A stretch of 64,000 bases of DNA from Hyalangium minutum (GTDB taxonomy: Bacteria > Myxococcota > Myxococcia > Myxococcales > Myxococcaceae), in the NCBI RefSeq assembly GCF_000737315.1, contig NZ_JMCB01000007.1, positions 124,001-188,000 of the forward strand, read 5' to 3'. The notes under the pieces are model-generated. The model was not told the origin of the DNA. It was given only the letters and a program-made list of their open reading frames with translations, and did no database searches. Position 1 is the first letter of the stretch; the number at the start of each line of letters is the position of its first letter. A program made the position numbers and the translations under genes. This document shows, piece by piece, positions 1-64,000 of this stretch.

Positions 1-740
1 GCCCGGCAGCTCGACAGCGGGAGGATGGCCACACCCAGCCCCATCTCCACCGCGCGCTTGATGGTCTCGACGTTGTCCATCTCCATCACCGGGTTGAGAT
101 CCAGGTTCTTCTCCCGGAACAGCCGGTCCAGCGCCTTCCGGGTGGGTGCCTCGCGGTCAAACGCGATGAAGGGTACTCCCGACAGCGCCGCGAGGCTCAC
201 CTTCGACTTGCTGGCGAACGCGAAGCCGGGCGCGCACACCACCCCGAGCTTGTCGTCGCGGAATGGGAGGATGTCCACGCCTGCGCGCGGCTGCGGGTAG
301 GCGACGATGCCAATCTCCGCCGCCCCGAGGATGACGTCGTCGTACACCTGATCATTGCGCCGGTAGTTCAGGCGCATGTTCACCTTGGGGTGCGTCTTCA
401 GCAGCTGCTTCTGCACGGTCTGCAGCTCATGCAGGCCCACCGAGTAGATGGTGGACACCGTGCTGGTGCCCTGCACCTCGGTGGACTGCTCGCGGATCTC
501 CGCCTCCACCTCGGCGAAGCGGGCGAGGATCTCCTTGCACCCCCGGAACAGCCGCTCGCCCGCGGGCGTCGGCGTCACCTGGCGGGCGCTGCGCGACAGC
601 AGCTTCTGCTCGTACCGGTTCTCCAGCGCGCGGATCTGCTGGCTCACCGCTGACTGCGTCACGTGGTTGAGCTGGGCGGCGCGAGAGAAGGAACCCGTCT
701 CCACCACATCACAGAACATCTTCAGGGATTCGAGCTGCAT
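1..740 (-). CDS. LysR-family transcriptional regulator (3' end runs off the window; absent from ORF track)
   Basis: Manual translation from ATG at 740: MQLESLKMFCDVVETGSFSRAAQLNHVTQSAVSQQIRALE..., a classic LysR N-terminal HTH. Confidence 0.93.
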   Translation of the reverse strand, partial: MQLESLKMFCDVVETGSFSRAAQLNHVTQSAVSQQIRALENRYEQKLLSRSARQVTPTPAGERLFRGCKEILARFAEVEAEIREQSTEVQGTSTVSTIYSVGLHELQTVQKQLLKTHPKVNMRLNYRRNDQVYDDVILGAAEIGIVAYPQPRAGVDILPFRDDKLGVVCAPGFAFASKSKVSLAALSGVPFIAFDREAPTRKALDRLFREKNLDLNPVMEMDNVETIKRAVEMGLGVAILPLSSCR

Positions 741-890
741 AAGGGCGCCTCCTATACTGGAGCCGAAGCATTAGGCCAGAGGTAATTAGCTGTTCTTACG
801 CTGCCTCGCCACGAATGCGCCATGGCCCTGTCCTGGAGGGCAGCTCGGTGCTCTGCCTCGGAGTGAAGGGGATGGCTCCCTGACTGGCGC

Positions 891-1199
891 TCAGGGGCGG
901 GCGTCCGGTGCGCGAGGCGTGAGGTAGGGGCGCAGCAGCACGTAGAGCGCCAGCGCCAGGGCGATGAGCGCGCCCCCGCACAGCGTCTGCACCTTGCCGA
1001 TGTGGGCGTTGGCCGCGGTCAGCAGCTCGCACTCGTTGGGGCTGAGCAGGCCGCAGTCCGTCTTGCCGAACAGGCCGCGCAGGCCCAGCACCAGCAGCCA
1101 CACTCCGCCCAGCACCATGCCTGTCGCGAGCCCGACGAAGGCGGCGCGGCCCACGGAGGAGACGGAAGGCGGGGGTGAGCCGGTGGGGGGTTCGCTCAT
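891..1199 (-). CDS. Small two-TM membrane protein, hypothetical
   Basis: Two hydrophobic segments flank a C-x6-C loop; start moved to the internal ATG (MSEPP). Confidence 0.65.
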   Translation of the reverse strand: MSEPPTGSPPPSVSSVGRAAFVGLATGMVLGGVWLLVLGLRGLFGKTDCGLLSPNECELLTAANAHIGKVQTLCGGALIALALALYVLLRPYLTPRAPDARP

Positions 1200-1258
1200 G
1201 CCCTGGGAGCTATCACCGCGCGGGCACGCGCGCCACAACCTGCGTATGCTCTGGGGCC

Positions 1259-2359
1259 ATGCGAATCCTCTATGGTGTCGTTGGCGAGGGCATGGGGCAT
1301 GCGACCCGCTCGCGGGTGCTGCTCGAGGAGCTCACGAAGGAGCACGAGGTTCACATCGTCGTCTCCGGACGCGCCCGGGACTACCTGGCCAAGCGCTTCC
1401 AGAACGTGCACGGCATCTGGGGCTACACCCTGGCCTATGAGGGCAACTCGGTGAGCAAGTGGCAGACGCTCCTGCAGAACCTGCAGGGCGCCGTCACCGG
1501 CTGGCCTCAGAACATCCGCCAGTACTTCGAGCTGGTGGAGAAGTTCCAGCCGGACGTGGTGGTCAGCGACTTCGAGTCCTTCAGCTACATGTTCGGCAAG
1601 GTGCACCGGCTGCCGGTGATCAGCGTGGACAACATGCAGATCATCAACCGCTGCAAGCACGAGCCGGAGCTGCTGGCCGGCTGGGAGGATGCCTACGAGA
1701 CGACGCGCACCATCGTCAAGGCGAAGCTCCCTGGGGCCTTCCACTACCTCATCACCACGTTCTTCTACCCGCCGGTCCGCAAGGAGCGCACCACGCTGGC
1801 GCCCTCCATCCTCCGGCCGGAGATCCTCGAGGCGAAGTCCGAGCCCGGCAACCACCTGCTCGTGTACCAGACGTCCACGACGAACACGGAGCTGCCCAAC
1901 ATCCTCAAGAAGAGCGGCCTGGAGTGCCGCATCTACGGCCTGCGCCGGGACATCACCTCGGACGTGGTGGACGGCAACCTGATGTACCGGCCGTTCAGCG
2001 AGAAGGGCTTCATCGATGATCTGCGCACGGCCCGGGCGGTCGTGGCGGGCGGCGGCTACACGCTGATGAGCGAGGCGGTGTACCTGCACAAGCCGCTGCT
2101 CTCCATCCCCCTGGAGGGCCAGTTTGAGCAGGTCATCAACGCGCTGTACCTGGAGAAGCTCGGGTACGGCATGTACACGAAGCAGCTCACGCTGGAGGCG
2201 CTCCAGGAGTTCCTCTCGCGGGTGCCCGCGTGCCAGGAGTCGCTGAAGGGCTACGTGCAGGAGGGCAACACGCAGATCCTCGCGGCCCTGCGCGAGCAGC
2301 TCGCGCGCGCCTACGAGCACCGGGGCCACTGGCGGGCCGAGCTGTCGGAGCTGGACTGA
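1259..2359 (+). CDS. MJ1255/VC2487-type GT-B glycosyltransferase
   Basis: MRILYGVVGEGMGHATRS start, DVVVSDFE, GGYTLMSEA and PLEGQFEQ motifs. Confidence 0.88.
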   Translation: MRILYGVVGEGMGHATRSRVLLEELTKEHEVHIVVSGRARDYLAKRFQNVHGIWGYTLAYEGNSVSKWQTLLQNLQGAVTGWPQNIRQYFELVEKFQPDVVVSDFESFSYMFGKVHRLPVISVDNMQIINRCKHEPELLAGWEDAYETTRTIVKAKLPGAFHYLITTFFYPPVRKERTTLAPSILRPEILEAKSEPGNHLLVYQTSTTNTELPNILKKSGLECRIYGLRRDITSDVVDGNLMYRPFSEKGFIDDLRTARAVVAGGGYTLMSEAVYLHKPLLSIPLEGQFEQVINALYLEKLGYGMYTKQLTLEALQEFLSRVPACQESLKGYVQEGNTQILAALREQLARAYEHRGHWRAELSELD

Positions 2360-2365
2360 CGTCCC

Positions 2366-3763
2366 ATGGCCGCGCTGCTCCCGCCCGACAACGCGCTGCG
2401 CGTCCAGCTCGAGGGGCGCTGGGAGCGCATCGAGCAGGCCCATGCGCGCTATGCCGCGCTTGCACGCCAGCTCGGCTCCTGGGGCTGGCGGAACCAGCTC
2501 CGGGACGCGCCGGAGCTGCTGAAGGCGGTGAGGGAGCAGGAGCCGGGGCTCGACGAGGTGCTCGAGTACGTGGAGCGGCGCGCCCAGCTGGAGCACTGGC
2601 CCCAGGGCCATCCCGGGCCCGCCGCACTCCAGCGGCTCCGAGCCCAACGCGCCCGGCTGTTGGCGCAGGGGCGCAAGCGGCTCGCGCAGTGGGGGCTCCC
2701 GGCAGGGGCGTCTTTCACGGAGGTGCTGAGCGGGCTCGAGTCCAAGGCGCTCGCGCCCCTGCCGGATCCGCCCGGCGAGGCCGAGCCCGTGCTGGCCGAA
2801 GGCCGCTCCTGGTTTCCCAGAAGCCGGTTCTGGCTCACGCCGGAGCGGCTCGTGTGGATTCTGTCGGGCGATGCGCCGCAGCAACTGCCCCTGAAGAACC
2901 TCCTGCCCGGTAGCATCTCCCTGCTGCCCGCGGGGCTGGGGGTGCGTGTGGAGGGGGAGGCGCACGTCACCCTCCCGGGCGTGCGGCGGCCCCGCGCCCT
3001 GGTGGCCCTGCTCAAGCTCTACAGCTGGAAGAGGCGCGGGCCCGAAGGTATGGCTCGCGAGCGGGTCACCCGCAGGGCCTTTCTGGACGAGCTCGGCACG
3101 GGCCGGGAGCAGGACCGGGTGTGGGGCATCTGCGTGTTCCGGCCCGGCTACCTGGCGTTCCTCCCCGAGCGCCAGCCCACCCTGGGGGACCGGCTGCGGT
3201 ACCTCGTGGGCGCCGCAAGCCCCACGGTGCCGGCGGAGCTGAAGCGGCTGGAAGCATGGGTGAAGCAGTTGCGGAAGCTGCCCGAGGAGGAGTTCGACGC
3301 ACACCTCCAGGAGCTTCTCAAGGCGTGTGGCGGGCACCTCTGGCCTTCCCGGGTGCTGCACCGGGCTCGGAACATCGGGGGCCAGGGGCCACGGATCCTG
3401 GTCCGCAGGCGGAGCGTGGTGGCCATCCCCGAGGCGCGGCCAGAGTTCGTCGAGCAGTTCTTCCAGATGCACTGGCCCAACGCTTGGAAGGTGGTGAGAC
3501 CCAGTTGGTGGCGGAGGCATGCTGCCTCCCTGGGTCTCATCAGCATCAACGTGTTGGTGTGGTCGAGCTTCCTCTTCGGGGGCCTGCCTCGCGAGGATGC
3601 GATGGCCTTCTGGTACGCCGGGCAGGTGCCCTGGGTGCTGGCCTTCATGCGCTACGTGCGGGTCAAGGGCTATCACCCGCTGCTGGGCCTGGTGACGCTC
3701 GCGCCTTGCCCCGGGTGGCTCATCCTCACCTTTCTCTCGGACAAGAACTCGCCGCGCGAGTAG
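2366..3763 (+). CDS. Hypothetical membrane-anchored protein
   Basis: 465 aa ORF 6 bp after the GT stop; C-terminal hydrophobic helices; possible PH-like segment (RFWLTPERLVW). Confidence 0.65.
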   Translation: MAALLPPDNALRVQLEGRWERIEQAHARYAALARQLGSWGWRNQLRDAPELLKAVREQEPGLDEVLEYVERRAQLEHWPQGHPGPAALQRLRAQRARLLAQGRKRLAQWGLPAGASFTEVLSGLESKALAPLPDPPGEAEPVLAEGRSWFPRSRFWLTPERLVWILSGDAPQQLPLKNLLPGSISLLPAGLGVRVEGEAHVTLPGVRRPRALVALLKLYSWKRRGPEGMARERVTRRAFLDELGTGREQDRVWGICVFRPGYLAFLPERQPTLGDRLRYLVGAASPTVPAELKRLEAWVKQLRKLPEEEFDAHLQELLKACGGHLWPSRVLHRARNIGGQGPRILVRRRSVVAIPEARPEFVEQFFQMHWPNAWKVVRPSWWRRHAASLGLISINVLVWSSFLFGGLPREDAMAFWYAGQVPWVLAFMRYVRVKGYHPLLGLVTLAPCPGWLILTFLSDKNSPRE

Positions 3764-3778
3764 CTGCTGGGCCGCCCC

Positions 3779-4444
3779 TCAGCCGAACAGCTTGTTGATC
3801 AGCCACAGCAGGGCGGACTCGGACGGGGTCTCGTCCAGCGTGGGCTCGTTGAAATAGTGGCCTCGGACGTTGCTCGGCTCGCTGGGACTGGCCTTGGACA
3901 TCTTCACGTCGTACGGGGCCGCTCCGTCCGGGGCGCAGCTGCCACAGTAGAACTTCTCGTCCCAGACGAAGGCGTGCTGGGGTTTCAGCGCGCGCTTGCA
4001 GGAGGCACACCGGGAGGGCGTGCCAGTCTGCACCTGGGGACGCAGATCCAACCCCTCGTCCCGGTAGGCTGCGGCCGCCTGGTGGAGCTGCTGCAGCTCC
4101 CCGGCATCCAGCCCCACGCCGCTGCACCCCGAGCAGACATCCACCTTGATGCCGAGTGCCTCGATGACGGGCAGGGGCGCGGTGCTACACCGGGGGCATG
4201 TAGGGGCGGCCTCACCACACGTAGGACAATTGGGCACGTAGCGGAGCGGGGTATGGCAACCTTTGCAGGCCCCGGGCTGATCCTTTGCCCTCCTCAGAAG
4301 GGCGTCCGAGACGGAGCCTCCCATCACTTTTGCCAGCGATTCTCCTTCGATCCACACCGCGCCGCACGCCGTGCACTCCTCGCGAGGCAGCCCCTCCATG
4401 AAGGTGGCGCGCATCCGCTCCTGGCAGAAAGGACAGGCACTCAT
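3779..4444 (-). CDS. zf-TFIIB-type multi zinc-ribbon protein
   Basis: Repeated CxxC pairs (CPFC, CTACGAVW, CPRC, CSGCSGVGLDAGEL). Confidence 0.8.
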   Translation of the reverse strand: MSACPFCQERMRATFMEGLPREECTACGAVWIEGESLAKVMGGSVSDALLRRAKDQPGACKGCHTPLRYVPNCPTCGEAAPTCPRCSTAPLPVIEALGIKVDVCSGCSGVGLDAGELQQLHQAAAAYRDEGLDLRPQVQTGTPSRCASCKRALKPQHAFVWDEKFYCGSCAPDGAAPYDVKMSKASPSEPSNVRGHYFNEPTLDETPSESALLWLINKLFG

Positions 4445-4471
4445 GGGGCGGCATCCTACCCGAGGCAGTGA

Positions 4472-4500
4472 TTGACACCTCGTCCAGGGAATTTCACGAT
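4472..4500 (+). promoter_or_regulatory. Candidate sigma-70 promoter of the fibro-slime gene
   Basis: TTGACA (4472-4477), 17 bp spacer, CACGAT (4495-4500). Confidence 0.4.
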
Positions 4501-4506
4501 CAGCGC

Positions 4507-6306
4507 ATGTCGGTTACCCATCTTCGTGGACTCTTCTCGGGGCTGCTCCTGGGCCTGCTTCTTTCCTTCTCCCTGGTTCGCTGCGTGGGAGAGCCACCCG
4601 ATGGAGTCCATCCGGATCCGGGGGAGACGCCGGGCAATAAACCGGACGGTGGGCCGAACAATAAACCGGACGGTGGGCCGAACAATCAACCGGACGGTGG
4701 GCCGAACAATCTACCGGATGGCGGTCCCATCCCCACCTCGTGTGGCAACCGGACGATCCAGGCCGGCGAGGCCTGCGACGACGGCAACAATGAGAGCGGC
4801 GACGGCTGCGCCGCGGACTGCAAGGCGGTGGAGGCCGGCTGGTTCTGTGACACGGCGGGCACGGCGTGTGTCCGCAACGTGTGCGGCGACGGGCGCACCA
4901 CGGCGGGCGAGGCCTGCGACGACCGCAACACCGCTTCGAACGATGGCTGCAGCGCCCAGTGCACCGTGGAGAGCGGCTGGACGTGCCCCACGGGCGGCGG
5001 CCGCTGCGTCGCGGCCCGGTGCGGTGACGGCTTCATCGCCGGCGACGAGGAGTGCGAGGACGACGACAACCCGCCCGCGGGAGGCGATGGCTGCAGCGCC
5101 ACCTGCCGCCTGGAGCGCGGCTACAAGTGCCCCACGGCGGGCCAGCCCTGTGTAGCCACCACTTGCGGTGACCGCGTGGTGGAGGGCACTGAGCAGTGCG
5201 ACGACGGCAACAACGACATGGGCGATGGCTGCTCTCCGCTGTGCACGCGCGAGCCCCGGTGCACCAACGGCACGTGCCAGGCGGTGTGCGGCGACGGCGT
5301 GATTCTGCCGGGTGACACGACGGAGCAGTGCGACGACGGCAACCTGCGCGCCAACGATGGGTGCTCGCCCACGTGCCAGCTCGAGGCGGGCTTCCAGTGC
5401 GAGACCATCGAGGAGGATCCGCCGGCCTCGGTGGAGATCCCCGCCGTCTACCGGGACTTCCGCGGCAATGACTTGTCCGGAGGCCACATCGACTTCGAGA
5501 ATGCCAACGCGTCGGAGCAGGGCATCGTCGGCGCGCTCTACACCGGCACGCTGGGCTCGGACGGCAAGCCCGTGTATGCGAAGGCGGCGAACGGCAACGG
5601 CAGCGCGTCCACGCACGGGCGGGCGGCCTTCGACCAGTGGTACCGGGACACGCCGAACGTCAACAAGACGATCGTCGGCACGCTGACGCTGAACCGGCAG
5701 GCGGACGGCTCGTACCTGTATGACAACCCGAACTTCTTCCCGGTGGACGGGAAGGGGTGGGTGGCGCTGGGCCAGGAGCCGGCGCGCAACAACGGCCACA
5801 ACTTCTCGTTCACCAGCGAGGCCCGCTACTGGTTCGAGTACAAGGGCACCGAGGTGCTCGCGTTCCGCGGCGACGATGACGTCTGGGTCTTCATCAACGG
5901 GCGGCTGGCGGTGGATCTGGGCGGCGTGCACGGGGCCACGGATGGCGGCATCACGCTGTCTCAGCGGGCCTCGCAGCTGGGGCTGACGGTGGGCAAGGTC
6001 TACGAGGCGGTGGTGTTCCAGGCGGAGCGCCACACCACGGCGTCCTCGTACAAGCTGACCCTCACCAACTTCGTCACCCGCCGCACCCAGTGCGTCAACA
6101 CGTGCGGAGACGGCATCGTCCAGCCGCCCGAGCAGTGCGACAACGGGACGAACGCCGGTGGCTACGGCCAGTGTGCTCCGGGCTGCATCCTCGGCCCTCG
6201 CTGCGGTGATGGCGTGGTTCAGGAGGCCAACGGTGAGGAGTGCGACGACGGCAACACCAACGACAGCGACGCGTGCAGCAACATCTGCAAGGTGATCCTC
6301 GGCTGA
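4507..6306 (+). CDS. Cysteine-rich repeat (DUF4215-type) / fibro-slime (PA14-like) secreted lipoprotein
   Basis: Signal peptide ending LVRC; many CGD..GE.CDDGN..DGC repeats; fibro-slime motifs YRDF, HIDFE, FDQWYRD, NFSFTSE, FRGDDDVWVFING. Confidence 0.9.
   Translation: MSVTHLRGLFSGLLLGLLLSFSLVRCVGEPPDGVHPDPGETPGNKPDGGPNNKPDGGPNNQPDGGPNNLPDGGPIPTSCGNRTIQAGEACDDGNNESGDGCAADCKAVEAGWFCDTAGTACVRNVCGDGRTTAGEACDDRNTASNDGCSAQCTVESGWTCPTGGGRCVAARCGDGFIAGDEECEDDDNPPAGGDGCSATCRLERGYKCPTAGQPCVATTCGDRVVEGTEQCDDGNNDMGDGCSPLCTREPRCTNGTCQAVCGDGVILPGDTTEQCDDGNLRANDGCSPTCQLEAGFQCETIEEDPPASVEIPAVYRDFRGNDLSGGHIDFENANASEQGIVGALYTGTLGSDGKPVYAKAANGNGSASTHGRAAFDQWYRDTPNVNKTIVGTLTLNRQADGSYLYDNPNFFPVDGKGWVALGQEPARNNGHNFSFTSEARYWFEYKGTEVLAFRGDDDVWVFINGRLAVDLGGVHGATDGGITLSQRASQLGLTVGKVYEAVVFQAERHTTASSYKLTLTNFVTRRTQCVNTCGDGIVQPPEQCDNGTNAGGYGQCAPGCILGPRCGDGVVQEANGEECDDGNTNDSDACSNICKVILG
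4635..4728 (+). repeat. In-frame 24-bp tandem repeat x4 (N-N-K/Q/L-P-D-G-G-P)
   Basis: caataaaccggacggtgggccgaa unit repeated with small changes. Confidence 0.95.
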
Positions 6307-6332
6307 GGCGCTGAGGCGCACCCATGGCCCTG

Positions 6333-6360
6333 GGCGCCTCGGACTCTGCTCCGAGGCGCC
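6333..6360. terminator. Perfect 11-bp GC hairpin (terminator or REP-like)
   Basis: GGCGCCTCGGA-ctctgc-TCCGAGGCGCC, starting 26 bp after the stop; no U-tract. Confidence 0.55.
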
Positions 6361-6427
6361 GGGCTTCGCGCCGGCTCGTCACGCGTTTCGCTGCGAGCCG
6401 CTGGCCCGGCTGGGCTAGCTTGAGGGC

Positions 6428-7453
6428 ATGCGCTCTCCATGCCCTGGCCGCTCCCTCGTGCAGCGCCTGATTCCTCTGGCGAGGCTTGCGCTGTTCCTGA
6501 GTCTTCCCGCCTGCGTCCAGGAGGCGGAGCTTCCCGTGCTGGCGCCGGGAGGCCCCGCCCGGGGCGAGGTGCCTTCCCTGGCCTTCATCGGCAGCCACTC
6601 CGAGGGCGAGCTGGCCGTCTACCTGTGGCCGGGTGAGCCGGAGGCGCCGCTCCGCCGCCTCGTGGACACGGTGGAAGGGGAATGGAGCACGCCGCCTCGC
6701 CTGGCGATCTCTCCCGATGGGCGCTTTATCGCCTACGCGGGCCGGGGAACCCAGGCGTCCGGGGAGCTCTTCCTCGTGGAACTCAGCACGCAGGCCCGGA
6801 GGACGCTGCTCACCGGAGAGAATCGCCCGAGCGGGGAGTTGGCCTGGTCGCCTGACGGAAGCCGGCTGGCGTTCGTGGGCAGGCCCATGGACACCTTCAC
6901 GGACTTCGACGAGGAGCTCTATGTGGTGGGCACGGCCGAGGGCTCGACGCCCCTTCGGTTGACTCGCGATGACAATGATCTGCACAGCCCGGTCTGGTCT
7001 CCGGACGGGAGCCGGCTGCGCTTCCTGCTGGAGCAGGGCTCCATCCCGGGCTCTGGCCGGGGCGTGGAGGTGCTGGCGGACGGCAGCGGGTATGTTCAGC
7101 CGCTCGAGGGAGTGCCCACGGCGAGCACGAGCAGCACAGGCTCGGTGAATAGGCTGACGCTCTCGCCGGATGCGCGTCAGGTGGCCTATTCGATCTACGA
7201 ATACCCCGCGGGCGGCCGGGTGTGCGTCCGAGGCCCCTCGGGGGAGCACTGCGTGCTGGAGAACCTCAATTCGGAGGTGGGCTCCATCGCCTTCTCCCCG
7301 GATGGGCGGATGATCGCCTTCTCCGCGCGCTGGCCCGAGTGGCAGGACTGGGAGCTGTTCGTGGCCTGGGTGGACCGGGGCGGAGCGGTGATGCTGACCG
7401 ACGTGCCGGGCCGGGATGATCAGCCGGTCTTCTTCCCCGGGGAGGCGCCGTGA
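6428..7453 (+). CDS. TolB-like (PD40/WD40) beta-propeller lipoprotein
   Basis: Lipobox-like LPAC; repeated SPDG motifs (ISPDGRFIAY, WSPDGSRLAF, FSPDGRMIAF). Confidence 0.85.
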   Translation: MRSPCPGRSLVQRLIPLARLALFLSLPACVQEAELPVLAPGGPARGEVPSLAFIGSHSEGELAVYLWPGEPEAPLRRLVDTVEGEWSTPPRLAISPDGRFIAYAGRGTQASGELFLVELSTQARRTLLTGENRPSGELAWSPDGSRLAFVGRPMDTFTDFDEELYVVGTAEGSTPLRLTRDDNDLHSPVWSPDGSRLRFLLEQGSIPGSGRGVEVLADGSGYVQPLEGVPTASTSSTGSVNRLTLSPDARQVAYSIYEYPAGGRVCVRGPSGEHCVLENLNSEVGSIAFSPDGRMIAFSARWPEWQDWELFVAWVDRGGAVMLTDVPGRDDQPVFFPGEAP

Positions 7454-8061
7454 TGAGAGCCCCCAGCCTGTGCCTGTCCGTATTCCTGACGCTGGCGCTG
7501 AGTGGGAGCGCCGAGGCGGCCAAGACGTCGGGCGTGGCGGGCACGTTGATGATCGGCTGGAACCAGCAGGTCTACGACGCCAGCGATGCGCAGGCCTACC
7601 TGCGGCGCCAGGGAGGCATTGGCGGCACGGGAACGCTGCTGTACCAGTGGCCCAGCGGCTTCGGGCTCGGAGCCAGCGCGAGCTTTGGCTCCATCGAGCG
7701 GGTCCGCGAGAAGGCGACCCGGGCCCCGTGCGAGGGCTGCGCGTTCGAGCGCACCACGCTCTCCTACGGCACGAGGATCTGGGATGTGGGGGCGGTGACG
7801 CGCTGGAGGTTTGCCATGGGGGAGTGGAACCCCTCGGTGCAGCTGGGGCTCGGCTTCGGGCAGATGTCCGGGACACGGGCGTTCGACAGCACCTCGACGG
7901 GACTCGCCCTTCACCTGGGGCTCGGGGTGGATTGGCGGTTCTCGGAGGAGCTGCCCGTGGCCCTGCGCGCCGAGCTCCGAGGGACAGCCGGGGCCTACGC
8001 TGGGGACGATTACCTGGCGGGCGCTTACTGGACGGGGCTGTTGGTAGGCGTGGGCTTCTGA
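7453..8061 (+). CDS. Outer-membrane beta-barrel protein (OmpA-like/OmpW-like)
   Basis: Signal peptide, alternating amphipathic strands, C-terminal Phe; start overlaps the upstream stop. Confidence 0.75.
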   Translation: MRAPSLCLSVFLTLALSGSAEAAKTSGVAGTLMIGWNQQVYDASDAQAYLRRQGGIGGTGTLLYQWPSGFGLGASASFGSIERVREKATRAPCEGCAFERTTLSYGTRIWDVGAVTRWRFAMGEWNPSVQLGLGFGQMSGTRAFDSTSTGLALHLGLGVDWRFSEELPVALRAELRGTAGAYAGDDYLAGAYWTGLLVGVGF

Positions 8062-8082
8062 GGGGCTCTCAGCGGCACCCGG

Positions 8083-9093
8083 TTAGTGGATGGGGACCTC
8101 GGTCTCGTTGTTGCGGCGGGCGGCCTTGCGAGACAGCTCGGTGAGCCAAGAGCGCGTCAGTGGTGTCTCGCTCTCGTCCCCCCTGTGCCGCTCCGTCTGG
8201 CTGCCCTGGGGCAGCATCCGGTTCACATACGCCAGCAGGGCCGCCGTCAGGTTTGGCGCCAGCGCGCGCGCCACCGCTCCCATCTTCGCTGGCAGGCCCA
8301 CCAACACCTCCGCATCTCCGCGCCGGCACGCCTCGATGATCCTCCGGCCCGCCCGCTCCGCGTTGAGCGACAAGCCTGGCAGCGAGCCGCACACGTAGAA
8401 CCACGCATACTCCTTCTCGTGGTCCCCCTTGAACGTGGCGTTGCGCGGGCTGCCCGTGCGCATCAGCCCTGGGCACACCGTCGTCACCTGGATGCCGTCC
8501 TGCGCCAGCTCCGCCCGCATGCCATCTGACAGGCCCACGAGCGCGAACTTGCTCGCGCTGTACGGCACCATGTGCGGCACGCTCACCTTCCCTCCAATGG
8601 AGGAGATGTTGACGATGCGCCCCGCGCCGCGCCGCTTCATCTCCGGCAGCACCGCCAGCGTCGTGTAGAGCGGCCCCCAGAAGTGCGTGTCGATGGCCTC
8701 CTCGAAGTCCTCGAGTGTCATGGACTCGAGCGGGCCCGTCTGGATGATGCCGGCGTTGTTCACCAGCACGTCCACCGCGCCGAACCGCTCGTGCACGCTG
8801 GAGACCATGGCCTCTACCTGCACCGGGTCCGTCACGTCACACGGCACCGCGAGCACCTCGCCCCCCAGGCTCTCGAGCTCCGTCCGGGCACGCTCCAGCG
8901 TGGACTCCTCCCGGCCGCAGATGACCACCCGGGCGCCCTCCTTGAGGAAGCCGCGCGCGAGGAGCAACCCCAGCCCGCGCGTGCCGCCGGTGATGAGCAC
9001 CGTCTTGTCCTGGAAGCTGATGCGGGAGCGCACCAGGGCGCGCAGCCCCAGGGCCACGCCGACGCCCGCGGCGGCCAGCTTGCCCAGGTTCAT
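8083..9093 (-). CDS. SDR family oxidoreductase
   Basis: TGGTRGLG, NNAG and YSASK motifs. Confidence 0.93.
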   Translation of the reverse strand: MNLGKLAAAGVGVALGLRALVRSRISFQDKTVLITGGTRGLGLLLARGFLKEGARVVICGREESTLERARTELESLGGEVLAVPCDVTDPVQVEAMVSSVHERFGAVDVLVNNAGIIQTGPLESMTLEDFEEAIDTHFWGPLYTTLAVLPEMKRRGAGRIVNISSIGGKVSVPHMVPYSASKFALVGLSDGMRAELAQDGIQVTTVCPGLMRTGSPRNATFKGDHEKEYAWFYVCGSLPGLSLNAERAGRRIIEACRRGDAEVLVGLPAKMGAVARALAPNLTAALLAYVNRMLPQGSQTERHRGDESETPLTRSWLTELSRKAARRNNETEVPIH

Positions 9094-9173
9094 ACGGGAG
9101 GACTGCTTCGTGTGGCGCTCTGGCATGTCTTGGACTCCGTGAGGACGAGTGAGCTGGAGACGGAGGGCCGCGC

Positions 9174-9653
9174 TCAGGGCGCGAAGGCCCCCGTGTTGGC
9201 GTCAGGGCCGGTGAGGCGGTCCAGCACGAGGCGCACCTCGCGCAGCGAGTCCGCCGAGAAGGTGTGCAGCCGGAGGATTCCCTGGGCATCGAAGACCAGG
9301 TAGCTCGGGTGGGTCTCCACGCTGTAGGCCTGGGCCATGGAGCCATCGTCCACGGCGATGGGGTAGCGCAGGCCGTGCTTCCGGGCGAAGCGCTCCACGG
9401 CGTTGGTGTCTCGCAGCTCGCTCTCCGAGTGCGTCACGTCCACGCCGATGACCACCAGCCCCCTCGGCCCGTAGTCCTGGATCCACTGCTGCACCTGGGC
9501 GAGCTGGCCCATGCACTCCTCGCAGTCCATGGACCAGAAGTGGAGGAGGACGGGGCGGCCGCGCAGCTGCGAGACGTGGACGGGGGCGTTGATCCAGCCA
9601 CCGTCGGGATCCAGCAACGTGAGGGGAATGGGGTGCTCGTCATCGAAAGCCAT
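9174..9653 (-). CDS. TlpA/redoxin-family thioredoxin-like protein
   Basis: LLHFWSMDCEEC, then YPIAVD and PSYLVFD. Confidence 0.85.
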   Translation of the reverse strand: MAFDDEHPIPLTLLDPDGGWINAPVHVSQLRGRPVLLHFWSMDCEECMGQLAQVQQWIQDYGPRGLVVIGVDVTHSESELRDTNAVERFARKHGLRYPIAVDDGSMAQAYSVETHPSYLVFDAQGILRLHTFSADSLREVRLVLDRLTGPDANTGAFAP

Positions 9654-9816
9654 GGGCGCGCTCCGCGAAAAGACATTGGATCGGACGTGCTTCAAGCTAT
9701 GCATCGGGGGTCGGCGTCCCCCATGCCGGCCCCAGGCGCGGCTCGCCTGCCTGGGGGGAGGGGAGAGGAGGCGCCTGGGCGGCAGGCAAGCAGCCGGTGC
9801 CTCGGGAGGACACTCT

Positions 9817-10938
9817 GTGCGGATCCCGGACTTCAAGCTGGAGCGCTACTTCGCGCGGTGGGAGTTTTCCGCGCCCTACCTGCTGTGCACCTCGGACATC
9901 GAGGGCTGGCGCATGTCGGAGCTGCTGGCGATCGCGGACCCCGAGGCGCTCCGGCGGTGGGAGTCGCTGACGCTCGGCTACACCGAGTCCACCGGCTTGC
10001 CTGCCCTGCGCGAGGCCATCGCTGGGCTCTACACGAGCGTGTCCGCCGAGCAGGTGCTGACGTTCGCGGGCGCCGAGGAGGCGGTGTTCGTCCTGATGAA
10101 CGTGCTGCTGGGGCCGGGGGACCACGCGGTGGTGACGTGGCCGGGCTACCAGTCCTTATATGAGGTGGCGCGCGCGACGGGAGCGGAGGTGACACTGCTG
10201 CCGCTGAAGGAGGAGGAGGGCTGGGAGCTGGATCTGGGGGCGGTGCGGCAGGCGCTGCGGCCGGAGACGCGGCTGCTCGTGGTGAACTTCCCGCACAACC
10301 CCACGGGCGCGCTGCCGGGGCCCGCCACGTTCGAGGCGCTGTGTGAGCTGGCCGAGGAGCGGGGCATCTACCTGCTGTCCGACGAGGTGTACCGCCTGCT
10401 GGAGCACGCACCCGTGCGGACGCTGCCTGCGGCGGTGGAGCGGACCTCTCGGGGGCTCAGCCTGGGGGTGATGTCCAAGGCGTTCGGACTGGCGGGGCTG
10501 CGCGTGGGGTGGCTCGCGCTGCGGGACGCGGAGCTGCTGCGGAAGTGCGCGGCGTACAAGGACTACACCACCATCTGCAACAGCGCACCCAGCGAGGTGC
10601 TCGCGCTCATTGCGCTGCGAGCGAAGGAGAAGGTGCTGGCGCGCAGCCGCGCGATTCTCGAGGACAACCTGAAGCGGCTGGACGCGTTCTTCGAGCGCCA
10701 TGCGGACACGTTCCGCTGGGTGCGCCCGCGCGCAGGGAGCGTGGCCTTCCCGCGCCTGCTGCGAGACATGCCTGTCTCCGCGTTCTGCCAGGCGCTCGTC
10801 GAGCGCGAGGGCGTGCTGTTGCTGCCGGGAGACGTCTACGACTTCCCGGGCAATCACTTCCGGCTGGGGCTGGGGCGCACGCAGATGCCCGAAGCGCTCG
10901 CGCGGCTGGAGCGCTTTTGCGAGGCGACGTTCCGCTGA
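9817..10938 (+). CDS. PLP-dependent aminotransferase class I/II
   Basis: GTG start after a GGAGGA RBS; NFPHNPTG, DEVY and SKAFGLAGLRVGW motifs. Confidence 0.92.
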   Translation: MRIPDFKLERYFARWEFSAPYLLCTSDIEGWRMSELLAIADPEALRRWESLTLGYTESTGLPALREAIAGLYTSVSAEQVLTFAGAEEAVFVLMNVLLGPGDHAVVTWPGYQSLYEVARATGAEVTLLPLKEEEGWELDLGAVRQALRPETRLLVVNFPHNPTGALPGPATFEALCELAEERGIYLLSDEVYRLLEHAPVRTLPAAVERTSRGLSLGVMSKAFGLAGLRVGWLALRDAELLRKCAAYKDYTTICNSAPSEVLALIALRAKEKVLARSRAILEDNLKRLDAFFERHADTFRWVRPRAGSVAFPRLLRDMPVSAFCQALVEREGVLLLPGDVYDFPGNHFRLGLGRTQMPEALARLERFCEATFR

Positions 10939-11051
10939 CCCATACGGGGGACGGGGAAGTCCACGGTCAGTGAAATTTTCCTTGTAGTTCCACTTGTGCC
11001 TGAATTAACAGGATTCCTGCTTCGGCGGAATTGAACAGGACAGGTGGAACG

Positions 11052-12893
11052 ATGACGAGACAGCAAGTGATGCGGGGAGCGGTCGCAGCAGTGCTGGCGG
11101 CTGCGGGGCTGAACTGTGGCGGTGAGGCCGGCTGGGAGCCGCCGAAGCTGGGGGTGCAGGAGCAGTCTTCGGAGACGGTGATGGTGCCCACCGGCATCAC
11201 CACGGCGGCTCGCCTGGGACAGGGCCGGGATTGGGTGAAGGAGGAGCTGCGCAGCGAGTGCGTGCGCTCGGCCACCTCGGTGACGATTCCGTTGCAGCAG
11301 GCCAACCTGCGCTTCAGCAGCTCCATGCTGAGGGAAGAGGCCAGCGAGTCGCTGGGCTTCAGCCTGGAGGCCAAGGCCCGCTTCGGACTGGTGGATGCCA
11401 GCGCCAAGGCCCGCTTCAGCCGCTCGCTGACGAGCAGCTCGCTCTCGGTGGGCATGTTCTACATGGCGGACTACCGCCTGGGCATCCAGAAGCTGGACGA
11501 GGGCAGCCTGCAGTGGCTCGTGCAGCCGGGCAGCGCGGATTGGCTCTCGCGGTGTGGGGATGAGTTCATGCTGCAGAAGGAGGTGGGCGGCCAGCTCTAC
11601 CTGCTGTACCGCCTGGACTTCAGCTCGCTGTCGGCGCGGCAGGAGTTCGAGGCCTCGGTCGGGGTGAGCTGGCCGGCCGGGAGCGTGAACTCCCAGGTGT
11701 CCTCGCAGGCCAGCCGCTTCGCGGGGCGCGCCTCGGTGCACGTGGAGGCCTTCCAGTACGGCGGAGACGTGACGCGCCTGTCGAGCATCCTCGGGGGGGC
11801 GGCCGAGGCGGGCCGGGTGGTGCTGGACTGCAGCATGACGAACCTGGCGCCCTGCGGCGCCTTCATGCAGAACGCCATCACCTACGCCTCGGCCCAGGGA
11901 GCGGGCACCTTCTCGGATTCGCTCAACAGCCAGCCGGCGGATCGCGTCTACCTGTTCAAGGACTGGGGCATGCTCGGAGTTCCTGCTCCGGTGCGCACGG
12001 TGGGCGCCAGCGTCCAGCAGGCGCGCACGAGCCTGCGCCAGCTGTTCGATCAGCAGGTGGAGTTCCAGGAGCGCGTGGCCACGCTCAAGAGCGGCCGGCT
12101 GTACGTGTCGCCGGATCTGCGCTCTCGCCTGGACGCGCATGAGCTGGGCGTGCAGCGCAACCTCTCGCTGATCAGCGACGCGGTGAAGCGCTGCTATGAT
12201 CAGCTCACCGATCCGCAGAACCCCACCCTGGTGAATGACTGCGTAACGGGGAGTCAGCTCAGCACGCTCGTGTCCAAGGGATATGATCCCAACTTGACCA
12301 TCGCCGCGCTCAACGTCGACGTGCGGCTGCCCTTCGTGTTCGGCGGCATGTACCAGGTGGATGATTCGCGCTCTTCGCCGAATGACGTGGTGAACCCCTT
12401 CACGGGCACGGTGGGCTGCCCCTCGGGCTTCACCGCCATGCAGTTCGGCCGCATCTACACCCCCGAGCACCGCACGGGCGCCAACCAGTTCCTGTGCGTG
12501 GCGCCGCAGGGCACCGTTCAGGGATGGAGCTTTACGGGCCTCTTCCAGGTGGATGACCGGGGCTCTGCGGGCAACAACGTGTCGAACACCTTCGCGGGCG
12601 GGTTGCTGAATTGCCCTATGGGCACGGGCATCGCGTACCGCTTCGGCCGAGCCACCGGCCCTGAGAGCCTGTGGGGCGTGAACCAGAACCTGTGCAGCCT
12701 GGGGACGCGGACCTCGGAGAAGATGCCCCTGGGCGGCCTGTACCAGGTGGATGACTGCGGCCGGAACAACGTGGCCAACCCGCTCACGGGCACGCTGAGC
12801 TGCCCGGACGGCTTCGCCACGCTCCAGGTCGGCAGAGTGAAGACGCCCGAGAGCCGCTGCGGCGCCAACCAGTACCTCTGCAAGGCCTACTGA
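11052..12893 (+). CDS. Putative MACPF/CDC-like pore-forming lipoprotein with three C-terminal Perforin-2 P2-like repeats
   Basis: Lipobox GLNC; LGQGRD; degenerate MACPF signature CGDEF-x6-GG; second FQYGG; helical linker; 3x (F/L)(G/T)G(M/L)(Y/F)QVDD..N..(T/A)G...CP.G..C. Confidence 0.65.
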   Translation: MTRQQVMRGAVAAVLAAAGLNCGGEAGWEPPKLGVQEQSSETVMVPTGITTAARLGQGRDWVKEELRSECVRSATSVTIPLQQANLRFSSSMLREEASESLGFSLEAKARFGLVDASAKARFSRSLTSSSLSVGMFYMADYRLGIQKLDEGSLQWLVQPGSADWLSRCGDEFMLQKEVGGQLYLLYRLDFSSLSARQEFEASVGVSWPAGSVNSQVSSQASRFAGRASVHVEAFQYGGDVTRLSSILGGAAEAGRVVLDCSMTNLAPCGAFMQNAITYASAQGAGTFSDSLNSQPADRVYLFKDWGMLGVPAPVRTVGASVQQARTSLRQLFDQQVEFQERVATLKSGRLYVSPDLRSRLDAHELGVQRNLSLISDAVKRCYDQLTDPQNPTLVNDCVTGSQLSTLVSKGYDPNLTIAALNVDVRLPFVFGGMYQVDDSRSSPNDVVNPFTGTVGCPSGFTAMQFGRIYTPEHRTGANQFLCVAPQGTVQGWSFTGLFQVDDRGSAGNNVSNTFAGGLLNCPMGTGIAYRFGRATGPESLWGVNQNLCSLGTRTSEKMPLGGLYQVDDCGRNNVANPLTGTLSCPDGFATLQVGRVKTPESRCGANQYLCKAY

Positions 12894-12910
12894 GGACGGC
12901 CTGCCCGGAG

Positions 12911-12939
12911 AGCGGCGGGTTCGATTCCCGCCGCTTCCA
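12911..12939 (+). other. tmRNA/tRNA 3'-end-like fragment (T-arm GCGGG-TTCGATT-CCCGC then CGCTTCCA), also a 9-bp hairpin
   Basis: AGCGGCGGG-TTCGATT-CCCGCCGCT-TCCA; no complete tRNA or tmRNA body upstream. Confidence 0.5.
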
Positions 12940-12975
12940 TGCAGAACAACCCGCCGCTTTGAGCCGAGTCCGCTT

Positions 12976-13320
12976 CTAACGAGGAGATGCGTATCGCCTG
13001 CGGGGACCCAATCGCTTGGGCCTGTTGGCTGCGTTGAGTACCTCAACACCATGCCCGCTGGGTGGCCCCTGCGCCGGGGCCAGCCTCGCACCTGCAGTAG
13101 CCAGGCCCAGGTGCTTCAGGATCGCGCGCACCCCTCGTGCTCCCTTCACGTACGCCAACACCCGGCGCCTGCCTCCACACCTCACGCAGGCGAGCACGTC
13201 GAAGTCGCACGTCCTCCTCAGCACCTCGGCCCAGTCCACTCGCGGCGTCCTCTGCTTCATCCGCTCCGTTCTGGCCGCTGCCTCCTTCCCCGCTCTCGAC
13301 TCCTCCTCACCTGCTTGGGG
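12976..13320 (-). mobile_element. IS91-like (rolling-circle) transposase C-terminal remnant, truncated
   Basis: PQAGEEES..RTPRVDWAEVLRRTCDFDVLACVRCGGRRRVLAYV..ILKHLGL..ARLAPAQGPP zinc-ribbon tail; no HUH catalytic region. Confidence 0.75.
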
Positions 13321-13386
13321 GAGCGCCGCGAATGAAAGCGTGGATGCGCCAGACCGAGGCTGCGCTCGCGTCGCCGAGTTCCCCGC

Positions 13387-15465
13387 TCAGCTCGCTCCCT
13401 CGACCTCCACGAGGTTGTCGTAGAACGTCGCCCCGCCGCCCATGTCGGTCACCGCCTGCGAAGTCGTGTGGTTCACGTTCCGCCCATCAGGTGTGAGCGA
13501 GCTCAACCAGAGCGACGGAGCGACGACCACCCCCGGTCGCGCCCTCTCCGTCACGACGGCATCGGCCAGGAACGCGCCGCGATCGTTCCGGATACGTACC
13601 CTCTGGCCGCTGATGATCGAGCGCGCCGCCGCGTCGATGGGGTGGATCTCCAGGTGCGGGCCCTTCTCGAACCGCGCCAGCACATTGCTAAACGTGCTGT
13701 TCAAGAAGTAATGACCGGGCGGTGAGATCAGCGCCAGCGGATAGCGTGCAAAGAGCTCAGGGCTCGACGCGCTGCTCTCACGTGGGGGAGTCCATGTTGG
13801 CAGCGGGTCATGGCCGTCGCGGGCCATCCTCGCGGAGAAGAGCTCGCACTTGCCGGAGGGCGTCGAGAAGCCTCCTTCGGCGTACGGCGCGAACGGCGTC
13901 GGAACATTCAGGCGCACCGCTCCCTCGGCTTGAACGCGCTCGAGTGTGATCCCCGCGAGCCATGGGTGCTCGCTCTGCAGCGCCTGCCGCGCCATGGACT
14001 CGTCACTGTCCTGGAAGCACGGGTCGCTGAATCCCATGTGCGCCGCGAGCCTCCGGAAGAGGTCCGTATTCGGGATGGCCTCGCCGAGCGGCGCGATTGC
14101 CGCCGCGTTCCACATGACATACAGGTGACCGTAACCGATGTGCATATCCACGTGCTCGAGCTGCGTGGTCGCCGGGAGGAGGAGATCCGCGAAGTTGGCC
14201 GTGTCCGTGTGGAACTGCTCGTGAACGACCGTGAAGAGATCCTCGCGCCGGAGCCCGGCTTTGACGCGCTCCAGGTCGGGAGCCACACTGGCTGGATTCG
14301 AATTGTAGACAAAGAGGGCCTTGACGGGTGGGTCGGTGACCTCCGTGAGGATCCGCCCGAGCTCGACCATGTTGAGAGTGCGGGTGCCGGGCGGGATCAG
14401 CTCAAAACGCTGCAACGCGGCATGATTGACCGGGAAAGTTTCGTAGGTCCATAGCTGGACACCGCCAGAGGCGGAGCGCCATGCGCCGGTCACCGCGGGC
14501 AAGCACGAGATGGCGCGCACCGCCATCCCTCCGCCGGCGTGGCGCTGCATCCCGAAATTCAGGCGGATGGCTGCAGGCTTGCACGTCGCGTATTCAACCG
14601 CGAGGGCCTCGACCGACGCCGCTGGGATCCCGCAGATGGCCGCCACACGATCAGGCGGGTACTCGGCGGCGCGCTCTGCCAGCTCGTTTCGGCCCACGCA
14701 GTATCGGTCCATATAATCCTCGTCGCCGAGGCCGTCACGGAAGATGACGTGCATCATCCCGAGCGCCAGCGCCGCGTCAGTCCCCGGCAGCAGCGCGATA
14801 TGCTCATCGCACTGCTCCGCGGTCCGCGTCTTCCGTGGATCGATGGCTATCACCCTCGCCCCTCTCTTGCGCGCCGCAGTGACGAACGGCCAGAGGTGGG
14901 GGTTCGAGGTCAGCGTGTTGGTGCCCCACAGGAGGATCGTGCGCGCTCCGTCGAAGCACTCTGTATCCATGCCCATGGAACTACCCACGCTGTAGGCCAT
15001 GCCGACCACGCCGGCGGAGCCGCAGATCGTGCGATCGAGGAGCGAGGCGCCGAGCTTGTGGAAGAACCGTCGATCCATCGAATTGCTGTGCAGGAGCCCG
15101 AGCGTGCCGCTGAACGAGTACGGCAGGATTGCCTGCGCCCCCCACTCCGCGATGATCTCCTTGAACCGGTGCGCGATCTCGTCGAGCGCCTCCTTCCAGG
15201 AGATCGGCTCGAAGCGCCCCTCACCTTTCGCGCCCACGCGGCGCATCGGGTGGAGCACGCGGCCAGCATGATAGGTACGCTCCAGGTACCGAGAGACCTT
15301 CGCGCAGAGGAAGCCCCGAGTCGTCGGATGGTCGGGATCGCCTCGTACCTCGACAGCTCGGCCAGCCTTGACCGTGGTCAGCATGGCACAGGTGTCCGGG
15401 CAGTTGTGCGGGCACACGCTCCGCACGACTGTCGCTCCTGAGTCTTCGGTGATTGTGGCGCTCAT
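13387..15465 (-). CDS. Molybdopterin-dependent oxidoreductase catalytic subunit (MopB superfamily)
   Basis: CPHNCPDTC Fe-S motif, GFLCAK, YNSNP, ADLLLPATT and C-terminal molydop-binding domain. Confidence 0.92.
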   Translation of the reverse strand: MSATITEDSGATVVRSVCPHNCPDTCAMLTTVKAGRAVEVRGDPDHPTTRGFLCAKVSRYLERTYHAGRVLHPMRRVGAKGEGRFEPISWKEALDEIAHRFKEIIAEWGAQAILPYSFSGTLGLLHSNSMDRRFFHKLGASLLDRTICGSAGVVGMAYSVGSSMGMDTECFDGARTILLWGTNTLTSNPHLWPFVTAARKRGARVIAIDPRKTRTAEQCDEHIALLPGTDAALALGMMHVIFRDGLGDEDYMDRYCVGRNELAERAAEYPPDRVAAICGIPAASVEALAVEYATCKPAAIRLNFGMQRHAGGGMAVRAISCLPAVTGAWRSASGGVQLWTYETFPVNHAALQRFELIPPGTRTLNMVELGRILTEVTDPPVKALFVYNSNPASVAPDLERVKAGLRREDLFTVVHEQFHTDTANFADLLLPATTQLEHVDMHIGYGHLYVMWNAAAIAPLGEAIPNTDLFRRLAAHMGFSDPCFQDSDESMARQALQSEHPWLAGITLERVQAEGAVRLNVPTPFAPYAEGGFSTPSGKCELFSARMARDGHDPLPTWTPPRESSASSPELFARYPLALISPPGHYFLNSTFSNVLARFEKGPHLEIHPIDAAARSIISGQRVRIRNDRGAFLADAVVTERARPGVVVAPSLWLSSLTPDGRNVNHTTSQAVTDMGGGATFYDNLVEVEGAS

Positions 15466-15984
15466 CCGGAACAACGTATCACGCCGTCGTGCGGCACTTT
15501 CTCGACAGCCACGTCGCCGCCGACAGGCACGGCGGACGTTTCTGGATGGAGACGATCCGTTGAAAGCGCGGGATTTCGATCGCGGCGAGCGAGATCGTCC
15601 GGGCCACTGCGACGCCTCGAGTCCTTGTCAGTGCGAGGCGTTACCTCGTGAGACAAGCCGCAGTCCCCCAGATCGTTGGCCCGCGTTTCCGGGAGCTCGC
15701 TTCCACTGGTTACCTCCTGAGCGCCAATTCCGCAGGCCCGCGTATGTCCTGGTTGACCCACTTCGGGTCGTCGCCGACCCGCCGGAGCGCGCCGGAAAAA
15801 ATGGGGGAGTTCGAAGCCCGTGACCATGACGCGCCAAGTCAGCTTGTTCGTGACAAACATGTTCTACAGGGCTCTCGATTTTTAAAGAGCTGAGACCGTA
15901 CAGTGCGCGCGCTCCGTTGCTTGGTTTCTCGCCGGGCAGGGGCTCTCTCTTTCTCTCTCTCAGCCTTGAGCCGGAGGCGTTCGC

Positions 15985-16869
15985 ATGAAGACGCTGTTCA
16001 GCGCAGTCCTCGTTGCTGTCACCATCTTGGTAGCCCCTGAGGCTTCCGCGACCAACTACACGCTGTGGGTGCACGGCCGGAATGGCGGCAACACGCAGGC
16101 CGGTAACTACAACGACTTCAGCTACTGGGGCCCCAGCTCCACTGCGGCCGGCGTGAACAAGAAGGCCGTCAACTGGAACGGTACGCAGAGGGTCGGCGGG
16201 GAGAACTATCGCCTCCGCGACGCGCTCGACTGCTTCTGCACGGGCGCCAACTGGTGCTACCTGGTCGGGCACAGCGCCGGCAACCTGCAGATCGGCTACG
16301 CCCTGTCGCTCCATGGTGGCTCGACGCGCTACAAGAAGAACGCCTCCCCCAACGCCAGCGGCGTGTGCGGCAACCTGGACGGCACCACGCAGGTGGGCTG
16401 GAACATCAAGTGGGTGGACATCGCCTCGGGCGCGGGCGGCGGCAGTGAGCTCGCGGACCACGGTGACTGGGCCATGAGCGAGCCCCTGGTGAGCGATCTG
16501 GTCACCACTACGTCGCGCGCCATGTACAACCACAACACCACGCGCTCGCTGTGGTTCTACATGTTCGCGGGCGCCAAGGGCACGGCGTACTCCGGCATCC
16601 TCCCGGGCCAGGATGACGAGGCGGTGTCCTACCACTCCACGGGCGGCGTCTCCGGCTCCTCTGGCGGCTCCTACTGCAACCCCGGCGATCTGTTCTGCGG
16701 CGGGACGCTGAACACGGGCACCGCCGCGTGCAGTGATGGCCGGGCCAAGTGGAGCTACCACTCGGTGTCGCTGCGCGATACGGGCGAGGCCTACAACCAC
16801 TACGCCAACGGCAACTGGGCTGGCATCATCGGCCCCGTGCGCTCGGATGTCGTGACGTACGCCAAGTAG
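15985..16869 (+). CDS. Secreted alpha/beta-hydrolase (lipase-like)
   Basis: Signal peptide; WVHG oxyanion motif; nucleophile elbow GHSAG; DDEAV and YNHY as candidate Asp and His. Confidence 0.75.
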   Translation: MKTLFSAVLVAVTILVAPEASATNYTLWVHGRNGGNTQAGNYNDFSYWGPSSTAAGVNKKAVNWNGTQRVGGENYRLRDALDCFCTGANWCYLVGHSAGNLQIGYALSLHGGSTRYKKNASPNASGVCGNLDGTTQVGWNIKWVDIASGAGGGSELADHGDWAMSEPLVSDLVTTTSRAMYNHNTTRSLWFYMFAGAKGTAYSGILPGQDDEAVSYHSTGGVSGSSGGSYCNPGDLFCGGTLNTGTAACSDGRAKWSYHSVSLRDTGEAYNHYANGNWAGIIGPVRSDVVTYAK

Positions 16870-16877
16870 CTCACGCC

Positions 16878-18176
16878 ATGGACCCGAAGAGCCCCGCCCC
16901 GCCTCCCTCCTCGAGCGCTCGCCGCCTGCTGTGGCCGTTGGCGCTTGTGCCGCTGCTGTTGCTGGTGGCTGGGGTGGGGTGGTGGGTCATGGGGCTCGGC
17001 GAGTCCGGGCCGGACGAGGCCATCGAGGCCTCGTCCGTGCCCAAGTCGGGTTCGCCGTCCGAGGGGCCGGGCAGTGCTCGGGCCTCGCGGGCGGGTCCCG
17101 CTGCGCCGGTGGTTCCCAGCAAGGGTGCGGTTCCGGCTGCGGCGCCGCTGTCCCCCGGAGAGCAGGAGCGCGAGGCCCAGCGCGTGCTCTGGGAGAAGCG
17201 GTTGGAGCGGGCGAAGTTCTCGCTCGAGACGTACGTGAAGGGCACGCGCTACCCGCCGGAGTCTCGCCACATCCGTGAGCATCCGGATCAGGAGCAGCCC
17301 GCGGCGCCGGAGCGCACGCGGCCGCTGAAGAAGGACAGCGCGGACGTGCAGCTGCGGCTGAAGCAGGACAAGGTCTTCGTGGCAGGGGACGAGGTAGTGA
17401 CTTTCTCCGTGGGCTGCGAGGGGCAGACGCACCAGCCCCTGCCGTGCGAGGTGTTGAACGCACGGGCGCACGAGGCCGAGCACATGCTGGGAGGCCAGGA
17501 GCCGCTGGCGGGGGTGCCGCTGGCGTTCGTGGATGATGGCACTCGTGGGGATGCGCTGGCGGGGGATGGCACGCTGACGGCGAGCTTCCAGCCCTCGAAG
17601 CAGGGCTTCCCTCTGTTCTCCGGGACGTTGCGTGTTTCATTCCAGGTGCGCTCGGGCAACTCGGAGGGGACGGCGTTCTTCGATGTGCTGTTCACGCCCG
17701 CGCCGCCGGCCCGGTTCACGGGCAAGGTGCGCGAGGGGGTGGAGCGCGGCTCGCTGAAGCTCTACCTGGGGATCCAGGTGCGCAAGGCGGGGCGCTACGT
17801 GTTGGCGGCGCGCGTGGATGACGAGGCAGGAGTTCCGTTCGCGTACGTGACGTTCAACGACGAGCTGGCAGAGGGGGCGCAGGAGGTGGACTTCGTCGTC
17901 TTCGGCAAGCTCCTCCTCGACGAGGCGCCCACGTTCCCGCTGAAGCTGCGGGATGTGGAGGGCTTCCTGCTGAAGGAGGCGGGAGATCCGGACCGCGAGC
18001 TGCTGTCGACGCTCCGGGGCTACGTGCACACCACGCGCGAGTACCCCACGAATGTCTTCTCTGGAGAGGAGTGGCAGAGCGAGGAGCGCACGCGCTACAT
18101 CAACGAGTTCACCAAGGACGTGAACGAGGCCCAGAGCATGCTGGACCAGCTGGCTCCGCCCAAGGGCGCTCCCTGA
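16878..18176 (+). CDS. Membrane-anchored protein with choice-of-anchor X domain
   Basis: N-terminal TM helix, low-complexity linker, FVDDGTRGDALAGDG motif; 8 bp after the hydrolase stop. Confidence 0.75.
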   Translation: MDPKSPAPPPSSSARRLLWPLALVPLLLLVAGVGWWVMGLGESGPDEAIEASSVPKSGSPSEGPGSARASRAGPAAPVVPSKGAVPAAAPLSPGEQEREAQRVLWEKRLERAKFSLETYVKGTRYPPESRHIREHPDQEQPAAPERTRPLKKDSADVQLRLKQDKVFVAGDEVVTFSVGCEGQTHQPLPCEVLNARAHEAEHMLGGQEPLAGVPLAFVDDGTRGDALAGDGTLTASFQPSKQGFPLFSGTLRVSFQVRSGNSEGTAFFDVLFTPAPPARFTGKVREGVERGSLKLYLGIQVRKAGRYVLAARVDDEAGVPFAYVTFNDELAEGAQEVDFVVFGKLLLDEAPTFPLKLRDVEGFLLKEAGDPDRELLSTLRGYVHTTREYPTNVFSGEEWQSEERTRYINEFTKDVNEAQSMLDQLAPPKGAP

Positions 18177-18178
18177 CG

Positions 18179-18778
18179 TCAGAACACCACGCCGTCCAGC
18201 TTCTCCAGGGTGGCGCGAATGGCTTCCGGGGTGGTGCCTCTCCGCTTGGCCAACGCGGAGGCCGAGTACGTGACGGCCACCGTTGAGGGCCAATCCTGAT
18301 CAAAGTCGCTCATGACGATGGGGCCGATGTCGCCGGGCCATGGCGCCTCGCGCAACTCCTGTGCGCGTTTGAAGGTGTCGAGCAGGGTGAAACAAGGCCA
18401 GCGAGGGAAGCGCAGGGTTTGGGTGTCACACCCCAGGAAGCGGCACCCATCCATCTGAGCCTCGGAGAAGTCGCAATCCTCGATGCCGCCATCGGGAGGC
18501 GGGTGTGGATTGCTCCCGAAGTCATTGCCCGTGAGGCGGCCCGTGAATCGGCAACCCTTCAGGAAACTCGTGTACCACGAGAAGTTCTTCAGCTCCTGCT
18601 TCACATGGATGGTGCAGTCAATCAGCCGGGTTCGTGCGATGACGAGCGCCCGTGCGGGAACCTTCAGCACGAGCGTGCACTGCCGGAGCGTCAGGTCGTG
18701 GCCGAGGTAGTACAGCTCTGACTTGCTATCCAACACGAGCTGCTCATTGACGATTTCGCGGTCACTGAACTGGATCAT
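18179..18778 (-). CDS. Putative cognate immunity protein (beta-solenoid/pentapeptide-like)
   Basis: Starts 25 bp after the toxin stop; FLKGCRFTGRLTGNDF and IEDCDFSEAQMDGCRF repeats. Confidence 0.7.
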   Translation of the reverse strand: MIQFSDREIVNEQLVLDSKSELYYLGHDLTLRQCTLVLKVPARALVIARTRLIDCTIHVKQELKNFSWYTSFLKGCRFTGRLTGNDFGSNPHPPPDGGIEDCDFSEAQMDGCRFLGCDTQTLRFPRWPCFTLLDTFKRAQELREAPWPGDIGPIVMSDFDQDWPSTVAVTYSASALAKRRGTTPEAIRATLEKLDGVVF

Positions 18779-18803
18779 GGAAGGTGGGAACTCCGCCGTT
18801 TCT

Positions 18804-20279
18804 TCAAAAGGCAATGAGCCGGAACAGTTCGTCAGCCATACGGCGACCGTGCATCTCCATGTTCCATCGAGTGCCCGAGAGAATCTCGTACTGAAGCCCA
18901 GTTGCGGGGTCAATTGCGTCTACGCCCTGTCTGCTCCACTTCAGGAGCTTGAACTGAGCCCGCAGCGCGTTCTCTACGAACCTGCCGCGGGCCATGCGTT
19001 CCAGGAGATGGGCTTTTAGGTGCTTCCCGAGTCTCCTCGCCTCGTTGATGGCTTGGCGCTCGTTTGGGCTCAAGGCACTGGGACTCCAAGTTCTCGCAGC
19101 CTGCTGCGCTGCAGCTTGCAGGGCGTCGCCCACCGGATCTGCCGTGGGGATCTTCTTCAAGGATGTGGTGGCGGGTACGTGCCAGCGCTGCCCATTGATG
19201 AAGACCTGCATGTTGCCGAGCCGGTGCCGGATGATGGTGAACACCGAGCGGGCACTCGCGGTGGTTGCGGCCTCCTCAGCCACGGCAGCTCGCTGCAGCA
19301 CGGAGAAGGTGCCCTCGGAGGAGACGGCCACTTCCTCCACCTGGGCGGCCTTCTGCAGTGACGTCCCTTGTGCCTCAGCCCTCGCCGCCGCGCGCGAGAA
19401 GCCGGGCAGTTGGGGCAGCTTCTTGGCGAACTTCGCTACCGTGCCACCCAGCGCGGCGGTCACGAGCATGACCAGCACGTGTGACGTGTTCTCCCCCAGG
19501 ACGCGGCCGTACTTCTCTCCGGCAGCGCGGACCTGTGTCACAGAGGAGGCGCCGTCGACCTCCTTCACCAGCACCACCCATCCGTCCATGAGGTTCCAGA
19601 CGGTGCTGCCCCCCAGCCAGGCGATGAGGCCGACGGTCAGTGACGCGGCCAGGACCTTGGATACGGGCTCAGGCAGCATCCACATCGCGAGGTAGATGGC
19701 GCAGGTCCACACGATCAGGGAGAGAACGGCTGCGGGCTGCACCATCTCTTTGAGGGAGTGCTTGAGCTGCTGGAGCGCCGGCGCCAAGCCGATGGCCAAC
19801 GCCAGGATCCGAGCATCCTCGAGGGTCAGGACAGGCCCATCGGTCTGGAGGCCCAAGCAGTCCGCGCCAGCATTCAGCTCATGGCAGACACGCGCGTACT
19901 CGTGCCGGAGCTCCTGTGCGAGGGAGGAATCCAGCGGGCTGTTCTCGTCCAGAGGTGTCAGATGCACCCGGCGGTCCGTCCCAACCTCTGCCAGCAGGCT
20001 GCTCCCCAAGGGCTGGGACAACAACCACTGGGCCGACTCCTTCGGGGTCGTGGAGAGCGGCACTGCGGGAAGCAGCGTGCTCATCGCACGGTGGAAATCC
20101 TCTTCAGTGACCTGCTCCGGCTCCGGGTCCGGGTCGCTCACGGTGAGGAGGTGGGCCTCGTAGCGGAGTGCAGCCAGCTCCCACTCGGTGGAATCGCTGT
20201 GCGTCGGAGGAGGGGCAGGGGTGGTGGCGCAGGCGGTCAACAGCGCCAGCGCCAGCGCATCCAAGCGGTAGCACTTCAT
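18804..20279 (-). CDS. sitA5: SitA5-like polymorphic toxin lipoprotein with putative nuclease C-terminus
   Basis: Lipobox LTAC; conserved myxobacterial segment YLAMWMLPEPVSK..AWLGGSTVWNLMDGW..AAGEKYGRVLGEN; divergent C-terminus. Confidence 0.75.
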   Translation of the reverse strand: MKCYRLDALALALLTACATTPAPPPTHSDSTEWELAALRYEAHLLTVSDPDPEPEQVTEEDFHRAMSTLLPAVPLSTTPKESAQWLLSQPLGSSLLAEVGTDRRVHLTPLDENSPLDSSLAQELRHEYARVCHELNAGADCLGLQTDGPVLTLEDARILALAIGLAPALQQLKHSLKEMVQPAAVLSLIVWTCAIYLAMWMLPEPVSKVLAASLTVGLIAWLGGSTVWNLMDGWVVLVKEVDGASSVTQVRAAGEKYGRVLGENTSHVLVMLVTAALGGTVAKFAKKLPQLPGFSRAAARAEAQGTSLQKAAQVEEVAVSSEGTFSVLQRAAVAEEAATTASARSVFTIIRHRLGNMQVFINGQRWHVPATTSLKKIPTADPVGDALQAAAQQAARTWSPSALSPNERQAINEARRLGKHLKAHLLERMARGRFVENALRAQFKLLKWSRQGVDAIDPATGLQYEILSGTRWNMEMHGRRMADELFRLIAF

Positions 20280-20306
20280 GGGAGAGCTCCGGTGTGGACT
20301 CGACGC

Positions 20307-21944
20307 TTACGGTGACTCGTCGGCTTCCACCGTGTCGTCGATGGAGACGGGAGGAGCCAACGCGCCCAGCATCGCGGCCGTGAGTGCCGGATCTGCGGGC
20401 TCGGTGCCTCCCTCGAACAGGCTCGCACCCAGCTCCCTGGCCTCCACCAGCGCCTCCGCGGGCGAAAGCTGTCCCGCCCGCAGTGTGTCGAGAAGCTCGT
20501 CGTTGGCCAGCACGGCCAGCGCTCGTGCAGCGCTGGAAGCCAGCAGGACCGCCGCGTCAGCCGGAGGCGTCTCCGCCGGCAGTGCGTGGCCGAAGAGCGT
20601 TTGGCTGTGAGCCATGAGCTCGGGCGTCACCGCGTCCCATGAGAAGGCACCCATCCCGCCTCCCACGAACAGGACGCGGAGAACCTCCGCGCGGGCTTCT
20701 GCATCCGCGCTCCGGAGCGCCTCCACTCGCTCCGGGTTGTCCAGCAACGCTGCCCAGGCTGCGCCCAGCCCCTCCACCTCACCTCGGAGGAGCAGCGGCA
20801 TCAGGTCCTCCAGCAGCGTGGCCGCCTCGTCTCCCAACCCCGACAGCTGCACCGCGTAGAGCTGCGTGAGCGCCGCCACCACCTCGCCAAGTGCTCGTGG
20901 AGCCACGCCCAGGCCGGGGATTCCCAGCACCTCGCCCGCCAGTGCTCCCAGCGGGAGCCGCCCGCCCGCCATCAGTCCATCCACCGCCCGGGTCACGCTG
21001 CGGAAGATCCTCCCCGCCGACGCCATCCCGATGGGGCCTCCCAGCGCCATGCCGATCAACCCCACCCCCGTGGCACTCAGCTGGCGCGCCACACCGTCCA
21101 CCGCGCTCACCGCCCCTGGGGACTGTTCGCGCTGGGCCAGCGCGTCCTCCGTGAAGGGCGCCAGGTTCTGGAAGAAGGCCTGATGCTGCAGACCTCCCAG
21201 CACGAGGATCTGCGCCACCTGCCGGGGATCCGTGTCGGCCTCGAGCCGCGAAGCGAGCGCCCGAAGCCCCTCCGCCGCCATCTCCGCGAAGGCCCGCTGC
21301 GAGGCACTTACGGGCGAGTCCTCCAGCACCGCTCCAAAGACTTCATCCGCGAGCGACTGCAGGAACCGCGCGCCTTGATCAGGCCGCAGCACGTGGGGCA
21401 CCAGCACCGAGAGCGCCTGGGCATCCACCGGCTGCGTCATCGCCGACAGCTCCGGCAAGCGGGCCACCAGCGCCACGGGAAAGCGAGCAATCGGCGCCAC
21501 CTGTTCGGGCAGCAGCGCCTGGAGTGCCAGCTGGGCCTCGTGGGCCGCCGCGCTCGTGAGGTTGCCCCCATACGCTGCGAGCAGGTCCAGCGGCAGCTCG
21601 GGCCGCAGCAGGAAGAATGCGAGGTTCGCCAGGCGCTGCTCGGGCGTGAGCCCCGGGTCGCTCAGCAGCGGTCCGCCCACCGGATCCGCGAACAGCACCA
21701 CCCACTGCGCCGCGTCCTGCGCCCGCGTCTCCTCGTCGCCGGGGTAGCGCAGGCGGGCCAGGCACGCCGCCAGCCCCGAGCTGAACTCCTGGCTCCGCAG
21801 CGCCTCCGCATCCGCCTGGAGAAAGGCCTGGGTGAGCAGCACGTCCGTGGACGGCTCGCGCGGCAGGTTCGCCACCGCGTGCAGCAGCAGGCCCATGATG
21901 GCCGGGCCCGAGGGCGCTGCCGGAGTCGAAGGGTTCTCCATCAC
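20307..21944 (-). CDS. Hypothetical all-alpha protein
   Basis: 545 aa, GC3-biased frame; 4-bp overlap with the upstream gene. Confidence 0.7.
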   Translation of the reverse strand: MMENPSTPAAPSGPAIMGLLLHAVANLPREPSTDVLLTQAFLQADAEALRSQEFSSGLAACLARLRYPGDEETRAQDAAQWVVLFADPVGGPLLSDPGLTPEQRLANLAFFLLRPELPLDLLAAYGGNLTSAAAHEAQLALQALLPEQVAPIARFPVALVARLPELSAMTQPVDAQALSVLVPHVLRPDQGARFLQSLADEVFGAVLEDSPVSASQRAFAEMAAEGLRALASRLEADTDPRQVAQILVLGGLQHQAFFQNLAPFTEDALAQREQSPGAVSAVDGVARQLSATGVGLIGMALGGPIGMASAGRIFRSVTRAVDGLMAGGRLPLGALAGEVLGIPGLGVAPRALGEVVAALTQLYAVQLSGLGDEAATLLEDLMPLLLRGEVEGLGAAWAALLDNPERVEALRSADAEARAEVLRVLFVGGGMGAFSWDAVTPELMAHSQTLFGHALPAETPPADAAVLLASSAARALAVLANDELLDTLRAGQLSPAEALVEARELGASLFEGGTEPADPALTAAMLGALAPPVSIDDTVEADESP

Positions 21945-23110
21945 GCCTGCATCACGGACCGGACGAAGTCCGCGAGGTTCCCCTCGCCAATGCGCTGGAG
22001 CAGGGCCTGAGCCGCCTGGGGACTGCCAGAGGCCGCCAGCGCCGCGCCGCGCTTCAGCCCAGTCGCGTCGGAGACCTCAGGCGCCAGGCTCTTCTCGTAC
22101 AGCGCCGTGGCCACCTGCGCCTGCAGCTCGGACGTGCCCTGCCGCGCCACCTGCCCGGCCACTTCGAGCGGGCTCTGGCCCTCGGTCAGCTCACCCGTGG
22201 AAGAGAGCGGGGCCTCACTGTCCACGAACTCCTGCGGCGCCGGCTTGACGCCTCCCGGGAGATCGTCCAGCGAGGGCATGAAGCCATCCGAGGCCGCCGA
22301 GGCCTCCTGCGCGGAGTCCTGGCCCATCGGCAGGTCATCGAGCGATGGCATGAACGCGTCGATTCCCGCGCCGCCCGAGTCCGAGCCCTCGAAGGGTTCC
22401 GGGTTCGCCAGCTCGGAGAGGACCTCGTTGCGCGCCTCGCCCTCGGGCATGGCCAGCACGAGCTCCAGGTCATCGCGCGACAGCGTCATGGCGCGCTTCA
22501 GCTCGGGGTGCTCGCTCTCCCACGCCTGGGCATCGGGGAAGCGCTGCTCGGGGTTTTCCGGATCCGTGACGCTGCCGTCCGCGTGCTGCACTACCGAGCG
22601 GCCGCTCTCGCCCTCCGAGGGCGCATAGAGCAGCACCGAGTCATCCTCCCCCGCCAGCTCGAAGGACTTCTCCAGGTCGGCGGTGGCGCTCACGCCAGGG
22701 CGGTTTCCAGACATCTCCTCCTGCCGGGCCTGGGAAGCCTGCGGCGAGGCCGCGCCTCCCGTGCGGGCACGCCATGCTTCCCAGTAGCGGGCCGGAGGGG
22801 GGGGAACGTTCGTCCCCAGCAGGTGCTGGTAGCGCGGCAGCCGGGCCTGGAAGTCGCTGTGACCCGTGTAGGTGCTCATCGGGTCCGACGACTTGCGGGC
22901 CCGTCCCGCCAGGCTGGGAGCGTGCGCCTCGAGCAGGGAGTGCCCGGCCTCCTGAGAGGACTGGAAGTCACTTTGATCCGAGAAACCCCGCCGGGCCACT
23001 GGCTCTACGGGAGCCGTAGGCTGGTGTCGGATGGGAGCGGTGACTTCAAGCCGCGCCGCCCACGTCGTCGCGGTGGAGATGCCCGAGAGGATGCGGCGGA
23101 TAGAGCTCAT
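21941..23110 (-). CDS. Hypothetical acidic low-complexity protein
   Basis: 389 aa; internal duplications FMPSLDDLP x2 and SDFQ x2. Confidence 0.7.
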   Translation of the reverse strand: MSSIRRILSGISTATTWAARLEVTAPIRHQPTAPVEPVARRGFSDQSDFQSSQEAGHSLLEAHAPSLAGRARKSSDPMSTYTGHSDFQARLPRYQHLLGTNVPPPPARYWEAWRARTGGAASPQASQARQEEMSGNRPGVSATADLEKSFELAGEDDSVLLYAPSEGESGRSVVQHADGSVTDPENPEQRFPDAQAWESEHPELKRAMTLSRDDLELVLAMPEGEARNEVLSELANPEPFEGSDSGGAGIDAFMPSLDDLPMGQDSAQEASAASDGFMPSLDDLPGGVKPAPQEFVDSEAPLSSTGELTEGQSPLEVAGQVARQGTSELQAQVATALYEKSLAPEVSDATGLKRGAALAASGSPQAAQALLQRIGEGNLADFVRSVMQA

Positions 23111-23240
23111 GCGTTTTCATTGTCCTGTGGAACCCTTCAAAGTTGCTACCCCTCTCTGAGCCAGACAGACCTACACTGAGGGGTGCTGGGGGTTCCGTGC
23201 GGCATGCGGTATAGAGTTCCCAGTGCTGCCCGAGGACGGG

Positions 23241-24008
23241 ATGCGAATCGAGAGCGCGGGACAGACACACGTCGGCAGACGGGCCCACAACGAAGATGCC
23301 TATGTGGTGCGAGGCGACCTGGGCCTGTTCGTCGTCGCGGATGGGCTGGGCGGGCAGGCGGGCGGTGAGGTCGCCAGCCGCTGTGTGGTGGACGCCTTCA
23401 CCGAGTTCGGCGAGCGCATGCTGCGCGACTCCAACTCCACCTGGCCGGACCCGCTGAACCCTCAGAAGAGCCGCGAGGAGAACCTGCTGCTGGCCTGCAC
23501 GGCCATGGCGCAGCGCGCGCTGCAGACGCGCCGGGTGGGCTACCTGCGCGACATGGGCTCCACCGTCGTGTCACTGCTGGTGAGCGACAAGGTGGCTGCC
23601 GTGGCGCATGTGGGCGACAGCCGCCTGTACCGGCTGCGCGCCGGCCAGATCGAGGCGCTCACCAAGGACCACTCCGTCACCGAGGAGCTGCGCGCCGCCG
23701 GCCTGGAGCCGCCTCCGCGAGGGCAGAGCGCCTTTGGCCACATCATCACCCGAGCCCTGGGCACCGAGCGGGCCGAGCCCACCGTGCAGCGGGTGGAGCT
23801 GCAGCCGGGAGATGTGTTCCTGCTGTGCTCGGACGGCCTCTACGAGCCGCTCGAGCCGGAGCGCATCATCGAGGGCCTCTCCAAGGCCTCCGTGCAGGAT
23901 GCCTGTGATGTGCTCGTGACCGGCGCCTACGACGCGGGCGGCCGCGACAACATCACTGCCGTGGTGGTGCGCGTCTCCAGCCCGCCGTCGCTCACCGGGC
24001 TGATCTAG
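23241..24008 (+). CDS. PP2C-family Ser/Thr protein phosphatase
   Basis: THVGR..NED, VADGLGG, GST, HVGDSR, LCSDG and GGRDN motifs. Confidence 0.95.
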   Translation: MRIESAGQTHVGRRAHNEDAYVVRGDLGLFVVADGLGGQAGGEVASRCVVDAFTEFGERMLRDSNSTWPDPLNPQKSREENLLLACTAMAQRALQTRRVGYLRDMGSTVVSLLVSDKVAAVAHVGDSRLYRLRAGQIEALTKDHSVTEELRAAGLEPPPRGQSAFGHIITRALGTERAEPTVQRVELQPGDVFLLCSDGLYEPLEPERIIEGLSKASVQDACDVLVTGAYDAGGRDNITAVVVRVSSPPSLTGLI

Positions 24009-24035
24009 AACTCCGCGCAGAAGAGGGGCTCGCGG

Positions 24036-24341
24036 CTATTTCGAGGGCTCGAGCACCAGTGCCAGCAGCGAGTCCGCGTTCTTATGACACTCGAGCGGGT
24101 GGCGCAGGGGCGTGTTCGGATGGAGCGCGTAACGGTTGCGCCGCCCATCACGGGAGCGGGTGAGGTAGCCAGCCTCCTCGAGGTCCGCGACGATCTTCTG
24201 CACCGCGCGCTCGGTGATGCCCACGCTGGAGGCCACATCGCGCATGCGCGCCTCCGGATTCCGGGCCAGGCACAGCAGCACGAGGGCGTGATTGGTCAGA
24301 AAGGTCCACGCCACCTCGTGGCCGGCTCGGCGAGGGTTCAT
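24036..24341 (-). CDS. Winged-helix DNA-binding protein (MarR/ArsR-like)
   Basis: [43 protein letters not shown]. Confidence 0.85.
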
Positions 24342-24380
24342 GGGGACATTGTACCGTTGCCCCCGTGTGGCGCGGACGGC

Positions 24381-24710
24381 CTACGGGATGGACAGCATGC
24401 CCTTGATGCGGTCGATCAAGGCCTTCTCTGAGTCGGCGAAGGAGCCATCGGAGACGGCCAGGGCTCGGGCGGCCTCCAGCACGTCATCGGGGCGGGTGCG
24501 CAGGATGGCCAGGTCCGGCTCGGGCAGGGGACCTCCGGCCTTGAGCGCGCCCAGGAGCGACTGGAGATCCGCCTCGGGCACGTTCCAGCTGCGGCCTAGG
24601 CCGAAGATGACGAGATGCTCGGCGTGTGTGAGCTGACGGTCACTCCAGGCGACCTGGAGCAGCAGCTTGATGATCTCGGTGTTGAAGCGATCCTCGGCAG
24701 AGGGCGTCAT
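24381..24710 (-). CDS. TerB-like (tellurite resistance/DUF533) small helical protein
   Basis: LLQVAWSDRQL..E and ALAVSDG..DSEKALI pattern. Confidence 0.7.
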   Translation of the reverse strand: MTPSAEDRFNTEIIKLLLQVAWSDRQLTHAEHLVIFGLGRSWNVPEADLQSLLGALKAGGPLPEPDLAILRTRPDDVLEAARALAVSDGSFADSEKALIDRIKGMLSIP

Positions 24711-24792
24711 CCATCATTCCCCGGGCTAGAGCGGCTCGACTCTACACCCAGGCGGGGCGAGGTGGGGCAGCGCCGTTGGCTGGGAGACGCTC

Positions 24793-26178
24793 TCAGGTCC
24801 CCGGGGCGTCCGAGGCCGTGGCCTCCGGCGCGGGCTTCTCCTCACCGGCGGCCTTTACCTCGGGCGGCGCTTCGGCCTTCAGGGCGGGCTCGGCCCCCGT
24901 CTCGGGGGCGGGCGCGGGGACGGCTTGGCTCTGGGCCTGGGCCTGGATCATCGCGTCCACGGGCAGGCGGCGGGGCGGCACCACCACGGGGGGCGGGACG
25001 GGGCAGCGCGTGCAGGGGCCTCGGAGCGGCACCGAGAGCACCTGGCCGATGTGCAGCATGGAGCCGCGGATGCGGTTCGCGTTGCGGAGCCCCTGCACCG
25101 TGGAGTTGTACTTGATGGCGATGGCGCCCAGCGTGTCGCCCGAGCGCACCCGGTGCATGGCGATGTTGTGCTCCGGCTGCAGCGCGAGCAGCGGGGCGAG
25201 GCGGCGCCCCAGCTCCTGGGCGCGCGGGTTGTAGAAGCGCACGTGGAAGTGGTCGCGGTGGCCACGCGCGTGCTTGATGATGGACTGCTCGCCCGCGTGG
25301 AACAGCGAGTCCAGCCACGCCTTGTCCTCGCCGATCTTCAGCGCGTGATCATAGAGGACCTTCTGGACACGGCGGTCCACGAGGATGAGCTGCACGTCCG
25401 CGTGGGTCACCAGGGCGCGGATGAGGGCCCAGTTCATCACCAGGTCGATGGAGTTCTCGCGGGCGCGGGTGCGCACCACGTTGCCGTTCGGGTAGTAGAA
25501 GCCCAGGTCCACATCCCGGCCGTTCTGGTGGCTCTTGTGGGGCCGGATGTAGCCGCCATCCTTGGCGCTGATCTGGTTGACGCGGAGCAGGGGGGCATCG
25601 GGGTAGCGCGCCCGGAGCTCGCGGATGACCTGGGTGAGGTAGTCGACGGTCTCCTGGGTGGTCCACGCCTTCTCGGGGGAGACGACGGTCCAGTCCTTGC
25701 TGTCCGGGAAGCGGAGGGCGTTGACCATGCGGCCGCTGTGCACGAAGCCCACGGACACCGAGCCCAGGGTGGCCGGCTCCTCCTTCCACCGCCGCTCCAG
25801 CTCGGTGTCGGAGATGTCGGTGGTGTACTGCACCTCGGGGCTGCCGGGAGAGGCCTCGGGGCCCTCGGACTCATCCGACTCGGTGGATTCAAACCCAGCG
25901 ACCTCGGCCGAGTCAGAGTCGTCATCCGCCTCGCCCTCGGCGGCGTCTTCGCCCTCGGGAGCCGCCTCGGGGGACTCCGCCACGGCCGTCGAAGCCGTGG
26001 GAGCGCTCACCGCCTCGGTGGCAGCCCCCGGCATGGCGGCCGAGGATGCCAGCGGCTGAGACGGTGGCACCGCCGCCGTTTCGGCGTGCGAGGGGCTCGC
26101 CGGCGGGACGGAGGGGGAGACGACGTGCGCGGTACACGCAGCGCACAGCAACAGGGGAATACAGGACAGGAAACGCAC
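24793..26178 (-). CDS. Penicillin-insensitive murein endopeptidase (MepA-like) with LysM domain, lipoprotein
   Basis: GTG start, lipobox CAAC; HKSHQNGRDVD and HRDHFH zinc motifs; HRVRSGDTLGAIA..L..AN LysM. Confidence 0.88.
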   Translation of the reverse strand: MRFLSCIPLLLCAACTAHVVSPSVPPASPSHAETAAVPPSQPLASSAAMPGAATEAVSAPTASTAVAESPEAAPEGEDAAEGEADDDSDSAEVAGFESTESDESEGPEASPGSPEVQYTTDISDTELERRWKEEPATLGSVSVGFVHSGRMVNALRFPDSKDWTVVSPEKAWTTQETVDYLTQVIRELRARYPDAPLLRVNQISAKDGGYIRPHKSHQNGRDVDLGFYYPNGNVVRTRARENSIDLVMNWALIRALVTHADVQLILVDRRVQKVLYDHALKIGEDKAWLDSLFHAGEQSIIKHARGHRDHFHVRFYNPRAQELGRRLAPLLALQPEHNIAMHRVRSGDTLGAIAIKYNSTVQGLRNANRIRGSMLHIGQVLSVPLRGPCTRCPVPPPVVVPPRRLPVDAMIQAQAQSQAVPAPAPETGAEPALKAEAPPEVKAAGEEKPAPEATASDAPGT

Positions 26179-26351
26179 GCGGCGCAGAGGATTACCCGAA
26201 AACGGCCAAACCTGAAGCGGACGGCCAGCCAAAGTCGGGCGGACTGGGGCGCTCGTGACCCCGGAGGGCAGGCAGGCAAGCACAGGCCCCGAGCGAGAGA
26301 CATGTTCCTTGCGGGCCCGAGGGGCCCGGACGATGGTGCAAGCGGCCCCTC

Positions 26352-27740
26352 ATGACCGTGCTTCTTCCCTCGGAACAGCCGCCCGCGCCTCCCTCGCCGC
26401 AGCGTGACTCCGAGGAACGCATTCGGCAGTTCTTCCTCTGGGCACTGGTGGCGGGAATCGTGCCTGTCTTGGGTCTGCCCGTAGTGCTGGGGCTGACGCT
26501 GCTCGGGCGGCGGGAGGCGGCGAGCCCGTCTTATCAGCGCTGGTACCGGAGGCTCGTGGCGCTGGCCATCCTGGACGTGCTGGTGGCGGCGGCCAGCCTC
26601 AGCCTGTCTGGGGGGAACTGGAAGGAGCGGGCCCGCTCCCCAAAGGTGCTCGCGGCGCCCCGGGTGCTGGGCGTCACGGTGGATCCGGACTCCTCCGGGC
26701 CAGGGCTTCGGCTCGCGGAGGTGGATCCGCGCGGGCCTGCGGCGGCAGCGGGCCTGAAGGCCGGCGAGGTGGTGCTGCGAGCCGAGGAACAGCCCCTCTC
26801 GAGCAGCCAGCACCTGAGTGAGCGGATCCAGTCGTTGCAGTCCGGTGCGGCGGTGCGGCTGGAGGTGGAGAGCGGTGGGGCCCGGCGGGAGGTGCGCGTG
26901 GTGCCTGTGGAGGCTTCCGAACTGCCTCCGCTGCCGCGAGGCCTGTTCGAGCCTCAGCCCCGAGGCGTGCCCGTGCTCACCCGGGACACGTGGAAGGGTG
27001 TGCTCGGGCTGGTGCTGCCGGTAGGGGCGCTGCTCGGGTTGTGGGGGCTGGGCCGCCGCCGTGGCGCCGACACGCGCCCGCTTCTGGTGCTGGGGGCGCT
27101 CGTGGTGTCGGGGCTCGGCACATGGGTGGCCTCCCGGGGGCTCTCCGCGCTGCTCGGAGGGCCCTCCCGGGGCGTGGTGCTGCTCAGTGGCGCGGTGAGT
27201 GCGGGGGGGCTGCTGCTCGTGGCGGCGGTGCTGGCCCGGCGCGCCCCTCCAGTAGCCGAGGCGCCGGAGCAGCCACGGTGGCTCTGGGTCTACTTCTCGA
27301 GCGTGGGGCTGCTGATCACCCTGGGGGCGCGCGCGATGGTGTTGGTGGGCTGGGTGTCTCAGGTGCTGGGGGCGCTGCCCGACCAGAACCAGCACCCGAT
27401 GGTGGAGATGGCCCGGCAGGGGCCGCTGGGGCCGCTGGGGTGGAGCTTGCTGGCCATTCCCTCGGCGCTCTTGGCGCCCGTGGGCGAGGAGCTGCTGTTC
27501 CGAGGGGTGCTCCTGCCCTGGCTGAGCGGGTGGATGGGGAGGGTGGCGACGCTGGTGGTGAGCGCGGCGGTCTTCGCGTCGCTCCACCTCTTCTATGGCG
27601 TGTTCGCCGGGTGGATCTTCTTTCTGGGGCTGCTGCTGGGGTGGGCGAGGCTGGCCAGCGGCGGGCTGCGCGCGCCTATGCTCCTGCACGTCACCATCAA
27701 CAGCGTCGCGCTGCTGATGTTGGCGCGCACCCTGGTATGA
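26352..27740 (+). CDS. CPBP (CAAX/Abi) intramembrane metalloprotease with PDZ domain
   Basis: PDZ (GPAAAAGLKAGEVVL); EELLFRG, FASLH and HVTIN motifs. Confidence 0.9.
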   Translation: MTVLLPSEQPPAPPSPQRDSEERIRQFFLWALVAGIVPVLGLPVVLGLTLLGRREAASPSYQRWYRRLVALAILDVLVAAASLSLSGGNWKERARSPKVLAAPRVLGVTVDPDSSGPGLRLAEVDPRGPAAAAGLKAGEVVLRAEEQPLSSSQHLSERIQSLQSGAAVRLEVESGGARREVRVVPVEASELPPLPRGLFEPQPRGVPVLTRDTWKGVLGLVLPVGALLGLWGLGRRRGADTRPLLVLGALVVSGLGTWVASRGLSALLGGPSRGVVLLSGAVSAGGLLLVAAVLARRAPPVAEAPEQPRWLWVYFSSVGLLITLGARAMVLVGWVSQVLGALPDQNQHPMVEMARQGPLGPLGWSLLAIPSALLAPVGEELLFRGVLLPWLSGWMGRVATLVVSAAVFASLHLFYGVFAGWIFFLGLLLGWARLASGGLRAPMLLHVTINSVALLMLARTLV

Positions 27741-27787
27741 CTCCATCGTTTCAACTGGACTTCGTCTCCCCTGGACGTGTGGCCCTC

Positions 27788-28237
27788 ATGAGCGACGAGG
27801 CATTCCCTCAGGACAAGCAGGCCTTGATGGAGATGCTGGGTCCCCTGTTTGGCGACGCGGTTCCCCACAACCAGGTCCTGGGCATGCAGCTGGTGGACGT
27901 GGGGCCGGGAGAGGCCTCCGTGCGGCTGCCGTATCAGGACTTCCTGGTGGGCAACCCCGAGACGGGCGTGCTGCACGGCGGGGCCGTGATGGCGCTGCTC
28001 GATGTGGCTTGCGGCACCTCGGTGTTCCTCAAGCTGCGGCGACTGGCGCTCATCGCCACGCTGGATCTGCGCATCGATTACCTGCGGCCAGCCCGTCCCG
28101 GGAAGGACATCCTCGCGCGCGCCGAGTGCTACAAGGTGACGCGCTCGGTGGCCTTCGTCCGGGCGCTCGCGCATGACGGAGAGCCGGACGATGCCGTGGC
28201 CTCCGCTCAGGGCACCTTCATCATCCGGGAAGACTGA
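27788..28237 (+). CDS. PaaI-family thioesterase
   Basis: LVGNPETGVLHGG..LLDVACG and TLDLRIDYLRP. Confidence 0.9.
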   Translation: MSDEAFPQDKQALMEMLGPLFGDAVPHNQVLGMQLVDVGPGEASVRLPYQDFLVGNPETGVLHGGAVMALLDVACGTSVFLKLRRLALIATLDLRIDYLRPARPGKDILARAECYKVTRSVAFVRALAHDGEPDDAVASAQGTFIIRED

Positions 28238-28240
28238 GCC

Positions 28241-28705
28241 ATGGAGCCCCGCCCGCCCATCCGCCTGGCCGAGCTGCTGCGCGAGGTCCGCCAGAGTGGC
28301 GATTACCGCCGCCTCACCGAGGCCATCCCGTACGCGCGCTTCCTGGGGCTGCACATCGAGCCCCAGGGTGGCGAGGTCCTCTGCCGGATGGAGTACTCGC
28401 CGAGAATCCTCGGCCACCGTGCGCTGCACGGTGGCACGGTGGGGGCCCTGATGGAGTCCGCCGCCATCTTCGAGCTGCTGCGCCAGCCGGCCACGGAGCA
28501 CGTGCCCAAGGTGATCAGCGTGACGGTGGATTTCCTGCGCAGCGGCAAGCTGCAGGACACGTACGCCCAGGCCCGCATTGTCCGGCACGGGCGCCGCGTG
28601 GCCACGGTGCGAGTCGAGGCCTGGCAGGAGGACAGGGCGAGGCCCATCGCCAGCGCCCACGTGTTGCTCCTGCTCAGCACATCCACGCAGGCTGGGCGCG
28701 AGTAA
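28241..28705 (+). CDS. PaaI-family thioesterase (second of a tandem pair)
   Basis: ALHGGTVGALME and SVTVDFLRSG. Confidence 0.9.
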   Translation: MEPRPPIRLAELLREVRQSGDYRRLTEAIPYARFLGLHIEPQGGEVLCRMEYSPRILGHRALHGGTVGALMESAAIFELLRQPATEHVPKVISVTVDFLRSGKLQDTYAQARIVRHGRRVATVRVEAWQEDRARPIASAHVLLLLSTSTQAGRE

Positions 28706-28754
28706 GTCCGCAGTGAGCGGTGGGCCGGCCTGGCGGTGCGTTGTCTATCCGAGG

Positions 28755-31163
28755 CTACCCGAGCATCTCGTTCAGCAGCTTCGCGACGGCCTTCGGATCC
28801 GCCTGGCCGTTGGTGGCCTTCATGACCTGGCCCGTGAAGAACCCGGTGAGGCCCTTCTTGCCGCCCCGGTACTCGGCGACCTTGGCGGGGTTGGCGTCCA
28901 GCACGCCCTGGATGGCGGCGCGCAGCTGCTTCTCATCGCTGACGACACGCAACCCCTTGCGCTCGACGATGGCCGCAGGCGCCTCGCCGGACGTCTGCGC
29001 CTCCGCGAGCACGTCCTTGGCGATGCGGGAGCTGATACTGCCCTCGGTCACCAGCGCGACGAGCGCCGTCAATTCCTTCACGCCCACGCGGTGGGTGCCC
29101 GCGTGGATGGAGGCGGCCAGATCGTTCACGACCCATGACGCCAGCGCCGCCACCTGCTTGCCCTCAGCTCCCTCCAGGTACGAGGCGAGCTGCGGATCGC
29201 GTGCGAGCAGGTTCGCCTCATTCTCGCTGACGCCCTGCGTGCGCAGGCGCGAGAACACGGCTTCCTGTGCGCTGTCGAGCGCCGCGCGGGCCGGTGCCGG
29301 AGCCGAGGACGCCGCCGTGTCCGCCTTCCTCTCGGGCTTCGGCTTGGACTCCGCCTTGGTGGGCTCTGCCGTCTCGGCCTTCTTGGCCCAGGTGTCCTTC
29401 AGCGTGATGATCCGGTTGAACACCAGCGCGGTGTCGCTGCTGTCCACCGGGTCTCGCCAGAAGTAGCCGGTGCGCTCGAACTGGTAGCGGGCGTCGGCCG
29501 GATCCTTCGTGACGCTCGGCTCCACCAGCCCGTGCGTCACCACGAGGCTGTTCGGGTTCACGAAGCTCATGAAGTCCGTGTTGAGCGGCTGCGCCTCGTC
29601 CTCGTGGCCGGGCTGCTCGGGCTCGAACTGCGCGGCCTCGGCGTCGGGGTTCGGCACCGTGAAGAGGCGGTCGACCAGGCGGAACTCCGCCTTCACGCCG
29701 CGCGTGGCGCTCACCCAGTGGATGACGCCGCTGGCCTTGCCTTCCTCGCCAAGCCACGTGGCGCGCAGCTCCGTGGGCTCTCCGTTCGGGCCCTTGATGA
29801 CCTCATCGCAGCGGATGATGCCCGCGCTCCGCAGGCGCACCGTTCCGCCGGGCGTGAGCCGCTTGAAGCCCTTCGGCGGGTTCTCGCTGAAGTCGTCGTG
29901 CTCGATGACGATCTCCCGCGTCAGCGGCACGTCGCGCACGGCCTTCTCGGTCGCCACGCGCTCGCCAGAAGGAACGAGCACCTTGCCGTCGGCGCTGGGG
30001 CCCGTGGCCTCCTGCGGCCAGTACGGCAGGCTCAGCGTGCGCTCCGCATCCAGGTTCTGGATGACGACCTTCAGCGGGCGCGTCACGGCCATCACGCGAG
30101 GAGTGCGGTTGCTCAGATCCTCGCGGACGGCATTCTCGAAGATCGCCAGGTCCACGGTGCGGTTGGTGCGGCTCACGCCGATCTGCGACGCGAAGGCACG
30201 CACGGACTCGGGGGTGATGCCCCGGCGGCGCATCGCGCTGATGGTGGGCATGCGCGGGTCATCCCAGCCGCGCACCACGCCCTCCTTCACCAGCCGCCGC
30301 AGCTTGCGCTTGCTGACGACCGTGTACTCCATGCTGCGCCGGCCGAACTCGTACTGGCGAGGTGGCTCGCGGCCCTTCTCCTGGGCGGAGAAGAGGTGGT
30401 CCATCAGCCAGTCGTAGATGGCGCGATTGTCGATGAACTCGAGGCTGCACATGCTGTGCGTGATGCCCTCGATGGCGTCGCTGATCGGATGGGCGAAGTC
30501 GTACATCGGGTAGATGCACCACTTGTCCCCAGTGCGGTAGTGCGGCACGTGGACGATGCGGTAGAGCACCGGGTCGCGCAGCTTGAAGTTCGGATGGGCC
30601 AGGTCGATCTTCGCGCGCAGCGCGTGCTCGCCGTTCTTGAACTTGCCCGCGCGCATCTGCCGGAACAGCTCCAGGTTCTCCTCGACGCCGCGGTTGCGGT
30701 ACGGGCTGGGCGTGCCGGGCTTCTCGGCCGTGCCGCGCAGGCGCGCCATCTCCTCGGCGCTGACGCTCTCCACGTACGCCAGGCCCTTCTGGATGAGCTG
30801 CTCCGCGTACTGGTAGAGCTGCTCGTAGTAGTCCGAGGCGTAGAACAGGTGGCGCGTGTCCCAGCCCACCCACTTCATGTCGCGGATGATGCTGTCGGCG
30901 TACTCCTGCGTCTCGCCCTCGGGGTTGGTGTCATCCATGCGCAGGTGGCAGACGCCGCCGTAGTCCTGCGCGGTCATGAAATCCAGGTAGCTGGCGAAGG
31001 CATGCCCCAGGTGCGCGTAGCCGTTGGGCTCCGGAGGGAAGCGCGTGACGACCCGGGTGTGCTTTCCGGACTTGAGGTCCGCGTCGATGATCTCGGTGAT
31101 GAAGTTCGGGGCCACACGCCGCGCCTCGGGGGCGGGGATGAGGTCAGCTGGCGACTTGCTCAT
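28755..31163 (-). CDS. glnS: Glutamine--tRNA ligase with C-terminal YqeY/GatB-like domain
   Basis: [15 protein letters not shown] (HIGH), VVSKRKL (KMSKS-like), [11 protein letters not shown]; C-terminal [17 protein letters not shown]. Confidence 0.96.
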
Positions 31164-31304
31164 GCGGTCACTCTACTGTCCTGAGGGTATGGATTGGTGC
31201 GATTTGGCGGCGGAACGTAGCAGCCCGCGCGGCCAGGGAGCGGGGATCCTTGCTCCAAGAGCACGCTCCCTTCAGGAGCCCAGCCAAGGCGGTGTTTTAG
31301 AGGT

Positions 31305-31393
31305 CATCCGCTATAACGGACGCTTTTCGCTTGGTTGTCCCAAGGGATATCCGTTATGTTGGAAACAGAGTGAGGCGTCCGTGATAGTGGATG
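31305..31393. promoter_or_regulatory. Three copies of a 14-bp palindrome (consensus TCCGTTATAACGGA); operator array or structured RNA
   Basis: TCCGCTATAACGGA 31307-31320, TCCGTTATGTTGGA 31350-31363, TCCGTGATAGTGGA 31378-31391. Confidence 0.6.
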
Positions 31394-31535
31394 CGTTCAA
31401 ATGATGAAGGCCTGCCGCCGCTGTTGTTGCTCTTCCCAATACCTGTGGTGAATCGGCCGGCCACACCGCCTGTGCCGGTGCCTTGGGAAGCCCATGCGTC
31501 GCAGCGAGCGCTCAGCGCTCGGAAAACTCTCCCCC

Positions 31536-32888
31536 ATGTCCTCTTCCATCCCCCCGGGCGCTTCGCGCGCCATCCCCGTCCTTTTCCTGCTGTGGCTCGG
31601 TCTCGGAAACGTTGCCCAGGCCCAGACTCCCACTGACTCCACGAGCACGCCTCCGCCCCAGCCCGCAGCGGATCAGCCCGTGCCTGCGGAGCCTGTTGCC
31701 GCACAGCCCGCTCCCGCTCCGCCCGCTCTGAGCGCTCCGCCGGAGAAGCCCGCAGCGGAGAAGGAGAAGGACAAAGCTCCCCCCAGCATCACCGCAGAGC
31801 CCGGGAAGGGCGTCGTGGTGAAGGCGGCGGATGGCCGCTACTCCTTCGGAATCCGAGCGCGGCTCCAGCTGCGCAGCACGTACGTCCACTTCGGAGACAG
31901 CGACACCAGCGAGACCCAGGTCCGGACGATCCGTCTCAATGTGGCGGGCAATGTCCTGTCGCCGGACATCAAATACACCATCCAGTTGGCCTTCGGTGGC
32001 AACGACTTCGACACGGGCAGCAGCTCGCCCATCTTCGATGCCTACGTGGACTACACCCGCTTCCGTGACCTGAACATCCGCGTCGGGCAGTTCTTCGTGC
32101 CCTTCGATCGCGCCCGCACCATCCGCGAGTTCGCGCTGCAGTTCGTGGACAGGCAGATCGCGGTGCGCGAGCTGAACCTCGACCGCGACGTGGGGGTGAT
32201 GATCTCGTCCTCCAACCTCTTCGGCCTCTCGGATCTGCTGAGCTACCAGTTCTTCCTCGGTGGAGGAGATGGGCGGAACCGCTTCACGGCGTACTCGGCC
32301 GGACCCCTCACCGTGCTCCGGCTCACGGTGCGGCCCTTCGGCGCCCTGGATGACGATCAGGAGTCGGACCTGACCCGCGCGGACAAGCCCCGGCTCGCCG
32401 TGGGCGTCGCGGGCGCCTACAACTACAGGACTTCGCGCGCTCAGAGCACCATCGGCACGGCCTTCACCGCGGGCACCGCGAACTACACACACCTCGCGGC
32501 GGATGCGGTGTTCAAGTACCGCGGCTTCTCGCTGCTGGCCGAGGGCCTGTGGCGCAAGGCCAACACGGACGTGCTCGAGAGGACCGTCAATGGCACCGTC
32601 ACCCGAGAGCCCACGCGCTCGGGCCATGGCTACTTCGTCCAGGCCGGGTATCTGGTGAACTCGGAGCTCGAGGTGACGGCGCGCTGGGACAAGCTCTTCT
32701 CCCGTGGGCCCACGGATCCGGCGCTGGTGCAGCTCGTGCGGACCCAGGGCAAGCAGCTCGGAGGCGGCCTCAACCTCTATCTGAATGGCCACGCCTTCAA
32801 GGTGCAGGGCGACTACTTCTACATCTTCGGCTCCAGCGGCGTGGAGCCGCGCCACCAGGCCCGTCTCCAGCTCGATGCGAGCTTCTGA
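31536..32888 (+). CDS. Outer-membrane porin (OprO/OprP-like)
   Basis: Signal peptide, Pro-rich linker, DAYVDY..IRVGQFFVPF, RDVG, C-terminal Phe. Confidence 0.85.
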   Translation: MSSSIPPGASRAIPVLFLLWLGLGNVAQAQTPTDSTSTPPPQPAADQPVPAEPVAAQPAPAPPALSAPPEKPAAEKEKDKAPPSITAEPGKGVVVKAADGRYSFGIRARLQLRSTYVHFGDSDTSETQVRTIRLNVAGNVLSPDIKYTIQLAFGGNDFDTGSSSPIFDAYVDYTRFRDLNIRVGQFFVPFDRARTIREFALQFVDRQIAVRELNLDRDVGVMISSSNLFGLSDLLSYQFFLGGGDGRNRFTAYSAGPLTVLRLTVRPFGALDDDQESDLTRADKPRLAVGVAGAYNYRTSRAQSTIGTAFTAGTANYTHLAADAVFKYRGFSLLAEGLWRKANTDVLERTVNGTVTREPTRSGHGYFVQAGYLVNSELEVTARWDKLFSRGPTDPALVQLVRTQGKQLGGGLNLYLNGHAFKVQGDYFYIFGSSGVEPRHQARLQLDASF

Positions 32889-33069
32889 GAGGGGTCCGGC
32901 TCGCTCCTTGCCGGGGTGAGCGGGCCGGGCCCCGGGGCCGGCTGAAGCTGTCAGGATTTCAAGGAGTTACGCCTCGTGCGACGCCGGTGGGAATGGAGAC
33001 GCGCACTCCCCCTGTCTCAGCCTGGGGACAGGGGGCTGCTGCATTGTTCGAGCCTGGTCGCTACATCCT

Positions 33070-34119
33070 ATGGCACACAGTGGGAGTGAGGTGCTTGTGA
33101 GCGACGAGGCCGTGCTGAGTGTGAAGCCGTTGGCGGGGATGCCGTGGGAGACGCCCGATCCCTTCCTGTTCTGTGTCCACCACGATGACGCGTACCCGAA
33201 GGGGAACGAGCAGCTGGGCCCCGCGGCGTCACTTGTGGGCCGGAACATGGGACAGGACTTCGAGGGCAAGGACGGCTGGCGCATGTACCACGGCGACGTG
33301 GTGCCCGGCTTCCCGAGCCACCCGCACCGAGGCTTCGAGACGGTGACCATCGTTCGCCGGGGCTTCATCGATCACTCGGACTCGCTGGGCGCCACGGCGC
33401 GCTTCGGCCATGGGGATGCCCAGTGGCTGACGGCGGGCAAGGGCATCGTCCACTCGGAGATGTTCCCCCTGGTGAACCCGGACGCACCCAACCCGCTGGA
33501 GCTGTTCCAGATCTGGCTCAACCTGCCGAGCGTGGACAAGCTCGCCGAGCCCCACTTCTCCATGCTGTGGAACCAGCACATCCCCCGGCACGTCGCGAAG
33601 GACGCGGCGGGCCGGACCACGGAAGTGACGGTGGTGGCGGGCCAGGTGGCGGGGCTGAAGGCGCCGCCTCCGCCTCCGAAGTCGTGGGCCTCACGCCCGG
33701 ACTCGGACGTGGCCATCTGGACGATCAAGATGGCGCCCGAGGCGCGGTGGACGCTGCCACGCGCCATGCAGGGTGCGAACCGCCGACTGTACTTCTTCAG
33801 CGGGAGCTCGCTCCAGGTGGCGGGCCAGACGGTTCCCGTCTCCCGGATGGTGGCGCTGCGCCCCGAACTGGACGTGGAGCTGGTGAACGGCCCGGCCGAG
33901 AGCGAGCTGCTCCTGCTGCAGGGCCGGCCCATTGGTGAGCGCGTGGCGCAGTACGGCCCCTTCGTGATGAACACGCAGGCGGAGCTCCAGCAGGCCTTCA
34001 TGGACTACCGGCGCACGGAGTTCGGGGGCTGGCATTGGCCGAGCCATGGCCCAGTCCACCCGAAGGGCCAGGGCCGGTTCGCCAAGCACGCGGACGGCCG
34101 CATCGAGCACATGGACTGA
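33070..34119 (+). CDS. Pirin family protein
   Basis: DPFLF, GFPSHPHRGFETVT, AGKGIVHSE and YGPFVMNT motifs. Confidence 0.95.
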   Translation: MAHSGSEVLVSDEAVLSVKPLAGMPWETPDPFLFCVHHDDAYPKGNEQLGPAASLVGRNMGQDFEGKDGWRMYHGDVVPGFPSHPHRGFETVTIVRRGFIDHSDSLGATARFGHGDAQWLTAGKGIVHSEMFPLVNPDAPNPLELFQIWLNLPSVDKLAEPHFSMLWNQHIPRHVAKDAAGRTTEVTVVAGQVAGLKAPPPPPKSWASRPDSDVAIWTIKMAPEARWTLPRAMQGANRRLYFFSGSSLQVAGQTVPVSRMVALRPELDVELVNGPAESELLLLQGRPIGERVAQYGPFVMNTQAELQQAFMDYRRTEFGGWHWPSHGPVHPKGQGRFAKHADGRIEHMD

Positions 34120-34133
34120 CCGGCTCGGGTCTG

Positions 34134-37100
34134 TCACTCCTGGGCGGTGGTGATGGCCCGGGCCACCGCCCGGATGGCCGGACGCGGGTGCTCTCGAAGG
34201 GTGCGCAGGCGCTTGGCGGCATCCTCTCGCCAGTGCAGGCGCTCTCCCGCCGCTCGCACCAGCTCGATGGAGACGAGCGGCGCCTCTTTCTCCAGCCGAT
34301 CCGAGATCTCCAGCAGCGTCTCGGGCTCCCACTCGGCGCTGGGGTGGCTCACCGCCGTAGCGACCTCGCTGGCCAGTGCAGGGGCGAAGAGCGGCTCTTC
34401 CTGGGACTCCTGCGCGAGCGCTTGGAGCGCGGTGGCCACGGTCTCCGCGTCCTTCCACTCCAGGGCACTCAGGCGGAGGCCCGCGCTCTCCGGCCAGAGC
34501 GACGCGTCCGTGGCAATGACTCGCGCCACCTCGTGAAGCCGGGCCCGCAGCCGCAGGCGCACCGAGCGGGGGAAGTTCACGAGCGTCGCGCACAGGTGCT
34601 TGAGGCGCTGACGTGCGGGCTGGTCCCGCTCGGCCGTGGCGTTCTGCGCCTCGGGGGTCGGCAGCATGACGAGCGCCGAGGCCGTCGCCACCACTCGCTC
34701 CACCGCGAGCCCATCCTGGACGGACTCGACCAACGCCCGTGTGGCCTCGCTCCACTCGGCGCCTCCCGTGAGATCCAGGATGCGCTCCGAGGCTGCGCTC
34801 GCCACCTGCTCCTCGGAACCGGGGGACCAGGCCGAGAGTGCGAGCCACGCCCGGCGCCGGACGCTCAGGTCCGGATGCCGGGCCACCTGGAGAACGAGTG
34901 CCGCGTAGCGCGGGCGTACCTCGGACCGCAGCTCCAGGGGGCGCTGGTCCAGCAGGCTCGCGGCCACATAGGTGTCCTCACTGCGCGCCATGGCGTCGAG
35001 CAGCGCCCACGCCTCCTCCGAGTCCAGCAGCTGCCGCGCCGCGTGGCCCACGGCGATGCGCACGTCCCGGTGGAGCTGCGGGCGATCGAACTGCTGGCGG
35101 AGCAGCGCAAGGCTGCGCGCCGAGCGGAACATCCCCAGCAGCCGCACCGCCTCCTTCTGCACGGTGACCTTGAGCTTCTCGCGCTGGAACAGCTCCGCCA
35201 GCGTGGACGAGAGCGTCTCGCCGCTGACCAGTCTCGCCACCCGCGGCACCGCGTACATGGCCACCCGGGCGCGGTCCCCGTCGAGGTTCTCCAGCAGGAG
35301 GGGCAGTGCCGTCTCCGGCCGGTCCAGCCATGCCAGCGCGCCGAGCGCCGCCTCCACGGTGGGCACGTCCTGCGACTGGAGGAACGGGGTGAAGGTGTCC
35401 ACCGTCACCACGGGCATCCGCGGCAGGGTGCGGAGCGCGGACATCCGCTCCCACGCGCTGCGCTGTCCATCCCCGGCGATGCGCACCAGCAGCCCGGCGA
35501 GCTGCTGCTGCTGCCGGGGCAGCCACCGGTGGAAGCCGTCCTGGGCCGGGGGTACCCAGCCCGCGTTGCCCGTGAGGAAGCGCCCTCGCAGCCGCCGGCC
35601 TTGGAGGAACGGGTCCAGCCAGTCCTGCCGGCGCCGGTGGAGGTGCTCGAAGACCCGCGGAATCGTCACGGTTGTCTCATCGCGGTCCAGGAGCTTGCGC
35701 ACCCGCAGCTCTCGCGTGCGCGGCGGCGCGAGCCACAGCGTGATGGCCGTCCGCGCGAGTCCCTCGGGAGAGGCCTCCGTCGCGGGCTCGAGCAGCGCCT
35801 GCAGCATGTCCACGTTCCACGCCCTGCGGCCGAGCGCCTGGGCCAGCGCGAGCAGCAGGTGGTGGCTGTCGCGCTCCGCGGCGGCGCGGATCATGGGCAG
35901 CAGCGTCGCCACGATGCGGTGCTCGGCACCTCGCGGCAGATCCCGCTCCAGCGATGGAAGCGACAGGCTGCCGCTCTGGCCCGCCAGGCGCTTGAGCGTC
36001 TCCAGTGCGAACTGGAACAGCGGGCCCTGGGGCTCGTGGGCGTGGCCCTGCATCAGCCGGAAGGCCAGCCGCTGGAGCGCGGCTCGGGTGGTGGGGGAGG
36101 AATCCCGCGCCTCCACGACGAAGCCCACCAGCTCCGTGAGAGAGGGGATGTGCTCGTCGGTGAAGCTGGAGAGTGGCACCTCCGCCAGCGCGCTGAGTGC
36201 CGCCATGCGCACGGGGTCCTGCTCGTTGCGCAGGCGCTTGAGGTGGGTCAGCGTCTCCGTCATGCCTCGCCGGGACAGCCCGGTGGCGCGCACGAGGTAG
36301 GCGAGCGCCTGGGCCCGGTCCTCGGCCTTGGCGGCGAAGGCGGCCTTGGCCAGGGGCTCTCGCGCGTGCTCGATGAGGCGCAGGGCCTGGGTGGCCAGCA
36401 GCCGGTCGCGATCCTCCCGCACCTCCCGGAACGAGAGCCGCCGCTCCGCCTCCGCGTCCCGCAGCGCATGGGGTAGCACCGCGAGCAGTGCGTCCGGCAG
36501 CTCGCGCGCGGGGATGCCCTCGAACGCGTGGGTGAAGAGCTCCGCGCGCCGCGAGGGAGGCAGCGCTTCCAGGAAGGCGGCCAGGTTCGGCGGAATCTCC
36601 CCGAGGAGCCGGGCCAGGGTGCGCTGCTGCTCCGGTGAGAAGGCGTCGGCCTCCACCAGCATCCCCGAGGGAAGTCCCTGGTTCCGCAGCCAGCCGCGCA
36701 TCGAGGGCCGCGTCAGCAACTCGAAGATCTGGTCTGGATGCCGCCGGGTGAGGCAGCGGATTCCAGCCAGCAGGGGTGAAGGCATCACGTCCAGGGGCGC
36801 GAAGTCGCGCGCGAGGGCGAGCACCTCCGCGCTGCGCAGGCAGGTGAGCTCCGCCAGCGGCTCGTAGTACCGGAAGAAGAGCAGGGCGCGCTCACGCTCC
36901 GGCGCGGCGGCGAAGCGGGACTGGAGGTAGCCGAGCACCGCATCCGGGTAGCGCCACGTCAGGCTGTGCCAGCTCTTCAGCTCGTGGCCCAGCTCCGGCA
37001 GCAGGCGCCGCACGGAGGCCTCATCCAAGGCGGGGAAGAGCAGGGTGGCCTCGGCAGAGCCATGGCGGGAGAGGATCTGGGGGAGGAGCCGGAGCGCCAG

Positions 37101-37472
37101 CGCACCCCTCCGGGCCAGCGCCACGCCCTTGAGCACGCGGCGGCGTACCGAGGGCGCCAGCTCGGGCAGGAGCCGCTCCAGCGAGGCGTCATCCCGGATG
37201 CACGGCCCTGCGAGCGAGGCGGCCAGGGTGCGGATCTGCGAGGAGGGGTGGGTGAGGCCCCGCAGCAGGGGCGCCTCGTCCCGGATGGTGCGCGCCAGCT
37301 GGAGCGCGAGGCCCGCCTCGTACGCATCGCCCGAGAGCAGCTCGTCCATCAGTTGCGTGAGCGCGGCCGTGCTTCGCGCCTCCTTCCCGAGCGCCGCGAC
37401 GCGCGCCATGCGGGCCCCATAAGAGAGGGAGTTCAGCTGTTGGAGCAGCACCTCGCGAGTCGGAACCGTCAT
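34134..37472 (-). CDS. Large alpha-solenoid (HEAT/ARM-like) hypothetical protein
   Basis: 1112 aa, Leu/Ala/Arg-rich helical repeats, GC3-biased frame. Confidence 0.75.
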   Translation of the reverse strand: MTVPTREVLLQQLNSLSYGARMARVAALGKEARSTAALTQLMDELLSGDAYEAGLALQLARTIRDEAPLLRGLTHPSSQIRTLAASLAGPCIRDDASLERLLPELAPSVRRRVLKGVALARRGALALRLLPQILSRHGSAEATLLFPALDEASVRRLLPELGHELKSWHSLTWRYPDAVLGYLQSRFAAAPERERALLFFRYYEPLAELTCLRSAEVLALARDFAPLDVMPSPLLAGIRCLTRRHPDQIFELLTRPSMRGWLRNQGLPSGMLVEADAFSPEQQRTLARLLGEIPPNLAAFLEALPPSRRAELFTHAFEGIPARELPDALLAVLPHALRDAEAERRLSFREVREDRDRLLATQALRLIEHAREPLAKAAFAAKAEDRAQALAYLVRATGLSRRGMTETLTHLKRLRNEQDPVRMAALSALAEVPLSSFTDEHIPSLTELVGFVVEARDSSPTTRAALQRLAFRLMQGHAHEPQGPLFQFALETLKRLAGQSGSLSLPSLERDLPRGAEHRIVATLLPMIRAAAERDSHHLLLALAQALGRRAWNVDMLQALLEPATEASPEGLARTAITLWLAPPRTRELRVRKLLDRDETTVTIPRVFEHLHRRRQDWLDPFLQGRRLRGRFLTGNAGWVPPAQDGFHRWLPRQQQQLAGLLVRIAGDGQRSAWERMSALRTLPRMPVVTVDTFTPFLQSQDVPTVEAALGALAWLDRPETALPLLLENLDGDRARVAMYAVPRVARLVSGETLSSTLAELFQREKLKVTVQKEAVRLLGMFRSARSLALLRQQFDRPQLHRDVRIAVGHAARQLLDSEEAWALLDAMARSEDTYVAASLLDQRPLELRSEVRPRYAALVLQVARHPDLSVRRRAWLALSAWSPGSEEQVASAASERILDLTGGAEWSEATRALVESVQDGLAVERVVATASALVMLPTPEAQNATAERDQPARQRLKHLCATLVNFPRSVRLRLRARLHEVARVIATDASLWPESAGLRLSALEWKDAETVATALQALAQESQEEPLFAPALASEVATAVSHPSAEWEPETLLEISDRLEKEAPLVSIELVRAAGERLHWREDAAKRLRTLREHPRPAIRAVARAITTAQE

Positions 37473-37713
37473 GGGGTCTCCTGAAGCGGGGGCCGAGAGG
37501 CTTGTCCGCCTGTGTATCCTCCGTCAATTCGCTCTGAAACCCGGTGCCCAGGGGGCAGGGAATCAGCCGCCCGGAAGCACGGGCACCGTTGCCTACAGAG
37601 GCTCCTACCCCTCTGATAGTCCTGTCACGGCCATCCTTCTCACCACCGCGCAGCCTTTTCGGTTTACGCTGGTTTTTATCTTGCAGCCCCTCTGCTCTGC
37701 CCCCCACTAGAAG

Positions 37714-39546
37714 ATGAAGCTCAGCCTCGCCGCCAGGGTCACCGCGGCCTTCCTGCTCTTGGTCCTTCTCCTCACCTTTGGGAGCGTGGCGCTCGTGGCC
37801 ATCTCCCTGCGGACGAGCGTGGAAGAGCGCCTCAGCCGCAGCCTGGAGGGGGACATCTCCAGCTGGCGCACCCTCCTGGAGCAGGAGGGGCGGGTGCTCT
37901 CGGTCGCGGCCCACGGCGCCGTCAATGGCCCCGCGCTGCGCGCAGTGCTCGCCAGCGAGGGCATGGATCGCGAGACGCTGGAGGGCATCGCCGCGGAGCA
38001 GCGCGGGCTGATTGGCGTGGACCTGTTGCTGCTCACCGGGCCGAAAGGCAAGGTCCGCGCGGGCAGCCTCTCGGGCACGCCTCCCGGAGACGTGTCCGCG
38101 CTGCTCGACCGCAAGCAGCCCGGGCCGCTCGTGGTCGAGCAGGTCCCCTACTGGAGCGTCATCCAGGCCGTCGAGGCCAACGGGCGCACCGTCGGGTACC
38201 TCGTCCTTGGGGTCCAGGTGGGGGAGAACCTGCTCAGGCGCTTGCGGGAGCAGGGCGGCGCGGAGGCCCTGCTGCTGTTGGATGACGGGGTGAGCGCCAA
38301 CAGCCTGCACTCGGCCAGCGCGGAAGAGGTGCTCAAGGCCCTGCCCGAAGTGGGGGACTCACCGCACTTCCTGGAGCGGGGGGGCTCGCGCATCCTGGTG
38401 ACGCAGATGGAGATGGGCGAGGGCCTGCGGCTGGTGCTCACGCGCAGCGCGGACGAGGAGCTGGCCCGCTACCGCGCCACGCTGCTGTCGCTCATGGAGC
38501 TGGGCGCCGGGGCCGCGCTCGGGGCCGGGCTGCTGGGCTTCCTCATCGTCCGGCGGGTGACGGGGCCGCTGCGGCAGCTCACCGCCGCCACCGCGCGCGT
38601 GGTGGCCGAGGGGGACTTCCGAGGGACGCTGGAGGTGAACTCGCAGGACGAGATTGGCGAGCTGGCCACTTCGTTCGGGCGGATGATGGACCAGCTGCGA
38701 GAGATCCTCTTGGTACTGGACGCCTCGGCCGCCGAGCTGGAGCACGCGGGCTCCCAGCTCTCCTCGGACGCCGCGGCCCAGAACCGGACCGCCACCCGCC
38801 AGGCCTCCGCGCTCTACGAGACGCAGGTGACGGCGCAGGAGCTGCAGCGCAGCTCGCAGCTGGCCGCCCAGCGCGCGCAGGCGATCCTCAAGGGGGCCGA
38901 GCGCGCCGACTCGCTGGGCCGCGCCGGTGAGCGCGCCATCGAGAGCAGCGTGGGGGGCCTCACCTTCATCCGCGATCAGGTGGACCAGATCGCCCTCACC
39001 AGCCACGAGCTCCAGCAGCGCACGCTGCAGATCGGCGGCATTACGCAGACGGTGAAGGACCTGGCGGACCAGTCCAACATGCTGGCGCTCAATGCCGCCA
39101 TCGAGGCGGTGCGCAGCGGCGAGCACGGCAAGGGCTTCGCGGTGGTGGCCCGGGAGATCCGCACCCTGGCGGACCAGTCCGTGGGTGCCACGGCGCGGGT
39201 GCAGGAGATCCTCGAGGACATTCGCGTGGCCATCTCCAACACGGTGGAGACGAGCGAGAACGGCGCGCGTGAGGTGGAGGGCGGCCTGTCCCAGGTGCGC
39301 GCCACGGGCGAGAGCCTGCGCGCCCTGGCCAGCTTGGTGCACGAGAACGGCGTGGCCGTCCGGGAGATCGCCGAGACGGTCAGCCGCCAGGACGTGGGCA
39401 TTGCCCAGCTCTTCGATGCGCTGAAGGATTTGTCCTCGCTCTCGCAGGAGACGGTGACGCGCCTGCAGGCCACCGAGCAGGCCGCCTCGCGGCTCTCGGC
39501 GGCCTCGGGCGAGGTGCGCGCCATGGTGCGCCGCTACAAGCTCTAG
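37714..39546 (+). CDS. Methyl-accepting chemotaxis protein (TM-sensor-TM-HAMP-MA)
   Basis: HAMP (GPLRQL..DEIGELA..F) and signalling hairpin QSNMLALNAAIEA..GEHGKGFAVVAREIRTLA. Confidence 0.95.
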   Translation: MKLSLAARVTAAFLLLVLLLTFGSVALVAISLRTSVEERLSRSLEGDISSWRTLLEQEGRVLSVAAHGAVNGPALRAVLASEGMDRETLEGIAAEQRGLIGVDLLLLTGPKGKVRAGSLSGTPPGDVSALLDRKQPGPLVVEQVPYWSVIQAVEANGRTVGYLVLGVQVGENLLRRLREQGGAEALLLLDDGVSANSLHSASAEEVLKALPEVGDSPHFLERGGSRILVTQMEMGEGLRLVLTRSADEELARYRATLLSLMELGAGAALGAGLLGFLIVRRVTGPLRQLTAATARVVAEGDFRGTLEVNSQDEIGELATSFGRMMDQLREILLVLDASAAELEHAGSQLSSDAAAQNRTATRQASALYETQVTAQELQRSSQLAAQRAQAILKGAERADSLGRAGERAIESSVGGLTFIRDQVDQIALTSHELQQRTLQIGGITQTVKDLADQSNMLALNAAIEAVRSGEHGKGFAVVAREIRTLADQSVGATARVQEILEDIRVAISNTVETSENGAREVEGGLSQVRATGESLRALASLVHENGVAVREIAETVSRQDVGIAQLFDALKDLSSLSQETVTRLQATEQAASRLSAASGEVRAMVRRYKL

Positions 39547-39556
39547 GCGCGGCGCC

Positions 39557-40198
39557 TCAGAGCTTCACCTCGGCGGTACCCTTGGCGGTCACCTTCACGG
39601 TCACGGGTCCCTTCTCATCGCCTGGCCGGTAGACGCGCAGCTTCCACTCGCCTGCGGGCACATTCGTCAGCGTGAAGCTGCCGTCCTCCGAGGGCTTGGT
39701 GAAGTACGGGTTCTGGAGCACGAGAATCACAGCGCTCATCCGCGGGTGGATGGTGCAGAAGATGTCCACCCGGCCCTGCTCGTCGAACTTCAGCACCTTG
39801 GACTGCTCTTTCCCATAGAGCCCCAGGTCGAACGACTTCACCTTGGACTTGGAGAAGACGTTGTGGGTGACCCAGTCATCGTTGGTGAAGTCCACGGAGG
39901 TGCCCTTGAACAAGGGCATCACGGCTGGAGAGAAGCGGGCGCCGCGCTGGGAGAGCTTGATGGGCGTGGAGGGAGGCGGCGGGAGGCTGCCCTCGGGAAC
40001 CTCCTCGATGTAGATGACCGTGCGCTGCGCCTCCTGATCATCGGCGACGGGGATCGTGCCCTTCACGGTGCCGGCGGCCGCGGGCAGTGCCAGGAGGGAG
40101 AGGAGGAGGGTGGAGCGGAGGACGGCGGACGTGCGGTGGGTGACGTGAGCGCGCTTGCCGCGAAGGCGCATGGCGCGCGCCGAGGACAGCTTGGACAT
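39557..40198 (-). CDS. Secreted cupredoxin-like / carboxypeptidase-regulatory-like domain protein
   Basis: VDFTNDDWVTHNVFS, FDLGLY, IFCTIHPRMSAVILV and PAGEWKL. Confidence 0.75.
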   Translation of the reverse strand: MSKLSSARAMRLRGKRAHVTHRTSAVLRSTLLLSLLALPAAAGTVKGTIPVADDQEAQRTVIYIEEVPEGSLPPPPSTPIKLSQRGARFSPAVMPLFKGTSVDFTNDDWVTHNVFSKSKVKSFDLGLYGKEQSKVLKFDEQGRVDIFCTIHPRMSAVILVLQNPYFTKPSEDGSFTLTNVPAGEWKLRVYRPGDEKGPVTVKVTAKGTAEVKL

Positions 40199-40328
40199 GT
40201 GAAGACCCCCTGTTGTTGCTGGGGCCTATCTTCTCCTACTGAACGCCTCCTCGCCTGTTTCGAGCGAGTCCCTCGAGCTCCGCGCCGGGAGGAAGATCAG
40301 TGAAGTAGTTGACACTGTGGAGGGCGGC

Positions 40329-41093
40329 TCAGCCGCCGAAGTCGCCCGCGCTAAGCGCGATCGCCGTGCCGGTGATGCTCGCCGCCGCGTCCGAGGCGAG
40401 GAAGAGGCACGTTGCCGCGATTTCCTCGGGTTGGATCATGCGGCCCGTGGCGTTCATGGCCGCGAGCGTCTCGCGCGCCTGCACCTCGGTGCGGCCCGAG
40501 GTCTTGCTGATGGTGGAGACAGTCTGGGCAAGCATGTCGGTCTCCACCCAGGCGGGGTTCACCTGGTTCACCGTCACGTTCTTGCGCGCGAACTCCACCG
40601 CGAGCGAGCGGGTGATGCCCAGCAGGGCGTGCTTCGAGGCGCAGTAGGCGGATGTGTACGCGGCGCCGCGCACCGAGGCGATGGAGCCGATGTTGATGAC
40701 GCGGCCGCCGCCGGCGGTGGCCATGGCGGGCATGAGCTCGCGGCAGAAGAGGTAGGGCGCCGTGACGTTGATGGCCATGACACGGGCCAGGTCCTCGGTG
40801 CGGGTCTTCGCCAGCGGCGCGGAGACGGAGATGCCCGCGTTGTTGATGAGCACGTGGGGTGCGCCAGCCTGGAGGATGGCGCGGCAGGCGGCCAGGAGCG
40901 CCGCCTCATCCGTCACATCGAGCGGCAGGGGGCGCAGGGCGTCACCGGCCTCGGCTTTGAGCTTCTCGAGCGCCTCGGCCGAGCGTGCCAGGGCCCACAC
41001 GTCATAGCCCTGCTGAACGAAGGCCAGCGCCAAGGCGCGGCCAATGCCGCGGCTGGCGCCCGTCACCACCGCCGTCTTCCTGGGAGTCGTCAT
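40329..41093 (-). CDS. SDR family oxidoreductase
   Basis: TGASRGIG, NNAG and YCASK motifs. Confidence 0.93.
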   Translation of the reverse strand: MTTPRKTAVVTGASRGIGRALALAFVQQGYDVWALARSAEALEKLKAEAGDALRPLPLDVTDEAALLAACRAILQAGAPHVLINNAGISVSAPLAKTRTEDLARVMAINVTAPYLFCRELMPAMATAGGGRVINIGSIASVRGAAYTSAYCASKHALLGITRSLAVEFARKNVTVNQVNPAWVETDMLAQTVSTISKTSGRTEVQARETLAAMNATGRMIQPEEIAATCLFLASDAAASITGTAIALSAGDFGG

Positions 41094-41122
41094 GGCGCGG
41101 CAGGATACGCTACTAACCCTCC

Positions 41123-41905
41123 ATGGCATCAGGACCCTTCCACTTCGAGTCGCTCGGCTGGATGGAGCCTCCGGGCTTTGCGGGCCGGGAGGTGCGCGTC
41201 TTCGTGCCGTCCCGCTTCGATCCGCAGGTGCCCACGCCTGCACTCTTCCTCTTCGATGGGCAGAACGTCTTCGAGGGCCCTCCGGGACAGGACCAGGGGT
41301 GGTTCGTCCACGAGGCCATCGAGGGGATGGACCCACGTTGGAACGTGGCCCCGCTGGTGGTCGCCATTCCGAGCGGTACTTCCTGGGCCGAGCGGGAGGA
41401 CGAGCTGACGCCCTGGCCCACCGAGGGCCGAGGCGGACGCGCCGATGCCTTCCTCGACTGGGTGGCCCACGCGGTGGTGCCTCGCACGCGAGAGCGCTTC
41501 CTCCTCCCGGAAGGGGCGCTGGGAGCGGTGGTGGGCGGAGCCTCCTGGGGCGGACTGCTGGCACTCCACGCCCACTTCGCGTTCCCACACCTCTTCGGTG
41601 GAGCGCTCGCGCTGTCACCCAGTTGCTGGGTGGGGAACTTCGCGATCTTCGAGTCCCTGCGCCACCGTGAGCGCCCTCCTTTCAGCCGCATCTACATGGA
41701 TTGCGGAGGGCGCGAGGCGGAGGGCCGGATGCTGCCGCCCGCCGAAGCCCTCGCCGGGGAGCTCCGAGCGCGGGGCTACTCCCGGAGCCAGCTGTGGTGG
41801 CGGCCGGACCCTGGCGCGGATCACAACGAGAGGGCCTGGCGAAGGCGCCTGCCCCGGGCGCTGCGCTTCATGTTCCGCCGAGGCCCTCGGCCGGGCCGAC
41901 CCTGA
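41123..41905 (+). CDS. Alpha/beta hydrolase, putative esterase family
   Basis: LFLFDGQNVF, GGASWGG nucleophile elbow, HNERAW. Confidence 0.88.
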   Translation: MASGPFHFESLGWMEPPGFAGREVRVFVPSRFDPQVPTPALFLFDGQNVFEGPPGQDQGWFVHEAIEGMDPRWNVAPLVVAIPSGTSWAEREDELTPWPTEGRGGRADAFLDWVAHAVVPRTRERFLLPEGALGAVVGGASWGGLLALHAHFAFPHLFGGALALSPSCWVGNFAIFESLRHRERPPFSRIYMDCGGREAEGRMLPPAEALAGELRARGYSRSQLWWRPDPGADHNERAWRRRLPRALRFMFRRGPRPGRP

Positions 41906-41990
41906 GCCTACTTGCCATGGTTCTGTCATGGCGCGGTCGCGGGAGTCCTAATATCAGCCCCGAGAGATCACCCCGCACCCGGAGGGCGAA

Positions 41991-42572
41991 ATGATGGAGC
42001 TTGTGAGGACTGCCAGCGTCGCGTGGTACGTGACGGGCCGGTTTTATACGGCGGCCGATCAGACGACGCAGGACCTGGGCTACTTCCTCCATCTCCAGGG
42101 GATCGAGGGGGATCTCTTCGATGGCAAGCCCAGCGAGAAGACCGCCTTCTTCACCTTCCGGTCGGCGCCGTTCACGGCCCAGCCCGTGACCAACGGGGAC
42201 ATCTCCCTGGGGCTCGACACAACGGGTGAGTTCACCCTGTACCTCAAGCGTCACCCGGGCGCGTCCTTTGATCAGCCCAGCTCTTTCTCCGAGGGAGAGC
42301 CCATCGCGAGGTTCCGCCGGGTCAGCGTCGTCATGGGTGCGACCTTCTCCAGCCCTCAGCCCCAGCAAGGACTGCTGGCACTCAACGTCTTCACGGCGTC
42401 GCTCATCTGGAGCCAGGAGTTCGAGTTCCGGGGCGCCCGGTATGATCTCCGGAGGCTGCTGCCAAACGGCATCACGCAGTGGGGAGAGGCGAGCCCCACG
42501 CTGCTCCCCGCGCCGAAGGGCTTCGAGAAGGTCTGCGCGTTCGTCGGGTCCGCGATCGCGGCAGGACGGTGA
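41991..42572 (+). CDS. Hypothetical protein (beta-rich)
   Basis: 193 aa with GGAGG RBS, GC3-biased frame. Confidence 0.7.
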   Translation: MMELVRTASVAWYVTGRFYTAADQTTQDLGYFLHLQGIEGDLFDGKPSEKTAFFTFRSAPFTAQPVTNGDISLGLDTTGEFTLYLKRHPGASFDQPSSFSEGEPIARFRRVSVVMGATFSSPQPQQGLLALNVFTASLIWSQEFEFRGARYDLRRLLPNGITQWGEASPTLLPAPKGFEKVCAFVGSAIAAGR

Positions 42573-42676
42573 GGGAGGGCTTCGTCAGGCGGGAGCGCCC
42601 CGGCCTCCTCCATCGCAAGCTCGACGGCTTGCGCTGAGGAGCCGAGGCGCCCACCCGTGTCAGCGATACTCGGGGA

Positions 42677-45412
42677 CTACCAGGGGCAGTTGACGACCTG
42701 CACGGTGCGCGTCACGGGCGGGGCGCGGTTTCCGCCTCCATCCGTCACATTGTACAGCAGCGTGTAGGTGCCGACGGCCCAGGCATTTACCTCGCCCGTG
42801 CGCCACACCCAGCTCGTGATGTTGCCGTAGCACGCGTCGGTCGCCACCACGCCCGGGTCCTGCCACGGGGTGTTGCACGTGTGCACGATGGATGAGGCGC
42901 CCACGAGCGTCAGCGTCGGCGGCGTCGAGTCATTCACGATCACCGTGCGGGCGGCATCCACCGTCTGGCCCCCCGCATCCCACGCGGAATAGGAGACCGT
43001 GTACTCACCCTCGTACTGCAGCAAGGGGCCCGGTCCGGAAGAGTCCGTGCCCGTGTTGTACGCGTGCACCGTGATCGCGTTGCCACACCCATCCACGGCC
43101 TGAGCGCCCGGATCGCTGTAGGCCGTGTTCCGGCGGCACTCCAGGACCAGCGGGGAGCCGCCGTTGACCGTGAGCACCGGAGGCTGCGAGGCGCAGGTCT
43201 GCGGCGGAGCCTCCTCGGCGTACAGCTCCGCCGAGGCCACGCTGTTGCCGCCGCTGTTGCCGCCCACCGCCAGCACCTTTCCGGAGGCGAGTTGCACGGT
43301 GCTGTAGGTGCTGCGGGCCTGGGCCATCCGGTCCGCGGAGTGCCAGGAGCCCGTGCTCTCGTCGTACCACTCGGAAGAGGGGAAGTCCGTGGAGCTGTTT
43401 CGCCCGCCGGTGACGAGCACCTTGCCCGAGGGCAGCAGATCCGCCGAAGCATCGAAGCGAGCCGCGCTCAGGGGCTGGAGGGCGCTCCACTGGTTGGTGG
43501 CCGGATCGTACACCTCGGCGGTAGCCACCGGGATGTAGCTCGCGTTGTAGCCGCCCGCCACGAGCACCTTGCCCGAGGGCAGCAGCGAGGCCACGCCGTA
43601 CAGGTGGGCCGATGACAGCGCGCCCGTGGCAGTCCACGTGTGCGTGGCGGGATCGAACACTTCGGCCGAGGCCAAGGGGCCATTGGGGCCAGAGCCGCTG
43701 ATCGCCAGCACCTTGCCGGACGCCAGGAGGACGAGCTTCACGCCGAAGCGGCCGGTGAGCAGGGCGCCCTCGGCGCTCCAGGTGCCGCTGGCCGGATCGT
43801 ACAGTTCCACAGAGTTCAGGTTCGAGCTCGACGAGCCGCCACCGCCCACGGCCAGCACCTGGCCCGACGGCAGCAGCAGCGCCGCGTGGTAGGAGCGAGC
43901 GAAGGCCATCGAGCCAGTGGGGCTCCAGGTGCCCGAAGTGGGATCATAGAGCTCCGCGGAGGCGTACCGGCCGTCCGGGCCAGCACCGCCCGCGATGAGC
44001 ACCTTCCCCGAAGGCAGCAGGGTCGCCGTGTGCTGGTAGCGGGGCACGGCCATCGAAGCCGTGGGGCTCCAGGTGCCGGAGGTGGGATTGTACAGCTCGG
44101 CCGAAGAGAGGAGGGTGTTGCTGCCCAGGGCATAGGTCTGACCGCCGCCCGCCACGAGCACCTTCCCGGACGGAAGCAGCGTCGCGGGGGTGGAGGAGCG
44201 CACGGTGGTCATGGCTCCCGTGGAGGCCCAGCTCACGGTGGCGGGACCGTACAGCTCCGCGCTCGCGCTGAAGTAGGGGCCTGTGTCGCCACCCACCGCC
44301 AGCACCTCGCCGGAGCTCAGCAGCACCGCCGTCCGGCCATAGCCGCCCAGGGTCGACAGGGTGCCCGCGCTGCTCCAGGTGCCCGTGTCGGGATCATAGA
44401 TCTCGGTGCTGGAGAGGAAGTAATCGCCCGCGGTGACGACCACCTTGCCGGAGGGCGTGGTCGTCGCGGCAAACGAGGCGCGAGCCTTGCTCATGCTGCC
44501 CGTCGGGCTCCAGGAGTTGGTGGCCGGGTCGTACACCTCGGCGCTGTTGCCGTTGGGCGAACTCCCACCCGTGATCAGCACCTTGCCCGAGGGCAGCAGC
44601 GCGGCGGCGTGGCCGCTGCGAGCCTCATGGAGGGTCGCGACGGCGCTCCAGGAGTTGGTGGCCGGGTCGTACACCTCGGCAGTGCCGGCGGCGATGCTCT
44701 GCGCTCCGCCGACGACCAGCACCTTGCCGGAGGCCAGCAGCGTCGCGGAGTGCCCCGGGTAGCGGATCGTGAGCATGGGACCGGTGAGGGTCCAAGTGTT
44801 GGTGGCGGGATCATACACCTCCGCGGTGGAGAGCGCGCCGCTGCCATAGTTGCTGTAGCCGCCGGTGACGAGCACCTTGCCCGACGGCAACAGCGTCGCC
44901 TTGTGGCCGTAGCGGTCGGTGCGCATCGAGGCGGCGGCGGTCGAAGTCTTCGTCACTGGGTCATACAGCTCCGCCGAGCCCGCCGTGCCGCCATTGGTGC
45001 CGCCCGCGATCAGCACCTTGCCGTTGGGCAGCGCCGTGGCGGTGTGGCTATAGCGCGTGGTCTGCAGGTTGCCGGCGAAGCTCCAACTCCGCGTGGCCGG
45101 GTCATAGAGCTCCACGCTGCTCAGGGAGTTCATCCGGTTGCCGCTGCGGGTCATGCCACCAGTGACCACGGCCTTCCCATCAAGGAGCGCTGTGAGGGTG
45201 TGATTGGCGCGCGTGGTCCCCAGAAAGCCGGCGGAGGACCAGGTGGAGACCGTCGTGGTCAGGGCCCGCTGAGATACGGCCTTGCCTGGGGCGAGGTGGG
45301 GGGCAGGCTCCGAGGGGCGAGCCTGCTCCGGAGTTTCGGAGGGCTCGGTGGAACTGCAGGCGATCAGAGTGCACAACAACAGGACAAGCTTGGGGTGTGG
45401 CGGCCGGTGCAT
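42677..45412 (-). CDS. Kelch-repeat lipoprotein with two C-terminal DUF5011/Ig-like domains
   Basis: Lipobox LIAC; over 12 H.ATLLPSGKVL..GG..SAELYDP repeats; PTLTLVG..DPG..ATD motifs. Confidence 0.92.
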   Translation of the reverse strand: MHRPPHPKLVLLLCTLIACSSTEPSETPEQARPSEPAPHLAPGKAVSQRALTTTVSTWSSAGFLGTTRANHTLTALLDGKAVVTGGMTRSGNRMNSLSSVELYDPATRSWSFAGNLQTTRYSHTATALPNGKVLIAGGTNGGTAGSAELYDPVTKTSTAAASMRTDRYGHKATLLPSGKVLVTGGYSNYGSGALSTAEVYDPATNTWTLTGPMLTIRYPGHSATLLASGKVLVVGGAQSIAAGTAEVYDPATNSWSAVATLHEARSGHAAALLPSGKVLITGGSSPNGNSAEVYDPATNSWSPTGSMSKARASFAATTTPSGKVVVTAGDYFLSSTEIYDPDTGTWSSAGTLSTLGGYGRTAVLLSSGEVLAVGGDTGPYFSASAELYGPATVSWASTGAMTTVRSSTPATLLPSGKVLVAGGGQTYALGSNTLLSSAELYNPTSGTWSPTASMAVPRYQHTATLLPSGKVLIAGGAGPDGRYASAELYDPTSGTWSPTGSMAFARSYHAALLLPSGQVLAVGGGGSSSSNLNSVELYDPASGTWSAEGALLTGRFGVKLVLLASGKVLAISGSGPNGPLASAEVFDPATHTWTATGALSSAHLYGVASLLPSGKVLVAGGYNASYIPVATAEVYDPATNQWSALQPLSAARFDASADLLPSGKVLVTGGRNSSTDFPSSEWYDESTGSWHSADRMAQARSTYSTVQLASGKVLAVGGNSGGNSVASAELYAEEAPPQTCASQPPVLTVNGGSPLVLECRRNTAYSDPGAQAVDGCGNAITVHAYNTGTDSSGPGPLLQYEGEYTVSYSAWDAGGQTVDAARTVIVNDSTPPTLTLVGASSIVHTCNTPWQDPGVVATDACYGNITSWVWRTGEVNAWAVGTYTLLYNVTDGGGNRAPPVTRTVQVVNCPW

Positions 45413-45635
45413 GGGGGACCTCCCGTTGAACTGAGGGCGGGAGGATGCTGCAGGACTCCGACGAATCTTGGAAAAATCAGTTGCATGTTTAATCGTGAAT
45501 GTCGGTTTTTGCGGGCGCACATGCTCACCTTCACGCGCGGCTGGTCGGCGGAACCTCTGCCTACTCCCAGCGCGAGCGGGCAGCCGCGTCCCTCATGTTA
45601 GAAGCCGCGCATCCCTTCACCCCCGAGGAAGAGCC

Positions 45636-46817
45636 ATGCCGCGCGCGGAGATCACCGACCTGCTCCTGATCGACCAGCTGCTGACGGACGAGGAGCGAGC
45701 CGCGCGGGACACGGTGGCTCGCTTCGTGGACGAGAAGGTGCTGCCCATCATCGGCCAGCACTTCCGAGAGGGCACCTTCCCCGCGCACCTCATCCCCGGC
45801 CTGGCGGAGCTGGGAGTGCTGGGCGCCAACCTCCAGGGGTACGGCTGCGCGGGGATGAACACGGTGAGCTACGGGCTGATTCTCCAGGAACTGGAGCGAG
45901 GGGACTCGGGGCTGCGCTCGTTCGCATCGGTGCAGGGCTCGCTGTGCATGTTCCCCATCCACGCTTACGGCAGCGAGGAGCAGAAGCAGCGCTTTCTGCC
46001 GGGCATGGCGCAGGGCCGCATCATCGGGTGCTTTGGGCTGACGGAGCCGGACTTCGGCTCGAACCCGGGCGGGATGAAGGCGCGGGCGCGCAAGGATGGG
46101 GACACGTGGGTGCTCAACGGCAGCAAGGCGTGGATCACCAACGGGGCCATCGCGGATGTGGCGGTGGTGTGGGCGAAGACGGAGGAGGGGGGCGCCGAGT
46201 CCGTCCGAGGTTTCCTGGTGGAGAAGGGGATGCCGGGGTTCACGGCGCGGGAGATTCCGGGGAAGTTCTCGCTGCGGGCCTCGGTGACGAGCGAGCTGTC
46301 CTTTCAGGATGTCCGTGTACCGGAGCGCAACGTGCTGCCGAAGGTGACGGGGCTCAAGGGGCCTCTGTCGTGCCTCAACAACGCGCGGCTGGGGATTTCA
46401 TTCGCGGTGACGGGGGCAGCCATTGCGTGCTTCGAGGGAGCGCGGGAGTACGCGCTGTCGCGCGTGCAGTTCGACGGCAAGTCCATCGCGGGCTACCAGC
46501 TCACGCAGGAGAAGCTGGCGGACATGCTCCAGGAGATCGTCAAGGCGCAGTTGCTGGGGCTGCGGGTGGCACGGCTGAAGGACGAGGGCAAGGTGACGCC
46601 AGTGATGGTGAGCCTGGCCAAGCGCAACAACGTGAAGGCGGCGCTGGAGATCGCGCGGACGGCGCGGGGCATCTACGGAGCCAACGGCATCACGGACGCA
46701 TACCCGCCGGTGCGGCACATGCTGAACCTGGAGAGCGTGTTCACCTACGAGGGCACGCACGAGGTGCACACGCTGGTGCTGGGCAAGGCCATCACGGGCA
46801 TTGACGCGTTCAACTGA
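45636..46817 (+). CDS. gcdH: Acyl-CoA dehydrogenase (glutaryl-CoA dehydrogenase-like)
   Basis: GCFGLTEPDFGS, LNGSKAWITNG, ELERGDSGLRSFASVQGSL, NLESVFTYEGT. Confidence 0.9.
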   Translation: MPRAEITDLLLIDQLLTDEERAARDTVARFVDEKVLPIIGQHFREGTFPAHLIPGLAELGVLGANLQGYGCAGMNTVSYGLILQELERGDSGLRSFASVQGSLCMFPIHAYGSEEQKQRFLPGMAQGRIIGCFGLTEPDFGSNPGGMKARARKDGDTWVLNGSKAWITNGAIADVAVVWAKTEEGGAESVRGFLVEKGMPGFTAREIPGKFSLRASVTSELSFQDVRVPERNVLPKVTGLKGPLSCLNNARLGISFAVTGAAIACFEGAREYALSRVQFDGKSIAGYQLTQEKLADMLQEIVKAQLLGLRVARLKDEGKVTPVMVSLAKRNNVKAALEIARTARGIYGANGITDAYPPVRHMLNLESVFTYEGTHEVHTLVLGKAITGIDAFN

Positions 46818-47530
46818 TGGGATGGCTTTCAATGCGATGGCTCTGGCTGTGGGCGGCTGGTTTCCTGGCGGCCTGCGCGACGCTCCCTATCTCTGAAGGG
46901 GAGAATCTCGGGTGTGAGGTTGCATTCGAGGCCTTTTCGTTCGACGAGGCCTGCGCGGATGAGAGCAGCCTGACGCCGCTGTGTGGCGGTGGGCAGTGTG
47001 GACTGTACCGATGCCGTGAGGTTCAGGAACACCTCCCGGCGGGAAGCGTGCTCCTTACCAGGGGAGGGGGACTGTCACTTCCCATCGTTGGGGGCGGCGC
47101 GCAGAGGAACTGGGGAAGTGCGCAGGAACTGCCGCAGGACAAGCGGCCGGTGTTCATCATCCCGTGGCGGCACAAGCCGCCCCTGCTGCCAAGCCAGATC
47201 CAGGCGCTCAAGGAGGCGGAGCAAGAGCGCCGAAAGCCTCACGAGAAGCACCACATCTTCCCGCAGGCCTCCCGGGAGTGGTTCGAAGGGAAGAAAATCG
47301 ACATCGACGAATACACAATCCCGCTGGAAGTGGAGAAGCACCGGAGCATCCACCGGGGCGAGCGTGGAGGGCCGTGGAATGCCGCCTGGAGAAAGTGGAT
47401 CTTCGATAACGGCGACGCGACGAAGGAAGAGATTTTTCGGTACGCCGGGCAGCTTATCTACGAGTTCGAGTTGTTCGGGCCCATTGTGCCCTATTGGAAG
47501 CTGCCGCCACCTCTGCCGCCGGGATATTGA
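46817..47530 (+). CDS. sitA6: SitA6-family (TIGR02269) polymorphic toxin lipoprotein
   Basis: Lipobox LAAC; Cys-rich N-region (LCGGGQCGLYRC); RNWGSAQ; HEKHHIFPQ..H..IHRG HNH-like nuclease motif. Confidence 0.88.
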   Translation: MGWLSMRWLWLWAAGFLAACATLPISEGENLGCEVAFEAFSFDEACADESSLTPLCGGGQCGLYRCREVQEHLPAGSVLLTRGGGLSLPIVGGGAQRNWGSAQELPQDKRPVFIIPWRHKPPLLPSQIQALKEAEQERRKPHEKHHIFPQASREWFEGKKIDIDEYTIPLEVEKHRSIHRGERGGPWNAAWRKWIFDNGDATKEEIFRYAGQLIYEFELFGPIVPYWKLPPPLPPGY

Positions 47531-47536
47531 GGCGCC

Positions 47537-48265
47537 ATGCGATTCTACTCGGTGCAAGGCGTTCCAGACCCGCGGTACTCGGGCGAGCATACGGACGCGC
47601 GCAAGTGGAGCCTGCCCGGAATTCAATGCCCAGCGTGTCAGGCCATCTGGTCCACCGCTGCGGATGCCTATCCCTCGGTGGATCTATCTCAGATGCCAGT
47701 AGACGAGCAGAAGAAGTATGGAGGGTTCCAGGAGGACTATGCGGAATTTGAGCGCTTGCGCGAGCAGGTGCGGTCGCTAGCTCCTCCCGGCGTTCATCTC
47801 TGGCCCGGGACCGGTTTGGGGCCCATGACGGGCTCTGCTCAGGGGGAATTCGGTCCGCTCACCTTGGCACATCCGTGGAATCTGCTGATGCGGCGCGAGC
47901 CGCTGGAGCACCTCCAGGCCGAGGGACTTCGTGGTCTGAAGGGCTGCCGTACCCAGCTGCGTTTTCGCAAGAAGAACCCGCCTGAACTTTTGGAGATGGA
48001 GTTGCTTCCGCGGGGACACGTTCATCCGGACTGCTTGCCCCCGGACCGTCCCGCCCCATGCCCGAAGTGTGAACGCAAGGGGTGGAAACGCCCTCCAGAG
48101 GAAGAACTCATCCTGGATGCAGCCACGCTGCCGCAAGACCAGGACTTGTTCCGGCTGGAGGACTTTTTGACGTCGGTCATCTGCACCGAGCGCTTCGTCC
48201 AGGCAGTGCGGCGGTTGGGCTACGAGCAGGACATTGCCTTCCGCGAACTGCCGGTACGGGGCTGA
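47537..48265 (+). CDS. sitI6: SitI6-family double-CXXCG immunity protein (TIGR02264)
   Basis: WSLPGIQCPACQAIW, YPSVDLS, CPKC, FRLEDF..ICTERFV; 6 bp after the toxin stop. Confidence 0.88.
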   Translation: MRFYSVQGVPDPRYSGEHTDARKWSLPGIQCPACQAIWSTAADAYPSVDLSQMPVDEQKKYGGFQEDYAEFERLREQVRSLAPPGVHLWPGTGLGPMTGSAQGEFGPLTLAHPWNLLMRREPLEHLQAEGLRGLKGCRTQLRFRKKNPPELLEMELLPRGHVHPDCLPPDRPAPCPKCERKGWKRPPEEELILDAATLPQDQDLFRLEDFLTSVICTERFVQAVRRLGYEQDIAFRELPVRG

Positions 48266-48287
48266 CAGCCTGCGTCCCGGAGGAACC

Positions 48288-49688
48288 TCAGAAGAGGGTA
48301 GGGATCGAGTAGGGCGGCCAGCAGTCCTTCCATGGGCGCGCCTCTTCGAGTTGATACGCGAGACTCAGGAGCAACGCGTCGGCGCCGGGAGCCGCAGCGA
48401 AGTGGATGCCGATGGGCAGCCCGCTCTCCGAGAAGTGGAGAGGCACTGACATCGCCGGGCACCCAGCGATGTTGTGGATGGGCGCGTAGCCGTTGGTCCG
48501 CGCTGTGCGGCGGATCAGCTCCTCACGCTTCAGCACGGGTGACAGGTGCCCGATGCGCCAGGGCTCGGTGGCGAGCGTTGGCGTGAGCACCACGTCGTAG
48601 CCTCGGGTCGTCTCCAAATAGGTGCGCACTGCCTGGGCAAAGACAGCCCGCGCATGCAGCAATGCATCGGGCCCGCGCGAGAGGAAGGTCTCCACCAGCG
48701 CCCAGGTGAAGGGCTCGAGCTCCTCGGTCTGCACGGGTACGCCCCGTGTCTGGTCGATTCTGTCGATGATGCTCGCCACCGCCGCACCCGCGACGAGGAA
48801 GAAGGCGTCTCCCAACTCCGGACCGCTGAAGAGAGGGGGCTCGATAGGCTCAAGAACGTGACCGAGCTCAGAGAGCAGCGTCATTGCCTCCTCATAGGCG
48901 CGGCGCACCGGTGGCTCCGGCTCCGTGCCCAGCACTGTCCGCGTCCAGGTCACGATGCGCAGCTTGCGTGTGATGGGCTCTCGCACGAAGCCGACGGGCA
49001 TGCCGCTCGAGCGATCCTCGGTGAGCGACAGGAACAACGCGCTATCGCGCACCGAGCGGCTGATGCAGTGGTCGCTCGTCATGTCTCCAAAGTCAGTGCC
49101 CCGCATTCCCGCTGACACCGTACGGCCACGGCTCGGCTTGAAGCCAAAGACACCGCACGCCGACGCGGGCATTCGGATCGAACCGCCCCCATCATTCGCG
49201 TGCGCGAGCGGAACGAGCCCCGCCGCCACCGCCGCCGCGCTCCCTCCGGACGAGCCTGCTGCTGAGCAGGAAAGATCCCACGGATTGTGGGTCACGCCCT
49301 CGAGCAGCGTCTCGGTGCTGGCCAGCAGGCCGAACTCCGACATCGCGCTCTTGCCCACGCACACGAGCCCTGACTCCACGAGCCGCCTGCCATGCGGCGT
49401 CTGTTGATGAGCGGCTTGGGCCGCGAACAGCCGAGAACCCCACGACCACCGCAGCCCTGGCCACGGCGTCGAGTCCTTTACCAGGAACGGCACCCCGGAG
49501 AACGGCCCCGCGCCTGCCGGACGGCGGCGCTCACGCTCGACCGTGACCACCGCGCGCAGCAGCGGATTCAGCGCCTCGATGCGCACCATGCACGCATCGA
49601 GCAACTCCTCCGCAGAGACCTCCCCCCGCGCGCATAGCTCCGCTTGAGCCATGCCATCCATGCGGGCGAGAGACGCTAGCTCCTTCAC
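48288..49688 (-). CDS. Amidase signature family protein
   Basis: GVPFLVKD, GKSAMSEFG, GSSGGSAAAVA, DGGGSIRMPAS. Confidence 0.93.
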   Translation of the reverse strand: MKELASLARMDGMAQAELCARGEVSAEELLDACMVRIEALNPLLRAVVTVERERRRPAGAGPFSGVPFLVKDSTPWPGLRWSWGSRLFAAQAAHQQTPHGRRLVESGLVCVGKSAMSEFGLLASTETLLEGVTHNPWDLSCSAAGSSGGSAAAVAAGLVPLAHANDGGGSIRMPASACGVFGFKPSRGRTVSAGMRGTDFGDMTSDHCISRSVRDSALFLSLTEDRSSGMPVGFVREPITRKLRIVTWTRTVLGTEPEPPVRRAYEEAMTLLSELGHVLEPIEPPLFSGPELGDAFFLVAGAAVASIIDRIDQTRGVPVQTEELEPFTWALVETFLSRGPDALLHARAVFAQAVRTYLETTRGYDVVLTPTLATEPWRIGHLSPVLKREELIRRTARTNGYAPIHNIAGCPAMSVPLHFSESGLPIGIHFAAAPGADALLLSLAYQLEEARPWKDCWPPYSIPTLF

Positions 49689-49766
49689 GGGACACCCCTC
49701 TCTCCACTTCGCCTTCCGCGAGCTGCCGGTTCACGGCAGCCCACGGTGAGCGTCCCAGGGGAGCCG

Positions 49767-50579
49767 TTACTGCGCCTGCGGCTCCGAGCTTCCACCCTCG
49801 GGCGCGCTGCCTTCGGGGGGCGGCGCGGCGGCCTCGGCCGAACCCTCTCCGCCCTCGGGCTCGTCCGGAATCTCCGGTGCCGTGCCCGCGGCCTCGGCCG
49901 CCTGCTGCGCCTTCACGTCGTCGTCGCTCATGAAGCCGATGGGGCTCTCCGTGCGGTTCAGGAACCGCACCGACTTCTTCGAGAGAGCGAACATCTGCTC
50001 CGCCGTCGCCGCAGGCACCAGGGAGTGCTCGATCTGCGCCGGCTCTGGACGCTCCACCACCGCCAGCGCTCCGTCCTCGAGCTGCTTGGCCTGCGCCGGC
50101 GTCAGCTCCAGCCGCCGCAGCTTCCCCTTGCGCGTCATGAAGTAGAACGCCGTCTCGCCCGGCTCGGTGACCACCTGCGCCCCGAGCACCAGCTCCCGCA
50201 GCGCCTTGTCCAACTCCATCTGCTTCTTGGACTCGATGCGCTGGTACTCCTTGGAGCCCGGCAGCGGAGGAAGCTTGGGGATCGGCTTCTCCGCCGCCGC
50301 CACCGGGGCAGGCCGGCCATGCTGCGGGCGGCCACCACCCTCGCGGCGAGGAGGCGGGCGGTCGTCCCGGCGCTGCGGGCGGTCGTCCCGGCGCTGCGGA
50401 GGCCGGTCCCGGTCGTCCCGGCGCGGAGGCCGGTCGTCCCTCCGAGGTGCGTTGCCCTCGGTGCGCTGGGTCTGGGCAGGGGGCGGGCGGCGGGGGGCCG
50501 GGGCGCTCGCCTCTGCCTTTTTGGCCTCATCCTCGGATACGAGGCCTGCTTTCAGGAGTTTGTCGCGCAGGTTCTGCAT
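49767..50579 (-). CDS. DUF2058-like protein
   Basis: MQNLRDKLLKAGLV start, RRDDRP low-complexity linker, FYFMTRKGKLRRL. Confidence 0.75.
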   Translation of the reverse strand: MQNLRDKLLKAGLVSEDEAKKAEASAPAPRRPPPAQTQRTEGNAPRRDDRPPRRDDRDRPPQRRDDRPQRRDDRPPPRREGGGRPQHGRPAPVAAAEKPIPKLPPLPGSKEYQRIESKKQMELDKALRELVLGAQVVTEPGETAFYFMTRKGKLRRLELTPAQAKQLEDGALAVVERPEPAQIEHSLVPAATAEQMFALSKKSVRFLNRTESPIGFMSDDDVKAQQAAEAAGTAPEIPDEPEGGEGSAEAAAPPPEGSAPEGGSSEPQAQ

Positions 50580-50679
50580 GTGTGGGGGGCGTTCTATCCC
50601 TTGCACAGCGGAGCGCAAGGGGCGCTTGCCGCCTCTGTACGCGCCACATAACTTGCGCTGCCCTTTCGTCGGAGGATCT

Positions 50680-51714
50680 GTGAGCCGTCTCAAGAGGTCC
50701 GCATTCATTGCCGTACTGGCGCTCACTGCCGCCGCCTGCACCGATCCCGTCGATAAGGCCGCCAAGCAGCGCATCTTCTCGCCCGAGGACCCGCCCAAGG
50801 CGGTGGCCTCGGCCGCCGAGAAGCTCGCCCCCGAGGACGTGGCCGACAACCCCTACGTCGCCCGCCGCATCCTCGGCATGGAGGCCGCCGAGATGACCGA
50901 GCGCCTCGGGCCCCATGCCTACAAGGCGAAGATCGACTTCGAGTGGACCACCCAGGAGACCCCGCCCGTGCGCATCTCCGAGACGCGCACCTTCCGCGCC
51001 GGCCCCGGGGGTGTCAGCGGCGACTTCCACGGTCTGCTGGAGAACAATCGCGACCAGGGACTCGAGGTGCTCCGCGTGGGCGGCAAGGTGTTTGCCCGCA
51101 ACCGCTACGGCACCTTCCGCCAGCGTCTGCGCGACCGCGGCATGGGCGAGCGCACCCGCACGGAGCTCACCAGCGCCATGCGCGACATGGACGCGCTCTT
51201 CCAGGGCCGCATCCAGCTGGCGCCCCAGGGCACCGTCACCTACGAGGGCCGCACCGCGTGGCGCTACCAGGTGAAGCTCGGCCCCGAGGCCCACCCGACG
51301 GGCTCTCGCAACCTGCCGTCCATGCTGGAGCCCAAGAACGGCCGCGATGAGACCACGCGCCGCCGCCTCGCCTTCTTCGAGCACCGCGTCCCCAAGAGCC
51401 TGGAGGGCGAGGTGCTGGTGGATGCGGCCACCTCCGTGGTCCTCAAGGTCCGGCTGGATGGAAACCTCTCGGTGCCCGCGGACAAGACACCCGAGACCGC
51501 CGAGCTGCGCATGTCCCTGGAGTCCGCCGTCACCGAGATTGGCCAGGACCCCAAGCTCCAGCCCCCCGAGAAGTTCCTCCCCGACGCCGACAAGCCCGAG
51601 GGCATCGCCGACGCGCTCGACCGCTTCGGCATCCCCCGCGCCAAGGGCGGGACCGATGCCGGTGTCCCTGCCGCCGATGCCGTCCCCGACGAGGACGAGG
51701 GCGACCGCCAGTAG
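50680..51714 (+). CDS. Hypothetical lipoprotein
   Basis: GTG after GGAGG; lipobox AAAC. Confidence 0.8.
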   Translation: MSRLKRSAFIAVLALTAAACTDPVDKAAKQRIFSPEDPPKAVASAAEKLAPEDVADNPYVARRILGMEAAEMTERLGPHAYKAKIDFEWTTQETPPVRISETRTFRAGPGGVSGDFHGLLENNRDQGLEVLRVGGKVFARNRYGTFRQRLRDRGMGERTRTELTSAMRDMDALFQGRIQLAPQGTVTYEGRTAWRYQVKLGPEAHPTGSRNLPSMLEPKNGRDETTRRRLAFFEHRVPKSLEGEVLVDAATSVVLKVRLDGNLSVPADKTPETAELRMSLESAVTEIGQDPKLQPPEKFLPDADKPEGIADALDRFGIPRAKGGTDAGVPAADAVPDEDEGDRQ

Positions 51715-51755
51715 CCGCGCAGAGCGGAATCTTTTGATGTAGGTTGAAGTGCGCG

Positions 51756-51789
51756 CAGCCAGGTCCTACCCGTCAGGGTGGCCTGGCTG
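51756..51789. repeat. Intergenic imperfect hairpin
   Basis: CAGCCAGG..ACCC-GTCA-GGGT..CCTGGCTG. Confidence 0.45.
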
Positions 51790-51985
51790 TCTGCTTTGTG
51801 GCGCACGCCGGGCGGCCAGGGATTTCTCCTCGGGCGCAGGGTGCGCTATGCAGGGTTTTTCCCTCTGAGAGCGCCGTGCTTTCGAGTGCGTCAGGAGCCC
51901 CGGCCCGGCTCTCCTGGAACAGGGCTTCCCCTGGAGCGAGAGCGTTCGCCCGCTACATCTGGGGATCAACCTGTTGGAAGAAAAT

Positions 51986-52013
51986 TTGACCGATCACTTG
52001 CGTCTTCTAGAAT
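51986..52013 (+). promoter_or_regulatory. Near-consensus sigma-70 promoter
   Basis: TTGACC (51986-51991), 16 bp, TAGAAT (52008-52013), with an A-rich tract upstream. Confidence 0.7.
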
Positions 52014-52085
52014 CCCCAACAGTTGCGGCCCAGACGCGTCTGACATGCTCATGTGTTCAGGTGGCGTCACTTCAAGGGAGCGGAG

Positions 52086-52436
52086 ATGGAGCGCAAGGCT
52101 GGTAGCACCACGGTGACGGCGAAGGAGGTCAAGGCGGCGCTGGAGAAGACGCGCACCCTGACGTCCACGGAGGAGAAGGCGTTGCGGATGCGCCATGGTG
52201 CTGGCGCGCCCAGCAAGACGGCTCCGCTGCCTCGCGCCGCGGGCGACAACGAGGAGCTGGCCGACGAGCTGCTCGTCATCGAGATGCAGCTGATGAAGGC
52301 GATGCGCGCTCGCACGGGTCAGACGAAGTCGGGCAGCAAGCCGCAGGTGGCCGCCGCCCGCGCCAGCGAGAAGACGACGTCCTCGGGCAACGCGGCGAAG
52401 GACAAGATCGTCCGCGCGCTGCGCAAGAAGAAGTAG
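52086..52436 (+). CDS. Small protein resembling a degenerate sigma-70 region 4
   Basis: TLTSTEEKALRMRHG resembles RpoD 4.1 (L..RE.KVLRMRFG); IEMQLMKAMR resembles IEAKALRKLR. Confidence 0.75.
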   Translation: MERKAGSTTVTAKEVKAALEKTRTLTSTEEKALRMRHGAGAPSKTAPLPRAAGDNEELADELLVIEMQLMKAMRARTGQTKSGSKPQVAAARASEKTTSSGNAAKDKIVRALRKKK

Positions 52437-52450
52437 TCCCGCAGCCGGGT

Positions 52451-53971
52451 CTACCCGTTGAGTATGGCCACGAGGCGGGCTCCCGCCTCGGGAACGGAGA
52501 GTCCCGTGCCGCTCACCTCCGTGGAGAGCGCCTCCGCGTCGTCGGTGCCTCCCCGTGAGAACAGCCCCTTGAGCCAGGTGCTGGCGGAGGGGTTGCGCCA
52601 GAAGTCCTCGTTGAAGCGCTCCATGAGCCGGGCCGTGAGGCGTGCTTCCAGCGCCCACGCTCGGAGATAGCGCGCCGAGTACAGCTGGGCGTCCACGTCG
52701 AACAGGAAGAAGCCCGGGTGCGGCTCCACCAAGAGCGCCCGACGCTGGCCTGCCGCGTACTCCTCGGCGCGCTCCTCCGAGGGGCCGCGCGTGAAGAGGG
52801 ACAGCTCGTAGGTCAGCTTCGCGCAGTGCCGCCGCAGCACCGCGAGCGCCTGGAACGCCGCCAGCCGCACCGAGTCTTCCGCGGTGGCGGTGGGCAGGTG
52901 CAGGTAGCGCTTGAGCCACTCCGGAGAGAGCAGGAGCCGCTCGGTGAGCGCGGCGTAGGCCTCCGTCACCGAGGCATCCCCCAGGCGGCGCAGCTCCACC
53001 GGGGCCGTCTCCGAGATGTGGGCCAGGTGCTGGGCGTGGCCGTACTCGTGCAGCAGGCCGCCCAGCGCATCCATCCCGCCCTCCAGGTGGATGACGAGGC
53101 GTACCTCGTCTGGCACGCGCACGGCGGCGACGAAGGGACGGCGCGCCTTGCCCTCGCGGCGCTCGTCGTCCACGCGGATGCGCCCGTTGGCCGAGGGGGA
53201 GAGGTTCCACTCGTTCAGCCAGCGCGTCACCGCCGGCATCAGGTCCTCGCGCCGGAAGAAGGCGTCCATCCACGGCGCTCGCAGCGCGGCCTGGAGGTCA
53301 TGCCGCCGCGCATCTCCCGAGGGCAGGGGGCGCAGGGTGGGCTCCACCTTGCGCAGCACGTAGCCGAGCACGTCCCGGTAGGCATCCTCTGTCTTCCGGA
53401 GCGTCTCCTCGGCGGCCTCGGTGAGCTTGTCGAGGGCGATGCCGGAGATTTCCTGGAAGAGGGTGGGGTAGCTCTTCGCGCCGAGGCGTTCGGTGGTCCG
53501 GAGCGCGGCCTCGCGGCGGGCGCCGTAGCGGCCGCGCTCGTTCCAGAGGAAGTTGCCCACGGCCCGCTCCAGCAGGGCCCGGCGGCCGCGCTGGGGCTCG
53601 CGGGGGAGCTGGGACAGCGCCTCGCCGAAGCTGAGCGTCTCCTCATCGATGGGCAGGCTGGCCTGGGCCTCCAGCTTCGCCACGGCCTCGGTGTCGCGTG
53701 CGGCGAGGGCATCCTCCACCTGTCCGGCGACCAGCTCGCGCAGCAGCTGCAGGCGACGCACGGCGAGCACGTCATTCTTGGAGCGTGCCTTCTCCAGCGC
53801 CTCGGTGGCGGCGGCGAAGGTGTCGGGGGAGGAGAGCTCGGGGAAGCTGGCGTGGAGGGCCCCCACAGGGAGCTCCGTGGCGAGTCCCGCGCCGTAGCGG
53901 TAGTGGAGGGTGGCCAGCTCGGCGAGGAAATCGTCCAGCCTCGCACGAAGGGAGTGCACGGGACGGTCCAT
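52451..53971 (-). CDS. M3/M32-like gluzincin metallopeptidase
   Basis: LLHEYGHAQH (HExxH) plus downstream TEAYA glutamate. Confidence 0.75.
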   Translation of the reverse strand: MDRPVHSLRARLDDFLAELATLHYRYGAGLATELPVGALHASFPELSSPDTFAAATEALEKARSKNDVLAVRRLQLLRELVAGQVEDALAARDTEAVAKLEAQASLPIDEETLSFGEALSQLPREPQRGRRALLERAVGNFLWNERGRYGARREAALRTTERLGAKSYPTLFQEISGIALDKLTEAAEETLRKTEDAYRDVLGYVLRKVEPTLRPLPSGDARRHDLQAALRAPWMDAFFRREDLMPAVTRWLNEWNLSPSANGRIRVDDERREGKARRPFVAAVRVPDEVRLVIHLEGGMDALGGLLHEYGHAQHLAHISETAPVELRRLGDASVTEAYAALTERLLLSPEWLKRYLHLPTATAEDSVRLAAFQALAVLRRHCAKLTYELSLFTRGPSEERAEEYAAGQRRALLVEPHPGFFLFDVDAQLYSARYLRAWALEARLTARLMERFNEDFWRNPSASTWLKGLFSRGGTDDAEALSTEVSGTGLSVPEAGARLVAILNG

Positions 53972-54064
53972 GGCGGGCGCACGCTAACAGGAAGTGAGCG
54001 GCAGGGAAGGGGCTCCAGGCATAGAGTGCCGCCACATGACATCCGCGAGGCACGAGGACACCCC

Positions 54065-54991
54065 GTGAAGCGGCGGACCTTCCAGGCCGAGGGCGCCCAG
54101 GTGGGCCGCTCCGTGGTGGAGGCCGTGGCGGCCGAGCTGGGCATGCCCGTGGCGCAGGCGCGGGCCCTGGTGGAGGCGGGAGCCGTGTACCTCGCGGGCC
54201 GCCGCTGCCGGGACCCCGAGGCCCGCCTGCGCGCCGGCCAGGTGGTGGCGGTGGTGCTGGAAGAGGGGGGGCAAAGCCCGCTCGAAGCGCCCCCTCCGCC
54301 CCCGCCGTTCACCGTCTTGCTCGAGGACGCGGCGCTCATCGCCGTGGACAAGCCCGCGGGCATCACCGCGCAGCCCACGGAGGGGCGCGTCGGCGGCAGC
54401 CTGGTGGATCTCGTGAGCGCACGGCTGGGCTCGCCCGCGGGGCTGGTGCACCGGTTGGATCGAGAGACCTCGGGTGTCACCGTCTTTGGAAAGACGGCGC
54501 AGGCCACGAGTGCGCTGGCGGCCGAGTTTCGCGAGGGCCACGCGCGCAAGCGCTACCTGGCGGCCACGGGACCCGGGCTTCCCGAGTCGGGCTCGGTGGA
54601 TCTTCCGCTCTCGAAGGATCCGTCCCGCCCAGGGCGGTGGCGCGCGAGCCGTACCGCGAACGGCCTGCCCGCCCTCACCCACTTCCGGAGGTTGTACGCG
54701 GGCGAGGCGTTCTGCCTCGTGGAGCTGCTGCCGCAGACTGGACGGACGCATCAGCTCCGCGCGCACCTTACGGCGCTGGGAACGCCCATCCTGGGAGACG
54801 CACGTTATGGAGGTGCGGCTCGGGCCGCGGGGCTCGCTGCGCCACGGTGCCTGCTGCACGCGCAGGCCCTGCAGCTGGCACACCCGGACACGAGACAACG
54901 TCTGCTCCTCGAAGCCCCTGTGCCCGAGGATCTCCAGCGCTTCTTTGATCAGGCGGGGATTGCCGCGCCCTCCGGCCTCATTCCGGGCTGA
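54065..54991 (+). CDS. RluA-family pseudouridine synthase with S4-like N-terminus
   Basis: VDKPAG, HRLDRETSG, TGRTHQLRAH, GDARYG, LHA motifs. Confidence 0.95.
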   Translation: MKRRTFQAEGAQVGRSVVEAVAAELGMPVAQARALVEAGAVYLAGRRCRDPEARLRAGQVVAVVLEEGGQSPLEAPPPPPPFTVLLEDAALIAVDKPAGITAQPTEGRVGGSLVDLVSARLGSPAGLVHRLDRETSGVTVFGKTAQATSALAAEFREGHARKRYLAATGPGLPESGSVDLPLSKDPSRPGRWRASRTANGLPALTHFRRLYAGEAFCLVELLPQTGRTHQLRAHLTALGTPILGDARYGGAARAAGLAAPRCLLHAQALQLAHPDTRQRLLLEAPVPEDLQRFFDQAGIAAPSGLIPG

Positions 54992-54996
54992 GCCGC

Positions 54997-55422
54997 TCAG
55001 GTGCGGCGCGCGGCCTCGGTGAGGATGGGACGAGCCTCTTCGAGGCGGAGGATCACCTCGTCGATGGCCGCGGGCACCTGCTCCTGCGCGCCCCGGCTGG
55101 CCAACTGCTCCAGTTCGAGACAGCAGATGCGCATGCGGATGACTCCGAGCACGCCACAGCTTCCAGCGAGTCCGTGCGCCTCGAACTCCAGGGTCTTCAA
55201 GTCTGCCGCCGCCAGGGCTGCCTGCATCCGGCCGATTCGAGCGGTGGCACTCGCGAAGAACTCTCGCACCAGGTCCGCCACGAGCGATGGCGTGCGCGAG
55301 GACTGCAACGCCCGGAGTTGATCCAGGGTCATCGGATCGACCGTGGGTGCTTCAGTGGTCGTGGGTTGTGTCTTGGGAAGTGACAGCGGTCTCTCTCCTG
55401 GGCGCAATCTTAATCGCTTCAT
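54997..55422 (-). CDS. Stand-alone Hpt domain protein (start uncertain: 55422 or 55332)
   Basis: EAHGLAGSCGVLG (H..KGS-like) four-helix Hpt motif. Confidence 0.85.
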   Translation of the reverse strand: MKRLRLRPGERPLSLPKTQPTTTEAPTVDPMTLDQLRALQSSRTPSLVADLVREFFASATARIGRMQAALAAADLKTLEFEAHGLAGSCGVLGVIRMRICCLELEQLASRGAQEQVPAAIDEVILRLEEARPILTEAARRT

Positions 55423-55444
55423 CCCCCGCAGGGGATCACCCACC

Positions 55445-56458
55445 TCATGCCACGCACAGGAAGTCCTTGCCCTCCACCCAGCCGCGATCCGTGAGCCAGG
55501 ACCGGAGTTCCTCGCGAGCCCAGCGAACCCCGACACACACCAGCAGGAGCCCCTCGTCTGGAGGCCCCAACGCGTCTCCCGAGACCACGGGAATTCCATG
55601 GATGCGGGTGCCCACCTTTCGTGGGTGCACCTCCACGAATCGCTGCACGGAGATGCCGTGCTCGCGCAGCAAGCGCGTCATCGTCAGCCCGCTTGGACCC
55701 GCTCCCCAGAGGGTGCACGGCCGCCCGTTCGCCAGGGGTCCAAGCGCGAGGTAGCGCGCCTTCAACCAGGTGAAGCGCCGCACCTTGTAGCGGGGATCCG
55801 TCCGCGTCAGCCTTCCCGAGCTGTCGCGCCAGCGCAGCAGCACCTCGGGCAGGTTCCGCAGGCCATACCCCGCGTGAATCAGCTTGAGCCACAGCGCGTA
55901 GTCCTCGGGAAAGTCTCCGTGCTCCCAGCCACCGGTGGCCACGAGCGGCTCACGCCGCAGGCACACAGAGGGGTGGCACAGGGGGCTCTCGATGAAGCGG
56001 GCCCTCCAGAGATCCTCGGCCGTGGTGAGCCCGTTGAGCCAGGCTGCATACGCCTGGAGCGAGGGGCTCACAGGTTGATCGTCTCGGAACAACTCCACTC
56101 CTGTTCCCACCCCCGCCAGGTGGGAGTCCGCCTCCAAGGCCACCACGCTGGCCTCCAACCGGCGCGGCAGTGCCTCGTCGTCCGCATCCATGCGGGCCAC
56201 GTAGGGGGATGTGGCTTGCGAGAGCCCCAACTGGAGCGCCGCCACCAGCCCCCGCCCCCCTCCGTCCAGCACCTCCACCCGCGAGTCCCGGGTCGCCAGC
56301 CCCTGGAGAACCTCTCGCGTCCTGTCCGTGGAGCCGTCATCCACCGCCAGCACCCGGAGCTCTCTCAGGGTGCCTTCGAGCAAGCTCTCCACGGCTCGGG
56401 CCACGGTGGACTCGGCGTTGCGGGCGGGCAGGAGGACGGTGACGACCGGAGCGGGCAT
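55445..56458 (-). CDS. Glycosyltransferase family 2
   Basis: VTVLLPARNA, VDDGSTD, ARMDADD, EDYALW. Confidence 0.93.
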   Translation of the reverse strand: MPAPVVTVLLPARNAESTVARAVESLLEGTLRELRVLAVDDGSTDRTREVLQGLATRDSRVEVLDGGGRGLVAALQLGLSQATSPYVARMDADDEALPRRLEASVVALEADSHLAGVGTGVELFRDDQPVSPSLQAYAAWLNGLTTAEDLWRARFIESPLCHPSVCLRREPLVATGGWEHGDFPEDYALWLKLIHAGYGLRNLPEVLLRWRDSSGRLTRTDPRYKVRRFTWLKARYLALGPLANGRPCTLWGAGPSGLTMTRLLREHGISVQRFVEVHPRKVGTRIHGIPVVSGDALGPPDEGLLLVCVGVRWAREELRSWLTDRGWVEGKDFLCVA

Positions 56459-56479
56459 CGTGTGTAGACTGCCCCAGCG

Positions 56480-59400
56480 ATGGGTGGCGTGAGAAACGGC
56501 AAGAGTGGTCCCGAGCCCGGAGAGTCCGGTGCTCGCCAGGAGACGCTTGCCGTGGATCCGGCCTCTGCGAAGGCCGACGGCCCGGTGTCCGGCAAGGTGG
56601 AGCAGCACCTCCAGGTGGCCTCGGGCCTGCTGAGGGAGCGGCAAGCCCCCAAGGCCTTTGGCGAGCTGGTGCGCGCCAGCCGGAGCCTGCCCATGACGCG
56701 GCGGCTCGCGGCGGCGCTCGTCGCCGTGTCGCTCCGGGCCGGCACCGAGGCGGCGGCCATCACGATTCTCTCTTCCGCCGTGGGCAAGGCGGAGGGCACG
56801 GTGCGCCGGGATGTGTACCGGCAGCTGGCGCGCGTACTGCGCCGGGTGGAGCAGTTCCCTCGCGCCATCGAGGCCCTGGAGTCGCTGCTGGCTTCGTTCC
56901 CGGGGGACCACGGCTCGCGCCGGGTGCTGCAGCACCTGCTGGAGCGCACCGGGAAGTGGGAGGCGCTCGTCGCCTCGCTGGAGACCGAGGCGCAGGAGGC
57001 TTTCGTGCGCGCGGAGTACGCCCGCGCAGCCCGGGCCGCCAGCTGGCGCGCGAGGATCCAGGCCGAGCAGATGCGCAACCTGGCGCGCGCGGCCGAGAGC
57101 TACGGCAAGGCCGCCAACTACCTGGAGCAGATGGGCGACGCGGGCGGCGCCTTCGCCGTGCGGCTGGATGGGCTCCGGGTGATGCATGGGGCCGGGGCCT
57201 CCGAGGCGGTGCTCACGGCGGCGGCCTCGGTGTGCATGAGCGCGGCGGCCCGGCTGGGACGGGATGCGCAGGCGCGGCAGGTGCTGGAGGAGCTGAAGCT
57301 CATCCCCGTGCAGCCCAAGCCTCCTCCCACCGAGACTTCTCCCGGGTTCGAGCTGGCCACTGCCGCGCTCGATGTGGACGTGCGCAAGGTGGATGTCTTC
57401 CCGCCGGAGCTCGAGTCGTGGCTCGCCCGGCCCGTGAAGCAGATCGCTGAGACGTTGTCTCGGCCCGTGGCGGAGACGCAGCCCGCGCCGCCGAGGGCTC
57501 CGGCTCCCAAGCCGGCGGGACCGTCCGAAGAGGCGGACGTTCCGCGACCGCCCGAGCCACCGCTTCGCGCCTCTCCCTCCGCCTCGCGGACTGCCCGGCC
57601 CGCTGCGACGGTCGAGATGTCCCTGCCGTTGCTCCAGGCGATGATTGCGGCCTCTGCTTCCGGGAAGGGCGTGGGCGCTCCACCGAGCCCCGTTCAGGCA
57701 GCGCCTGCGGTGGCGCCAGCGCAGCCTCCCGCTCCGTCAGCCCCCGCGCCTGTTGAGGCTGCGGTCCCTTCGCCCGAAGCGTCCAGCACGGTCGAGTCCG
57801 CTGCGCCCTCGGCACCTCTTGGTGAGGCTGCCGCGCTCCCGGGTGCCGAGCCCGTCAACCCGGTGGATGCGCATGCCGAGGTTGTTGCGGCGTCGGGCCC
57901 CGAGCCTGTCAGCCCCGTCGAGGGTGAGACGGGGTCTGCTGCGGCACCAAGCCTCGAGCCTGTCAGCTCCATCGAGGGTGAGACGGAGTCTGCTGCGGCA
58001 CCAAGCCCGGAGCCTGTCAGCCCCATCGAGGGTGAGGATGCGGCTGTTGCGGCACCGAGCCTCGAGCCTGTCAGCCCAGTCGAAAGTGAAGCCGAGGCCG
58101 TTGCCGCGCCGAGTTCCGAGCCTGCCAGCTCCGGTGATGATCAGGCCGGGGCTGTTGCAGCACTGGCTGCTGAGCCCACGAGTCCTGCCGGTGCCGAAGC
58201 CCAGGCCGTTGAGGCGCCGAGCGCCGAATCCGTCAGGGCCGCTGAGCCTGAGTCCGAGTCCGTTGAGGTCCCGAGTGCGGAGCCGAGCATTTCTGCCGAG
58301 GCTCCCGCCGAGCCTGCGGCTCCCTCCGCGGAGCAAGTCGAGGCCGCTGCAGTTCCCAGCTCTGAGGTTGCCTCCTCTCCAGCTCCCGAGATCGAGGCCG
58401 CCGAAGCCGCCGCAGCAGCTTCCGGGCCTGCGCAAGCGGAGCCGCCCAGCGCTGAAGCCGAAGACGTGGAAGCCTTCGCTGCTCCTCAGGAGGAAGGGGC
58501 TGCTCCGTCGATGAGCGAGCTGCTGGAGATCCCCGATGAGGGCTCCAGCCACCGCGCACCGCCCGTTGCCTCGCAAGACGGCGAGGAGTCGGGAGAGGAC
58601 TCCGAGGAACCTGACACCTCCGCTCAGGAGCCTTGGGAAGATCCCGAGGCCGAGCATCGGCTGGAGGCGAGCCTCATCGCTCGCAAGTCCTGGCGCGAGC
58701 TGGCCCAGTTCTACCTGTCGCGCGCCGATGCCGCGAAGGACCCGATGCTCCGTGCCGAGGCGCTCACCCGGCTCGCGGAGCTGATGGAGGACGAGCTGGG
58801 CGATCCTTCGGGTGCCGCGCGCATCTACCGGGAGATCGTCACGCTGACGGGCGATCGAGATGCCCTCAAGGAGCAGGTGCGGTTGCTGGGCCAGCGCGGC
58901 GATTCGCAGTTGGTGCGTCGGGCACTCGATGAGGCGGTGCAGACGGCGCGCACGCCCAAGGCCCGCGCTGCTGCCTACCTGACGCGTGCCGAGCGCTCGC
59001 TCGAAGCGGGAGACCCGGCCAAGGCGAAGGCGGACTTCGAGACGGCGGAGGCGCTCACCCCGGGGATGCTCCTGGTGCTCGCGGGGCTGGTGCGCTGCGT
59101 GTCCAACGCCGAGCGGCCCCTCCTGGCCCAGCGCCTGAGGTCCGCGCTCGCCGCGGCTCCGCGCCGCTCTCCGGATCGGCTCGATGCCCTCCGGGTGCTC
59201 GCCTCCGTTGCCGAGGACCTGCTCAAGGACGCCAAGCTGGCCCAGTGGGCGTGGACCGAGGTGCTCGCCGAGGACCCCAGTGAGACCCGAGCACACGAGC
59301 GGCTCCTGGAGCTCGCACGGGCCCTCAAGGACGGTGCGGCCCTCAGCCAGCTCCTGCGTGAGCAGATCTCCCGCGATCCCCGAGGCCCCGCCGCGCGTCA

Positions 59401-61768
59401 GGCCCGGATGGAGCTGGTGGCGGCGCTGGAGGCGGCGGGAGACATGAACGGCGCGCTCACCGAGCTGCGCCAGGCGGTGCGCTTCGAGCCCGGCCATAAG
59501 GAGGCGTGGCTGATGTTGGCCGATCGCCTCACCGAGTGCGGGCAGATCGGTGAAGCGGCCTGGGCCATGGAGCACGCCGCCTCCGCGATGGAGGACGAGG
59601 CCGAGCGTCAGCGCGCCTGGGTCCGGCTGGCCAGCTTCTGCCACAAGGTGCTCAAGGATCCCACTCGCGCGGAGATGTACTCGCGGCGCGCGGAGAACCT
59701 CCGGCTCGCCCTGCAGGAGAAGGCCGCGCCTCCCGTCACCGATGCACCGCGCGGCCCTGCGCCCTACCGCGAAGGGGGCACTCGCACCCAGGTCCTGATG
59801 CCTCCTCCGGGCAACGTGGACCTGACGCCCTCGGGCCAGAGGTTCCCGCCCCTGGATGACGATCGTGGGACCGACGTCACCGATCCGGCCCCGAACCTCC
59901 CCGACCATGCCCGGCCGACCATCGAGTTCTCCGCGGTGAATTTCCCCGGGGACGCGATGCCGTTCTCCGACGAGGAGACGACAGCGACCGAGGCCCCCGA
60001 AGGGTTCGTGCCTCCGGGAGACGCTCCACCCGCCGCTCCGCCCGAGAAGGCCGCCAAGAGCGAGAAGGCTCCCAAGAGCGAGAAGGGGAGCAAGCCCGAG
60101 AAGAGCCCCCAGAGCGAGAAGGGGAGCAAGCCCGAGAAGGCCGCCGCAGTGCCCAAGAACCTGGGCAAGAAGCTCAAAATCGAGGCGCTGGATCCGTCCC
60201 GCGAGCTGGACTCGCTGCTCGGCGAGGAATTGGATGACACGGGGCACACCAGCCCGTCGCTGTCGGCCTGGAACATCAAGAGGCCCGTCCTTGTCCCTGC
60301 CACGCCGCAGAAGGAGAGCGCCCCGGCGCAGCCTCCCGCAGCCAGCGGACAGAAGCAGAAGCCTCCCCCGGAGAAGCCCGCCGCCGCCGAGCCGACGGAT
60401 CGGCCGAAGAAGCTGCGTCCCCAGGTGACGGAGGAGATGCCTCGGCACTTCACGCCCGATCCGGAGTCGCCGACCCGCGCCGCTGCGGCCCGGGAGGTGA
60501 CCGCACCTGGGCGCCGAGGCGGCGCGAAGCCTCCTCCCGCTCCGGAATCCCCCGCCGCTCGGAGCACTGCCCCCACCCCGAACGCCACCGGGAGCCGTCC
60601 AGCGGCAGTGGCCTCTCCCCAGGCCCCCAGTGCCTCGGGAGCGCAGCGCGGGGCCCAGCGCCGGACGTCCGCGGAAGACGCCCTCGCCCAGGTCTCGCCC
60701 CAGGAGTCGGAAGGACCGCCCTCGCTCGGCAGTGGGCCCGTCCAGAACACCGCGTTCATCTCCTGGGAGGCGCCGCCCGGGAAGATGGAGCCTGTGCGCC
60801 GCATGGCGCGCGCCCGCAGCGGGGCTCCCACCAAGGCTCCGCTGCCCGAGCATGGCTCCGAGCCCGCGGTGTTCAAGCAGGTGCGGGAGCACCCGCTCGA
60901 TGGTGAGCTCTACGCGGAGATCGCGCAGTACTTCGACAGCCGCGGTGACGCCCAGCGCGCCGAGCTGATGCGCGAGATCTCCGACGCGCTCGTGGGCCGG
61001 GAGGGGGCTGCGGCCCGGCCCCCGCGCCGTCCGCTCTCCCCAGAGGACCGCTCTGGACTGCGCCATCCGATTCTGCGCTCGCCTTCGGGCGAGCTGCTCA
61101 CGTGCGTGGGCGTGGCGCTCTGCCGGCTCTTCCCCACGCATGGCCGCGCCGCCGGAACCACCGAGCGGCTGCGCCCGAACCAGGGGTTGGGGGCTTCGGC
61201 CGCCCTTGAGGCCCTCCAGACCACCGAGCGCCTCCTCGGCATCGAGGCGCCGGCGGTGCTGCTCTCCGAGGACAACGGTCCTCCGTTCTCGCTCGTCTTC
61301 ACCACCGAGCCCCGGCTGCTGGTGGGCAAGCAGGCGGTGCGGCAGGTGCTGCCCGCTCCAGAGCTGCGCTTCTACGCCGGGCGCGCGCTGCTCTGCCTGG
61401 GGCCGGATCTGCTGGCCCTGCGCAGCCTCAAGAAGGACCAGGTGCTGCGAGGCCTGGCGCTGTTCTCCTCGGTGATGAAGGATCCTCGCGCCGATGGCCT
61501 GGAGGCCCGCGTGGTGCGCGAGACCCTGACGCCCAAGCAGCTGGAGCGGGCCATGGCGCTGTACGGCCCCGCGACGCGCCAGTTCGACGTGTCGGCGCTG
61601 GCGGACGGAGCGCGCGATTCCTCCAACCGCGCGGGGCTGATCGCCTGCGGCGCGGTGGGCCCGGCGCTCGCGGCGCTGAGGATGAAGCGGGCCCTGGAGC
61701 GCGAGGTGGTGGAGCTGGTGCGCTTCGCCGCCTCGGAGCGCTACTTCCAGCTGCGCTCTCAGCGCTGA
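56480..61768 (+). CDS. Giant TPR-like protein with long Pro/Ala/Glu/Ser-rich linkers
   Basis: 1762 aa; helical TPR-like blocks separated by low-complexity repeats; C-terminal LRHP..ELRFYAGRAL domain. Confidence 0.85.
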   Translation: MGGVRNGKSGPEPGESGARQETLAVDPASAKADGPVSGKVEQHLQVASGLLRERQAPKAFGELVRASRSLPMTRRLAAALVAVSLRAGTEAAAITILSSAVGKAEGTVRRDVYRQLARVLRRVEQFPRAIEALESLLASFPGDHGSRRVLQHLLERTGKWEALVASLETEAQEAFVRAEYARAARAASWRARIQAEQMRNLARAAESYGKAANYLEQMGDAGGAFAVRLDGLRVMHGAGASEAVLTAAASVCMSAAARLGRDAQARQVLEELKLIPVQPKPPPTETSPGFELATAALDVDVRKVDVFPPELESWLARPVKQIAETLSRPVAETQPAPPRAPAPKPAGPSEEADVPRPPEPPLRASPSASRTARPAATVEMSLPLLQAMIAASASGKGVGAPPSPVQAAPAVAPAQPPAPSAPAPVEAAVPSPEASSTVESAAPSAPLGEAAALPGAEPVNPVDAHAEVVAASGPEPVSPVEGETGSAAAPSLEPVSSIEGETESAAAPSPEPVSPIEGEDAAVAAPSLEPVSPVESEAEAVAAPSSEPASSGDDQAGAVAALAAEPTSPAGAEAQAVEAPSAESVRAAEPESESVEVPSAEPSISAEAPAEPAAPSAEQVEAAAVPSSEVASSPAPEIEAAEAAAAASGPAQAEPPSAEAEDVEAFAAPQEEGAAPSMSELLEIPDEGSSHRAPPVASQDGEESGEDSEEPDTSAQEPWEDPEAEHRLEASLIARKSWRELAQFYLSRADAAKDPMLRAEALTRLAELMEDELGDPSGAARIYREIVTLTGDRDALKEQVRLLGQRGDSQLVRRALDEAVQTARTPKARAAAYLTRAERSLEAGDPAKAKADFETAEALTPGMLLVLAGLVRCVSNAERPLLAQRLRSALAAAPRRSPDRLDALRVLASVAEDLLKDAKLAQWAWTEVLAEDPSETRAHERLLELARALKDGAALSQLLREQISRDPRGPAARQARMELVAALEAAGDMNGALTELRQAVRFEPGHKEAWLMLADRLTECGQIGEAAWAMEHAASAMEDEAERQRAWVRLASFCHKVLKDPTRAEMYSRRAENLRLALQEKAAPPVTDAPRGPAPYREGGTRTQVLMPPPGNVDLTPSGQRFPPLDDDRGTDVTDPAPNLPDHARPTIEFSAVNFPGDAMPFSDEETTATEAPEGFVPPGDAPPAAPPEKAAKSEKAPKSEKGSKPEKSPQSEKGSKPEKAAAVPKNLGKKLKIEALDPSRELDSLLGEELDDTGHTSPSLSAWNIKRPVLVPATPQKESAPAQPPAASGQKQKPPPEKPAAAEPTDRPKKLRPQVTEEMPRHFTPDPESPTRAAAAREVTAPGRRGGAKPPPAPESPAARSTAPTPNATGSRPAAVASPQAPSASGAQRGAQRRTSAEDALAQVSPQESEGPPSLGSGPVQNTAFISWEAPPGKMEPVRRMARARSGAPTKAPLPEHGSEPAVFKQVREHPLDGELYAEIAQYFDSRGDAQRAELMREISDALVGREGAAARPPRRPLSPEDRSGLRHPILRSPSGELLTCVGVALCRLFPTHGRAAGTTERLRPNQGLGASAALEALQTTERLLGIEAPAVLLSEDNGPPFSLVFTTEPRLLVGKQAVRQVLPAPELRFYAGRALLCLGPDLLALRSLKKDQVLRGLALFSSVMKDPRADGLEARVVRETLTPKQLERAMALYGPATRQFDVSALADGARDSSNRAGLIACGAVGPALAALRMKRALEREVVELVRFAASERYFQLRSQR
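57848..58280 (+). repeat. In-frame ~54-bp (18 aa) tandem repeat x~8
   Basis: EPVSPVEGETGSAAAPSL / EPVSSIEGETESAAAPSP / EPVSPIEGEDAAVAAPSL... Confidence 0.9.
60043..60150 (+). repeat. In-frame 18-bp (6 aa) tandem repeat x6
   Basis: EKAAKS EKAPKS EKGSKP EKSPQS EKGSKP EKAAAV. Confidence 0.9.
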
Positions 61769-61774
61769 GCCGTC

Positions 61775-62626
61775 TCAGCCGCTCACTTGCAGCTTGAGGG
61801 TGAGCGCCAGCAGCCGGCCCTTGTCTCCGCCGAGATCATGCCGGTAGCCAAGGTCGATGCCGCCACCGGTCTCCGTCATGAAGCCCAGCCCGAAGCCCAG
61901 CTGCGAGGCCTTCTGGAACCCGTCATAGGTGTACCCCATGCGCACGGGGAACACCTGGCCGAGGATGTACTCGAAGCCACCGCTGTAGGTGAGGACGGTC
62001 TTGTCCCGGGACTCGAAGTCGGCGCGCACGTCCGCGCCCACCGTGAACAGCCCCGCGAGGTAACCGGTGTGGAGCGAGTAGTACCGCGTGAGCTCCACGT
62101 TGTGGGTGTCGATGAGGTTGTGCGCGGAGAAGCCCAGCGTGAGGCCATCGGACAGGCGCAGCAGCAGGCCACCATCCACCGTGGAGGCGTTGGTCTGCCG
62201 AGGGCCCGTCAGCTTCAGGTAATGCACGGACGTGCCGATGAAGATGCCCGGGGTAATGGGGAGGGCGAAGGCGAGCGTGCTGAAGTGGCCCGTGGTGCGG
62301 CCCTCGCCGCTGCGCAGGGAGAGGACGTGGTAGTCCAGCCCGGCGGCCAGGTCGCTCGTCTTGGCGTCCATCAGCGACACGCCGCCGAAGGCGTCCTTGC
62401 CCGAGGTGTCCCAGGAGCCGTGCAGCTCCATGCGGTACATCTTCCACAGGGCCATGGCGGCGGGGTTGCCCACCACGGCCTCGGTGCCCAACCCCAGCGC
62501 TCGGTAGGCCCCGCCCATGCCGTAGCCCCGGGCGCTGGTAATGTCGCGCAGATCGTCCACGTCGGACTGCGCATACACGGTGGTGGACAGACACAGCGCC
62601 AGCAGGACCATCAAGGGGCGAGGCAT
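61775..62626 (-). CDS. Outer-membrane beta-barrel protein (PorV/FadL-like)
   Basis: Signal peptide; SARGYGMGGAYRAL..GNPAAM motif; amphipathic strands. Confidence 0.8.
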   Translation of the reverse strand: MPRPLMVLLALCLSTTVYAQSDVDDLRDITSARGYGMGGAYRALGLGTEAVVGNPAAMALWKMYRMELHGSWDTSGKDAFGGVSLMDAKTSDLAAGLDYHVLSLRSGEGRTTGHFSTLAFALPITPGIFIGTSVHYLKLTGPRQTNASTVDGGLLLRLSDGLTLGFSAHNLIDTHNVELTRYYSLHTGYLAGLFTVGADVRADFESRDKTVLTYSGGFEYILGQVFPVRMGYTYDGFQKASQLGFGLGFMTETGGGIDLGYRHDLGGDKGRLLALTLKLQVSG

Positions 62627-62724
62627 GGGGAGCGCATCCTAACCGCCTTGATGCCGGGGGGGGCCATCACTAGATTCCGCACCCCATGTCCGCTCGTCCA
62701 CACCGGTTGTCGTTCCAGGGTCCC

Positions 62725-63483
62725 GTGAAGCGGGCCGTCTTTCTGCTCGGGATGCTCACTGCGCTGGCCGCGGGGGCGTATGTGCTGCCAGGAGGCTCCA
62801 TCCTGCGCCGCATGGTCGGAGCGCAGGACGAGTCCATGCCCAGCTCGCTGCGCGTAGAGGGCACGTGGGTGTTCTCTGGCTCCGGGGTGAAGGAGGCCGC
62901 GGGGGCGCTCCGGGTGCCCTTCGAGCGCTCCGAGCTGATCGCCGACGGCGCCATCCTCATCAAGACGCCGGGGCGCTGCCGCTTCGAGCTGTCCGTGCCG
63001 GAGGGCACCCGGCTGGCTGCTGTCCAGGCGAGCGGGCGCCGGCGTGCGGAGGGCGCGGAGCTCGCGCCGCTGATGGCGGCCCTGAGCCAGCTGTGCCCGG
63101 TGCTGGGCGTGCGCGCCTCGTCGGATCATGATCTCGCGACCCGGGATGCCGTGGAGCAGCACCTGCAGAGCCTGGGCATCGCCACGCGCACCACCTCGCT
63201 GGCGCGCTTCGGCGGCGAGGTGGCCTACGTGCTCGGCGAGCCGGAGGAGGGCAAGCCCCAGTTCTGGATCTACAAGGACGGCTTCCGTCCGGCCCGTGTG
63301 CGGTGGAAGGAGAAGACGGGCCCTGCATGGGACGTTCGCTTCATCGACTACACCTCTCCGGCCACCGGCGAGTGGATGCCGCGCAGCCTCGAGGTGTGGC
63401 GCGATGGCCAGCGCGTGCTGCGCTTCACCGCCATCAAGTCGGACACCCGCGCCGCATTGAACGACAAGCTCTTCGCACCCTGA
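62725..63483 (+). CDS. Hypothetical exported protein, possibly LolA-like fold
   Basis: GTG start with signal peptide; IKTPGRCRFE and FWIYKDGFRP..VRF.DY..WMPRSLEV. Confidence 0.65.
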   Translation: MKRAVFLLGMLTALAAGAYVLPGGSILRRMVGAQDESMPSSLRVEGTWVFSGSGVKEAAGALRVPFERSELIADGAILIKTPGRCRFELSVPEGTRLAAVQASGRRRAEGAELAPLMAALSQLCPVLGVRASSDHDLATRDAVEQHLQSLGIATRTTSLARFGGEVAYVLGEPEEGKPQFWIYKDGFRPARVRWKEKTGPAWDVRFIDYTSPATGEWMPRSLEVWRDGQRVLRFTAIKSDTRAALNDKLFAP

Positions 63484-63715
63484 GCGCTTTTCAAAACTGC
63501 AATGCGGAGCACGGGCGGAAATGCCGCCCAAAATGACCGCTAATTGCCCTCTGGGCAGGCAAGTGGAGCGCAGCCCGAGCCGTGGTAGGCCAGCGGAATT
63601 CATCGGCTCTTCGCGGGATGACGCAGTGCGCAGAAACTTTTCGGTAGCTCCCTGGACAATGGCAGACAGAGCCGACGCCCCTGGCCGGAGTTCGGGCGTC
63701 CCCAGGGACACGACC

Positions 63716-64000
63716 ATGCCCAAGCCCACTGCTCGCACCGCAGCCCCCCACGCGTTTCAGCTGAGGGAGGCCGCTGCTTCGGCGCTGAACCCGAACGCCC
63801 TCTTGCTGAAGTTCCTGCCCACGGGTGCGTCGGCGGCCACGGCGCGCCAGGACAGGCTGTCGGCGGGCATCGGCGCCTCGCACCGCATGGCGCTGGGGGA
63901 TCTGCCCCGGCTGCGGCGCTTCCAGATTGCCTTCGAGACCGTGGCGGTGAAGTACGGTTTGCCCCCGGCGCTCCTGGCCGCCATCGCCAGCCGCGAGTCT
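63716..64000 (+). CDS. Goose-type (g-type, GH23) lysozyme, 5' part only (absent from ORF track)
   Basis: Manual translation: ..PTGASAATARQDRLSAGIGASHRMALGDL..KYGLPPALLAAIASRES; matches g-lysozyme TGAS..TA..G..AS..A..DL..PA.IA.I.SRES with the catalytic Glu. Confidence 0.85.
   Translation, partial: MPKPTARTAAPHAFQLREAAASALNPNALLLKFLPTGASAATARQDRLSAGIGASHRMALGDLPRLRRFQIAFETVAVKYGLPPALLAAIASRES

Follow-up and report, generated by a model that had tools for sequence, protein, structure and literature searches.

A possibly lipid-anchored myxobacterial protein with a divergent MACPF/CDC-type domain and repeats homologous to the P2 domain of perforin-2

Proteins of the MACPF/CDC superfamily play a central part in immunity and bacterial attack. 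Perforin-2/MPEG1 is the oldest animal perforin, and its P2 domain has been thought, and is called in the literature, unique to it. A 613-aa protein encoded by the myxobacterium Hyalangium minutum had been predicted, from sequence, to join a MACPF/CDC-like domain to P2-like repeats behind a lipoprotein signal. The locus raises the question of whether both halves of perforin-2 have bacterial relatives and, if so, what their combination might do and where it came from. We examined it within a 64,000-nucleotide stretch of contig NZ_JMCB01000007.1, referred to below as the window.

Reading frame, export signal and neighbourhood

The gene lies at 11052-12893 on the plus strand of the window (ORF 11031/11052-12893), and the reading frame and the position of every motif and repeat named in the original prediction were borne out. 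The sequence GGTGGA is located 5-11 nt upstream of the ATG at 11052, and the start position is the same in the aligned homologues. An antisense ORF of 745 aa (10854-13091), rich in Arg, Ala and Pro, runs on the opposite strand, where the local DNA is 69% GC; it looks like a shadow ORF of GC-rich DNA.

The N-terminus consists of a positive n-region and a hydrophobic h-region, followed by the box G-L-N-C (Table 1). As a lipobox we accepted [LVI][ASTVI][GAS]C after a signal peptide, and by this pattern GLNC is non-canonical, with Asn at -1. The closest relatives have LNC, VHC, IHC, LHC or MHC at the aligned cysteine, and more distant ones the canonical LTGC, LAGC or LSAC; lipobox-type and SPI-type signals are mixed in the wider family. 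Of the proposed lipobox, the conserved Cys22 thus holds, but not the canonical box. Because the box is non-canonical, lipidation is plausible rather than assured. Behind the signal peptide, the mature protein contains 14 cysteines. Read from its sequence, the product would be an exported, disulfide-rich myxobacterial protein that may be lipid-anchored.

As had been noted, no immunity gene was found beside the gene, nor was a partner gene. No neighbour was conserved among five different genomic contexts. A conserved operon, partner or immunity gene was rejected, as the neighbours differ at every locus examined. No paralogue of the protein is present within the window.

Table 1. Features of the 613-aa protein, with nucleotide positions in the window.
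Feature	Residues	Position	Strand	Sequence or motif	Basis
Signal peptide	to Cys22	11052..11117	+	MTRQQVMRGAVAAVLAAAGLNC	Sequence; Cys22 aligns with canonical lipobox Cys in distant homologues
Low-complexity tether between possible anchor and folded domain	23-45	11118..11186	+		pLDDT <35 in full-length model; poorly conserved in alignment
MACPF/CDC-fold core, predicted pore-forming	46-305	11187..11966	+		AF2 model, Foldseek
TMH1 candidate, three short helices	90-131	11319..11444	+	Alternating hydrophobic/polar, LGFSLEAKARFGLVDASAKARF	DSSP; pattern in 148 members
MACPF-signature-like motif, β3 start	C168-G180	11553..11591	+	CGDEF-x6-GG, CGDEFMLQKEVGG	C168, G179 invariant; Aeg-L alignment
TMH2 candidate, two helices	191-226	11622..11729	+	Alternating, FEASVGVSW-PAG-SVNSQVSSQASRF	DSSP; pattern in 148 members
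β4, then invariant glycine pair		11730..11765	+	Q235-x-G237-G238	Invariant in 148 sequences
Helical region, core to C-terminal domain link	319-420	12006..12311	+	Conserved C381 and C397	Model; alignment
P2-like repeat 1	428-492	12333..12527	+	FGGMYQVDD...NPFTGTVGCPSGF...FLC, Cys456/Cys482	Internal repeat; profile match 6sb1_A
P2-like repeat 2, most divergent	493-558	12528..12725	+	FTGLFQVDD...NCPMG...NLC, Cys521/Cys548	Internal repeat; model
P2-like repeat 3, then stop	559-613	12726..12893	+	LGGLYQVDD...NPLTGTLSCPDGF...YLC, Cys584/Cys610, extra Cys569/Cys603	Internal repeat; profile

The N-terminal domain and its family

The N-terminal domain was modelled with AlphaFold2 from a deep alignment (pLDDT 93.1, pTM 0.89). 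DSSP analysis of this model revealed a bent four-stranded antiparallel β-sheet (β1 76-89, β2 132-148, β3 171-190, β4 227-236) with helical clusters between β1 and β2 and between β3 and β4. Three helices separate β1 from β2 and two separate β3 from β4, which GG follows; this is the MACPF/CDC topology. Foldseek returned 48 matches in the PDB at E≤1e-3 (probability 0.85-1.00), and those listed were all MACPF/CDC proteins, including TgPLP1 (2e-6), stonustoxin, C9, Mpf2Ba1, pneumolysin, Plu-MACPF, perforin, MPEG-1 and a CDCL. With the confident bent sheet, its two helical clusters and these matches, the predicted MACPF/CDC-like nature of the domain was supported. TM-scores of the model to solved structures are low (0.2-0.44). 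An aerolysin-like or gasdermin-like fold, an idea taken from the amphipathic hairpin patterns, was absent among the Foldseek matches listed. In a full-length AlphaFold2 model built from 19 sequences the N-domain was poor (pLDDT 66 overall), and Foldseek gave no significant match.

Sequence searches gave far less. Pfam and NCBIfam scans returned noise only for the protein and 25 diverse N-domains, with no Pfam match at E≤1; the MACPF model PF01823 was unmatched by the protein and 25 diverse relatives, and the thiol-cytolysin Pfam model by the protein. A shallow N-domain profile found no match among PDB sequences, and a deep one found a single marginal match, to the fungal MACPF protein Aeg-L (E = 0.0017). 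Against the PDB, the full-length 148-sequence profile was swamped by LRR matches from the C-termini of other members. A profile-profile comparison with hhalign detected no similarity between the N-domain and the two-sequence MACPF alignment of P0022 and P0169, the sole canonical MACPF alignment used, both profiles being thin.

At the start of β3, the motif CGDEF-x6-GG aligns with YGDRF-x6-GG of Aeg-L, and the family consensus at this site is CGDExVxQxxxG[GA]. The motif of the protein shares with the strict signature [YW]-G-[TS]-H-[FY]-x6-G-G its Gly, aromatic residue, spacing and GG, and has other residues in place of the Y/W, T/S and H. The proposed MACPF signature therefore stands in its location, spacing and GG, but not as the strict signature or as a Pfam match. 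LGQGRD (aa 55-60) and a second FQYGG (aa 234-238) are present as described. The former corresponds to LGxGY in the family consensus and to YLGAGYD in P0022 and TgPLP1; it counts as an LGxG[YW]D-type motif, although so short a motif is by itself weak evidence for MACPF. The Q235-x-G237-G238 after β4 lies where CDCs and CDCLs have their conserved glycine pair, the role of which has been described (PMC7527733). A period-2 alternation of hydrophobic residues, conserved over 148 sequences, runs through aa 101-123 and 199-223; it is the strongest outside the core strands and is of the kind required for the helical clusters to refold as hairpins that span the membrane. The long amphipathic helix of the original prediction was recovered as two long helices (319-346 and 354-381), and C381 and C397 are invariant or nearly so in the family.

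Judged from the modelled fold and the homology, the N-terminal 380 residues belong, as a divergent member, to the pore-forming MACPF/CDC superfamily. The domain matches neither the Pfam MACPF model nor the strict signature, and is a separate family of this superfamily, outside the MACPF family proper. Twenty-one homologues are 44-69% identical to the protein, and the N-domain family comprises 1373 unannotated clusters at 50% identity, with identities reaching as low as 21-30%. Across 65 diverse relatives, C70, C168, G179, Q235, G237, G238, R325 and C381 are invariant. The C-terminal modules are swapped among members (LRR, Kelch, LGFP, VOMI, ricin, ChW and FG-GAP), a variety typical of targeted toxins.

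Several known proteins resemble this one in part. Plu-MACPF of Photorhabdus (plu1415, 2QP2) also has a bacterial MACPF fold with a C-terminal β-prism (MABP) (PMC2881412), and was matched by Foldseek at E = 2.3e-5. It was reported, however, as a MAC/perforin (MACPF)-like protein (PMC2881412), whereas the N-domain here is without a Pfam match; no sequence similarity to it was found in PDB searches, and the MPEG1-type repeat motif matched MPEG1 chains alone. The CDCLs and BSAPs of Bacteroidota are likewise large divergent bacterial MACPF/CDC families with variable receptor-binding C-terminal domains, and these families serve in antagonism between bacteria. CDCLs also conserve the glycine pair that follows β4, and a CDCL structure (6NAL) is a Foldseek match. 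Unlike the present family, they belong to other taxa; the matches were gained without CDCL-type sequence similarity, and there is no two-gene arrangement at this locus. The F/Y-F/Y-Xn-YGR motif that defines CDCs and CDCLs (PMC7527733) is absent: F136-Y137 lies on β2, but β3 starts with CGD, not YGR. Domain 4 of CDCs, with its undecapeptide and cholesterol-recognition motif, is also missing, and the C-terminus is P2-like instead. The match to Aeg-L (9UJ0), of the pleurotolysin B type, spans TMH1 to β4 and includes xGDxF-x6-GG. This match is marginal, and Aeg-L differs in being fungal and in working with a small aegerolysin partner. Structural overlap was greatest with stonustoxin (4WVM; TMq 0.41-0.44 across about 380 aligned columns), at a sequence identity of 8-9%. 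This fish venom toxin is a heterodimer, and its remaining domains are unrelated.

The C-terminal repeats and perforin-2

The three C-terminal repeats open with FGGMYQVDD (nt 12339), FTGLFQVDD (12531) and LGGLYQVDD (about 12729). Their pairwise alignments reached z = 17-35 against 500 shuffles, none of which attained the observed score (0/500). In the PDB, the repeat profile matched the MPEG1 P2 domain alone (6sb1_A, E = 3.6e-8), which, together with the z-scores, upholds the proposal of three Cys-bracketed P2-like repeats. Both cysteines of each repeat coincide with those of MPEG1 in the alignment, as does the motif FGG...NP.TG..CP.G[FY]; repeat 3 was aligned to MPEG1 repeat 2 (NPMTNAQSCPAGY). 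Six cysteines of the repeats are invariant, and the full-length model has three strands per repeat (pLDDT about 90). In perforin-2, the P2 domain comprises three repeats related by pseudo-symmetry, and every repeat contributes three strands and a conserved disulfide (PMC6989145). The profile match thus indicates that the last 190 residues form a β domain of three repeats braced by disulfides, and that this domain is a homologue of the MABP-type P2 domain in animal perforin-2. With the full-length model, confident in its C-domain and poor in its N-domain, MPEG1 P2 was absent from the best 50 Foldseek matches.

Perforin-2/MPEG1 (6SB1, 6SB3, 6U23) shares with the protein an N-terminal MACPF/CDC fold followed by a three-repeat P2 domain, and one disulfide per repeat. 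The two differ in several respects. The sequence of the N-domain here does not reveal it as MACPF, its two TMH segments are short, at 42 and 36 aa, and the linker is helical where that of MPEG1 is EGF-like. In repeat 1 of perforin-2, an extended basic β-hairpin binds membranes (PMC6989145); this 45-Å lipid-binding hairpin is absent, with only 25 residues and no insertion between Cys456 and Cys482. The CTT/L-domain, the type I TM helix and the cytosolic tail are also absent, and the protein, a bacterial one that carries a signal peptide and may be lipid-anchored, stops 3 residues past the last Cys.

Related repeats also occur in other settings. P0022 has a canonical Pfam MACPF domain followed by the same P2-like repeats, and a search for its homologues returned itself and one relative only. 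Other P2-like prisms stand alone as small secreted proteins, including in the same genus. With bacterial homologues found by sequence, the origin of the membrane-targeting module of perforin-2 becomes testable by phylogeny and structure.

Possible function and origin

We consider it probable that the protein is an exported, possibly lipid-anchored pore former of the MACPF/CDC type with a P2-like targeting domain. The latter would bind lipid or glycan on the target surface, and monomers would gather into a ring-shaped prepore. The helical clusters at aa 90-131 and 191-226 would then unfurl to amphipathic β-hairpins, joining as a large β-barrel pore. In the role we favour, the protein would attack prey or competitors, or protect its producer from grazers. 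Points against this explanation are the TM-scores of 0.2-0.44, the failure of Pfam and the strict signature, the empty profile-profile comparison with the MACPF alignment of P0022 and P0169, the missing lipid-binding hairpin, the absence of MPEG1 P2 from the best 50 Foldseek matches of the full-length model, the non-canonical lipobox and a taxonomy drawn from about eight named sequences.

To our knowledge, membrane lysis has not been demonstrated for every protein with the MACPF fold. The protein could be a non-lytic surface or matrix protein, in which the fold provides a scaffold and the β-prism works as a lectin, serving adhesion, development or binding to a matrix. This would fit the generic binding domains among the C-terminal modules of the family, the small secreted P2-like prisms and the lack of an immunity or partner gene beside the locus. 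However, the period-2 pattern in both clusters and the invariant GG hinge are kept at 21-30% identity, which is unexpected for a scaffold, and we regard this alternative as unlikely.

The chances seem slimmer that the pore former is one part of a multi-component toxin, like CDCL pairs, the complement MAC or aegerolysin/pleurotolysin, and inactive without a partner encoded elsewhere. The sole sequence-level PDB match of the N-domain is the large subunit of such a two-component toxin (Aeg-L), and stand-alone P2-like proteins are present in the same genus, but the protein already bears its own putative targeting domain and the five genomic contexts share no conserved neighbour.

Descent of the whole MACPF-plus-P2 architecture in common with animal perforin-2, from a prokaryotic ancestor or by transfer from a eukaryote, is improbable. 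In its favour, both proteins have their domains in the same order, sequence homology links their P2 repeats, and P0022 and P0169 combine canonical MACPF with P2 repeats outside the animal MPEG1 structures of the PDB. Against it, MPEG-1 ranks 26th or lower structurally (E about 2e-4, versus 2e-6 for TgPLP1), profile comparison detected no likeness between the N-domain and the MACPF domain of P0022, the N-domain family carries many unrelated modules, and the protein shares neither the EGF-like linker of perforin-2 nor its hairpin, CTT and TM helix. Independent fusion in a module-swapping family, rather than orthology, is the most likely source of the perforin-2-like order, because the N-domain family bears many other C-terminal modules and P2-like prisms stand alone. 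The suggestion of a prokaryotic relative of the perforin-2 combination is thus retained for the homology of both domains, but not for shared descent of their order.

A wider proposal can be offered only tentatively, and is rather doubtful as a whole: the N-domain might represent an unrecognised major MACPF/CDC branch, concentrated in predatory Myxococcota and Bdellovibrionota, where it would be a weapon for perforating prey whose targeting modules can be exchanged, and the P2 β-prism might have a pool of bacterial homologues that is a possible source of the animal domain. If such a branch exists, at least 1373 sequence clusters now annotated "hypothetical" would be added. If its members form pores, they would be candidates for prey breaching or grazer resistance by myxobacteria and Bdellovibrio-like organisms, and the modular C-termini would constitute a natural library of targeting domains. 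The named members, about eight sequences in all, belong to Archangium, Pseudobdellovibrionaceae, Oligoflexales and Oligoflexia, and these few all come from predatory lineages.

Gene and neighbourhood

The open reading frame comprises 613 codons, and its ATG is preceded by a Shine-Dalgarno-like GGTGGA. An AT-richer spacer of 114 nt separates it from the upstream aminotransferase gene, and 21 homologues of the plus-strand product were found (44-69% identity). Each motif named in the original prediction was present at its assigned position. A 745-aa ORF rich in Arg, Ala and Pro runs antisense to the entire gene and appears to be a shadow ORF of the kind that high-GC DNA typically contains (69% GC here). 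No partner gene was evident among the neighbours in the window, nor was an adjacent immunity gene, as had been noted originally; no paralogue was present within the 64 kb, and the genomic contexts of homologues elsewhere differed from that of the window. On three contigs with the homologue P0003 (L001 6187-7830, also L002 and L003), an RHS-repeat protein and a small PG_binding_1 protein precede the homologue on the same strand, and a DUF2378 gene is nearby; this arrangement was not seen in the window. At 83 nt 3' of the stop codon lies what is left of an IS91-family transposase, 74 residues in all: residues 1-74 of a 94-aa ORF, which had no match in a Pfam scan, match the transposase C-terminus (35% identity, E = 4e-9), with 2791 plasmid records for the IS91-type match.

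Positions of the gene, its neighbours and the elements of its product
Feature	Position	Strand	Source or location
Gene (613 aa)	window 11052-12893	+	
745-aa ORF	window 10854-13091	-	antisense to gene
94-aa ORF	window 12976-13260	-	
Aminotransferase, thioredoxin-like protein, short-chain dehydrogenase			upstream of gene
Molybdopterin oxidoreductase		opposite to gene	downstream of gene
β1	aa 76-89		AlphaFold2 model
Three short helices	aa 94-125		AlphaFold2 model
β2	aa 132-148		AlphaFold2 model
β3	aa 171-190		AlphaFold2 model
Two helices	aa 193-219		AlphaFold2 model
β4	aa 227-236		AlphaFold2 model
Invariant Gly-Gly	aa 237-238		after β4
Helical region with two long helices	aa 319-420		AlphaFold2 model
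Repeat 1	aa 428-492		
Repeat 2	aa 493-558		
Repeat 3	aa 559-613		

Fold and placement of the N-domain

Neither this protein nor 25 diverse relatives gave a Pfam or NCBIfam match at E≤1, and a shallow N-domain profile matched no PDB sequence. A profile search with aa 1-422 against 1.84 billion representative proteins recovered 1373 clusters with a cutoff of E≤1e-3 and 693 with one of E≤1e-10. That the protein belongs to a large family without annotation is regarded as established. AlphaFold2 modelling of aa 44-425 with an alignment of 148 family sequences gave a mean pLDDT of 93.1 and a pTM of 0.89, and the predicted order of elements is the MACPF/CDC arrangement. Foldseek of this model against the PDB returned 48 matches at E≤1e-3, and those listed belonged to the MACPF/CDC superfamily throughout: TgPLP1 (2e-6), stonustoxin (TMq 0.41-0.44), C9, Mpf2Ba1, pneumolysin, Plu-MACPF, GNIP1Aa, BT_3439, listeriolysin, perfringolysin, perforin, MPEG-1, C6, C8 and a CDC-like protein (CDCL). 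Modelled topology and structural matches thus agree on the MACPF/CDC-like N-domain that had been proposed. The best overlap, with stonustoxin (4WVM), spanned ~380 columns, a longer alignment than for the other MACPF/CDC matches.

In both segments modelled as helices, hydrophobic and polar residues alternate strongly throughout the family, with the patterns LGFS[AVL]GA[KR]AR[YF]G[LV]V..ASA.A.F in the first and FEA.[FV].[VIL]SGP...V.A.L......F in the second. Such alternation is expected for regions that refold into membrane hairpins. These candidate transmembrane segments are short (42 and 36 residues), a length nearer that of CDC segments than that of MACPF segments.

The strict MACPF signature [YW]G[TS]H[FY]-x6-GG was not found; the protein reads CGDEF-x6-GG, which retains the glycine, the aromatic residue, the spacing and the GG, and the family consensus at this site is CGDExVxQxxxG[GA]. 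With a deeper N-domain profile, one marginal match to PDB sequences was obtained (E = 0.0017). It is Aeg-L, a MACPF-type protein that serves as the large subunit of a two-component pore former from Alternaria, and its YGDRF-x6-GG aligns with CGDEF-x6-GG. An N-terminal LGxGY/D motif is common to the family and the canonical MACPF proteins TgPLP1 and P0022. The glycine pair after β4, conserved in CDCs and CDCLs, is invariant in this family, whereas their F/Y-F/Y-Xn-YGR motif (PMC7527733) is not matched, CGD standing in place of YGR. We conclude that the N-domain forms a separate family of the MACPF/CDC superfamily, somewhat nearer to its MACPF side.

P2-like repeats and export

The three C-terminal repeats align with one another at z = 17-35 and share a layout of FGG/FTG/LGG-hYQ, NP.TG..CP.G[F] and a second Cys; each was modelled as three strands in the first AlphaFold2 model (pLDDT ~90). 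A profile of this domain matched only perforin-2 chains in the PDB, best the isolated mouse P2 domain (6sb1_A, E = 3.6e-8), with the motif and both cysteines aligned in two of the repeats, the third aligning weakly. The P2-like character first proposed for them was thereby supported, and homology of the C-terminal domain to perforin-2 P2 is considered established. MPEG1 was absent from the best 50 Foldseek matches of the full-length model. The P2 domain is pseudo-threefold; every repeat contributes three strands and one conserved disulfide, and a long basic hairpin in repeat 1 binds acidic lipids (Ni et al., PMC6989145); it is classed as an MABP β-prism (Pang et al., PMC6753088). The long basic hairpin is absent here.

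P2 has been termed "unique to MPEG1" (PMC10781884), and according to reviews it could not be linked to other domains by sequence analysis (PMC7593815). We found P2-type repeats alone in small secreted or lipobox-bearing bacterial proteins, several of them from Archangium (P0189, P0213, P0198, P0199, P0175, P0181). Three FGGMY...NP.TG..SCP.G[YF] repeats make up most of each protein, to which some add a further N-terminal domain or tails rich in Cys; together they form a family of stand-alone P2-like prisms that lacks annotation. In P0022 (L004 8001-10319) and its relative P0169, a canonical Pfam MACPF domain is followed by six P2-type repeats, a perforin-2-like architecture outside the animal MPEG1 structures of the PDB; the other genes on this 46% GC metagenome contig appear eukaryote-like (a Na/Ca exchanger with EF-hands, a weak Mis12 match).

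The N-terminus, MTRQQVMRGAVAAVLAAAGLNC, combines a positive n-region with a hydrophobic h-region and ends at Cys22. This Cys is conserved, and more distant relatives have canonical boxes (LTGC, LAGC or LSAC) at the aligned position, but GLNC is a non-canonical lipobox with Asn at -1. The five closest relatives read LNC, VHC, IHC, LHC or MHC at this site, and lipobox-type and ordinary signal peptides are mixed in the wider family. Judged from sequence, export is well supported and lipidation at Cys22 plausible. Of the 14 cysteines in the mature protein, six N-domain and six repeat residues are fully or almost invariant, which fits an oxidised, extracytoplasmic protein.

Origin of the architecture and the wider family

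We favour an independent fusion over shared descent with perforin-2 as the source of the domain order, because MPEG-1 ranks 26th or lower among the N-domain Foldseek matches, profile comparison found no similarity between the N-domain and the MACPF domain of P0022, the N-domain family bears many unrelated tails, and the linker is helical, not EGF-like. The general architecture is not new, since Plu-MACPF is a known bacterial MACPF protein with a C-terminal MABP prism (PMC2881412); the novelty is the MPEG1-type repeat in bacteria together with an N-domain family invisible to annotation. The protein is rated a variant within a known superfamily. The observation behind the original prediction was borne out, and the fold and P2 homology support the structural part of its interpretation. 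Export, the confidently modelled MACPF/CDC fold and the conserved amphipathic pattern of the TMH segments are established; the protein is inferred to form pores, to bind a target through its P2-like domain, to carry a lipid anchor and to act in predation or antagonism.

Among 65 diverse family members, many with other tails, C-terminal modules included LRR (23), LGFP (12), VOMI (7), Kelch (7), ricin-type lectin, ChW, FG-GAP and ApeC. Targeted toxins usually pair a constant pore-forming head with a binding tail that can be exchanged. In P0017, P0018 and P0019, the same N-domain (~55-60% identity) is joined to a different C-terminal region of ~300 aa in place of the P2-like repeats (no Pfam match in P0017, the one scanned), which shows that tails are swapped even among close relatives.

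Few members are named: Archangium violaceum, Pseudobdellovibrionaceae (one copy alternatively labelled Zetaproteobacteria), Oligoflexales and Oligoflexia. This small sample falls entirely within Myxococcota or Bdellovibrionota, lineages known for predation, and these very few names hint at a link with predatory lifestyles. All named members outside Archangium (P0046, P0245, P0061) are from Bdellovibrionota. A scan covering 185,579 species genomes placed the close relatives in three Archangium genomes and one "Deltaproteobacteria" MAG.
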